Assembly (NCBI GenBank): GCA_964016885.1
Contig: CAXHJY010001285.1
Coordinates: forward strand, 42,157 to 106,156
Length of the DNA: 64,000 nucleotides
Direction of reading: 5' to 3'
Origin: Eledone cirrhosa
Lineage: Eukaryota
Part shown: piece after piece, positions 1 through 64,000 of the stretch
Position numbering within the stretch: the stretch's first letter is position 1
Layout of the letters: each line of letters starts with the position of its first letter
The notes under the pieces: model-generated
The model's database searches: none
What the model was told of the DNA's origin: nothing
The model's input: the letters and a program-made list of their open reading frames with translations, nothing else
Translations under genes and position numbers: made by a program

Positions 1-1700
1 GCCCCACCGAAGCCAGGTTTACACCCTACCCTCTCTATGATGTATCGCATGAGGTGGAGGTTGTCGTGTATGGACCTGGCTGGGATTGCGCAAGTTTGCG
101 CCTCCCCAACCAAATCCTCGACGACAAGCGCCAATCTCTTTGCTAATACCTTGGCCAAAATCTTAAACACTGTGTTGAGCAGAGTTATGGGCCTGAAGTT
201 GTCTAATATATCCCTCTTGTTCTCGTCTTTCCTTATCAGTGTCACCATTCCCCTGCTCACAGAACTGGGAATACTCCCATTCTGCTGCCAGTTGCCGTAG
301 AGTGCTTCTAGGAGATCGGATAACAAGTCGGGTGACTTGCGCCTCATGCAGCCGACAAGGGCGTCCTGAATTTCGGCTGAAGTAATCGGCCTTTCGCAGC
401 GCTCAGCGTCGACCGTCGAGATGCGCGGCAAGCCGTCAAGGTAGGGACTGAAATCCGCTACTCTCTCTGACTCGCCACTTTCCCTGAACAACCGAACACA
501 GTGCTGACGAAAGGCCTCACACATCCGCTTGGAATCGCTTATCTCGTCTCCGCCTCGGTCAACCAAATACCGAATTGTGGTTTTATTACCACGCTGCGCC
601 TCCGCCACGCGGGCCCATCGAACAGCTTTGGTGCCCTCGTTTCTCAGCGCACACGCCTTAGCTCTGTCAATGCAACCTTCGTGTTTCGCATTGAAGAAAT
701 GGTGTAATGCCATTCTCGCCGCTAGCACGTCAGTTGCAATGCCACTACAAATAGCCTCGTCAAACTTATGTACCAGCTGCCCCTCCTTTCTACTTTTCTC
801 TAACGCTAGTTCTTTGCTGTACTCTATCGAAGCTACTCTAATCTCTCTTTTGAGAGCCACCCACCATCTGTTGTTGATGATCCCTCCTGTCAACTTTTGC
901 TTAACTAAATTGTTGACTCGGTTCCTGTAAGCCTTACGTGCCGGAAATGACATGTTCAGCTTCCAGTAAACCGGTCCTAACCTACGCGTTTTAACTAGGT
1001 CTACCGTACAGATCACAAATTTGTGATCTGAATAGGCGACCGTTTTAAAAAGTGGGCAGCCTACACAATTTCTATCTATTTTCTTAATGAAGATCCTGTC
1101 TATATACGATCTAGATTACCCCATTTTGTCCCTCTCCGTACTGGCACATTGGGGAAATCTAGTCGATCCCTGTCAGACAGTTGGAACTGGCTGAGTAGGT
1201 GCTTGAGGCTTTTGCACCCCCTGCTCCTATCGGCTACTCACTCCCACACAATCCCAGGGTGCGTCTACGATGCCATTCCAGTCCGCCGCTAATAGTAAAG
1301 GGCGAGACGTACCCAGAAAGGTCTCCAGGCGCCTAAAGAAGTCCGGTCGTCCGGCCCCTGTAGGAGCGTAGACGGCCAGCAGTCTAAAGGCACCACCTTC
1401 TCTACTGCTCACATCCAAGGCCACCAACTTACCGTCCGGGTCCCGGAAGATCGACCTTACCTCGAGATCCAGTCCTTTCCTAAACAGCACTGCCACTCCA
1501 CCTCCCATTCTCGGCCTGCTAACAGATGCGAAGATCTGATAGTCGTCGAAATTGGGGGCTAGTGCGCGCGTATCGGAAATTCTGGTCTCGCTGACGGCAA
1601 TCACATCCATTTCCAGCGACCTGAGGTGGTTGAGCAGGCGACCCTGCTTCCAGGTTGACACCATGCCACGAACATTTAAACTTACTACTCTTAATATGGC
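1..1700 (-). pseudogene. LINE ORF2 (APE endonuclease + start of RT), disrupted
   Basis: Motifs SLNVRG, IAVSETR, GGGVAVLF, AVYAP and ADWN. At 37-300 it reads NFRPITLLNTVFKILAKVLANRL...AQTCAIPARSIHDN. There are stops/frameshifts, and the usual SPGxDG motif is cut short at about 330 (KSP-DLLSDLL). Confidence 0.9.
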
Positions 1701-1731
1701 AATGTTGGCAAGCTAAAAGAGATAGGGAAGG

Positions 1732-3579
1732 TTAACTTATCTCCCGGGGTCTTGTGAAGGTCGGGTGGTTAGACCTCCATGGTTGGTGGGTTTCTTTTGG
1801 GAACCCCTTTAAAAGTCTCGATGTGGGTTTCCCATTCGGGGTTCCCACGTCTTGAGGAAAACTCTCTCGAATTTCTTTGAAGGAATCGAGTGACATATGG
1901 ACCAGAAGAAAATCTTCAGGCACGCAAAATGTGCTCATTTCAAAAATTTCCCCTCTGTTTGAATGTCCTCGTTTCGTGCTAAGAGGGCCATCACTTTATC
2001 GTTGGCCCTTCTGACAAGCACGAAGTTTTTAACATTTTGTTGGTGTGGTTTTATTTGTTTTCGTTTTGGTGACTGTGGTGGTGTTGTTTCGGGTATGTCT
2101 GTGTTTGTTGTAGGTGTGGTGTCTGCAATTTCAGGTATTTGTGTGTTTATTTGTACTTGTATTTTTTTAGGTTGTTTGCGTTTCGGGGATTGTGGGGGTG
2201 GTGTCGATGTTGCTGTTGGTGATGATGTTATTGGGGAAGTGTTTGCGTTAGTGGTGTCTGTATTTTTCGTTGTGTATGTTTTTGTGTTTTGTTGGGGTTT
2301 CTTTTTTGTGAGTTTTCTCTGGGTTTTTTTTTGCACTTTTGGGTTTTCCTTCATCTTCGCTGCTGGAGGACAAAGGGTCTGTGGTTGTGAATGTCTCTGT
2401 GGCTGTGTGTGCGTTTATTGTTTTGTCTATGTGTATAATTGGGGGGGGGAGGGGCTTTCCTCGTTTTCCCCTTGGATTGGTTTTGGTGTTGGTGGTGGTC
2501 CGGCTGTTTCTGATGTTGGTGTTGTTTTTGGTGGCGGTGGTGCAGCTTTCCGCGCTGACACTGGCGTTGGCAACAAAGGAGGTTTGCGAACCCCTGCATT
2601 TTTTGCGCTGAGCGCAAAACTCTTGCAGATGCGTTGCTTCCCCGCAGACGAAGCAGTGTGGCCTTCTTTCCTAAGTGATTAGTTGGATTGTTGTCCCGTC
2701 CTGCAGGTTGGCAAAATCCGGGATGTTGTTCATGTCCTCCGGTTTCATTTGGAGAAGAATCTCCAAATCCATTCCGGACCAGTCTTCTCCCTCTGTCCTT
2801 TTGATATCCAGGTGAGTAGTGTCTGTCCCTTCCTCGATTACGCATCCCAGCAGCCACCATATGTTCATTCCTGGTGGGATGCTGGGAATGCGGACCTTTA
2901 CTGTCCTTTTACCCATGTAGGACGGGTGCATGATAATGCGTTCCGTTCTGCGGGGGGTCACCGAGTGCTTAATAGCGAGTGCCTCGGTTTTGAACAGTAC
3001 CAAGAAGGTACCGAACTGTCTGGCTCTTGCTTTATACTCTATGTCACTTCCGATGCACTCCAAAGCAGCCTCGACCTCTGCTTGCAAGTTCCACTTTTCG
3101 TGTCTGTACCGAAATGCATCGAAAGTACATCGTCCTCCTTTGGATGGCCGCTATTGCCCCGTCCGGGATGGTCAGGTTTGCCCAGGACTTCTCCCGTTTA
3201 ATTAGCCTCCACGCCTGGGCCAACTATTCGTTTTTATCGCTAATATCAATATCCAATAAGTGCTTTGTTTTTGTTGCTGCTGCATCAAATGTGGTGCCTC
3301 TGATACTCTTGATGTTGGTGTTGTCGTTCTTGCTGTTATTGTTGTTGTGGTGGTGGTGGCGGTGGTGGCGGTGGCGGCGGTGGTGGTGATGTCGTTTTCA
3401 GATGATACTGCTGCTAAGACAGAAGGTTGTGATGGTAGCTTTTGAGTTTTGCATTCACATTCAGTAGAGTGGACGACAGGCATGTCTGTAGCCGTCGTAG
3501 TTGTGGTGAAATCTACAGTGGCTGCTTTTAAACTTTTGACCTGAACGTCGTTTACCGTTTGAAGGTCGAAAATTTCCAT
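1732..3579 (-). pseudogene. LINE ORF1 (gag-like, zinc knuckle), disrupted
   Basis: ORF pieces at 3202-3579, 2671-3087, 1935-2354 and 1732-1938. After the TAG at 2671 the frame reads ERRPHCFVCGEATHLQEFC (CX2CX4HX4C). Thr/Pro-rich linker with duplicated PPQSPKRKQ. Confidence 0.8.
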
Positions 3580-3813
3580 TTCTTGGGAAGCGATTTATTT
3601 CGAAGTTTAAAAAAAAAAATCTGAATATTCGGGCTTAAAGCCCGAATATTGAGAGGTATCACTCCCTTGAAACCAAGATGTGTACCTTATGTTTCGTTAA
3701 CGACAAGAAAATAGATAAAATGATACTTTAAAACAGCTTAAAGTTACGAACCTTTCCCCCCGCAGACTTGTACTGTCTTCACACATGTGCGTCCATAATA
3801 ATAATATTAATAA

Positions 3814-4000
3814 TAATTGTTTCTACTTTTGGCAGAAGGCCAGCTATTACCCCCAGTGTATTACTGGTACTTTATTTCATCGACCCCATAAGGATGAAAG
3901 GCAAAGTTAACCTCGGCGGGATTTGAACTCAGATTGGCAAGGGCCTCAGTGCGTCAAAGCATGACGTCCGACCCTGTACCGATACTGCCAATCCACCGCC
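3814..4000 (-). mobile_element. tRNA-derived SINE family A, full length
   Basis: Reverse complement starts GGCGGTGGATTGGCAGTATCGG (A-box like), has B-box GAGTTCAAATCC, core GCCTTTCATCC..GGGGTCGAT and 3' end GTAGAAACAATT. Many copies in the window. Confidence 0.9.
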
Positions 4001-4021
4001 CTTAATAATTATAATGATAAT

Positions 4022-4210
4022 AATTGTTTCTACTATTGGCACAAGGCCAGCAATTAACCAGTACATTACTGGTACTTTATTTTATCGACCCCCTAAGGAT
4101 GAAAGGCAAAGTTAACCTCTGCGGGATTTGAACTCAGAATGGCAAGGGCCGTAACTCTATACGTCAAAGTATGGCGTCCGACCCTCTACCGATACTGCCA
4201 ATTCACCGTC
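4022..4210 (-). mobile_element. SINE family A, full length (tandem with previous copy)
   Basis: Same sequence as 3814-4000. Confidence 0.9.
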
Positions 4211-4302
4211 TAATTGTTTCTACTTTTGGCACTAGGCCAGCAAAACCCAGTGCATTACTGGTACTTTATTTTATCGACCCCATACGGATGAAAAGAAAAG
4301 TT
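4211..4302 (-). mobile_element. SINE family A, 3' half
   Basis: Matches the 3' half of the family. Confidence 0.85.
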
Positions 4303-4491
4303 ATTTTGATTCCGGAGTCGGGCCAAAATAATAATAATGATGATAATACAAGGACGATTTGCTAAGCATTCATTACATTTATAGATTGGTGACGTGCGTT
4401 TCGCTACATCAACTCACGGTTCGATTTTTATCAATCAGGCCCGACTCCGGAATCAAAAGCTCGTCGGACATCTGCTGTTTTAATGACATTA

Positions 4492-4580
4492 TTTCCCTTT
4501 CATCCTTACGGGGCCGATAAAATAAAGTACCAGTAATGTACTGGGTAATTGCTGGCCTTGTGCCAAATGTAGAAACAATT
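4492..4580 (+). mobile_element. SINE family A, 3' half
   Basis: CCTTTCATCCTTACGGGG...GTAGAAACAATT followed by (TA)n. Confidence 0.85.
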
Positions 4581-4604
4581 ATATATATATATATATAATG
4601 AACT

Positions 4605-4722
4605 TTACGGTCGGAGATCAAAACCCGTCGAGGTTAACCTTGCATTTATCGGGGTCGATAAAATAAAGTAACAATAATGCACTGGGTAATTGCTGACCTT
4701 TTGCTAAATGTAGAAACAATTA
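4605..4722 (+). mobile_element. SINE family A, diverged partial copy
   Basis: GAGGTTAACCTTGC...GGGGTCGATAAAATAAAGTA...GTAGAAACAATT. Confidence 0.75.
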
Positions 4723-4730
4723 TATATATA

Positions 4731-5095
4731 TAATGAAGGAATGAAGAATAACACGTATAAGCTATACAGTAGGGTTTATTCCAAGCATTAACATATGTTT
4801 CATTGAGTAGTATGTGATTGGATAGGTCTTAAAATTGCTATCTGCAATAATGTTGTGACACTCCATTTTAAATACTGCTCATACAATGCAAAATATCAAA
4901 ATACCGATTTGGGATCGACGATTCAATGTATTTATACAGGGGCATACAGACATTAAGATGAAAAATAACAAGATCAAAAGCTGATAACGATTATAAGACA
5001 CATCCTACCACACACTAGTCAATGAAACTTATAGTAATGCTTAGAATAAACCCACCTGTATAGCTTATCTGTGTTATTTTTCATTCCTTCATTAT
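4731..5095. repeat. Imperfect inverted repeat (about 115 bp arms, 4731-4845 / 4980-5095), pLTR-like
   Basis: AATGAAGGAATGAAGAATAACAC.. versus ..GTGTTATTTTTCATTCCTTCATT. Hammerhead-like 3' half (GAAACTTATAGTAATGC) in the arm. Left end abuts (TA)n. Confidence 0.75.
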
Positions 5096-5489
5096 TAAAA
5101 CTCCCAGGAATTGCTTATCTAGGAAATATCCGAAATCGGCCATCCGAACGCCACAAATAAGTAAACATCTTGTTTGGTCAACCAACGCTGCACGTTAAAA
5201 TCGCAAGCACCAACACGACATCATCAGGCAGAATCTTACGTGTTACGATCATGCAACATATCTAATGCAATACAGGATATCAAAAAGGCAACGGACTATT
5301 CGATGTTGCTTCTACGAGTGCATCCCCTTATAAAACTATCAAATCGGATTTTTAAGGGAAACCTAGCGTTGACTGCATAAAATATATTGATTCAGCGTTT
5401 ACTCTTTAGAGCTGTATACGTAAACTTGATTAGTCAATATCATTTGACACAAGAGTATATGTAAGTGCCACTTCTACAAAATTCAAAGA

Positions 5490-5604
5490 ACGCCGGTACT
5501 CATTTCTACAGCTGAGTAAACTGGAGCAACGTGAAATAAAGTGTCTTGCTCAAGGAAATAACACATCACCCGGTCCGAGAATTGAACTCACAGCCTTTCG
5601 ATTG

Positions 5605-5606
<2 letters not shown>
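5490..5606 (-). mobile_element. tRNA-derived SINE family B fragment
   Basis: Reverse complement GAGTTCAATTCTCGGACC..CCTTGAGCAAGACACTTTATTTCACGTTGCTCCAG matches the copy at 41.2 kb. Confidence 0.8.
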
Positions 5607-5650
<44 letters not shown>

Positions 5651-5657
<7 letters not shown>

Positions 5658-6163
5658 GGAAATTGAGTAAAATCGAATCTCTGGCGGTTTGCAAGCAAAT
5701 TCGGCCTACTTATGAAATGATGAGTTAGCAAAGCACTCGATAGGTTAGGTCCTTAGAGTAATAACATGCGTTTAAATAGCTTGACAAATCGAACATTGTG
5801 GTAGGCAAAATCTAACACACATTAATATACCAAAGTAACGATAGAACTAACAGGTTGAGAAAAATACACCTGGACAAATCAAATGATTTTACGTTTAAAG
5901 TGTTTCTTTGAATCCGAAATCAAATATCAAACTTATGTGACTGGCAAGCTCGTGGTATTAATAATCGAACGGAGGATTCAGTTTTTCAACAGGTTTTTCG
6001 TTCTACCCAGAACAGGGGTGATAGGCTAAATATTGCTGCTAGAAGCAGCGTATCGTATCTATAGCTGTCACCTGTTAATTCCAGCAAGGGAAATAACCCC
6101 TGGTTTTTGGCGGGTCATTCAAAATGTTAGACAAAGGAAATATTTTAATTTCCGCTAATCATC

Positions 6164-6165
<2 letters not shown>
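5651..6165 (-). repeat. Dispersed non-coding repeat (about 515 bp), (TA)n-flanked
   Basis: Reverse complement matches 56600-57115. Confidence 0.85.
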
Positions 6166-6246
<81 letters not shown>

Positions 6247-6529
6247 ACATATATACTCTTGTGTTAAATTATATTGACTAACCAAGTTTACGTATACAGC
6301 TCTAAAAAGTAAACGCTGAATCAATATGTTTTATGCGCTCAACGCTAGGTTTCCCTTAAACATCCGATTTGATAGTTTTATAAGGGGATGCACTCGTAGA
6401 AGCAACATCGAATCGTCCGTTGCCTTTTCGATATCCTGTATTGCATTAGATATATTGCATGATCGTAACACGTAAGATTCTGCCTGATGATGTCGTGTTG
6501 GTGCTTGCAATTTTAACACATACACACAC

Positions 6530-6641
<112 letters not shown>

Positions 6642-6879
6642 GTGTGCGTGTGTGTGTGTGCGTGTGTGTGTGCGTGTGTGTGTTTTGTGCTTGTATGTGT
6701 GCGTGTAAAATGTTAGGAAATCCTATATTACCAATTTTATCTCATCGACATATTCAGATATTTTATATAGGCATGCATGCACACACACATGAAACATCTA
6801 ATTGAATTCACATATTTTAAATATTTACTCTATTATAAACAAACATGTTCATTAACATGCATTTTCGCTATTGATTCAT

Positions 6880-8557
6880 TGATTCTAAATCTAACGGGAG
6901 AGTAGAGTGTACATTTGGGGTCATCAGTCTAGCACACATATCCGGACAATAAGTGGTGTGGAATCCATTCCCACGCGTCTTGATACCCATTTGTCTCCGT
7001 TATAATAATGCATTAGCTAGAGATGGATACTAGGACAAAATTGAATACATGCATATAGATAGAAACAATTACACATCCACTCATAGCCCCAAACATACCA
7101 TAGACATAAACACTAACATACACACAATTATCGGTAATGAAAATAATAGAGTTACTCGAACCCGAAACAAAAAAGACAGGATAAACCCGGCTACAAATAG
7201 ATATAACTTAAATACTCCCATAAAGTTAAATAGGAGAGTAAGGTCCTGTTCAGTTCTGTGGTACAATCCACCACACTCCTTAGGACTACAAAAAAAACAT
7301 AGCTTTTTTAACGCATTAGATAAATGTTTTCCTAAATCACACAAATACAGTCAAATCTTTAATCGAAACACAATTAAACTTTCTTACTTGACAACCAAAA
7401 GCATAGCCTAGATTACAGCGAAGATTAACAATAGAAATCTGGGAATCAAACAAAGAGATAACTCATAATAGCAAGCACAGAAACACTGGTAGAGTAAACA
7501 GCAACTCGAATAACAAGGATAATATATAAATAATATAAACCAACGGACACACAGACAAAAATGGTAACATAAATAATTGCAATTGCAGCAATCATAACAG
7601 TTTCCCAATGAAAAATAACTATTTAAATGAAAATATTGTTTACGAATATGAAGTAAGAAGGATAATAAAACTTTAAGAAATATTGGTGCAACTTCTACTA
7701 GGTTTAAGGAAAGGTGGTATAACTATTACGACTTATTTAAAAGAGCTGATAAAAGATCTAGCACAGCCTTGTCGGAACTGATTAGGTCGCTAAAAAATAT
7801 ACAAGTGGAATACTCCCTTTCTTGGTCAAAACTCTCACATGCTTTTCCATATATGAATGGATCTATATCTAAGGGGTTTGACCTCTGTACTACAGAGACT
7901 TTGCACATCATAAATAGTAGGCAAACCCTCTGAAATGTTTAATTCTTGTTTACACAAAATTAAGAAGACATTTCGGAGTGTATATAGTTAAAACTTCAGT
8001 AGATAATGTTAAATAGATCATCAAATAATTAATTAAACATTCATAAATATATCGATACATAATAACATCAGCATCAAAGTACAAATATCAAAAATTAGAA
8101 TTTGTATCTAAGTGAATAATATCTATTATAAAAATATTTTGAAATACAGTTTCTACTTGCCCTACTATAGTGACCTAAATCAAGTGACGAATCCGGTAAC
8201 TTGAACCCTAGCCAGTTCACAAGCAGCAACGCCAATCTCACGCACATATAAGAACTGCTACTTGAGGAATTCAGACATATGCTTACTGGTCGGCGAAGCG
8301 AATAACACGTATGACCGGTGACATATCAAAGGAACTTTACATCTCGTTTGTATTTTTGTCTGAAGAGAACGCGTATGGGAGTTGTTATACAACTGCCCTA
8401 CGTCTTTGAAATACGTATAAGAAAATAAATATGGATGTATGAACGAAACCGCCTTTCTTGTTTATTATAAAACTCTGGATGAACAAAAACCGTGGATTGC
8501 TTCATATCTGTTAAGAAAACGTCGGCAGATTTTCAATCAACCAACTTTCTTCAAATT
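6880..8557 (+). mobile_element. Hydra-type PLE, 5'-truncated and decayed (RT C-terminus, linker, GIY-YIG, pLTR)
   Basis: VLWYNPPHS..FFNALDKCFPKSHKYSQIFNRNTIKLSY, CNCSNH, YIGATSTRFKERWY and DLCTTETLHII are homologous to the 15.3-16.6 kb ORF. Hammerhead at 8351; ends at (TA)n. Confidence 0.85.
8351..8427 (+). ncRNA. Type I hammerhead ribozyme motif
   Basis: tatttttgt CTGAAGA [long stem II gcgta-tggg-agttgt/acaact-gccc-tacgt] GAAA tacgta TA agaaaata, with palindromic stem III. Confidence 0.75.
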
Positions 8558-8807
8558 ATATATATATATATATATAAGCAAGATGTATGGTAGGTCGTAT
8601 GTGAATCCCTGACTCTTAGGCCCTTTTCAAATTCTCTTAACTCCCCATAACCCCTCCCTTTTACAACTCCGACAACTAATATAAAAGAGCCCCCTTAGAA
8701 TATACACCCCAAATATACAAGCGGAGCTGCTGATGTATACCACAATTTCAAACTGCTAATCTTGAGTGAAACGTTGATGTAAATAATGAACTTACAATCA
8801 CATGTTA

Positions 8808-8858
8808 TATGCCTTGAAAAGTCCCACCATATGGTCGGACGAAACGGCTGTCGGCAAT
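8808..8858 (+). ncRNA. Degenerate hammerhead motif in a solo pLTR-like segment (8577-8905)
   Basis: tgcc TTGAAAA gtcc-caccatatggtc-ggac GAAA cggctg TC ggca. Stems I-III are intact but the core has 2 substitutions. Confidence 0.6.
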
Positions 8859-9019
8859 AAACTTGTTATAATGTCATAATAGTTCCTTTGTTCTTTTTCA
8901 ATAATATATATATGAGCAAATATTGCATCAAGAAAATTAAGACTTCGGCGTGTTGAGAAAAGGAATTTATTTGCTTTAACATATGTTTCTGTGTCTATTA
9001 TACATTTTGTACATATGCT

Positions 9020-9650
9020 GCCTACAATATATATTGTTCAATCATATGCAATACTTAATTATTTATTACAGTTCATCAAAAATCCTATAATAGAGTTATT
9101 CAACTATTCACTACGGTAATAGCTGTGGTGGAAAGGCTAGTCGTATTGTGTCTCTATTTTGTATTCTATGGAATTTGTGTGTAGGAGGAAAGGGTTCGTC
9201 TATAAGTTTGAAGAAGAAATAGGATAGCTTAGTAATTACCAGATCATTGTGCAGGGGATTATATCGTAGGTATGATTTTGTGCGGGACCTCCTTGGTGTT
9301 TTCTTATTTGCAGTATTATTATTTGTCCTGCCACTGTGGGGCTTTGAGTCGTTGGTATTTAAATTTGCAAATTTTGAATGATATACTTGTGATGTTTCCC
9401 ATTGGGCTGGTTGGAGTTTCCTCCGCATGGTGTATCTGGAAGAAATCTTAGTGGTTCATCATAACCCGCACTAAGTAGAGTAGCGTTGTAGTAGTCTGCA
9501 TGTGTGTTGTAAGAGGATTCAGAGGCAGACAATTTAGAGATCCTAAGGGATATATTTTTAGCAATGGAGCTAGTGATAGTCGTAGGATGGTTAGACCAAC
9601 GATTAATATGTTTTAAGTCATCGTTATGTATAGGAAAGAGTCGGGACACC
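9020..9650 (-). mobile_element. Hydra-type PLE fragment (RT thumb/linker)
   Basis: HINRWSNHP..KNISLRISKLS..YYNATLLSAGY and RYNPLHN..FFFKLIDEPFPPTHKFHRIQNRDTIRL. Confidence 0.8.
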
Positions 9651-10399
9651 GACGACTGAGCTCTTGTTGTTTCAAAAGCTATTAAAGTCTGAGACTAGCT
9701 GATGAAAAGGCAAGAGCTCAGCCGTTGACATCCCGACTCTTTCATATTACTATAATCTACTACGCCAAGTATCGAGTACTCTGGTGAGTAATCGTTTAGA
9801 CAGGTTTTTACTGCATCCATATTAATTAATATATATATATATATTAAAATGGATGCAGTTTTGTTATTAAGAAATAATATTTTGAAATTAATTAGCTGAA
9901 TACATTTGTAGTACAACTTTCTCTAATTCACAAAATAGTTTTGTTCAATAATTAGATATGAATTATCTTCTTTTTTAGTCTATGTAGATTTGAAACTATT
10001 ATAAATTTTCTGTGTGCCTAAATCCGTCTTAGCAAGCTGAATAGCATATATTTATACCTATTTGAAAATGTGATTTTACATTTCTCTTTAGTTTATATAT
10101 CTGTTGCTTCCGGTTAAATATTCTCACTTTTCGTTTAACAAAAGGAATGTGATAATTCATTTAGTTTATATGATATTTAGTTACATAGATGTACACCAGA
10201 TGTCTTAAGTTATGTTTAAGCTTAACTATAGGACATTTTATGAAAAGCGTAAGGTATTTTCTCATTTCAATGAAAGTGAAGGTGCACTGTTTTTTTGTTT
10301 TCATGTTATTTCGTCACAGTGTTTTATCAAATGCTGTGTCAGTTTTATGGTCTATCACCACATAACCAGATTACCGCCACTGGTGTCTATTCTTCGTCA

Positions 10400-10650
10400 T
10401 GTGTAGAAGGGTCTTGGTGTTGTGACCAGTCCAGTTGTCGAACAATGATGTATTTTGTCGCCCTCGACTGTGCCCCGAATGATTGTTTCAGATAAGGAGT
10501 GGTAATGAGTTATATGAGCATACCAGGCAAACTTCCGTCGTTTTACCATCACAAGGAGAGGTTCCTGACTGTCAGCATATCTGTTAACTTGCGACCTGAC
10601 AAAACTTTGTTTTGTGCTCCGTGTACGTATATGCAGCAAAACTCGAATAC
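10400..10650 (-). mobile_element. RTE-clade LINE C-terminal fragment
   Basis: PLLVMVKRRKFAWYAHITHYHSLSETIIRGTVEG resembles the RTE motif KRRKLxWxGHVxR...GxVEG. Confidence 0.75.
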
Positions 10651-11052
10651 CTAGATTCGTGATTACATGTCAGGTGTGAGAGTTCAATTCAGTTGGATGT
10701 GTATAAGTGGTAAATAAAATGATTTTGTTTCATTACGGTTTACAACCGCTCACCTTCTTAAATAATCCTAAACATCTGATAACTAATCGATATCCTGTAT
10801 TTAACTGAATAATAAGACGTTAATACTTCTTGAACAAGCATGAAAATCATAATGCCTTTAGGGCCAAATTTATATATATATCTAAAATCTTGAGATGTGT
10901 TGATATAACTCCGAGCTAGGATATATATATAGCAAAACGAATGTAATGTGCAAATTTATTTGAAACATTTTACATATGGTTGACTTATAACACACTCGGT
11001 CACTTTCCTTCTCACACGCACATAAGCTTCCATGCACACACATACATATATA

Positions 11053-11152
<100 letters not shown>

Positions 11153-11249
11153 GAGAGAGAGAGTAAGTAGGATTGGAAAAGGCACGGGAAATATATTTAA
11201 AGAATCTGTTTTTCTTTTTTTTCTTCTTTGATCCGTCAAAGTGACATTA

Positions 11250-11756
11250 TTGAAAAAATGAGAAAAACATTTTTTTTTTTTAAAGGAATTTAATCTTATA
11301 AAGTATATAAGATATATAAAATATTACCGTTTTCGATATATCGGTGTAATCCATCTAATCAAATATTAAATATTACAATTAAAATGAATTAAAAAAGGAT
11401 AACAAATTTAAAATGTTAAATTCAGTGTCGCAGAAGGACTGTTCATCTATCTTGCTGGGAGCAAGACAGGGTCTAAAAAGAAACCTCATATATATAGAGA
11501 GAGAGGTAGTAGTAGTAGTAGTAGTAGTAGTTGTTGTTGTTGTGTGTTTTCACACAACAACAGTGTTTTTAGGAAGAGGAATGTTTCTGTATATATGTGT
11601 GTGTATCTCAATCGAGTTAAAGAACTGGTCAAGAGTTCAGTTGGAGGTGGCGAGGTGAGCAAACGCTTTAGGTGAGAGATTGTCAAAAGTATAGGATTGT
11701 AAAAGAAATTCTATTTTAGGAATGTGGTTTTAGAGGGTATGAGTGTGTATGTGAGA

Positions 11757-11831
<75 letters not shown>

Positions 11832-13225
11832 CGTGTGTGTGTGTGTGTCTTATTGTAAGTATGATGGCATTAAAACTTAGTCAGAGAAATATTTTTAGGG
11901 AAAGAAAGAAAAAATGTGTTTTTTATATGTTGTATTTATATATATATTTGTTTGTTTTTTGTAGTGTCGTGCGTGTATGTGTGTTTTCGTTTGTTTGTTT
12001 GTCACAAAAATTTTGTGGTGGGGAATTAAAAAACAGAGTACAGTATTAGTAATTGTTTCTACTTTAGGCACAAGGCCAGCAATTACCCAGTGCATTACTG
12101 GTACTTTATTTTATCGACCCCGTAAGGATGAAAGGCAAAGTCAACCTCGGCGAGATTTGAACTCAGATCGTAAAGGGACGTAACTATGCTTGAAAGCATG
12201 GCGTCCGACCCTCTACCGATACTGCCAATCCACCGCCCTGAGTACAGTATTAGTAATGGCTTCCAATCTGGAATTTGGATAGAAGTTATTTTGGAAAGTG
12301 TATAAGTAATTGTGTTGTTTGTGTGTGTGTGTGTGTGTGTGTATGTGTGTGTGTGTTTTCGTTTAAATTTGTTAAGAAATAGTTTTTCTTTGTTTATTCT
12401 TTGTTGTGTGAAAGAATCTGAGCACTTATAAAAGGAGAAGTTTTTAAAGCTGGGTAGGGTCACTCCTGCACAATCTGCAATGTGGCCGCTTAAGGGGATT
12501 TTTTTTTGTGTTTAAGTCTCGGATTTGTTGTCGATGGATGGTCATTCTTTTGCGTAATGACAAACACGTCTGCCCTATGTAGTTATGTCGGCACCCACCG
12601 CCTGTGATTACGTAGATCAGGTTCTCTTAGTTGAGGGTGAAGTTCTTACACTGTAAATCTTTGGCCATTTTTAAATGTGAATTTTTGTCCTTCAATTAAG
12701 TATAGGCATATGTCACAGTTTGTTCTTCCGCATTCTGTTACTATAGGGTTGGAGATTGGTTTGTGTATATTTCTTCCAGTGAGAATGAGTTTCAATGATT
12801 CGGGCTGCCTTTTAATTTTAATCTAGTGCATCTAGGATTTCTTTTTAATTTTTACATCTTTAAATAGAATAGAGAGTATTTTGTGTAGGATGTCGAACAT
12901 TTCGGTGTTTCTGGGGTTGAACGTGGATACATATGGTAAGGAATTGTTTATGTTTCTGTGCTTTGGATCGTTAAGTTAATGAAAATTTAGGTGTTTTGCT
13001 TTGTCTATTCCGTTATTAATTACGTCAAGTTTGAAGGCTCTTAAGGTAAGTGCGTATTTTAGTTCATTTAGTCTTTGTTACCATTTTGTTGGGTCTGATA
13101 CTAAGGTACATATATGTAAAAAGGGAATGTTAAGTTGTGTATGTTTTAGGTGATTTGATGTGAAGAGGGGGTACTGTTTGGAGTCCGTGCGTTTATAAAA
13201 GATGTCCGTTTCTATTTTCCATTTT
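11250..13225 (-). mobile_element. Neptune-type PLE, 5'-truncated and decayed (RT thumb, Cys linker, GIY-YIG, 3' UTR)
   Basis: TDIFYKRTDSKQY, LPYVSTFNP, CGRTNCDIC, YIGQT..LRKRMTIHRQQI. Same family as 37377-37866. The 3' UTR extent is approximate. Confidence 0.8.
12051..12238 (-). mobile_element. SINE family A, full length with target-site duplication
   Basis: GAGTACAGTATTAGTAAT at 12036-12053 and 12240-12257. Confidence 0.92.
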
Positions 13226-13708
13226 AAATACACACATACACACACACACGCACATAAATATCTGTGTGTGAGAGTCCTGGATTCAATAATAGATAACCAC
13301 AGTAAGTAATTTACTCAATAAATTAATAGAGTATATACAACACAATTCAATCTAAAATATCTTCTACATGACTAGAACTGTTCCATTCAAAGGTAACAGT
13401 TATAGTCCTGTAGTCCTTTAGAGGTCATTTCTAGATTATATATATATATATATATATATACATGTAAAGTTAATATTTAAAATTGTTGGGTTACAACTAG
13501 TAAATATTTATAACTGATATAAAAGCACTCGACAAATACTTGGAGTATATTTACAATATTAAATAAATATAGTGTAAGTTTTATAAATACTAATACATTA
13601 AAACATAGGGTTTTCTACGCCTCGAATATGTCTGGCTATTTTTAAATTTTTCTCTCTCTATATCTCTCTATATCTCTCTATATATCTCCCTTACATTAAT
13701 ACTTGAGC

Positions 13709-13743
<35 letters not shown>

Positions 13744-14110
13744 ATGCATCATTGATACACTTACTCAAAATGACCTCCCACTACCTAATTTTTCTATATC
13801 TATATTTATATATGTATCTATCTCTATTTCCTCTCTCTCTCTATATATATATATATATCTCTTTCGGTCTCTTTACATGAAGCTCTTCGCTTTATCTATT
13901 TTTCCATCTCTCTATTTTGTCCCATGCATTTCTTCTTTTTCTTCTTTTTCTTCCTTTTCTTCGTTTTGTCTTTCTTTCTTTCTTATTTCCCTCTTTTCTC
14001 TCTCTCTTTCTTTCTCTCTGTATTTTCACTGCTAGAGTGAACCTCTTCAAATGAAGTTGATGTTTATTACGGTATGTCGAATATATTTATCTATAAAACT
14101 GTTTATATTG

Positions 14111-14176
14111 TATTTTGTCTGATGAAGGCATAGCATATTGTTAATATGATATCCCCGAAATATATATAATGAAATA
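14111..14176 (+). ncRNA. Type I hammerhead ribozyme in the 5' pLTR
   Basis: TATTTTGT CTGATGA [stem II] GAAA tatata TA ATGAAATA. An outer stem I extension TATAAAAC/GTTTTATA is possible. Confidence 0.85.
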
Positions 14177-14356
14177 GATATGGTTTTATAAATATAGTTT
14201 TCCATTTATTTAATATTGTAAATATACTCCAAGTATTTGTCGAGTGCTTTTATATCAGTTATAAATATTTACTAGTTGTAACCCAACAATTTTAAATATT
14301 AACTTTACATGTATCTTGCTCCAATACTGTTGAGCGCTTTATATTATAACTGAAAA

Positions 14357-16569
14357 ATGGAATTCTTTAAGATTACTTCCTCTCTAAAAGACATACCTCT
14401 ACCTAGAAACAAAGACTTTGTAAAACAACTAATAGATAAATCTGACTCTTTTATAAGGAGAATCAGGTGGCGTGCATTCCACTTTGATAAATTTAATGCA
14501 GACGAAAATATCTCGGACTTAAACAAAGTTTTCAAATCTAAAAGAAATCCACCCCCTAACAAACTTTTATCTGACTTTGAAAACGATATAATTTCTATCA
14601 TACAAGGGGTCAAATTCAAGAGAAACTTTAAAGGCCAGGAATATCTGAAAGGCATTAAGGATAACATTGAGAGCTTAGAGAAAACTGAGAAGATCTTGGT
14701 GAAATCTGACAAGACCAACAACCTCTATGGAGTGCAGAAAGACATGTATAATGGCCTCATACTGAAAGAGCTGAGGAAAAAATACAAGGTAGCAGATAAG
14801 ACCGAACTTGTGAAAATGAATGTTGAAGCATCTTGTATAATGCATGAGTTGGAAATTGAGAACAGAACACAACCTTTCGTGCCCAGGAAACCGAAGATCA
14901 ATATGAAGGACCACAAGAGGAATTTTGAGATTGACCTGCCAGTTAGATTAATCGCACCTTCAAAATCGGACCTGGGCAAATTAAGCAAAAACATTCTTGA
15001 CAGGGTGATACTGCAAATTAAGAACTTGGATTATGTATCTAACCTGAGCTTGTGGAAGGGAACTGGAGAGGTTGTTGAGTGGTTTAGGCAAATTAAATAT
15101 GACAATAATAATAGGTTTATTCAACTTGATATAGCTAACTATTATTCTTCTATTACCCCTAGTCTACTAAATAAGGCACTAAATTACGCATTCAAACATA
15201 CGGACCTAACTAGCAAAGAAATGCATATTATATTATCGGCTAGGAAAACTTTGATAGAATTTGATGACAAATTATGGACCAGAGCAGATAGAGATAGCAA
15301 TTTTGACATAACTATGGGATCTTCCGACTCAGCTCAGTAACTGACCTTGTGGGCTTATTTTTAATCAATTCGCTACATAGGAAAATACCTGGTACTACCG
15401 GAGGTTTATATAGGGATGACATGCTTTTACTTATTAATAATAATAACCCTGAACTAAATAGAAAATGTAAACAAATTACAAAATTTTTTAATTACTTTAA
15501 CCTTAAAATAGAAATTGAGAACAACCATAGAATAGTCAATTTCCTAGATATAACATTAAATCTCAACACATGTCTCCACTATCCTTTTCACAAGTTGAAT
15601 GAAAACTTAAACTATGTCAACTTTAACTCTAACCACCCCAGATCTGTCAAAAACACTATAGTAAACTCAGTCCAAAAACGTATCTCTAGGATCTCGTCGA
15701 ATAGAAAGATTTTTGACGAAAAGGCCCAATACTATAATGATGCACTAGCTAGGGCAGGGTATGCTGATAAGATTGTGTACATAGATAATGATAAACAAAC
15801 TAAACAAAGTAACAACTTTTTTAATTATGGCAACAACATTAACAACTATAATAGAAAGCATTACAATAATTCCAAAGGACAAAAAAGAAATAGAACTAGG
15901 AACATAATTTGGTTTGCCCCCCCTTTCTCACTAAACATTAAAACCCACATCGCTAAATTATTTTTCAAAGCTCTTGATAATCGCTTCCCTAGAACACATA
16001 GGTACCACTCAATCTTCAATAGGCATACAATTAAATTAACCTACTCATCCACCAAAAATTTAGCACAAAATATTAATAGAATAAATAATAGGAACTTAAA
16101 ACCTACTGATAATAGCATAAATAATATACAAGTTAACAAATGTAACTGTAGAGATAGATCTAAATGTCCGTTAAATAACAACTGCTTAGTTAAAAATATA
16201 GTATACAATTGTAATGTTAATACTGACTCTAATTCTTTTAACTACGTCGGTTCCACATCGACGGAATTTAAACTTCGCTATAATAACCACAAGAACTCTT
16301 TCACAGATCCAAATAAAAAATCTTCAACGGCACTATCAGGTGTACTCTGGCAACTTAAGCTAGATAACGTTAGATATTCGACGGCTTGGAATATAGTCTC
16401 AAGAGGGATTCCTTTTAATTCATCCTCTGAGACATGTGACCTCTGCGCAGAGGAGATAGTCTTTATACTAAAATCTAAAAATTCCCTTAACCTACGGACA
16501 AATTTATTCAGTTGTTGCAAACATAGATTAAACTCAACGTTTAAATATAAATTTAAATTTAAAATGTAG
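14357..16569 (+). pseudogene. PLE RT + C-terminal GIY-YIG endonuclease (about 737 aa once a 1-nt frameshift at about 15337 is repaired)
   Basis: SLKDIPLP..RIRWRA, KSDKT, FIQLDIANYYSSI, TMGSSDSAQ|(V)TDLVG, GLYRDD, NFLDITL, SNHP, CNCRDRSKCPLNNNCL, NIVY..YVG..FKLRYNNH, CDLCAEE, LN, CKH. Confidence 0.92.
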
Positions 16570-17722
16570 TATATTTAGTTTGATTTATATTTATATGAGA
16601 ACTAGCCGATAAATCTTTTGATTCCTAAATCTTTGATTCCCTCTTTTTACTCTTTTTATTGTTTATTTTATTTTATTTATTTTTATTTTTATTTTTATTT
16701 TTATTTTTATTTTTATTTTTATCTAAACATTCCTCATGAAAAATTAAGCTACCCTAAAAGCCGATGCTCCAAATTTTCTGAATTAACCTTACACTTGATA
16801 AACTTATATATTAAATATAGGAACATATGTAGACATTATTGGACATCATAATCTTTTTTGCGATATTCCTTGCTAGATGTGATTTGATAGATAATTTTTG
16901 GCTTTGTCTTGTAGTGAACTTGGCAATATATTGTCAATTAACCTTGAAGGGTTGTTCTTTGTGGTTTATTTTTATTTTCATTTTTATTTTTATTTTCATT
17001 TTTATTTTTATTTTTATTTTTATTCTTTTAGTATTGTAGTATTCTATAATATTTTTATATTTTTATTTTTTATTTTTTATATGTAAATTTTTTTTACATG
17101 TAAATTTTTATTTTTAAATTTTTATTTTTAATATTTTTAATATTTTTATATGTAAAGTTTTAATACGTAATATTTTTAATACGTAGTATTTTTAATATGC
17201 AATATTTTTATTATGTAATATTCTTTCGTAATATTCTTTTTTAGTTTTCTATTCTATATTTTTATATTTTTATATATTTTTACTTATTATCATTATTATT
17301 GTTATCTCTGCTTATAATATAATATATATTTTCGATTAGTATATTGAAATCTGCTCTCTATTTCTGCTTGATAGATAATCTTGTAGAGTAATCGCAAGAA
17401 TAATAATACGCTCAAATTTTTATACCACATTGAGAATGTTTTCCGGTAACTTTGAATTTGCGGAGTGAATCAGTTGGATTCACATAGACATATGAATTTT
17501 TTTTTTAAAAACTAAACATAAGATAATGAATTTTCACGCATTGTGAATACTTGTTTCATTCAGGAATACTGATATTTACAATATAGTGTAAGTTTTATAA
17601 ATACTAATACATTAAAACATAGGGTTTTCTACGCCTCGAATATGTCTGGCTATTTTTAAATTTTTCTCTCTATATATCTCTCTATATCTCTCTATATATC
17701 TCCCTTACATTAATACTTGAGC

Positions 17723-17757
<35 letters not shown>

Positions 17758-18118
17758 ATGCATCATTGATACACTTACTCAAAATGACCTCCCACTACCT
17801 AATTTTTCTATATCTATATTTATATATGTATCTATCTCTATTTCCTCTCTCTCTATATATATATATCTCTTTCGGTCTCTTTACATGAAGCTCTTCGCTT
17901 TATCTATTTTTCCATCTCTCTATTTTGTCCCATGCATTTCTTCTTTTTCTTCTTTTTCTTCCTTTTCTTCGTTTTGTCTTTCTTTCTTTCTTATTTCCCT
18001 CTTTTCTCTCTCTCTTTCTTTCTCTCTGTATTTTCACTGCTAGAGTGAACCTCTTCAAATGAAGTTGATGTTTATTACGGTATGTCGAATATATTTATCT
18101 ATAAAACTGTTTATATTG

Positions 18119-18184
18119 TATTTTGTCTGATGAAGGCATAGCATATTGTTAATATGATATCCCCGAAATATATATAATGAAATA
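18119..18184 (+). ncRNA. Type I hammerhead ribozyme in the 3' pLTR
   Basis: Identical to 14111-14176. Confidence 0.85.
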
Positions 18185-18222
18185 GATATGGTTTTATAAA
18201 TATAGTTTTCCATTTATTTAAT

Positions 18223-18321
<99 letters not shown>

Positions 18322-18659
18322 CTGCGTGTGTGTGTGTGTGTGTATGTGTCTATATGTGTGTGTGTGCGTGTGTGTGTGTTTATATATATATACACATGCA
18401 CAGGCGGTAATGTAGCAAAGTAAACAATGTACTCACGGTGAATACATTTAAACTGAGAGGAGGGAGAAAAAGAGGGTACAAATATGTACAAAGACATATA
18501 TATATATATTTATATATATATACTTAGGTTAATAGGAGTTAGGTATTGTATACCCGTGTCCCATTAAGGTATTGGCAGCATAATAATTAGCTCTATGCTT
18601 TGGAGCAGAGCCGTATATATGATAAAGAACACAAGAGCGTCTACAACATCAAAAGATTT

Positions 18660-18715
18660 TTATTGGCTTACAATGTTTCTTCCTTACGTAACCGTAGGAT
18701 TCGTCAGAGCTATAA
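18660..18715 (-). ncRNA. Type I hammerhead motif (intact core)
   Basis: tatagct CTGACGA a-tcctacg-gtta-cgtaagga-a GAAA cattg TA agccaata. The inverted partner at 21185-21240(+) has core CGGACGA. Confidence 0.75.
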
Positions 18716-19875
18716 AAGGGCTTTCATTGGTATTATGGACTCTACCAACCAAACATTCAAGAACAAAGAGTAAAGAGAGTAAAGAGCAAAAGCAGGGGAC
18801 GATAAGTCTAATTTTATTGCGGGAGGGTGGGGTTTGGGTCCTTGTTTACTAGCTGTGGTCATATTCATTCCCGGGAGTCGAGTGGTTAGTTGAGCCATAG
18901 ATGGGGTGGCGTCGATAGTATGGTGCAGAGGGTGTGCGGAGGCTACACACACACAAAAGACATACAATATATATATAATGGAGGAGGTAATTAGAAATGG
19001 AAAAAGCGTAATAATAATAATCTATAATTAATAATGTATAATAAGGCATGGGGAAGATTACACTATAATAAGGTATAAAAGTAAGTATAAGGTAAAATAT
19101 AAAGGAGGATAAAAGTGAAAATAAGAATAAAGATAAAAAAATATATATAAAAAATATATAGAGAATATATAAAGAAATATAAGCAAGTATTAGGAGGGGA
19201 AAACACAATGTAAAAAAACAGATCTTTTCAAACAAAAATATTATAAATATAGGGGAAGAAAACGGGATAGAGAAATATAATCAAATGTGATTATTTGAGA
19301 GAATATAAGATGTTAATAGTTATGTCAAGTTTATACATCCTAATAATAAACAATCTGTATATCAGAGTTACACATCCTTCAATTCACCTGCAGGTTCAAG
19401 CCACGTGGCATAGTCCATTGTTCATCCGTGCGGCCTTGTGCGTTTGTTTTTGACACCACAGCAGATGCACAAGTTCGTAAATTCCAATGCAGATAGAAAT
19501 CTATTTTTGCTCACCCAGACATTGACGGAGGATCCAATATTCCTAGTTCAATATGTGTGTGGTGTTATTTTGGTCGCGCAAATCAATCAGTTGGTTCAAT
19601 ATTATGGAGTATGGTTTTCTGGTCTTCGTAACAGTGTCACTGGTTGTATATCTCGAAATCACAAGGATCACAGTACTCCGGTTTGGTGTGATTATCGGTC
19701 ATCCAACTATGTTGTCGGTGGTTGGATTCAATTCTATTGCCCCCAACGTAGAACTTTGGTGTCGATTGAACATTAACGAGGCAGAGTGAGATCGCATCTG
19801 TCGTGCAAAACTGTACGCAATGAAATTCTTCGTCTTCGTTTCATCCGGGTCCAGCAGTCACGTGCAAGAACCGCT

Positions 19876-20158
19876 ACGTAGTAATTGTGAGGGTAATCGG
19901 TCAAGATAGTAACTGACCGAGAATTCTCTTAGGAATTCAGACCGGCATGACACGTACATTTAGGTCAGCAGTTTCTTTATGTGTACGTGTGTCCGATACA
20001 CACAGACACATATTTATACGTAGTAATTGTGAGGGTAATCGGTCAAGATAGTAACTGACCGAAATTTTCTTAGGAATTCAGACAGGCATGACAGGTACAT
20101 TTAGGTCAGCAGTTTCTTTATGTGTACGTGTGTCCGATACACACAGACACATATCTAT
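19876..20158. repeat. Tandem duplication, about 141 bp x2
   Basis: TACGTAGTAATTGTGAGGGTAATCGGTCAAG... at 19876 and 20018. Confidence 0.9.
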
Positions 20159-21352
20159 ATGTATTTCAACTCAAAAAATTCAATTGACTCGCTTATTGAT
20201 GTTATATCTCTGTTGCTCCGATGTGCATGTTGTGGTGTTCTGGTCATGTTTAGTATTCACTGTGTTTTGCCATTACCTTGGAATGTGATGTTATGGTCAT
20301 CAATAGTCCGGCAAGCGCATTCTTCTCTTATATTGTGGAGAATGGTGTTCTGGTCCTCAGTAAACATTTGGGTCAGCAGGAGGGGTGGTGGTTCTCAGTT
20401 TCAACTGCGACAATACATATGTGTTACTCCACATATCGTGCTCCTCTCAAAGAGGAGTATTATAGGAGGAATTCATGCCAAATACCACATATAGAGAAGA
20501 CTTCTACAGAAAAAATATACATACATACACACACATATACATATCATACACACACACATACACATATACACATACATATACATATACACATACATATCAC
20601 ATATACACATACACACAGTATAATACAGATGCATACAATATACATATATATATATACATACAATATACATGTATACAATACACGCCCACATGCATGCATG
20701 CATGCACACACGTACGCACACATACATACCGATGTCTGTGTGTGTGTGTGTGTGTGAGAGAGAGAAAAGGAGGATACACACACACACATACACACAGACA
20801 CACACATACGCACACACACAAACACCAACCTTGTAGGGGACTGTTCCACCCTCAGGATACCTATATATCTGGGTTATGGGTTGGGGGGAAGCCATAGTCA
20901 AGGAGGGGTATGTCTAGGTGGGGGTTGCATAATATATGTTACGTCTATGTGCTAGGTTTAAAATAGAAGAAGGAACTCAGGATTTTGTGTTGGCAAGAGG
21001 AGAAAATTTCCGATTTCCTGTTAAGCAGGTTCAGTTTAGAGTGTATTATGGCATGGCATTCCAGTAAACACAGGTCACAACTCCCGCTCTGCGGTCGGTA
21101 TGGCGTGGATCTAGTAAGCTTACTCTTTACTCTTTGTTCTTGAATGTTTGGTTGGTAGAGTCCATAACACCAATCAAACCCCTCTTATAGCTCGGACGAA
21201 TCCTACGGTTACGTAAGGAAGAAACATTGTAAGCCAATAAAAATCTGTTGATGTTGTAGACGCTCTTGTGTTCTTTATCATATATTTATATATATATATG
21301 GAAAAAACGAAACGAAATTTCATTTCTCACTGTTAGTACGGCTGTTACTTAA

Positions 21353-21923
21353 ATATAAGTATGTATACGTACATACATATATGTATAGAGACGTACAGTA
21401 GTATGTATATACATACATGCACACATATATTTATGTACGTATGGGTTTACCGAACATTTATTATAATGCTCGGTTTGTTTGTAAACAAACAGCCCGAATT
21501 AAGCCGTACAGTGTTTAGCAACCATCGTTGCCCTTTGTTCAACACTGACAAAGGAACGATGTACTAGTTTCAAGCTTATTAGCTATCGTCAGCATCGTAT
21601 ACCTTCCTGCCAGATGATTGAACGTCTGAAAGTATATACTTTCCTTATGCATATTAACGGCTGAGCAGCCTAATTTGCATATCGAGTGAGTTAGTCGGGC
21701 GGGCGCACCGAATACGATAAATGTCAGTGTTGAACAAAAGGGCAACGATGGTTGTTAAACACTGTACGACTTAATTCGGGCTGTTTGTTTACAAACAGAC
21801 CGAGTATTATAATAAGTGTTCTGTAAACCCATACATACATATAATATATGTGTGCATGTATATATATATACATACTACTGTACGTCTGTATACATATATG
21901 TAAGTACGTATACATACTTATAT
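21353..21923. mobile_element. MITE/foldback element with about 200 bp terminal inverted repeats
   Basis: 21353-21550 is the reverse complement of 21722-21923, around a 170 bp non-coding core with TA-rich ends. Confidence 0.75.
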
Positions 21924-22122
21924 ATATATATATATATACACACACAGTTCAAGAGTAATCAATCTTAAAGAGAGAGATGGAGATAGGAGAGGAGATAGGA
22001 GAGGAGAGATTGGCGAATTAGTTAGAAGCCAAAGCGTAAAGGCATGTACTCAATGTGCAATATGTAGTGGAAGGAAGCTAGGTGGCTGGGTTCATGCAGA
22101 GGTTAGGTGCACAGAGCTGGAA

Positions 22123-24663
22123 ATATTCATTAGTTAAGCAAAACAAGACCACAAGTTTCACAAGGAAACATTATTAAAAGATTGTCATCATATTTTAGTT
22201 TGATGTAAGGAATGTAGAGAATAATAATAATAATATTAATAATAATAATATCCGTTTACAATTGTTTCGCTACTCTATATAATATTTCTGGATCAAATAA
22301 TTATAGATCATTATTGATCTGGTTCAGTTAAAAATAATTAACATAGGTAAAAATAGAGCAGCTCGTCGGAACTTCAAAAGGAATATAAATTAATATAAAT
22401 GAAGATTGTTCCATATATTGGTATTTCACTATGGTATCCTGGGTATATCTATTGTCTGCCATAGTCGAACAGTATTTTTCTGCCGAGGCTGCATTGTCTA
22501 TGGGTAACAAGATGGCCGCAAATGTACATATTTACCTTACTAATTAGAGGGTGGTTTCAGGGGAAGTAACTCCTCGAGAGATTAGAAATTGTGGGTAGTT
22601 TATAGTTAAGTGCTATTTTTTTAATTCTTTAATTGAGAGAAAATGTGAGGAGGTAACTTATAATTATCTAAGTTAGCTATAACTATTTAACTTATTAGCT
22701 ACAAGTAAAAATGGGGCTAGATGACTATGTTGGGTCAAATATTCTGTTGGCGAAGGAATTAGCCCTTCGATGTTGACAGCTAATAGTTACCTCCGTTCTA
22801 TCGTTAATCGGTAGAGGTCGTGATAGTGTTATGTAATATGCTTCGGTAAGACAGAGGTCACAAGATTTTCATCGTCCATTGAACGGTTGGGCCCTAGCCA
22901 AGATATCCCATGTTAGTGAGTGTTCAATGTTAGTTAAGTTAAGGTTTATAATGAGCCTAGCTAGGGATGTCGAACATCTGTTGTTAGGGTCTCGGAAGGA
23001 AAAACAGTGCGCATTATAGCGTACCTTAAAAGGGTTAGAGGTACATCCGATATATGAGCTGGTATGCGAAGCAGTTTTAACCGTCCACCTATAAACTATA
23101 TTGGGTGTCAGGCAATGTCCATTTAGTGGGCATGCATTAGGGTAACGGCAGTTGTAGTTACTTCTGCGGTTAGTGAGAGTAGGGTTGTTTAACCTAAGCG
23201 GTTGGTCAGTGCTAGACGGATTAGATAGGGGAGGTGTGCTACTAGAGTAAGTATTGGTGTAGTGGCGTGGTGTATTTGATGGGGGTGGTGGTACCGCGGT
23301 GTGGGAGTTATACTGTCTTAGTTTATGATGGTTACTGAATGCGATGTGGCTAGCTAGGTTAGGTGTTGTGGAGAATGAGATTTTAATGTCATTTTTATTA
23401 AAGAGTTTGTAATATTTATGGTTGGGGGGGGGGTTAGATAGGATAGAGAAGAAGCGTTTAGGGATATTAGTGGCTAGATTAGATGAGAATGGGGGTTAAG
23501 CCAGGTGATATTTCTAGGCCTATTCCTTCTAGGGGTTCTAGTGGAGTTGGTATGGGCATTCATAAGGTTATTATTACCTGGGCATTTGTTATTTGTTATC
23601 CCATTGCTCATTCCTATTCTAGGGTTGATTTTTAGTTTGCTACTTGGAGTGGGAAGCAGGCCACTGCCACCATAATAGTTCCCTGTATAAGTGCTGTTAC
23701 TACTAAAATTCCGGCGAATCTGGCTATATGCTAAGGTATTTCTAGTTCTAGTGTTAAGTTTATTATGGTTGTGGTGAAGTGTTGTGTTATGGCATTTAGG
23801 TATGTGGTAAATGTACTGTTCATACCCAGATTCAGAAAGAGCCTTATTATCATATGCCGCATGGTTTATAAATATCTCCTCATTTGCTGATAGCATGGAG
23901 ATCCTATACGAGATAGATTTGATTACTGCTCTGATTACCGAAGCATATTACATAACTCTATCACGACCTCTACCGATGAACGATAGAACGGAGGTAACTA
24001 TTAGCTGTCAACATGGAAGGGCTAATTCCTTCGCCAACAGAATATTTGACCCAACATAGTTATCTAGCCCCATTGTTACTTGTAGCTAAAAAGTTAAATA
24101 GTTATAGCTAACTTAGATAATTATAAGTTACCTCCCTTACATTGTCTCTCATTTAAAAAATTAAAAAATTAGCTCCTAACTATAAACTACCCACTATTTC
24201 TAATCGCTCGAGGAGTTACTTCACCTGAAACAACCCTCTAATTAGTAAGATAAGTATGTCCATTGGCGGCCATCTTATTACCCATAAGCAGATCTCACAC
24301 AATGCAGCCTCGAGAGAAGAATACTGTTCGACTATGGCAGACAATAGATATACCCAGGACACCATAGTAAAATACCAATATATGGAACATTACATTTATG
24401 TAACATTCTATCCTTATTTTAATTTATATTCCTTTTGAAGTCCGATGAGCTACTCTATTTTTACCTGTGTTAATTATTTTCAACTGAACCAGATCAATAA
24501 TGATCTATAATCATTTGATCCAGAAATATTATATGGAGTAGCGAAACAATTGTAAACGGACATTATTATTATTCTCTACATTCCTTACATCAAAATAAAT
24601 ATGTTGACAATCTTTTAATAATGTCTTCCTTGTGAAATTTGTGGTCTTGTTTTGCTTAACTAA

Positions 24664-24670
<7 letters not shown>
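22123..24670 (-). mobile_element. Hydra-type PLE 3' fragment with about 730 bp inverted pLTR arms (22123-22849 / 23935-24670)
   Basis: Minus strand: NCRYPNACPLNGHCLTPNIVY, YIGCTSNPFKVRYNAH, CDLCLTE, RNITWLNP. Right end at (TA)n. Confidence 0.88.
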
Positions 24671-24718
<48 letters not shown>

Positions 24719-25101
24719 GTGTGTGTGTGTGTATGTGTGTGTGTGTAATGTGGGGGGGTGTCTAAACAAACGATCGGAGCGTTGGGTGAGATGAAATTAT
24801 TTGATATGAAGAACATCTCGAACGCAGATCATAACTGTGAACACAGTCAGTTGCTAAAATAATAGCTGAAAACATCGGGTATAATATTCCTATAGACGAA
24901 AAATGTAGCCAGCAAATATTTTACCTTATTTTCAACGCTATTATTTATAGCAATCGACTGTGTGTGTGTATGTATGTATGTATATCATCATCATCATCGT
25001 TTTTACGTCCGCTTTTCCTTGCTTGAATGGGTTTGAATGGGTTCTTCTCAGCACGCCATCTCACCACACGTCACTTTCCTTTGTTATCGCCTCTGTGAGT
25101 C

Positions 25102-25799
<698 letters not shown>

Positions 25800-25919
25800 A
25801 TACATAAAAACATACCCCAGTAGACAAAACTCCCGCCCCCCGTTCTTTTCTTTCTTCATATTCCCATTGCATTTTAAGTTACCTTAAATAGCAACTACTC
25901 AGCCATTTCTATTCTCCAT

Positions 25920-25956
<37 letters not shown>

Positions 25957-26913
25957 ATTAGGATTGGTGCTCTGAAATAGTGATGTATAGATTAATGTAT
26001 GTATAGTATATTTGGCAATATACCGTATGTATAATTATGTATACATCGCTGTTTGTGTCACAGGAAAAAACACTCTGAGACTCAGAGACAAATATATTGA
26101 CACGGGTAAATGGACAAACAGAGAAAATAAACAGATAGGAAAAGGCACCAACATGTACATTCACCAGCTGATAAATAGACAACTCGATAAACGATCGTAC
26201 CCAGGTACTAATTGGCTAGTTAATGAATAAGTAATGTGATGACAAATTTAAGTTTCTAGACTTTATGTCGTGGATAAACATCAGAGGTGTTTCAATGTTC
26301 TATTACTTTTAGCTGAATGCAATATTTGTTCTATTTTATTTAACATATAAGGTGCAATTCTTTGCGGCAAAAACTTTTAATTCGTAATGTGCTTATCTGC
26401 AGACATTTCGTTTCTATAAACTTCATTTAACTGATGAAGTAAGAATAAATAAATTAATGAAGTGCAGAAAAGATAACATTCTTGCAAGAAGAAGAAGAAG
26501 AAGAAGAAGAAGAAGAAGAAGAAGAAGAAGAAGAAGAAGAAGAACCACGACAACAACAAACAAATGTCTTTAAAAGTTAGCAAAAAGTGAGTGAAAAGTA
26601 ATGGAAGAAAAAATAGAAATGACAATTACTTAAAATCTCATACGATATCGGTTTATTTTCTTACAGACCTAATTTTCAATTTACATTGAGAATTTTTGAA
26701 TTATTAACGATAAATAAAGTTGAAAGAATTAGTTGAGGTACACAATTTTATTTAAAGTCATTGCAGGAATAATGCACACGAAAGCTTATTCGAATATCAA
26801 AATCTGTTTTATACTTCACTATAATAACCCCGCTATTTCGATTAGAAACATTTTCTATTCGAGAGATGTGTATTGGAAATCTTTATACATACATTATATG
26901 AATATATAAATAT

Positions 26914-27001
<88 letters not shown>

Positions 27002-27003
<2 letters not shown>

Positions 27004-28490
27004 CGAAGGAATTGTGGTAAGCAACCAGGTGGACCATAACGCACCAGAGTACTTAATTTTTAGGGTAGTAGAGTGGGTAATAGGAAAAGGTATGACCCCG
27101 ACGGCAGAGCTCAAACCGTTTCGGCAGCTATTTCTGGACTAAATTAGAATTTCTAGCCTGGTAAATAAATAAGCAAACTTATCAAGGGGTACTTCCTTAT
27201 ATGGGAAGATTGTAATTGTCAAGAGGATTGGTCAAAATTTGCTGTAAAGACAAATAGATCTGTCATGGCATTTGGTGGAGGGTAGGGGTGACTGAACTTG
27301 CCGGTAGAACAAAGGAGTGAGTAAAGTCAAACAGGCGTTGAAAGTGAAATCTATACAGCAGATTATAAGGATGGTGTATGAAAATTCGAAAAAGTGTTGT
27401 GGAGAAAAGGAGGAGGGGTGTTTAATGAATAGGTAAGTCGAAGACAATGAAGATAAATATATATATATATATATAAAATTAGATAGTAAGAAATGAATAA
27501 AAAAAACAAATACAGTAGAGTCTAGAAACAGCTGCTATAATTAGTAGGTGTTGCTAGTAGGGCAAAGCTATAGAAAAGTTTAATAAGTAGAATAATAAGA
27601 GAATGGAAATAATAAGAGAATGGAAAATACTAAATAAGAAATTGTAGAAGTGGGTAGCGAAAAATATAATGCAAACTTTTCAGGGGGTCTAACACGGCTG
27701 CTATAAATAGTTAGTAAAGCGTAATAAGCTAATGCTATCTTACGATTACAGATTAATAAGTTGAGAAAAGAAAGTACTACATAAGAAATATTGAAATTGT
27801 AGAATTGGAGTAGTAACAAAAAAGAAAAATTACAGGGGTCTAACACATCTGCTATAAATAGGTAGTAATGCGTAATCGGCCAATTCTATCTTAAAATTAC
27901 AGGGATGTGGGTATTGAGGCTACAGAGGACCGATGGGCTGCATCAGGGTAGGCGAAAGGGGAAAGACAGACGAGGAAGAAGATCGGGGGTGGAAGGAAGT
28001 GATAGGATGAGACGGGGGGAGAAGGAAACGAGGAGGAAAAGAAAAGTGGTACGTCTACCTATGTAAGCAGAGGTATCCCCTTACTTATTCGGCAAGTGGG
28101 GGATATCCGCACTTGTCTACCCACCTGGGTCGTTATGGGCTTTAGGGCGAGGTAAGTCCTGCGCAATTTGTGTTTTCATGCGGTTGCCAGTTTGTCTTCC
28201 TTGTTTAGGAGTTGGTCCTTCGAAAACAGCATTTGTAATGTTTCCTTCGAGCATAAGTTACACGGATGGCGTCCTGCCGTGTAAGAGTTAGCTCTGGACA
28301 GTAAGCTCCAAGTGAGATTGTAGGTTATATTATTATCTTTGAGGTCTCAGATGTGGCCCGAAAGTGTAGTGGCATGTCGCCTGACCGGGTTTCGGAAAGT
28401 ATGACGGTGTTGGTAGAGCCGGGTCTTGAAGTACAAGCGGTTAATCCTATATAAGCTGAAACCGCTTGGCGACGTAGTTGGGATTTTATA
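27002..28490 (-). mobile_element. Hydra-type PLE 3' fragment (GIY-YIG + 3' UTR)
   Basis: AYIGLTAC/FKTRLYQHRHTFRNP..TTLSGHI*DLKDNNITYNLTW..PCNLCSKE..LLNK; (TA)n at both ends. Confidence 0.82.
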
Positions 28491-28508
28491 TATATACATT
28501 TATTTATG

Positions 28509-28579
<71 letters not shown>

Positions 28580-28595
28580 ACACACAGACACACAC

Positions 28596-28641
<46 letters not shown>

Positions 28642-28647
28642 TGTAAT

Positions 28648-30965
28648 TGTAGAAGATCACGCCACCTAGCTTTGACTTTGGAGGCAGTCGATTAACTGCC
28701 CTTAGTTCTGACGTCACGTTCTGAGTCTGAGGTCAGTAGCTGAATACACACTCTTTTGAACTTCGTGTGTTTATGCGAGCAGATGCATTTCACGGTGGCG
28801 AAACAGCGATATCATACCATGCGGTCACGGGATATTTGAACATCGCCACGAAATGCTAATTACGAATTACCAATCATGGAGCGACTGATATGATAACCTG
28901 TTTTGTTTATTGCTCTGGTTAAAATGCTCATGTACATATAATCTCGAAGTATGTTCATTTGGCTTAATTATTTACCTACACCTAACAACAAATAAAAGAG
29001 ATGATCTAGCAGCCAAGCTAGGAAAACGAACTCCCCTCTAAATCGTAAAACAACGCAACCTTGTAAAATTAGTGACCATCTCTCCTAAAGTAGTGTGGCC
29101 CCGATTATGCATCACACAGCCTTCTAAAAAACTTCGAAAAACTTCTAAAAAAAAATTCTAGAGAAACAGAAAAAAAAAACTGATGAAACTAATATTTTAT
29201 TTCTTGCAACTATGCGAAAATAACGAAATTGAAAAATGTTCGTTTAACACAAAAAAAAATTCACAATGGCTGACTGGTCCGCGAATTTTCCCGCCAATTG
29301 TCTTTCTTCTCCGAAATGCAGCCATCTGATTGGCTGAGACACATTATGTGATGCCATCTCCTTCCCCAATTTAAAAAAAAAACAAACATTTAATATTTCT
29401 GCCATGAAGTGATTTGTCTTGTCGACTTCGGATTGTTTTTTACAAATTCACCCGATTATTTTCCCTGTTAAGGACACTTGAGAACATTTATTTTTTTCTA
29501 TTCTTCTGCCTTTATGGATATTGGAGGAAATTTGTGCTGTTTTCCCGTTCTTCTGAACAACTAAAGAAATTTCTGCATTCTTTTTACGTGAATATCACTT
29601 ATTTTTGTACGTCCAAGCTGATATAGATTGACAATGAGTGGTCCTAATTTACCTGCTTCTTCACATTCGAACCAGCCCGTCTCGTCACGCGAGGATGCCA
29701 TGTTAAAAGCTATTGACGCTTTGACGCAGCAAGTCGCTCAGTTATGCAGGGAGAATAGGCCGTATTCCCAGCGGCCTAGGAGTCGTTCGCGTTCTTTCGC
29801 AACTCCACGTCGGCATATTACTTCGCCCGCCAGCAAATCCATTATTTTGCTGGTATCATGCCACCTTCGCGGAGAAGGCGAAACATTGCCAGCCTCCATG
29901 TAAATATTCAGCTTCGGGAAATGTAGATCAGAATCACTAAAGGCGGCAAGTGAACTCTGCGAGATACAACAGAACCGCCATTTCTTCATAGAGGACCTCC
30001 TGTCTGGAACATCTTTCCTCGTAGATACGGGAGCCTCCTGCAGCATTTTGCCAGTGAACTGTGTTAAAGAAACTCCTCCTGAGTCATCAATGAATCTACA
30101 AGCTGTCAATCCTTCGCCGATACGGACTTTTGGACAAATCTCGCTTCTTCTGCAATTCAGAAATCTTCGACGAGAATTCAAATGGATTTTTACGGTTGCT
30201 GACCTACCATACTCGATCTTGGGAGCGGATTTTCTACACCATTTTGCATTGACGGTGGACGTCCGTGGCCGACGCCTAGTAGACGACATTACTGTTTTTT
30301 CTCTTCGTGGACTGAAAGCTAATTTTCCAACGGTTAGCCCGACCTTTTTCATCGCTAATGCTGGGAATTCCTATCATGCATTGTTGAATTCTTTCCCACG
30401 GCTTACTCAGGGAAATTTTCGAGTTGTCGGAGGGTTCATTGGCCCAAAAAACTGTGTAGAACTGTATATTTTTAAGCTGCTATTGTGCGGCGCTTTAATC
30501 CTATATTTTCTATTTGAACTATTTGAACTTTTAAAAATCGTATTTACATTTTATTATAATTTTTTTCTTTCTCGTTCTTGCATGCTTGTTTCATATGTTC
30601 TTTTGAAATTTGTTGTGCACTTCAAGCTCGGTTGGGCTGATTGCTCCTTGGTTTGGGGTTTTTGCTAGTTGCTCATCGTTTTTTCTACATACATGGTCCG
30701 ATGAACCGATTTGTATTTCTTTTTCTAAAAATCTGGTGGGAGACCATGTAGAAGATCACGCCACCTAGCTTTGACTTTGGAGGCAGTCGATTAACTGCCC
30801 TTATTTCTGACTTCACGTTCTGACGTCAGTAGCTGAATACACACTCTTTTCAACTTAGTGTGTTGATGCGAGAAGGCGCATTTCACGGTGGCGAAATAGC
30901 GATATCACACCATGCGGTCACGGGATATTTGAACACAGCCACGAAATGCTAATTACGAATTACCA
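28648..30965 (+). mobile_element. Gypsy/Ty3 LTR retrotransposon (CsRn1-like), internally deleted
   Basis: LTRs 28648-28872 and 30747-30965 (TG..CA). PPT-like GGTGGGAGA precedes the 3' LTR. Gag CHCC finger and protease are present; no RT, RNase H or integrase. Confidence 0.85.
29628..30420 (+). pseudogene. Gag C-terminus + aspartic protease
   Basis: AIDALTQQVAQL..RSRSRS, then CWYHATFAEKAKHCQPPC after a frameshift. The -1 frame reads FLVDTGASCSILP..ILGADFL. Confidence 0.85.
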
Positions 30966-30979
30966 TTATTTATGTATTT

Positions 30980-31066
<87 letters not shown>

Positions 31067-31382
31067 ATATATTTATATGTATGTATATGTGTATATGTGT
31101 GTATTGCTTACCACGTGTGCTTGTTTATTTATTTGTGTCCTTTCCTGTATCGTGCCAACTTTATAATCATTTTTATTTTCTTAAGTCTTATTTTTTATTT
31201 TTTATTTGTATGTGACGGCCTATTGTATTATATGGTTGTTCATAGTTTTTTATTTTTTATTATAATTAATTGTGTGTGTGCGTATGTAGGTGAGTATATA
31301 TATCTATATATGTGTGTGCGTATGTATGTGTATATATATGTGTGTATGTATATGTGTGTATGTATGTGTATATATATATATA

Positions 31383-31457
<75 letters not shown>

Positions 31458-31523
31458 TGTATTTATGGGTATGTGTATGTATGGATATATATATATATAT
31501 GTATGTGTATATATGTGTGTATG

Positions 31524-31564
<41 letters not shown>

Positions 31565-31740
31565 ATGTATATGTGTGTGTGCGTGTGTGTATGTGTGTGT
31601 GTGTGTATGTGTGTTTGCATGTGTGTTTATCTACTTTTATATTTATTCTTTTTCCTTTCCTTCTTCCTTTTCCAGCCTCACTTTAATATATATTATATTT
31701 TTGTTTTTAAAATACACTGTCAATAAATACACCAGGATTT

Positions 31741-31801
31741 TTTCATTCTGATGACTGAAAGCAAATGTTGTTTGCTTTCAAGAAACCACTGGTAAATGAG
31801 A
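31741..31801 (+). ncRNA. Type I hammerhead ribozyme, canonical core
   Basis: TTTCATT CTGATGA c-TGAAAGCAAA-tgttg-TTTGCTTTCA-a GAAA ccactgg TA AATGAGA, with a GUA cleavage triplet. Confidence 0.88.
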
Positions 31802-31951
31802 TAATTATCTTATGTTGTTTATTACATAACTAATAAACTCTGTAACCTACATAGAGCAATCTTATTTCCTGGACATTTCCGACGGAATTACTTCATTTTT
31901 ATATATATATATATAAATATATATATATAAATATATATATATAAATATATA

Positions 31952-33898
<1,947 letters not shown>

Positions 33899-34267
33899 AG
33901 ACATATATACAGAATTGAGTGTTAACTGAGACTTCATATATGTGTATATATATGCTTAATCATATCAGCATGTGTAAAATTTATTTCTCTGTAAATTGAA
34001 ATACAATGATTACTACAAACATGTTTTGGCCTTAGAGCTAAGTTTGGAAAAGTTACTAAATAAGACATTGAATAATCCCAATAGTTAGAAATTCAAAGGA
34101 TCATTATTAATGATAGTCAGCGGAGTGATATCTGAAGAAATTGATTGCAGTCTTAGGCAGACTGAAAGACGGTAATAACATGTGAGACGATATTGATGGC
34201 TATGCATATGCACTGGTAAAAAAGACTGAGAGACAACTGTATCTTTTTACACACACACGCACGCACG

Positions 34268-34328
<61 letters not shown>

Positions 34329-34489
34329 GCATACACATACATATATATGAAGCATTTCCGCCCAGTACGTAAATATAGTAACATTTTTAATAGAAATACC
34401 ATTAAAATTCTGACTCTACGACTCCTAACCTTGCACATAACATTACAGCTTCAAATTTAGCTAAATTACCTATACGTAGGAACACGTGC

Positions 34490-36049
34490 AACCCTGTAGC
34501 TAGTACCAACTGTAATTGTAGGAATCGGGTTGATTGCCCCCTATCCGGGAAATGCCTCTCTAGTAACATCGTCTACAAATGTCAGGTTGAAACACCCACG
34601 TCCCGTAGGGTAGGGTAAACCGCTAATAGATTCAAACAGCGTCTTTACATGCATACCCATTCTTTTCTTAACCCTTTAAGAAGGAATATGACGTCACTTT
34701 CAGCTTATATCTGGAGTCTAAAAGACAACCACACCCAATATAAGTTACATTGGGAGATCCTAGGTAAGAGTAGATCGTATAACGGAAATAAAAGACCATG
34801 TGACCTCTGCGCCGCTGAGGCCCTGGAAATACTCTACGCCAAAGACCACATCTTAAACAAAAAATCTGAGGCAATTTTGGCTTGTAAACATAAATTGCAC
34901 AAAACTTTCCTGTATTACAGCCCCACATTATACCCTAATGGATAGTACGAACTATACGCGGATATTTTACGTCATGGTGTGGTAGCTAAGTATATGTTAT
35001 GTTTATACCATTACTTATTTGTATGGGTAAGTATATATTGCCTGTATGTTTTGTGAAAGTACGTATACTTTCTCGTACGTTAATTTTCATGTATATGTTA
35101 TGGCGTATATATTATATATACTGGTACATGTGCAGCATATGGTTATGTGTATACGTGAGTTGTGCGTCTGTTTGAGTTGCGGGACCGTACGTATGTAGGG
35201 TGTGTGTATATGTGTACTCTGTGTTTTGGTTGACGTGGGTCTGCGAACATATTGGCTTTTACATGTAGATATGCGCATGCGCGCGTTATATACGTATGTA
35301 TGTGTGTTTACTTATATACGTTTATATAATTATAAGTATACGCGCACACACATATATATATATTTTTTTATATATATTTGTATGTGTATTTGGTGTATAC
35401 GTTCGTATGTGTGCGCGTACAGACGTTGCGTGGGTTCCGTATGTGTGTGCATGTTTTTTTGCGTACCTGCTTGTATTTTCATACCGATGGCGAGTCTTTT
35501 CGCGTATGTTTGTGTATGTACGTATATGGATGCGTGAATGTATATATTTAATTTCAATTACCTCTGTAATTTATTTACTTTATTCTTAACTCTGAAGCCG
35601 AGAATCATTCGGTTTCCTAAATAGAATTCTAGTCTACGACTTCAGTTATACCATATACGTAGTTTGACTTTGCGCGTAATTGATCTCACTTCCCACATAA
35701 TGACGTATTATCTTCGTTTTTTCCGTTCATTGCCTAGGAACATCTCCACGAACCACCTAATAGAATATTAGTCTACCACTTCATTTATGCCATAAACGTG
35801 GTTTTGTCTTTGCGTGTAATTGTTTTCAACGATCCAAATAATGACGTATTATCTTCGTTTTTTTTGTTCCTTCCCAAGGAACATTTCCACGAACCAAAGT
35901 ATCGTATTCCCGTCTTCCTTCGGTTGCAACGTTTTTTGAAATATTTACTTCTGCGTTCACAGATTGATTTTTTCAGTTTCAGAAGATCCCGTTAAGGGTT
36001 AAAGCAGCGATTCTTTACTTAAACTTGTATCTGTTATTTTAATAAATAC

Positions 36050-36050
<1 letters not shown>
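34490..36050 (+). mobile_element. Hydra-type PLE 3' fragment
   Basis: CNCRNRVDCPLSGKCLSSNIVYKC, RFKQRLYMH, TSLSAYIWSLK, PCDLCAAE, LNKKSE..CKH. The 3' terminus is shared with 57236-57280. The UTR has an internal 140 bp duplication at about 35620-35897. Confidence 0.85.
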
Positions 36051-36134
<84 letters not shown>

Positions 36135-36280
36135 CAAGTGAGGTTTTTTTTACAAAATGAAAAATAACCGAGGTGTCCTACACGAGTGAAAGTATAAAGA
36201 AAAAGAGATGAAATCGAAAATGCAACAGGAGTCTTATTTTTTTTAAAAATAAGACTCCTGTTGCATTTTCGATTTCATCT

Positions 36281-36392
<112 letters not shown>

Positions 36393-36400
36393 CATATATA

Positions 36401-37282
36401 TATTGTTATGCTTTGGGAGGGTCATGTTGCCAATAAGAAACACACGCACCAGTTGCTTTCACTCCAATTTATTATAAATTAAATTTATAAATTTAAGAAT
36501 TTATAAATTTCCGGTTGGTTGGTTGATTTCACAACCGGACGGTTGTTCATATATTGTTAAAGCTCTTTCATGATACATTCTGTGACCTCTTCAGTGACTG
36601 GGGATTCTTTTCTTTGTTTTTGTGCCTCTCCTTTGTTCTGTCCTACATCATCTTGTTTTTGTGTGTGTTGTGTGCTTAGTTTGCGCATGTGTTACATCCG
36701 GGTGACTGTGTGTGTTTATATTTGTTTATTTATTTGTTTATTTACCTGTTACTGGTTGGTTGTTTGTTCTATGTGTGTGTGTATTTTCATTTTGTCCTTA
36801 ATTGTAAGTTGTGATGTTGCTATTCCATTCACGTTTTCTATTTAATTTTGGTTGGAGTTCATTTATGTTTATTGCCTCCGTTATTCGTCTAAACATTGCG
36901 TCTTTTCTGTGTGTAGATTCTATTTTTATTTCTATGTTCTCTAATTTACCCTTATGTTCTATTTTAGCATGTTGTTGGAGTACAGATGATTCTTTTCTAT
37001 TTTGAAGCTCTTGCCAGTGTTCATTTATCCGTTCCCCTATACTACGTGCTGTCTCATCTATGTACACTATATTCTTATCCGGTTGTGGAACCAACCAACC
37101 AACCGGAATTTTATAAATTCTTAAATTTATGAATTTTATTTATAATAAATTGGAGTGAAAGTAACTGGTGCGTGTGTTTCTTATTGGCAACATGACCCTC
37201 CCAAAGCATAACAATATCGGTTTCAACACACGTTTTCAGATAAAGAATCTTGCTAAACAAATTCAGAAACGACATATATTAT

Positions 37283-37290
<8 letters not shown>
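36401..37290 (-). mobile_element. Nematis/Neptune-like PLE 3' fragment with about 140 bp inverted pLTR ends (36401-36539 / 37078-37216)
   Basis: YIDETARSIGERINEH..SVLQQHAKIEH..RRITEAINI..PKLNRKREW. Hammerhead-like motif at 36553-36600(-). (TA)n on both sides. Confidence 0.85.
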
Positions 37291-37341
<51 letters not shown>

Positions 37342-37346
37342 AATAT

Positions 37347-37376
<30 letters not shown>

Positions 37377-37377
<1 letters not shown>

Positions 37378-37866
37378 AGTAAAAGAGAACCCAAATCACT
37401 TAAACGCATTCTCACTGGACCAAATATACCCAAACCAATCCTCAACCTTACAGTTACCAAATGTGGTAGAACAAACTGTGGAACGTGCCTCTACCTCAAT
37501 GAAGGACAAACATTTACATTCAAAGATGGCCAAACATTTACAGTAAAAAACAATTTCACCTGCAACTCGGAGAACTTGATTTACGCAATAACTTGCGGTG
37601 GGTGCAAACACAACTACATAGGACAGACGGGCACCTCATTACGCAAAAGAATGACCATCCACCGCCAACAAATCCGGGACGCTAACACAAGAAAAATCCC
37701 CTTGAGCAGACATATTGCGAACTGCACAGGAATGAGACTACCCAACTTTAAAATCTTCCCCTTCTACAAGTGCTCAGATTCGTTCACACAGCAACAAAGA
37801 ATAAACAAAGAAAATCTATTCCTTAACAAATTTAAACCAAAACTAAACGGGTTATTACCCCAATAG
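37377..37866 (+). pseudogene. Neptune-type PLE GIY-YIG domain fragment (open frame, 5'-truncated)
   Basis: CGRTNCGTC..FTCNSENLIYAITCGGCKHNYIGQTGTSLRKRMTIH..PKLN. Confidence 0.88.
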
Positions 37867-38448
37867 AATTGTCATAAAATATAAACACACATACGCACGG
37901 AATCACTACTATTAAAGACCAGAGACCAATTCTGTAGAATCAGGTTTATTCGTTGACAGACCATGCCTTTGTGTGACCAACACATCCATGTTAAACCCTG
38001 CACGTGCACACACATATATCTATATATATATGCGCACACAGAATTCACCACTGTCGGTTGCGGGGCCCAATCTACATGAAGAACTCAATGTGATCAGAAT
38101 GACTTGTATTTTAATTTCACTGTCCCAACTTCTTATATTATGGAAAAAATATGTGTCTGTATGTATATATATATATATTTGGAGGCCATTTCTCTGTGTG
38201 TGGGTGTATGTATGTGTATATATGTGTGTGTGTATGTGTGTGCATGTGGATGTATGTATTGTGTGTGCGTGTGTGTGTGTGTGTATGTATGTGTGTATCT
38301 GGATGTATGCGTATGTGTATATATATATATATGCGTGTGTGTGTGTGTGTATATATATGTGTGTGTATGTGTATATATATGTGTGTGTGTGTGTATGTTT
38401 GTATGTGTGTATGTATATATATATGTGTGTGTGTGTATGTATGTGTGG

Positions 38449-38492
<44 letters not shown>

Positions 38493-38561
38493 ATATATAT
38501 ATGTGTGTGTGTGTGTGTATGTATGTGTGTATCTGGATGTATGTGTATATATGTATATATA

Positions 38562-38620
<59 letters not shown>

Positions 38621-41179
38621 ATGTGTATATATGTGTGTGTGTGTGTATGTGTGTATGCATGTGTGTGTGTATGTATGTGTGTATATGTATATATATATAT
38701 ATATGTATATGTATATGTATGTATGTGTGGATGAAGGTATGTGTGTATATATAGGTGTAAGTGCACTAAATCCCTTTCTATCACGCTCCACTCGCCTACC
38801 CACCACAGGAAGATATGTGTATGTATATTGCTTCCACCCCCTCACTGACCAGCAGCTGGCCAGTTGGCGATTGCTAAATCTGACCTTTATAAAATAACCC
38901 ACACCCCAAATAACTTCTCATTCACTACCAGAAAGGGACACAGCAGTCAACCTGTTGTTGCTACCTAGATGAAAACTGCTATGAAATCCCACAATGAATT
39001 TTATACTTGAATTTTCAAATCTCAAATTTTAACTCTTCGTATTATTAATTTTTCTTAATATTAATCAACATTTGAAAAGATGGCTTTTGCAGACCCATCG
39101 AAACCGGTCATTTTTTATACCCTTTATTATTTCCTTACCTTATAAAATTATGTTTTTTCACAAAAAAGTATTCTGTCTCTTATATATTCCATGTGCCATT
39201 ACCAACCCCAATTTTCTCTATATACATATATATATACATATATATATATATATAGGAATGTCTATAAATCGTACATGAATTTCCAGACAATTAGGTATGG
39301 AGATAACGTTAATATATGGACTTCTCCATATCATTGAGTTAGTGGATTTATTCCAACAGAATTCTGGATCATATATAAATGAAGACATTCAGAAAAATAT
39401 ACACGCATCACGATATTATATTTCAATATATAGCGACGTATTTACTGCAATAAGTCACTGGTTCATATTTTTACCCCATAAATAATCGTGACTGCAAATT
39501 GCCTTGTATACATATGATGAAATATGAACCTGCTTTTATTTATGAATAGTTTTCTCTTCAATTCTGTGTCGTAGTGTTTTATTTTTCAAATAACCTTTAA
39601 CAGTTATAAATTAAAACTTCTTTCAATTGTATATTCTGTGATTTTAATGTATTTATATTCATTGCATAGGACGCTAGCTAATAATTCACATTCATTGAAT
39701 AGCATATTCACATGCCAATACCTTATTGAATGGGATCTAATTTTATTCATATATATATATATCACATTTAAACGATTATTATAAATATTGTCTAAAATAT
39801 GTTTTCCCTTGGTTGGGACACACATACACACAATGCTCTCCAGGTCCAATAAAATGAATAAACCATAGTCTTTGTTAAAATTGTATGATGCTGTGATTCA
39901 ATAAATTCAAGCTCCACTGTGTGTGTTTCTTCTTTGTTCCTTTTTTTTTTTTGTAGATTTATCCTCCTCGATTGAACTATGTCATAATTGCATTTACCTC
40001 CAGCATGAATGCAAAATAGGGGGATTAAAAATAGTTTTCTTTCTCTTTTTCTTCATCCATTTATTCCCGAAACAGTCATGACATCCATAATGTCCTAAGA
40101 GAAGCAGCTGTCTCCAGATAATCCGTATATATCCCCTAGTGAGATCAACAGACCTTATTGATATTATACAACCATCTTTACTCATGGAGTTCCTCTGGGT
40201 GTCCACTCGGCTAACTTTCCACATACATTCTGCGAAATGATTCGACATTCAATGCACATGGCTATAATAAAGTTCATTTCTTTGAAGGTAGTTAGAATAC
40301 AATATGTTGAAACAAAGTTGATTACTTAAAACAATAAATACATGTTGATGTGCAAAACTTTCACACCTAATGCAATTATAAACTGTACAGCACAGAGTGT
40401 CATTTGGTAAATGTGACAAATGAAATTCTCTAGAATTTCCAATTGACAAAATGCTTTCATTTCTTTAATGGTTTAGTATATATTACTATGCCAAAGCTTT
40501 TAGTAAGGAAAGGCCGTCATTCCCAGACATTTCAATCAAATTTCAAGTAAAAATATAATTGTGTTAACTAAATTAAGAATTGAAAGTCCTGAAGTCACAG
40601 AAATTGCGAAATTACTATCATTTCATCTACTTAAAATATAACGTTTTAAATTTAATTTTTCCTATATATTTACAAGGTGCCAAGTTTCCCGCTATTTATT
40701 GTTAAATTTTATGAATTAAGATTTACCGTTATCAGTATTAAAAACATGTTTTAACAAGTAAATATATTGCATTGTGGAAATATATTGGAAAAGCCTCATA
40801 TTCAACAAAAGTTGAAATAAATATTTCTATTACGTAAAATAATATCTAAATTTCCTTAAAATGCTCGTATTATATTTTCGGGCTTTTGTTTTCGTAATGG
40901 AATATAACATGTTATTGTTATATATTTCAATGATGCATGGTTTGCACAATCGTTAGAGCTTCGGAAATAAAATATTGTTTTTTAGCTGCGGTTAATTACC
41001 TTTTGTGTTTAGATTCTAATGGGGCCAACTTTAACTACACTGCTTCCAGAATAGATGAGATATAATATCACTCACGCACAGGGTGTCTCATTTATCATGC
41101 AAACACATTCCTTTAAATGTCTGCTATGTTGAAAACAACTACTATCACTATTAAAATTATTAAAAACATGGTTTCAAGT

Positions 41180-41495
41180 CTCTACTGTAGTTAAAGCATC
41201 GGATTCACAATCGTAAGTCGTAAGGTTATGAGTTCGATACCAGACCGGGCGATGCATTGTGTTCTTGAGCAAGACACTTTATTTCACTTTGCTCCAGTTC
41301 ACTAAAGAAATGAGTTGTAATATCACTGTTGCCAAGCTTTATAAGAATTAGCCTTTATCTTGGACAACATCGGTGGCGTGTAGAGAGGTAACTGGTATGC
41401 ATGGAAAACTGCTGGTCTTCCATAAAACACCTTGCCCGGACTTGTTTCTCGGAAGGTAAACCTTCTATGTGCAAATCCCATATGAATTCGTGTTT
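41180..41495 (+). mobile_element. tRNA-derived SINE family B
   Basis: A-box-like GTAGTTAAAGCATCGG, B-box GAGTTCGATACC, central GTGTTCTTGAGCAAGACACTTTATTTCAC. Confidence 0.75.
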
Positions 41496-42049
41496 GTATT
41501 TTCTGATTCTAGGGCTTTGCATGTATGCTAAGTATACTCTTTTTTAATTTTAATTTTTGTTCTCCCGAGTAAGAGTTTTATCGTTTATAGAAATTAGTTT
41601 GCGGGTATTACTTAAAATGTTTTTACTTGTGGTAGAATTGGTAATGTTATATTATTGATAATGAGTCGGTAGAGCAGGCGAACCTTGAGTTGTGCTGTTG
41701 TATTAAATATGTGTTTACCCGTTGTAGTGTCGTCTGTTCTTGTTCATTCGTTTCATCGGCTTCACTATCTGTAATATATTCAAGTATTTTAGAATTCCCA
41801 TTAACCTAAGACTTGGTGTATACAAGAAATTTCTTTTCTACTTAGCCATGAACAATCATTATGGCATTCGTTTCTAATATAACATCTCGTCTATCTGTTT
41901 TATTTCATATTACTGCAAAATTCCGTAAATGTTTTATCCTGCATTTAAAATGTTCTCTTAAGTTTGTTAAATATAAGTCTCGTTTCTTTACCTTGGAAAC
42001 CGATTTTTTCAGATATTATGTTCTCTTGACAAATATTATATGTATACAC

Positions 42050-42148
42050 AAATCCCACCGAGGTTAACTTTGCCTTTCATCCTTACGGGTTCGATAAAAT
42101 AAAGTACTGGGATAATTGCTGGCCTTGTGTCTAAAGTAGAAACAATTA
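42050..42148 (+). mobile_element. SINE family A, 3' half
   Basis: Matches the family core and tail. Confidence 0.85.
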
Positions 42149-42495
42149 TATGTATACACAATTTTCGCAATCAATGTACACACTAAATCATATGGAACTT
42201 CTACACATTTCATTTTTACAAACTGAAATAAAATTTGGTGTCATATGCCTTTCTTTAATATACCATAAAGCAAGTAATACATGTAAAATTAGATTTTCTA
42301 TTTTCTCGGCATCTTATATTTCGTCACTTATGGTGTACAGTAGTGTCTCCATATTTATTATGTCGCACTTCTCTCAATATCATGTATTCCATGATTTAAT
42401 ATTTGAGGAATGGTTAGTAATATGTTCTGTAGATAACTTTTCATCATGGCCTTTTCATATTTTTGTTTTTCTTTTAAGAAGTCTTTACGATATAT

Positions 42496-42612
42496 AATTG
42501 TTTCTATTTTTGGCACAAGGCCAGAAATTACCCAGTACATTACTGATACTTTATTTTATCGACCCCGTAAGGATGAAAGGTAAAGTCAGCCTCGGCGGGA
42601 TTTGGGTTCTGA
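42496..42612 (-). mobile_element. SINE family A, partial
   Basis: Matches the family core and tail. Confidence 0.85.
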
Positions 42613-42779
42613 ATTTTGGGTAATGATGCAATTAGTCGAAATAGGCTTTCGTAGAGTAAGCTTATTCGATAGAGTGTATCGTTCAGTATTATGTGGGGCG
42701 ATCCAAGAAGAGCGACTACTTCTAAGAATCTGAAGATCTTAGATCCGGTACAACAGATGTTTATCTAAAATATCTAAGT

Positions 42780-42945
42780 TAGGAAACACTGAACAGATTT
42801 TACGGACAAAATCAATCGGCATGAGACCTAGTGAAGACCACAAGCAGACTAGTTTGATAACATCCAAACCAACCGGTAGGAGACCCAGAGGCAGAGCCTG
42901 AGCCTGATGGGTGGATAAGAAGAAGAAGAAAAAGAAGAAGAAGAA
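42780..42945 (+). mobile_element. RTE-like LINE C-terminal relic with (AAG)n tail
   Basis: KPTGRRPRGRA*A*WVD resembles RTE GxRPRGRPxxRWxD. Confidence 0.5.
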
Positions 42946-43515
42946 AATATTATTAAAATTGAAACAAAATGACCGACACAAAACAAGGTGCAGAAAATTG
43001 CACTTCAAGTATTTCTAACATGTCACTTATAATACTTTCTTTATAATAGATAATACAATTCAGATTCTATAAAATATCTCAAGGCATTTTGGACGTCATA
43101 CCTCCATTTCCTTCGCATTTAGACAGACGGCGAAAAAAGCCATAATATTAGTAAGTTTCATTGTACTCATACGCGCTGCTTACCGAATAAAGTCAAATTG
43201 GTATCTTACAAAATTTCCAATTCCCTCATGTATGGCTTCGTTACGCATAAATAAATACACCTCGCACACTACATAGTATAATACAATTGTTTCTGAAATT
43301 CTATAAAGAATATATAATATTAAACCTCCCTCGGCACACGTAGAAAGTTTAAAACAGGTCACATGTACACACCCACATACACACACATACACACACAAAG
43401 ACGCACACACACACACACACAGATGACCACAAACACACAAACACACAGCTGTACGAAATACAAATGCCATACACTAAAGTTTAGCTAACTATTCAAGCAA
43501 TCGCTTCTATAGCAG

Positions 43516-43612
43516 GTTAAAAGTACACTATCAAGTTAAAAGTACACTATCAAGTTAAAAGTACACTATCAAGTTAAACGTACACTATCAAGTTAAAAGT
43601 ACACTATCAAGT
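43516..43612. repeat. Minisatellite, 19 bp x5 (GTTAAAAGTACACTATCAA)
   Basis: Read directly; one substitution in unit 4. Confidence 0.95.
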
Positions 43613-44229
43613 ATACCACATGCATACAATGTGTGGTAGATAAGAGAAACAGTTATCTTTCCCTTTTCAATCGTGCAAATATAAACATTATATTATAATA
43701 TAATATGTATGATAAACTATATAACTTCGCTAAATTAACATATTCTGAAAACATTTTTAATGTTGGAACAAAATATTCGAATCTATTTCTATAATACTTA
43801 TACATGCACAATTATTAATCTATATAGATATTTATATACTTACAACCTATTGTAATGCAATAAGATAAAATATACTTACAACCATAATTCTTCATATAAT
43901 CTAATTGATTATATATACAATATTATAACTCATAATATAGCTAAATAAATTCAAATTCTGGAATCATATTCCACCATTCCCGCAAATTGTTAATTCCTTT
44001 TAAATTAACGTAAATACAAGCTCTTCTTTCTTTTTTCTTCTTCCTACTCATACATATATCCTAATTATTTAAATTCTGCATAGCGTCTAAAATATCGTTT
44101 TTTCAGCCCTATACCTCAACCTCATTTGCATACTCATCTTAATAATTTGAAATATCTGACTTCTCTTCTCTTTTCCCTTCCCTATCCAAGAAAAACTTGA
44201 ACCGTTAAGGTATCTTTTCTTGGTTATGT

Positions 44230-44445
44230 CAAAATTTATAAAACAAACTTTGTATTTTATCCGATGAAAGCGTACCAAAGTGTTGGTACCCTTGAAATAT
44301 ATATATAATAGAATAAATATGGTTTTATAAATATAGTTTCCATTTATTTAATATCATTGAATATTATACTCCAGAAAACTTGTCGAGTGCTCTAAATCAG
44401 TTATAAACATTTATATCTGTTGAATTACCAACAAATTGAATATCC
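44230..44445 (+). mobile_element. Solo pLTR end related to the 13.5-18.2 kb element, with hammerhead motif 44253-44315
   Basis: TATTTTAT CCGATGA aagcgtaccaa-agtg-ttggtaccctt GAAA tatatata TA ATAGAATA, then GGTTTTATAAATATAGTTT..TGTCGAGTGC as at 14182-14250. Confidence 0.78.
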
Positions 44446-47400
44446 CTTTTGCTTATATATATATAAAGACTTTATGTTTGTCTGAGTATATCAATTTCCT
44501 CGGTAAATTAATTAAGCTAGTTACTACAAGCAGCAAACCTATCCAATTAAGAAATTTAAAACAGAAAACAATAGTAAGAACAGATCTTCAATATGTGTTC
44601 TTACGTATGGGGACACATTTACAAGTACATTGGATTTAACAAATACCACTCAACCTGAATAACTCTTCAGTATGGCTGTCCATGCAGTGACATAAATATA
44701 TAAATTTACTTACCCTGTGTATGCCTCTACATGGGTATCAATATTCGAGTATTAAATATTTTACGCAATTATAAACAGTAGCGATAATCATATAATATGA
44801 CAATCTATCTATACACAGACGCTCTCACACTTTCAAACACGAAGATTGTCGGATTGAATGACTTACTCTAATTCCTTGGGATTACCCTTTAAGGTTAAGA
44901 TCCAATCAGAATAAATTATGTAAATAAACGTTATGATTTCACGGTTCGATAAAATAAATACCTGTTCTGGGCGAAATCTTTAGAGATTCGGATAGTATTT
45001 GTTCCGGTTCATTGCGATTTGATATGTAATATTGACTTGGCTTATGTTCATGCTACATTTCTATTACTACCAATTGGCTCCAGGGTACCTTTAAAAAATT
45101 GTATAGTGTGCATTTACGTTAGCTCTTCGGTTTCAGTAGAATTTTATTTCTTCTTCCAAAAATTCTCGAAACCCGGAAAATATAAATGCTGATGTCTCCT
45201 GTACATTCCATTTCCGATTAGAAATTTATAAAAAAAATGCATGTGCCTGTGTGTGCGTATGTGTGCGTGGGTGTGCACGTGCGTATGTTTGTCTAACTAT
45301 ATATATTAGAAATCATCTTAGCTTTTCAGTGATGAGAATTCAGGTGTTAGAGCAGACTGATTTATTACTGTTTATATAAAGATGTAAGTAATGGTGTGTT
45401 CAGATTATATGCGCACACTTAATATAACTGCCATTTCGAGTCAACGTGACAAAATATGTGATATGTTTAGACGATATAGTTATAGTCACCATTCGTCCGC
45501 TGCCGCTTCACAGTTTCGGGTCACCCGATTTCTCTCAGAATCTTTACATCAATCAGAAACAATGGTAAGATATATGTTCTAAGCATATAACACTGAAGAA
45601 GGGAGTGCGTATTAAATCAACATCAGATATGAATGAACAAAATTCGGACAATCGTAGCTAACGTCTATGTTGCACCCCTAATAATATAAAACCAATCCAA
45701 AGCTTCATATCACATCTAATTTTACTGTGTAACCTGTTTCAGTTCGATGTTACTAGATCTATGAGGCTATCATGACCCAAAAAATGCCGAATCAGAGATG
45801 TTTCTCTTCTAAAACACTGATGTGATAGGCATAGCAGATATGCTGAGAAATGTGCTATATCTAACGCCCTGGTTGAAAATAAACACACAGTAACGAATCC
45901 AAACTTTGCACTGTGTATGCAAAAGCCAACAGCAGCAGCAGCAACGACAAGAAAAAATGTTAAAGCTACAACAAAACCATTAAATATAGTATGAGAAGAA
46001 AAGCAAAAAATAAAACGGAAAATATATGAGAAAATATATAAAGAAAGCGACAAACGGAAGGAAAAGAAGAACAAAAAGAAAAGAACAGAAGATAAGAAAT
46101 AGAAAGTAAAAGGAAAAGTAAAGAAAAAAAGAAATAGAAAAATATGAGAAATAGAGAGAGTAAAAATAATCTGAAAACAAAAAACTTAGATATTGTGCAA
46201 CATAAAGTTATGTGGTGTTGAGAAGTATCATTAATGCTATAACCATATATAAAATAAAACTAAAACATACGTATATTCCAAAAAGATGTTATCACGATAT
46301 AGTGAAAAATTATTTCTGCTTGGAAGAAATAGAACATAACTGTTCTTACATAATTTGCCTTATCTTAACTGTTTATTATAGTCCACCTTATTAGAAAATG
46401 AATTAAAAATACAGGCCAATGTTTATAAACAATGTATATGAATCTATATTAATATCCAACAATTGTTTGTCATCTTTAGTTTATACTTTGTTCTTTTATA
46501 ATTAAAAACATTGACCAAAACATAGTTCGAAAACATTTCTTTACTATCCACCTTGTTTCTGTTAGTAGTTATATAAATATGTGGCTATCGAATACGACAT
46601 TTATAATATCTACTACTATGTATGGTTTCATTCGGTTAAATAAACAGAAACATATCTAAATATACATTAATTTAGATTGGAAACATTCAGTTTCGATTCC
46701 AAATAATACAACATTGATGCTGACATTTATGTCATTTATATTACTCTACGTATTATTCCATATCCGAATCTCACATACATTGGTAGGAAAATTATGCTAA
46801 TAAATATAAAATTAATTTTACGTATAATTTCCTATATACAGTTGATATTATCACCACCTAAACTTGAACATGTTTGTCATTTAGGCAGGATATAAGTAAT
46901 TCATGCTAGACGTGTATTTCCTATTGATATTATCCGCTATTGTCATTTCCATAAAGTTTTGTCGTTAATCTTCTTTATCATTATCTATATATTGATAATA
47001 TTCACTAATGGTTTAATACTATTTGATTAAAAAAAGAGATGTTACTTCTGACAATTTCCCTTCTCTAAATTCTATACCGTCTCAACTGCATCTATTTATT
47101 TTGTATATTACTTTTACGAGACATTGCAACACCTATATGGCAGGCATCAGGATAGAATTGATTCGTATTCAGAGAGAAAACGTGACCGCATATTTATGAG
47201 CATTCCTCAATACATCCAATGAACTTGTAGTGGTGTTAAACCTGATGATATGTTACTCATTAATTTGTTGTAAATTGACGATGTATTTGAAAGTATTCGG
47301 CGATGGATATATTATTTAGTATGTACCCAATGCCATAAAGTAAAACTCATGTGTGCATCAAATACAAACGAATTATTAATCGTGTACTACACAGATCGCA

Positions 47401-47603
47401 CATGCTATGAACATAATGTATATCGAAGAAGGACGTATGAATGAAATGCCATTCAGAGCATGTTTCAAGCTTATCCTCTAGTCTCTTATTTTGACAGAGT
47501 GAAATATAAATACAATATTGGGGAGAACAATCCATCACATATTAATGTCCATAGCATTCATTCTTCAAAGGACGGATAGGTGCTATTATTTATTTTGCCC
47601 AAA

Positions 47604-47792
47604 GGCGGTGAATTGGCAGTATCGGTAGAGGGTCGGACGCCATGCCTTGACGCATAGAGTTACGGCCCTTGCCATTCTGAGTTCAAATCTCGCCGAGGTT
47701 AACTTTGCCTTTCATCCTTACGGGGTCGATAAAATAAAGTACCAGTAATGTACTGGATAATTGCTGGCCTTGTGCCAATAGTAGAAACAATT
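47604..47792 (+). mobile_element. SINE family A, full length with target-site duplication
   Basis: ATTATTTATTTTGCCCAAA at 47585-47603 and 47790-47808. Confidence 0.93.
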
Positions 47793-48782
47793 ATTTATTT
47801 TGCCCAAATGTACACCGAAATACATTTCTGAAGATGTTAAACGTTTAGGTATGTTTAGTGCTATACATCTGTTATTTCACACCGAGGAAATGTTTAAAGA
47901 TATGAAGTTATCGATAAACAATAAATCTCCATTTATCTTTAGAGGGTTATTGGTTGTCTAAAGGTATTTGGTGATACAATTATTCGATTCAGATTCATAA
48001 CAATGGAAGTATTTACCGGGTTTGTTGATATCCGAAACATGTAGGATGTTTGTTTAGCTTAATCTTCATGTGACATTTAAATAAAATCACTAACCAGAAT
48101 ATGTGCGACAATGAAATCTTAATATGTTGCTATGTAATTGTTTGCTAATTTGGAATCCCATTATCTTTGACGGCTTACTGGATAGATTAAGATAAGTAAA
48201 ATATGTTCTGAAATGAAGAAAAATATATTTTCGGTTAGTTTATCTATATTATATTATACCTATAACTATAATTAACATTTTTATACAAGGAAAGGGAAAA
48301 GGAAGTGCAATTTACATATTTACATTTAAAGAGCGTTCAAATGTCTCAAATACTAAATATGACAGGACTTCGCATAACTAAGATCCCACTTATAGGTAAA
48401 ATACGTGCAGTGAAAACATGGAAACGGGACGACATCCTAACGGGAAAATGGGGAACTGATTTGTGCTTTGATCGGGAAGATTTACAAAATACGAATAAGA
48501 ATTTCATAAGAAACCTGATTAGCAATAGCATAAAACAAGTACTGTGTGATGAGTAGATGAGAATTTTGTGGTAATTGAAAGCAGGGTGCTAAAAACTGTG
48601 GTGCTTTAGTGACTTCATGTCAATCAATCTACAGGCTTACTGGTGGATGCATGATCGATTAGACAATACTGCATAATCGATCATGCATGTCAGAACTCCC
48701 TTAATCTAAGGACTGATTAAGTCAACCATGATCTTTACACCATGTCGAGTATTCTCTTTTGTTTCCTTTCCCTCTCTCTACC

Positions 48783-48814
<32 letters not shown>

Positions 48815-48818
<4 letters not shown>

Positions 48819-51800
48819 TTGTGAGGTTTTTGATATGAAACTGTGTGTCGAAACAAATATTGTTATACTTGGGGAGGGTCATATTTGTGTAATATTGCCA
48901 GACTTAATAACAGAACACACTCACTGTTTCGTTGGTTTTCGCTTTTCGCTTCTGTGTCTTTTATATCGGTAATCTAATTTATTCGGTCCTCAATATTGCC
49001 ATTGATGACCAACGGTCAAAAATAATACAGATACAATGTAGACACAAACACATATATATAGTTTATCAAAGTTCTTTCGTTGCACATCTGCAAGATCGTC
49101 AGTGGTGCTATTGTTTACTCCCGTTGCATTGTATTTTCTACGCCATCTTTATTTAGTCTGTTTATATATTTATTTATTTGTTTGTTTATTTTGTCTTCTT
49201 TGCGCATGCGTTTGCGTGTGTGTATAGTGTTTTGTTTGATGTGTGTTCGTGATTGGGTGACTGTGTATTGGTTAATGTATTCTATCTTTACTAGTGTGTG
49301 TTTATATGTGTTTGTTGTTATTGTGCTTGTGTATTTATTTATTTATTTATTTATCTATTTATTTATACTTCTCTTAGGTCAGTGTTGTTTGTTTGGGTGT
49401 TGTTGTTATTCCATTCATTCTTTCTGTTTAGCCTTGGCCTTCTAAGTTCTATTTCACTGGCCTCTCTGATTTGCCTATCTGCTGGGTCATTCCTATGTTT
49501 AGATATTATTCTAATTTCTATGTTGTCTATGTTACCGTCGTGTTGTTGTCTGGCATGTTCGTATAGTACTGAACCGTTTTATTCGTCCTTTTAGTTCCCC
49601 CCAGTGTTGGTCTATCCTTTCACCTATGCTACGCGCTGTCTCGCCTATGTATGTTTTTGTCATGTTTCTGAAAGTACCATCTGTACATCTTATGATATAG
49701 ACTACGTTTCTAGTTTTAGAGTTTATCCGGAGGTTTACCTTACATATGATACATTTTCTATTAGTATAGTGGGTTTTCTTAAAAGGGTAGGTTTTGCTGA
49801 TCAGGGATTTTATGGTGGTTCCTGGCATTTCTACAACCTTAATCTTTAAGTGGGTCTTTCTCTAGGGCCTTTCTACACTGGTTAGCTAATTTCCCTCCAG
49901 GGGTAGCGTCTACAAACATGACACTCTGGTATCTCTGGTTGTTGTACCATGAGGTGGCTTTCCCTATCTTATGTCTAGCCCTATCTAAGCTATTCCATGA
50001 TTTGCTCCTGTATAATGGGCAAATTCCTTTCATGTCCAGTTCTATGAGGGTCTTATACTTCTCCATGGCTCCTTCGTATACTCTGAATCTGTCTCTTTGG
50101 TTGTATCCAGAGAACTGCATACGGTTGATGAAGTGTTGGATGTGTCTTTCCATTTCTGTTGGGTCGCACATGCGGGTAACATTCTTCATCACTCGTACCA
50201 AATCTGCAATCAGAATATTAAACTTAGCACTGCTGGACATTGCTGAGTTTTTGAGTATCAGGTATTTGGAGGCCATGGGTTTAGCATAGTGTGAGTGTAG
50301 AATTTGGTCTCTCTCGTCTATAGTGTTAATCCAGAGTTCCGTGTCTAATACAGGTAGTCAATTGTTAGGGTGTTTGGAAGGGTAATCTATAGTTACAGTT
50401 ATACTCTGGTGGATAGAATTAGCTATCTGCTGGATGCTTTCCATTGTGCTACGTTCTAAATCAAACTTGTTAGTGCTCTCTAGTGGGGATATTCTTATAA
50501 CTATATTGATATCGTCTACGTAACGAGAGTACATGATGAGGTCTATGGAGCTCTCATTAAGGAGATCTTTAAGTCTCCTTTCCCACCATACCATAAAAAG
50601 GTTGGCAACATCACCAGCTATGCTGACGCAATGGTTGCTCCTTCATTTTGGGTGTAGATCTTCTCGTTGAACTTGAATATGTGGCCCTTTAGGGTAGTTT
50701 TGATACTAGCCCTTATTGCATGTGCGACCATGTTTCTTACCTGATCATTGTTTTGGGGGGTCCGTATAACTTTGGTCCACCCAATCCAAGTTCCCATGGG
50801 AGTCTTTTTAGCCATTGAGGTTATGGTGGGGGGTCTACCTCTTATGGATCTACTAGGGCAGAAACGTCTAAGGTCATGGTTGTCTAGGTAGTCAGTGTCA
50901 TAGGTAAGTCTAAGTAGGAGGCCCTGTTCGTCTGTGTCGACGTCGCAGAACTCCACCTCACTCTCAATGATCATCTCCACACATTTTTCCACAGCAAAAT
51001 CAATGTTAATGGATGGGTACAGTGATACCATATCCATGCTGCCTATTATGCAGTTGGATAGGTTCCTGTTTTTGTTGCAATCACCGATTCTGCTGAGGAG
51101 GTCCTCTGTACTGTCACATACATCTGGGGACATCTTGATTATGGGGCGTAAAACCATTGAGAGGAAGTAGGAGATCCTGTAGTTTCTAGCTATATTTGCT
51201 CCGCATACGGGTCATGTTGGTGGTCCTGTTGTCGGGTCGTCGACTGTCTTGTGGTCTTTGCGGAGCCCATACAAGAGTGGTATGCCATTATTAGACGCCT
51301 GGAACTTGTTGGCAGTGCGTCTGCTTGACTTTAGCATGTCGGTCCACATCATCATGTGAGCGTTGAGGATTTTCCCTCTCCCATCATGTGTTTGCTGTGC
51401 AATTTCGCTCGTGTTGGTGATGTGGGGTTGCATAGCCTTGATGTAGTTCGGCATGCTATCTATTGACATCCTACCAGACTTATCCGTGGGTAGACATACT
51501 ACCTCACCATTCCTTGTGCGCTGCTTGAGGCTAACCAAGCCTTCTACATGTTTCCTCCCATGTTGTTGGGCCTCTGGTCTGCTCTGTCTCTTAGTATACC
51601 GGTCTACTATTTGTCTAATCTTATTTCTAGCTATGGTGAAATGTGCCTCTGTCTGGTCATCTATTTGTTGTGGTATGCAAACTCTTTTATTGAAGGGTAA
51701 CCTCGTAGGATAGATTTTACCCATCTTATATGTTTTGTCAGCTGGGTTGAAGAATAGATTCTCTAAGGGGTTGTCATTATATCTATCGTCATAGTTGTGT

Positions 51801-52990
51801 GTGTTGCTATTATTGTTATTATGGCGGTTGTTGTTGTTCCTATCATTAGCATTATTATTATTGTTATGATTGCTAGATGTATTGTTGCTGTGATTGTTGT
51901 TTACTTCACCGTTATTGTTGTTGTTACTGTTATTTCTACCATTGTGGTTGTTACTTTTATTACGTTTCTTGTTTTTGTTGTGTCTATCATTAATGTTGCT
52001 ACATGTATTATTTCTATTATTACCACTGTGGTTGTTGTTGTTGTTATTCGTATTGTTGCTGTTATTACTACTGTGGTCGCTGCTGCTGTGTCTGTAGTTA
52101 ATGTTTCTATTATTATTATTGTGGTTGTTCTGTCTATCGTTAGTATTATTATCATTATTACTATTTCTCACTCTCCTGCTATTGTTATTGTTATGACTAT
52201 TACTATTATAGCTGTTATTTCTATACTCAGAGTTATTGTTTATATTAGTACTACCGTTATTATTGTTGTTGTTGTCCGTATAGTTGTTGTTGTTGTTTAC
52301 TTTTGCATTGCAACGTATTTTTGTGAAACACTTTTCCAGCTCCATTTTGCACACAATAGGCTTAATCTTTTTGTAGATGGAAAATTTTGGTGGTAGCTGC
52401 AGGATTTGTTGTTCTTGTTCGCTGATTAAAGTGTTCCCATAAATATTTACTGTGTGGTCATTGGTAAATTCTTCCGGTAGTTTTACATCAGTCATACGGA
52501 TATTGTTGATGTCATCTGGGTATTTTTGAGAATATTCTATTTTCCTTTCTTGTAGTTTTTTCTTATTCATCCATTCTAATTTCTTATTTAAATGCATATT
52601 GCATTCGTTTCGGGCGTATTTCGTTTCACGTCGGATGACGCTCATGAAGTCATCCCTTTCGTTTGGTGTGGTGAGATTTTGGACTTCCTTACCGTTAATG
52701 CGTTTCTGTCAGTAAAGTTCGTTGACTTTTGTATATGTTGTTATTTTCATATTAACTGTTATTGTGTGTTTTAGTCGTTCAACTTGTGTTTTGTTCAATA
52801 ATAAATTATTTACTTGTTTTGATATGTTTGTTGTGTATATTTTGGAGGAAACACAATGTTTTAAGAAGTGGATTTGTTCTGTTGTTATTGTAGTTTTTAC
52901 ATAACAGAAAACAGTGTCTTTCAATAACCTTTCAGCTTGGCACAAGCTAATGCCATAACAGCGAACAAATCCTGCAGCTACCACCAATAT
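48815..52990 (-). mobile_element. Nematis/Neptune-like PLE, near full-length ORF (about 1200 codons), disrupted
   Basis: LPPKFS, Asn-rich tract, PTDKSG, LYGLRKDHK, GSMDMVSLYPSI, YSRYVDD, LPVLD, FVDATPGGKLA, CIIC..NVVY..YIGETARSIGER. Three in-frame TGA codons and three frameshifts. Confidence 0.92.
49062..49110 (-). ncRNA. Hammerhead-like motif in the pLTR (partner at 55881-55925 +)
   Basis: CTGACGA tc-ttgca-gatg-tgcaa-c GAAA gaac TT tgat; stem I is weak. Confidence 0.5.
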
Positions 52991-53377
52991 TTATGTGGAA
53001 TGTAAACAAATATCATCATCTGTGTTGGCGATGTCGACTACGAAGAGTTGGAAAGAACCCGAGACACACATAGACATCTACATAGACACAAATACACCCA
53101 CAGATACAAATACATCTACAGAGACACTCACACCTACAGAGACACACACAAACGTACAGACACACAACCACAATACAAATACAGAACATGTACACAATAC
53201 TGAGACAGAGTACCTGCCAACTTTAAATAGATTGTGTAACCTCGAAGTGAACACACACACACACACGTGTGTGTCTATGTATGTATGTGAGTCCATGTTT
53301 ACGTTTGTGTTTATGTCCCATAACTTACCGATTCGACTAAAAAGAAAACATTGCAAAAAAAAAAAATAATAAAAAAA

Positions 53378-53468
53378 TACTGGGGTTGATATGACCGAAT
53401 AAATCAAGGAAATGCTCCAGCACGGCCGCATACTAACGAATGAAACCAGTAAAAGAATGAAAAAGAAA
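53378..53468 (+). mobile_element. SINE 3' end fragment (third tail type)
   Basis: ACTGGGGTTGATATGACCGA..GCTCCAGCACGGCCGCA..TGAAACCAGTAAAAGA resembles an octopus SINE tail as I recall it. Confidence 0.5.
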
Positions 53469-53780
53469 GTAAACATGTTAAAAATAGGCGAAGAGAAAAA
53501 AACGTACCAGATGGAAGTGTGAAACTGTCCTGGAATCAGATCCCTCGGTAAAACTGAGACAAATTCTACACTGGCCAAAGTGCCAGCTGTGGTCAACAGA
53601 AGGTTCCTTGCCGGAGAATCGACAATCGTCATGGTTTCTGTCCGAATTTGGGGCAGGGGTCAGACACCCGTGTACCCCAAGTTGACTTATTCGACGGCGC
53701 GAAGACTCTAAATCCGAATATTTATCACGTTCGGGACAATACATCACTAATACGAATACATCGATCGATTGTCCGATGTA

Positions 53781-56127
53781 GACCCGTATGCGGAGCAAAT
53801 ATAGCTAGCAACTACAGGATCTCTTACTTCCTCTCAATGGTTATACGCCCCATAATCAAGATGTCCCCATATGTATGTGACAGTACAGAGGACCTCCTCA
53901 GCAGAATCGGTGATTGCAACAAAAACAGGAACCTATCCAACTGCATAATAGACAGCATGGATGTGGTATCACTGTACCCATCCATTAACATTGATTTTGC
54001 TGTGGAAAAATGTGTGGAGATGATTATTGAGAGTGAGGTAGAGTTCTGCGACGTCGACACAGACGAACTGGGCCTCCTACTTAGACTTACCTATGACACT
54101 GACTACCTAGAAAGACATGACCTTAGACGTTTCTGCCCCAGTAGACCCATAAGAGGTAGAGCCCCCACCATAACCTCAATGGCTAAAAAGACTCCCATGG
54201 GAAGTTGGATTGGGTGGACCAAAGTTATACGGACCCCCCAAAACAATGATCAGGTAAGAAAAATGGTTGCACATGCAATAAGGGCTAGTATCAAAACTAC
54301 CCTAAAGGGCCACATATTCAAGTTCAACGAGAAGATCTACACCCAAAATGAGGGAGCAGCCATTTGCGTCAGCATAGCTGGTGATGTTGCCAACCTTTGT
54401 ATGGAATGGTGGGAAAGGAGACTTAAAGAACTCCTTAATGAGAGCTCCATAGACCTCATCATGTACTCTCGTTACGTAGACGATATCAATATAATTATAA
54501 GAATATACCCACTAGAGAGCACTAACAAGTTTGATTTAGAACGTAGCACAACGGAAAGCATCCGGCAGATAGCTAATTCCATACACCAGAGTATAACTGT
54601 AACTTTCGACTACCCTTCCAAACACCCTAACAATAGACTGCCTGTATTAGACACGGAACTCTGGATTAACACTATAGATGAGAGAGCGCAAATTCTCTAC
54701 TCTCACTACGCTAAACCCATGGCCTCCAAATACCTGATACTCAAAAACTCACCAATGTCCAGTAGTGCTAAGTTTAATATTCTGATTGCAGATTTGGTAC
54801 GAGTGATGAAGAATGTTACCCGCATGTGCGACCTAACAGAAAGGTAAAGACACATCCAACACTTCATCAACCGTATGCAGTTCTCCGGCTACAACCAAAG
54901 AGACAGAGTCAGAGTATACGAAGGAGCGATGGAGAAGTATATGAACCTCATATAACTGGACATGAAAGGAATTTGCCCATTATACAGGAGCAAATCATGG
55001 AATAGCTTAGATAGGGCTAGACATAAGATAGGGAAAGCCATATCTTGGTACGACAACCAGAGATACCAGAGTGTCATGTTTGTGGTCGCTACCCCTGCAG
55101 GGAAATTAGCTAACCAGTGTAGAAAGGCCCTGAGAAAGACCCACTTAAATATTAAGGTAGTAGAAAAGCCAGGAACCACCATAAAATCCCTGATCAGCAA
55201 AACCTACCCTTTTAAGAAAACCCACTGTACTAATAGGAAATGTATCATATGTAAGGTAAACCCCCGGATAAACTGTAAAACTAGAAACGTAGTCTATAGC
55301 ATAAGATGTACAGAGGGTACTTGCAGAAACATGACAACAACATACATAGGCGAGACAGTTCGTAGCATAGGTGAAAGGATAGACCAACACTGGGGGGAAC
55401 TGAAAGGACGAAAAGGCGGTTCAGTACTATACGAGCATGCCAGACAACAACACGACGGTAACATAGACAACATAGAAATTAGAATAATATCTAAACATAG
55501 AAATAACCCAGCAATAGGCAAATCAGAGAGTCCAGTGAAATAGAACTTAGAAGGCCAAGGCTAAACAGAAAGAATGAATGGAATAACAACAACACCCAAA
55601 CAAACAACACTGACCTAAGAGAAGTATAAATAAATAGATAAATAAATAAATAAATACATACACAAGCACAATAACAACAAACACATATAAAAACACAGTA
55701 GTAAAGATATAATACATTAACCAATACACAGTCACCCAATCACGAACACACATCAAACAAAACACTATACACACACGCCAACGCATGCGCAAAGAAGACA
55801 AAATAAAATAAACAAATAAATAAATATATAAACAGACTAAATAAAGATGGCGTAGAAAATACATGCAACGGGAGGAAACAATAGCACTACTGACGATCTT
55901 GCAGATGTGCAACGAAAGAACTTTGATAAACTATATATATGTGTTTGTGTCTACATTGTATCTGTATTATTTTTGACCGTTGGTCAGTCAATGGCAACAT
56001 TGAGGACCGAATAAGTTAGATTACCGATATAAAAGACACAGAAGCGAAAAGCGAAAAACCAACCAAACAGTGTGTGTTCTGTTATTAATTCTGGCAATAT
56101 TACACAAATGTGACCTTCCCCAAATAT

Positions 56128-56133
<6 letters not shown>
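53781..56133 (+). mobile_element. Second, 5'-truncated copy of the same PLE in inverted orientation
   Basis: Reverse complement of 48857-51213. ORFs 53648-54847 and 54962-55543 are separated by one in-frame TAA. 1-nt deletion near 55513. Ends at (TA)n. Confidence 0.93.
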
Positions 56134-56185
<52 letters not shown>

Positions 56186-56362
56186 ATGTGCTCACCTAGT
56201 GTCGCTTGATAGAATCTAGCCGTATCAATGGGAGATGATTGCTTCTAGTAGATTCGTAGGAATGCGCGCAGCGTGCTCCAGGACTCTGCCCTCGCGTCCC
56301 TACCAGGAAAATGTGGGCGAAGAAGATAGAGAGAGAGAGAGAGTGGGAGAGCGTTATATACA

Positions 56363-57107
56363 TCAAGCTATTTAAACGTATGTTATAACTCTGAGACCTA
56401 TCTTATCGAGTGATTTGCTAACTCATCACTTCATATAAGTAGGCCGAATTTACTTGCAAACCGCCAGAGATTCGATTTTACTGATTTCCAATTATATTAA
56501 TATCCTAGATTTAATAATTAACCAATTAATTTAATTGGAAAATTATGTTGATTGGTTAATTATTTGTGTTAGTTTTATAACATCAAGTCGAGAGCTTATC
56601 ATGATGATTAGCGGAAATTAAAATATTTCCATTCGCTAGCATTTGAATTGACCCGCTAAAAACCAGGGGTTATTTCCCTTGCCGGAATTAACACGTGATA
56701 ACTATAGATTCGATTAGCAGCTATACGAGCGGCAACATATGATATCACTCCTGATTCTAAGCAGAACGAAAACCTGTTGATAAACTGAGTCCTCTGTTCA
56801 GTCACCAATACCACGACCTTGCAATTCAAGTAAGTCTGATATTTGATTTCGGATTCAGAGAAACACTTTAAACGTATCCCCGTTTGATTTGTCCAGGTGT
56901 ATTTTTCTCAACCTGATTAGTTCTATAGTTCCTTTGGTATATATTGTGTGTTAGTTTAGCCTATCACAATGTTCGATTTGTCAAGCTATTTAAACGTATG
57001 TTATAACTCTGAGACCTATCTTATCGAGTGCTTTGCTAACTCATCACTTCATATAAGTAGGCCGAATTTACTTGCAAACCGCCAGAGATTCGATTTTACT
57101 GATTTCC

Positions 57108-57115
<8 letters not shown>
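56363..57115 (+). repeat. Partial-tandem non-coding element: 135 bp direct repeats (56363-56497, 56981-57115), period 618 bp
   Basis: Near-identical direct repeats; body homologous to 5651-6165; ends at (TA)n. Confidence 0.88.
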
Positions 57116-57155
<40 letters not shown>

Positions 57156-57277
57156 ATAATAATAAATTTGAAGACTAATATCCAAAGAGGGCTCGATAAG
57201 GATAAATATATATCAAATATATAAGAACCGTAGATCGATTCTTTGCTTAAACTTTAATCTGTTATTTTAATAAATAA

Positions 57278-57458
<181 letters not shown>

Positions 57459-58019
57459 TTTAAATTGGATGGTTTATCTCTGGGTAGAATTGGTCATTCT
57501 ACATTGTTAATCATGGCGTAATATGGAAAGAGCACTCGACGTCATGTAGCACATCCATCTCTGATGTTGAATTATATTGGTGGTGCGAGAATGGAATAAA
57601 TATATTATAAAGTGAAATGAAAGGAGGCCAAAAATGTTGAATTTATTTCTGCAAACACTATGCACATTTCAGTGGCCATGTTGCGTAAGAACCTGGTGAC
57701 ATCTTCAGGTGTAAATTGATTAATAGATGTATACCAACGGAGGGAAGGTATATTTTAAGGAGACAAGCAAAGAAAAAGCAGAGAAGAAGAAATGTGTGTA
57801 TGTTTTTTTTTTGTTTTTGACTCAGAGGCGAACGTGGCAGCATGTTCTTATGCATTCAAGCATACATACATACTTACAGACATATATACATCTAAAAAAT
57901 ACCTGTATCAATCTCCAGCATATATGCTACCTCAACATTCCTGCTTAGCCAAGCGTAGTTAAGCATCATATAAACATTAAGTAGTACTTAATTCCTTTGA
58001 TGTACCATGGGGCTTTTTA

Positions 58020-58181
58020 ATAATTATTTGGCATAAGGCCAGTGCATTACTGGTACTTTATTTTATCGACCCATAAGGATGAAAGGCAAAGTTAACCTCG
58101 GTGGGATTTGAACTCAAACCATAAAGGGGAGCAACTCTATGTTGCAAAGCATGGCGTCCAACCCTCTATCGATACTGCCAT
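58020..58181 (-). mobile_element. SINE family A, diverged
   Basis: Family core, B-box and A-box. Confidence 0.85.
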
Positions 58182-58741
58182 AAATCTACAAATTATTAAC
58201 AGAACTGTAATTTTGCTCTGATTGGTTTATGAATTTTTGTAGTAAAGCACCTTATCTTGCTCTTCTCTAGAGATGGGACTGATAGGATATAACTTACCAT
58301 GACTCAACAAATATAACTCTCCATATATTATACATTCGCTTTGATAAGGATTAAACTGGAAATCAGCGCTTCATTGCATTGCATTGCATTGCATTACCGT
58401 ACGTATATAATATGTATGACAAGGTACATACGTTTTACTATTTAAAGATTTAACATGAATATAATATAAATTCATAACAAATGTTGACATATTTAGACAG
58501 GAATATTGAATGAAAATAGGAGTGATTACCTCGGAATACGCTAACATAAATATGACTCCAGTATTTATTCATTAACTTAAATGAAATATTGTAGGTTTGC
58601 TTTCAGAGTCTAAATTATGGGTGACTAGCTGAATTTTTTATTATCAATTTGTTGTACATTCTTGTATTAATGATTCCGATATTGAATTTAAAACATTCTA
58701 GCTAGGACAAAGGTATTGTGATGAAACCTACTTAAATATAT

Positions 58742-58925
58742 AATTGTTTCTACTTTTGGCACAAGGCCAGCAATTATCCCAGTGCATTACTGGTACTTTA
58801 TTTTATCGACCCCGTAAGGATGAAAGGCAGAGTTAACTTCGGCGGGATTTGAACTCAGACCATAAAGGGCCGTAACTCTTTTCTACAAAGCATGGTCTCC
58901 GACGCTCTACTGATACTGCCAAGCT
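58742..58925 (-). mobile_element. SINE family A
   Basis: Family core, B-box and A-box. Confidence 0.88.
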
Positions 58926-59885
58926 ACCATTTGATTTAACCATTTACCAACTGATAATGTTTCAAAATACAAATATTATATTCAGCCTATTCCGTTTAAA
59001 ATTAGTTCAAAAATTAAATTAAATATCTTATCTTTTCTTCGGAGCATTGAGGAATCGCTGAAACATCGAGTTTCCTGAATAACTCAAGACATGCAGTTAA
59101 CTGATTTATTGGTGAGATGTTACTATTGTTTATTAGATTATAGTATAAACAAACATGTACACAGACGCATGTAATTCTTTTATTTATTTTTCTGGCACTC
59201 AAATAGTTTTAACAAAACAGAATTTGAAAGGAATTATTCGCATAGATTAGTTATACTTCTTCTCAGATTTCCTTTACATTTGTAAGTAGTTCTCATAAAT
59301 TTTACAATTACTTTCTCGATTTAAATAGCAAGAAAAGTACTTTTCAAGTATCGAGAGGAAATAAATTTTAAAACGCAAATCTGTAGGCTAAGCTTTGCTC
59401 TATCTAAATATAGAAGCAAATTCTAATTTGTGCGAGATGAATAAGATTTACTAGCAAATTGTTCACTAGGTAAATTCTGTTACCATATTTACGCAAATTA
59501 TCCTTAGCAACAAGAAACAATTGAAGAGAAACAGAATGGGATTTGAAATATTTTATTCATATATTCGAAAGTATACTAGCGTACATGGTCTTCACATGGC
59601 TGAAATTAAACTGATCGATGATTTTGCTGTTCTGGAAAGCAAGATCCAGAGACCCGAAGATTTGGCCAATTTATAATGGACGAAAATATTAGTGCGGGGC
59701 TTGAAAGGATTAACAGAATATGGGGTATAAAAGGAGGATAATATAGTAAGTCGGGAGTGTCTGGATTCATTGGACCACAGCACCTGGTCAGTTCATCTCT
59801 CATGACATTTTCGTCGATGCCTGCCCTAGCGTCCCGAACAGTTTTAATTTCCGTAAACGATCAAAATGGTGTAAACTCACTCGGG

Positions 59886-60900
59886 ACGAACTTGCCGCTC
59901 TCTGCTCCCTCAGAAGCCACATCGGCATCGTCATCAAACGGGCGGACCAGAGCGGCACCTTGGGGATGTGACTCGCCCACCTCTACATGACGGAGGTTCT
60001 ACGACAGCTTGTTAACCTCCTCTTCTACCGTCTCCCCTCCTCCGATCCTACCCTTCAATATCAGCAACAAGTATCCTCCACCGTACAACACCTCATCACC
60101 TTCTCCCTTCTACGCCCACCACTACCAACCTCAGCGTCCACACACCACGTAAGCTGATATTTTCTTCTCAAAACCCACAAACTCGATACCCTTGGCCGCC
60201 TCATCATCTCCACCAGTAACTAACCCATCGAACTCATCGATCCCTCATCACATCCGCCTTCTTTAAACTTACTAGCTCCCTCTTTTACCTTTATTTCACC
60301 TCATCCCAACCCACGCACAAAAAACTCTACATCACCTGCTTTCAATTTTTCCGACTTCACCGCCAATGCAGCCGAACCCAGGACTTTCAGGCTCCGGCCC
60401 ATTCCTTGTCAGGGTACTTCACTCGATGGGTTTACTCCACTCTAGTCCACGCCTCTCTCTTGCGTGCTCTTACTGCCGACCACACCACCGCCCTCACTCC
60501 ACGCCTTCGCACCCCCACCAACTAGCACACTTTCTCCCGTACCTACCACCCCTCCAACTTGTCTATCCAGAGGACGGTCCTGCAGCTCTTCCACCGCCTC
60601 CGATCGGATCCCTCCATATCCCCTATCTTCTAACTCCCACCCTCCCCGCTTTCAAGCACACAACCACGGAAACTTCATCGTCAGAGGACAGACAATGTGT
60701 CGATTGCAGGACCGATTCACCGCTTACCTCCACAATATCCGCCTCGGCAGCCGGTCATTAGTCTCCCGACACTCCGCTCCACCACATACTCCCTCCGCAA
60801 CCTCACCCTCTGTGGCCTTATTGCGTGCTCCTGAGCCCCGGGAACCCACCTGAGACATGATCAGCGCACTATTCTCTTCTCCTGACCTAGACCGAAAATG
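59886..60900 (+). mobile_element. Highly decayed Neptune-type PLE (RT N-terminus and GIY-YIG remnants, internal deletion)
   Basis: ALCSLRSHIGIVIKRADQSG..LYMTEVLRQL, SSDPTLQYQQQV, KTHKLDTLGRLIIS, GQTMCRLQDRF..NIRLGSRSLVSRH. Confidence 0.72.
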
Positions 60901-61961
60901 GACTAAATTCCCCACCCAAATGCCTTTAGTTCTTGACCTCACACAGCAAAAGGTCCACAACCAAACTACATACACTTACATAATCTATACCATTTACTCA
61001 TACACTCCACACATCCTTTGTCTTTACCCCACACATCACCAACTAATCAACTAACGGACCACAACACCCTCCCACCACTAACACAAGAACCTCTTCTACC
61101 TCCACTCTCCACCGCTCTATACCCCAGCCACATATACCCAACACCATTAACTACGTACAACCCAGCCTACCACCGCTTTCAACCCGGCATCACCATACAC
61201 ACGCAAACGTACATATCCATGTGTTTAGATACAATAGAAAAAAGTGGCACAAACATAGTGGGGGAGAGGGTGTGCGAGATAGAGATAGCTAGATAAAGTC
61301 TGTTGGCTTGACTTTATTTTGATGTCATAAAAGAACCACCTCTCTTTCACACAAACTCCCTCACTCTCTCACTGGGCTTCTCTCTCAACACCGACGATCA
61401 CCTTTTCCCTATCTTACATATATGATATGACGTACATGCAGACGGAGAAACAGCTTCTCTTTTATAATATAGATATACTTTTTAAACTAATTACTTACAT
61501 CATAATTATAATTATTACCTCTTCGTAACCAGATACATTTTACGACTCTTCTTGCTTTTTTAAACTATTTAATTTGTGTAATTATTTATCATTGGGTTTT
61601 CTCCTCGTTGTAATCTTCGTAAACTCTATTGTCGTTATAAACTTTACACTACAAATATGTATACCCTATCAGAGATTCCTCTTCATGCTACGCTGATACC
61701 GTATATACGTCAACCCCGAATCACACCACCCCCAGTCTCTTCTCCCCATCGGATTATATACTCACGCTATGCTGGCCCGTGTTTTTTTGTACTTTGTACT
61801 CCGTATTCCATATGTATATCTGCATTTATATCTATATGCTACAATCTGTTTTGTTTTGCTTGCTACCTACAACACTACATGCTGGTCGTACCATGTTAAA
61901 TTTACAATGTTTTCCTAATGTGTAAAGATATTTTAGATGGTTACGTCATGGTACCCTGCAT

Positions 61962-62172
61962 TAATTAGCAGTATCAGTAGAGCGTCGGACACTATGCTTT
62001 GCAGCATAGAGTTACGCCTCTTTATGATCTGAGTTCAAATCCCGCCGAGGTTATCTTTGCCTTTCATCATTAAGGGGTAGATAAAATAAAGCACCAGTAA
62101 TGCACTGGGGTCGATTTAATCGACTTTCCCCTCCCCCTAAAATTGCTGGCATTGTGCCTATAATAGAAATCA
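61962..62172 (+). mobile_element. SINE family A, long variant
   Basis: Carries an extra GTCGATTTAATCGACTTTCCCCTCCCCCTAA segment before ATTGCTGGC. Confidence 0.85.
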
Positions 62173-63505
62173 TTAATTGTACCATGTGTCATGTACTCCA
62201 TCAATTCAAGAACCGCATGAGTGTACCCACATACGTATGTATATCGACATGTTTATATTACCTGCATGCACATTGTGATATTGGTTTTTTTCATATTACT
62301 TGCCATGTAGTGCTATGTTTTGTCAGATATACAGTCGTATATGCGGGTCTTTTGCGAACAGGTGAACGACTATATATGTGTCTGTGGTTCTTATTATTTT
62401 CACACTGCATCACTTTTGTTTTCCTGCCTATAACCATAATAGTAATTATATCTCCATCTTTATCCTTACCATTAATTTATCTATTTATTTTATTAATCAG
62501 CATCGATATTTCCTTTCTTCGATATCTCTACCCATTCGTGTTTAAATCCTTTTTAAATCCTTTATATTTATGTTCTATTTAGTCTAGTGTTCCGGTCACA
62601 CAGTCCATTCTTCTAATTTGATTAGGTTGCTGTGACTGGTTATGTTGTTGTTGTTATAATTATCTCTGTAGTTATGACTGTCTATTGCTGTTGTTACTAA
62701 AATTATCAATATTATTATCTTTGTTGTTACGATGATGGTTGATAGTGTTGTTGTTATGGCTATCAATACAACTGCTGTTGTGGTTATTATTGTCGTCTTT
62801 ATCATTACTAATGTTGTTGCTATTATATAGTGCTGTTTAGCTTTAGTTGTAGTTGTATTGGCTGGCTATTGTTGTTAAAATTGTATTATTATCACTACTG
62901 CTGCGGTAGTGGTTTTAATGCTGTGGTTATTGCTGTTGTTGTTGTTGTCTCGTCTGTAGGTCTCATCGCAGTGGTTATATCACCCACCCTCAGAGTTTTT
63001 ATTACACCCCACTATCTAACGAAATTCAGCAGCCAGTTACACAGACTAAATGTCTGGAATTCGTACCCCTGCATAGATGAGAAAGATATTCTTTTAGTAA
63101 AAGACAACCTCGAGTCTATGGAGGCGGGCAGACTATCTAATTGACACGGACTTAACGCCTCGGTCCACAAATTGTGAACCCAACAGCTGGAAGGACATTT
63201 TAATTGCTCATGTCTACCGGGCACTCAATAAGTAGGACGAGTTTTTTTACTACGACATATCACATAATCAGATTTTAATCTGAAGATATTGTTCCGATAC
63301 CAACAACAGATGCATACGTTACATCGTGGATTGCATAAGGGAGACGCTGAAATAATTATATAGAATAAATAAATGATGTAACATCAGCATCATTCTTAAT
63401 GTTATTCTCATACTGAATAGCCATCGTTACTACGAGCTACGAATGTAGAGAGCTTTCTCTTGCTTATTATATTTTTTACCAAAACAACTGTTACTGAACA
63501 CACAC

Positions 63506-63578
<73 letters not shown>

Positions 63579-63797
63579 TAAGTATACATATATACATGTA
63601 TATATATAAATTAAAACAGAAAACAAAAACTATAATGAAGAGTGCAGTACGAATTGTTACGCTTGAGAGTGGGGGTCATATATATATATATATACTAGAC
63701 CACGCGTTACCCGTTGGGTCACATTCTCTTAAAAATAATTTTTAAATAATCAAAGTATACACAGACATGTATATATGTGAAATATAAACGGAGTGTC

Positions 63798-63857
<60 letters not shown>

Positions 63858-63859
63858 AG

Positions 63860-63916
<57 letters not shown>

Positions 63917-64000
63917 CTATATATATATATATGTGTGGGTGTTCTGTGATATATATATACACTGGTCATAGACACACACACATATACACACACATATATA

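Follow-up and report, generated by a model that had tools for sequence, protein, structure and literature searches.

Paired end sites and ribozyme-less mini insertions of a young Hydra-type Penelope-like element in Eledone cirrhosa suggest two-site priming on a probably circular RNA

We analyzed a 64,000-nt stretch of Eledone cirrhosa DNA, hereafter the window (assembly GCA_964016885.1, contig CAXHJY010001285.1, positions 42,157 to 106,156 of the forward strand). By its sequence, the locus at 13437-18320 holds one frameshifted member of a very young family of Hydra-clade Penelope-like elements (PLEs), inserted in a (TA)n target. The left side of the target lies at 13437-13457; on the right, (TA)n and then (GT)n run from 18229 to 18320, and the insertion flank is itself an old repeat. 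No empty allele of this site was seen among the 40 of 1320 candidates that were scored, the best other match reaching 83-88%. Next to the left (TA)n lies a short inverted arm on the minus strand (13458-13568), 5'-truncated at +36 and with its 3' end, at the long end site L (+146), facing outward; positions "+n" are counted past the predicted ribozyme cut. This arm was 100% complementary to 14204-14314 along 111 nt and overlapped the main arm by 3 nt (13566-13568). An extra T near 14299 was common to the short arm and the body, and occurred in no other of the 61 loci compared. The first-pass annotation had described a 111 bp inverted tail at the 5' end; the length and the perfect match held, but the segment is a second 5'-truncated copy with its 3' end outward, not a 5' tail.

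The main arm, on the plus strand, begins with the 5' pLTR (13566-14220), which the pLTR alignment and lineage markers identify as part of a second pass through the 3' UTR, and it closes with the 3' pLTR (17580-18228), which ends at the short end site S. The two pLTRs differed at 0 of 14 lineage markers, and their alignment contained a single substitution (C at 13658, A at 17672, at the border of a CT/AT microsatellite) and a 6-nt microsatellite gap as the sole indel, in agreement with the earlier description of near-identical pLTRs differing in microsatellite length. A structured RNA core, recognized by its fold score and by the mini insertions described below, occupies 14189-14370 (+21 to +202). 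It contains both putative start sites mapped from the ends of arms, namely S at 14218-14220 (+50 to +52, sharing TA with the target) and L at 14311-14314 (+143 to +146, sharing TAT). Downstream of the ORF, a 1.6-kb 3' UTR (16570-18176) carries (TTTTTA)n blocks and microsatellites. Taken alone, the window copy is an ordinary one.

The ORF of this copy is split. Its N-terminal part (14357-15340), with RWR, DKT and the RT motifs through motif B, ends after a 1-nt deletion at 15335-15337; its C-terminal part (15338-16569, in an open frame spanning 15307-16569) contains YRDD, the thumb, an N-rich linker, CxCx5C from 16141, GIY-YIG, CxxC and CxH. The proposal that one lost base separates the two pieces was confirmed, since all 29 other fetched loci carry one more base (G or A). 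Natural unbroken copies encode 737 aa with MGSSDSAQVTDLVG, YRDD and CNCRDRSKC. In a genome-wide exact count, the unbroken 33-mer occurred 287 times and the window's broken form once, indicating that the frameshift is private in the assembly. In RAD-seq reads from three further samples bearing this species label, the extra base was present at the break in 111/115, 62/64 and 44/45 cases; these reads report the state of the family, not whether the window's own deletion is a mutation or an assembly error.

Examination of complete ORFs showed that 41 of 67 were intact, and within one subfamily ORFs were 0-3 substitutions apart in 2.2 kb, indicating that the family is very young. The first-pass annotation had suggested a currently or recently active family unless all copies proved lesioned and more than a few percent diverged; instead, the genome search returned dozens of intact-ORF copies, near-identical and spread over many chromosomes. 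The same annotation had called the window copy very young and one base from intact. This applies to the family; the copy itself, at least 4 substitutions from its nearest neighbour, is not the youngest and encodes no whole RT. With all cis parts kept, it could be mobilised in trans. Among ORF changes, shared ones were 29 silent and 18 replacing, compared with 47 and 72 for rare ones (p = 0.015), a contrast that speaks for youth and selection.

A structure model of an intact copy (pLDDT 89.9) found TERT 3du5 as its best Foldseek match (E 1.2e-9), and the best VIA match was telomerase 6zdp (Z 15.9, rmsd 2.7, 253 aligned), with a DGR RT tied at 15.8. On this model the RT appears telomerase-like, as in EN+ PLEs, whose pLTRs, tandem and inverted insertions and one-sided tail were likewise found. 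In the C-terminal GIY-YIG domain, Y617, Y630, G632, R641 and H645 were invariant in 66 sequences, and E700 and N712 nearly so. Pfam GIY-YIG matched 5 of the 66 members weakly and the query not at all; neither the intact protein nor the two ORF pieces of the window had any Pfam match, a sequence search of PDB gave none, and a profile search gave only matches at E of at least 0.39.

The Hydra-clade features were then considered. RWR at 37-39 takes the place of GxKF/Y and corresponds to the RWK of the clade (among 65 relatives, 36 have K here and 21 have R), and DKT at 118-120 stands instead of DKG. The CxCx5C linker (596-604) is followed by CxxC (694-697) and CxH (721-723) around E and N, and CCHH is absent, with CxxC in 0 of 66 sequences over a range including the GIY-to-YIG interval. 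The putative hammerhead near the 3' end parses, at the level of motifs, like those in the clade's table, and almost every arm in the family terminates in (TA)n. The clade's short length, which is typical and not strict, is lacking, since the 1.6-kb repeat-rich 3' UTR brings the unit to 4008-4011 nt. The earlier Hydra-type label thus stands by motifs, length excepted. In a quick tree built without named Hydra references, the query grouped with two Argonauta hians proteins (SH-aLRT 95). As far as the available part of the clade's description goes (Craig et al. 2021, PMC8557442), C-terminal EN+ PLEs such as Hydra-1_Obim of Octopus bimaculoides share with the Eledone family a single ORF with RT then GIY-YIG, RW(K/R), DKT, CxCx5C, CxxC, CxH and no CCHH, a type I hammerhead with palindromic stem III, and the (TA)n target. 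In contrast, the clade's elements are generally under 3 kb, compared with 4.0 kb here, and Hydra-1_Obim is listed there without a pLTR, whereas in Eledone pLTRs and inverted arms are present and dozens of ORFs are intact. The Eledone protein also departs from a few conserved positions given in that part of the description, with N716 for E and S323 for Y/F. The comparison with Hydra-1_Obim was made by eye on truncated sequence text.

Type I hammerhead motifs were parsed at 14111-14176 and 18119-18184. The first has the core CTGATGA (14119), GAA (14157-14159), a palindromic stem III, an 8-bp stem I and an extra A between A9 and G10.1, and its position 17 is A14168, so the cut is predicted at 14168/14169; the second cut is predicted at 18176/18177, 4008 nt away. 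This form was by far the most frequent among the fetched loci, and its features agree with the Discussion in PMC4209133. The first-pass annotation had placed an intact hammerhead in each pLTR. The core, GAA and stems are indeed present, but "intact" is to be read as motif-based, since Rfam returned no hammerhead at gathering score over the window and none at E<=10 over 13400-18300. For the monomer, the minimum-energy structure (-7.6 kcal/mol) was not the hammerhead, which came to -1.7 kcal/mol. A hard stop of copies at the cut was not seen, with no arm ending at +1, and 7 of 62 second-pass arms stopped within +160 to +1.

Next, arm ends were compared between copies of the family. They clustered at two sites, S (about +52) and L (about +146), each just before a small hairpin. 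As counted in the 75 head-to-head insertions with both ends canonical, L+S pairing occurred in 73, L+L in 2 and S+S in 0; in another 10 pairs an end was clipped or odd. These counts include L161, which was fetched as an apparent L+L exception, and were made after leaving out 11 short arms of older sister families; L159, L160, L169 and L163 were left out of the pairing, arm-length and repeat-concordance counts. Similarly, L+S pairing was found in 43 of 43 insertions of a subset taken in chromosome order by ORF motif alone, in 34 of 34 from genome-order lists on C1 (partly overlapping the other counts), in 6 of 6 further insertions, and in 18 of 18 in a sister family, which had 3 odd ones besides. 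The two L+L insertions break the rule. Genome-wide, the S pattern occurred 1547 times and the L pattern 783 times, numbers that are not comparable because the S pattern is common to more subfamilies. Arms of at least 3950 nt ended at L in 35 of 62 cases. Among 68 exact L read-through matches, two lay in tandem at unit spacing in one locus only, and between its ORFs and the ORFs of the youngest subfamily compared there were 7-10 substitutions.

Lineage markers were discordant between arms at 6 of 1756 comparisons versus 641 expected (the misaligned L083 left out), and all 58 informative insertions were concordant, where about 14 would be expected from other loci. In L089, the ORFs of both arms break at the same 493-aa point. 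Tandem repeats within an arm were discordant at 12 of 1925 markers versus 595 expected (55 pieces, 49 loci, several lineages), and in a 3.4-unit array, units one and two were identical over 4011 nt. The best reading of these patterns is that arms and repeats were copied from one RNA read round more than once, either as a circle or by a precise end-to-end jump.

The core (+21 to +202) folded with z = -4.04, and 0 of 200 shuffles did as well. Its predicted elements are bulged hairpins at 14226-14245 and 14318-14335, a duplicated motif that is also kept in the sister family, and a closing helix of 14198-14207 with 14355-14362 that covers the ATG. Five mini insertions consist of a permuted 170-195-nt unit (about +10 to +213) that retains the structured core and lacks the hammerhead core, with up to five rounds per arm. 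Their junctions are +204>+10 in L159, +210>+21 in L160, +202>+21 in L169, +213>+18 in L188 and +200>about +28 in L258, which is 10-30 nt off the predicted ribozyme cut. Both arms share one junction in L159 (7 copies), L160 and L169. Clustering in four minis gave p ~4e-5 for the 3' sides, partly forced by how minis were found, and p ~0.05 for the 5' sides. The putative circles indicated most directly are minis with junctions off the cut and no hammerhead core, an observation that counts against a simple 4008-nt circle.

We consider it probable, from these patterns, that the family cuts (TA)n and uses both DNA ends as primers on one RNA, with reverse transcription starting at two fixed internal positions, the RNA probably being circular and read round more than once. 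Transcription would start from a pLTR, the protein would bind the structured core just behind the hammerhead, and the GIY-YIG domain would nick both strands. RT would then start once at +146 and once at +52, each a few bases before a hairpin. Both cDNAs would run upstream to variable stops and be joined head to head, often via a 1-11 nt overlap; a failed partner would leave a one-armed copy. The ends of the transcript would be joined; the simplest route would be cleavage by the hammerheads of the two pLTRs followed by ligation into a 4008-nt circle. Copying past one round would rebuild the pLTR. A pLTR-ORF-pLTR copy has the full signal at its 5' end only, because the start signals lie downstream of the copied part, and a full-length daughter would therefore need joined transcript ends. 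The first-pass annotation had proposed a unit-length RNA (14169-18176) that could circularise; its 4008-nt spacing of predicted cuts stands, and the putative circle is indirectly supported by the minis and the repeat concordance. Trimmed core fragments may likewise close into 170-195-nt circles and be mobilised without a ribozyme core. A bolder version, which we hold only tentatively, would make this an active autonomous PLE whose normal template is circular RNA: one RNP would grip the 180-nt core, prime both cut ends at two hairpin-marked sites and roll round the circle, rebuilding pLTRs each generation, and any core fragment could close and roll too, the ribozyme-less mini circles being retrozyme-like parasites born from their helper.

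Alternatively, the same two-site priming might act on an uncut linear read-through RNA from tandem or L-ended sources, with a transcribed (UA)n run aiding L priming, rare long master arrays keeping pLTRs alike, and the hammerhead trimming transcripts or being a passenger. Uncleaved RNA was the main in vitro template of Poseidon of Anolis carolinensis (PAc; Frangieh et al. 2024, PMC11167929), with no reads ending at the cut and ribozyme mutants inserting normally, the ribozyme being dispensable in vitro; this also speaks against a simple 4008-nt circle. A 3.4-unit array exists, and many long arms belong to one young lineage, possibly from one unseen master. Second-pass arms had a median length of 885 nt versus 1387 nt for first-pass arms (log-rank p = 0.017), the first-pass sample being biased to long pairs, and stops 600-710 nt upstream occurred in 9 of 55 second-pass versus 4 of 76 first-pass arms (p = 0.043, in a bin picked after seeing the data); this possible pile-up of 5' ends could mark the transcription start of linear templates. 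However, repeat concordance spans several lineages, the youngest subfamily does not stem from the sole array, the minis show internal L priming and repeated passage over one junction, and purely linear copying would, we infer, only shorten arrays. Such an uncut linear template seems rather unlikely. In L078, one arm runs into a gap, and the assembly may lack a long tandem source.

A precise jump of RT from the 5' to the 3' end of a linear RNA, ribozyme-cut or trimmed, with the closing helix or protein holding the ends close, would need no covalent circle. It accounts for repeat concordance as well as a circle does, and the mini junctions, which show 1-4 nt microhomology, fall immediately beyond the predicted closing helix. 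Jumps by other RTs often add bases, whereas the seven junction copies of L159 are letter-identical and the full-length junction runs seamlessly through the hammerhead in its commonest motif; we regard such a jump as quite improbable. A single cDNA folding back or priming itself (the consulted part of PMC3846280 proposes self-priming for rotifer PLEs, with an antisense template), insertion of the element into its own copies, or post-insertion gene conversion or unequal crossing over would likewise make arms alike, but overlaps between arms range freely from below 100 nt to more than one unit, and fold-back of one cDNA can yield neither an arm reaching 94 nt beyond its partner nor a fixed L+S pairing, which leaves a DNA-level origin very improbable, and as sole cause unlikely.

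PLEs are the closest relatives of telomerase, and how pLTRs are rebuilt and what the hammerhead does are at stake. A circular template made by hammerhead cleavage, ligation and more-than-unit reverse transcription was proposed, not shown, in 2014 (PMC4209133, from the part available); that one paper proposed circles, and uncleaved RNA sufficed in the sole complete in vitro study. The Eledone family makes the template question directly testable because it supplies intact natural ORFs 0-3 bases apart, a candidate cis element of 180 nt that five natural minis delimit, and the sharp predictions of one start site per DNA strand and of more-than-unit products solely from joined RNA.

As judged from motifs, the element would be a new family member of a known PLE type, to which the counted pairing and the ribozyme-less minis are added; in the literature searched, with subscription papers and preprint supplements outside its scope, we found no counted L+S pairing and no ribozyme-less PLE minis. 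As in the Eledone family, two internal RT start sites behind the hammerhead set the tail in PAc, and both strands of an AT-rich target are cut and extended (PMC11167929). In contrast, the PAc tail is 30-40 nt and lies inside the ORF, and no strand difference between sites was found, whereas in Eledone about 94 nt separate the two sites, which lie upstream of the ATG and are paired, one on each side, in vivo. Penelope of Drosophila virilis and of rotifers similarly has partial tandems and an inverted 5'-truncated copy, with the tail "optionally" or "often" at one end only, in the portions seen of PMC2377424 and PMC3846280; compared with those descriptions, the tail arrangement here is counted and accompanied by template markers. 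Metazoan non-LTR retrozymes are, in the sections consulted of PMC7229834, PMC7761336 and bioRxiv 10.64898/2026.07.22.740005, short tandem units thought to ride on PLEs, with a type I hammerhead in every unit. The Eledone minis, in contrast, have lost the hammerhead core and appear to derive straight from the 5' region of the autonomous element.

The PLE copy at 13458-18228 of the window was flanked on both sides by (TA)n tracts, and its left flank (13270-13436) was itself an older repeat, palindromic in part, with numerous relatives at 80-88%. Positions were numbered from 14169 (+1), the first base past the predicted ribozyme cut. The direct repeats (pLTRs) were one substitution and one 6-nt gap apart, both within microsatellites, and the 111-nt inverted stretch matched exactly; both features had been described in the first-pass annotation. 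It had also assigned an intact hammerhead to each pLTR. Each repeat did contain a type I hammerhead motif whose core was complete and in which one additional A preceded G10.1; stem I had 8 bp and stem III was palindromic. The predicted cuts thereby lay 4008 nt apart. Rfam did not detect the hammerhead motifs of the element, and the hammerhead was not the lowest-energy fold when one motif was folded alone. A section of PMC4209133 indicates that PLE hammerheads of like build are thought to be active as dimers.

Next, an intact copy was shown to encode RWR, DKT, YRDD, CxCx5C, CxxC, and CxH motifs, with CCHH absent. The same motif features describe the Hydra clade in part of PMC8557442, and with this yardstick the proposed Hydra-type identity was supported. 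Telomerase RT was the best match to the predicted structure of the intact copy. Database relatives of the protein showed 30-41% identity, those with names being Argonauta hians proteins, with which it also grouped in a quick tree. ORF pieces were present at low depth in sequencing runs of three other organisms (X4, X6, and X7), and some of them differed at 0-2 positions over 120-220 nt; the explanation may be close relatedness of the organisms, horizontal transfer, or DNA carry-over.

The window form of RT motif B, with its apparent 1-nt deletion, occurred once in the 3.0-Gb assembly, compared to 287 occurrences of the unbroken 33-mer. The ORF was open and in frame in 41 of the 67 fetched complete ORF regions, so that intact-ORF copies do exist in the genome. 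Different loci differed by a median of 25 substitutions in these regions, and 182 of 2202 pairs by two or fewer, in agreement with the young family suggested earlier. The tree of copies was ladder-like, its youngest cluster was spread over several chromosomes, and the window copy was placed just under that cluster. Silent changes were commoner among those found in at least three copies than among rare ones. Exact pattern matching gave counts of 1547 for short ends, 783 for long ends, and 68 for read-throughs, although short and long counts are not comparable since the short pattern is common to more subfamilies. An extra T near 14299 was observed in both arm and body of the window element, indicating that this insertion had its own template-level changes. 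The element belongs to a known clade, of which it is a new and very young member, and the copy in the window, judged on sequence, is a dead sibling.

In the 92 fetched loci and the window, the arms had their outer ends almost only at +50..52 (short, S) or +143..146 (long, L), followed by (TA)n, and most insertions were head-to-head. Among pairs with two canonical ends, in a set taken in chromosome order and picked by ORF motif alone, L was joined with S in 43/43. The same pairing was observed in 73/75 pairs over sets A-C (10 more were clipped or odd), 6/6 further pairs, 34/34 from genome-order lists partially overlapping the other sets, 18/18 of the sister family, and the window insertion itself. 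A bulged hairpin lies behind each start site in both families, the two hairpins being copies of one duplicated motif. Parts of PMC2377424 and PMC3846280 state that Penelope elements often carry a tail at one end only. An in vitro PLE study (PMC11167929) reported two start sites without a strand difference, whereas the present family pairs one L with one S. At one locus (L139:4407-9990), a single (TA)n region had received three adjacent head-to-head L+S insertions, making it a hot spot for repeated insertion.

The two arms of an insertion were discordant at 6 of 1756 common-polymorphism comparisons, with 641 expected, the polymorphic sites being linked. By insertion, all 58 informative cases were concordant (~14 expected). 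These results show one source per insertion, from which we infer one molecule per insertion; the genomic record strongly favors two-site priming on one RNA.

Tandem pieces inside an arm were also concordant, with markers discordant at 12 of 1925 comparisons (595 expected) in several lineages, as though a single unit had served to rebuild the pLTR, instead of two repeats that age separately being copied. Among the 55 arms that crossed the cut a second time, 40% extended at least 1200 nt further. Alternatively, an unseen master array may have supplied the concordant repeats. Exact-match search found two tandem read-throughs at unit spacing at one locus only, whose first two units were identical across 4011 nt; ORF comparison rejected this locus as the source of the youngest cluster. 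Against repeated reading of a joined template, second passes were shorter than first passes, and their ends may pile up 600-710 nt upstream. Nevertheless, the genomic record moderately favors joined templates. A circular-template model for PLEs was proposed in 2014 (part of PMC4209133), pLTR regeneration having been termed unexplained in 2008, while in vitro work from 2024 (PMC11167929) points away from it.

Five short insertions (L159, L160, L169, L188, and L258) were head-to-head L+S pairs in (TA)n, consisting solely of a permuted 170-195-nt unit from the 5′ region. At least five such minis exist, as 40 of 1290 candidates were scored in one search and other searches required exact matches. 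Each had its own junction joining +200..213 to +10..28; in L159, one arm crossed the same junction five times and the other arm twice, letter-identical each time. The units lacked the hammerhead core and retained both start sites, both hairpins, and the closing helix. Their shared core folds far better than shuffled sequences (z -4.04), and the sister family has a similar predicted core fold. The minis are the most direct sign that the element's RT copies joined templates in repeated rounds and that the template does not need the ribozyme core. In sequencing run X1, a contig joint stepped back 238 nt, from window 14394 to 14157, and 10 other letters stood at the joint (depth 411). It may represent another permuted mini form, from a sister family.

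Other elements were also observed in the window. On the forward strand, a hammerhead motif of a different family (8352-8424) has a CTGAAGA core, a long stem II, and a palindromic stem III, with (TA)n near 8555; a minimal hammerhead motif typical of PLE ends (33655-33690) is followed by (TA)n, and a near-identical piece adjoins an arm in L189; and a 79% relative of the element's hammerhead and tail (44250-44413) now carries a CCGATGA core and ends in (TA)n. Relics of other elements, recognized by eye from motifs, lie at 37165-37866 (forward), 51212-52708 (reverse), 53558-54847 (forward), and 29904-30668 (forward): a GIY-YIG that has cysteine pairs, an N-rich ORF, a divergent RT bearing YVDD, and a retropepsin-like stretch. 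Elsewhere in the assembly, loci L209-L238, L219, and L255-L276 represented one or more older sister Hydra families (~78% in the ORF), in which short L+S insertions were numerous and stem II of the hammerhead showed compensating changes; the L219 insertion extended into its ORF. Two near-identical loci at 211.76 and 212.23 Mb of chromosome C1 (L252 and L253), probably a segmental duplicate, each held a lone sister-family fragment from ~+149 to +218 between TA runs.
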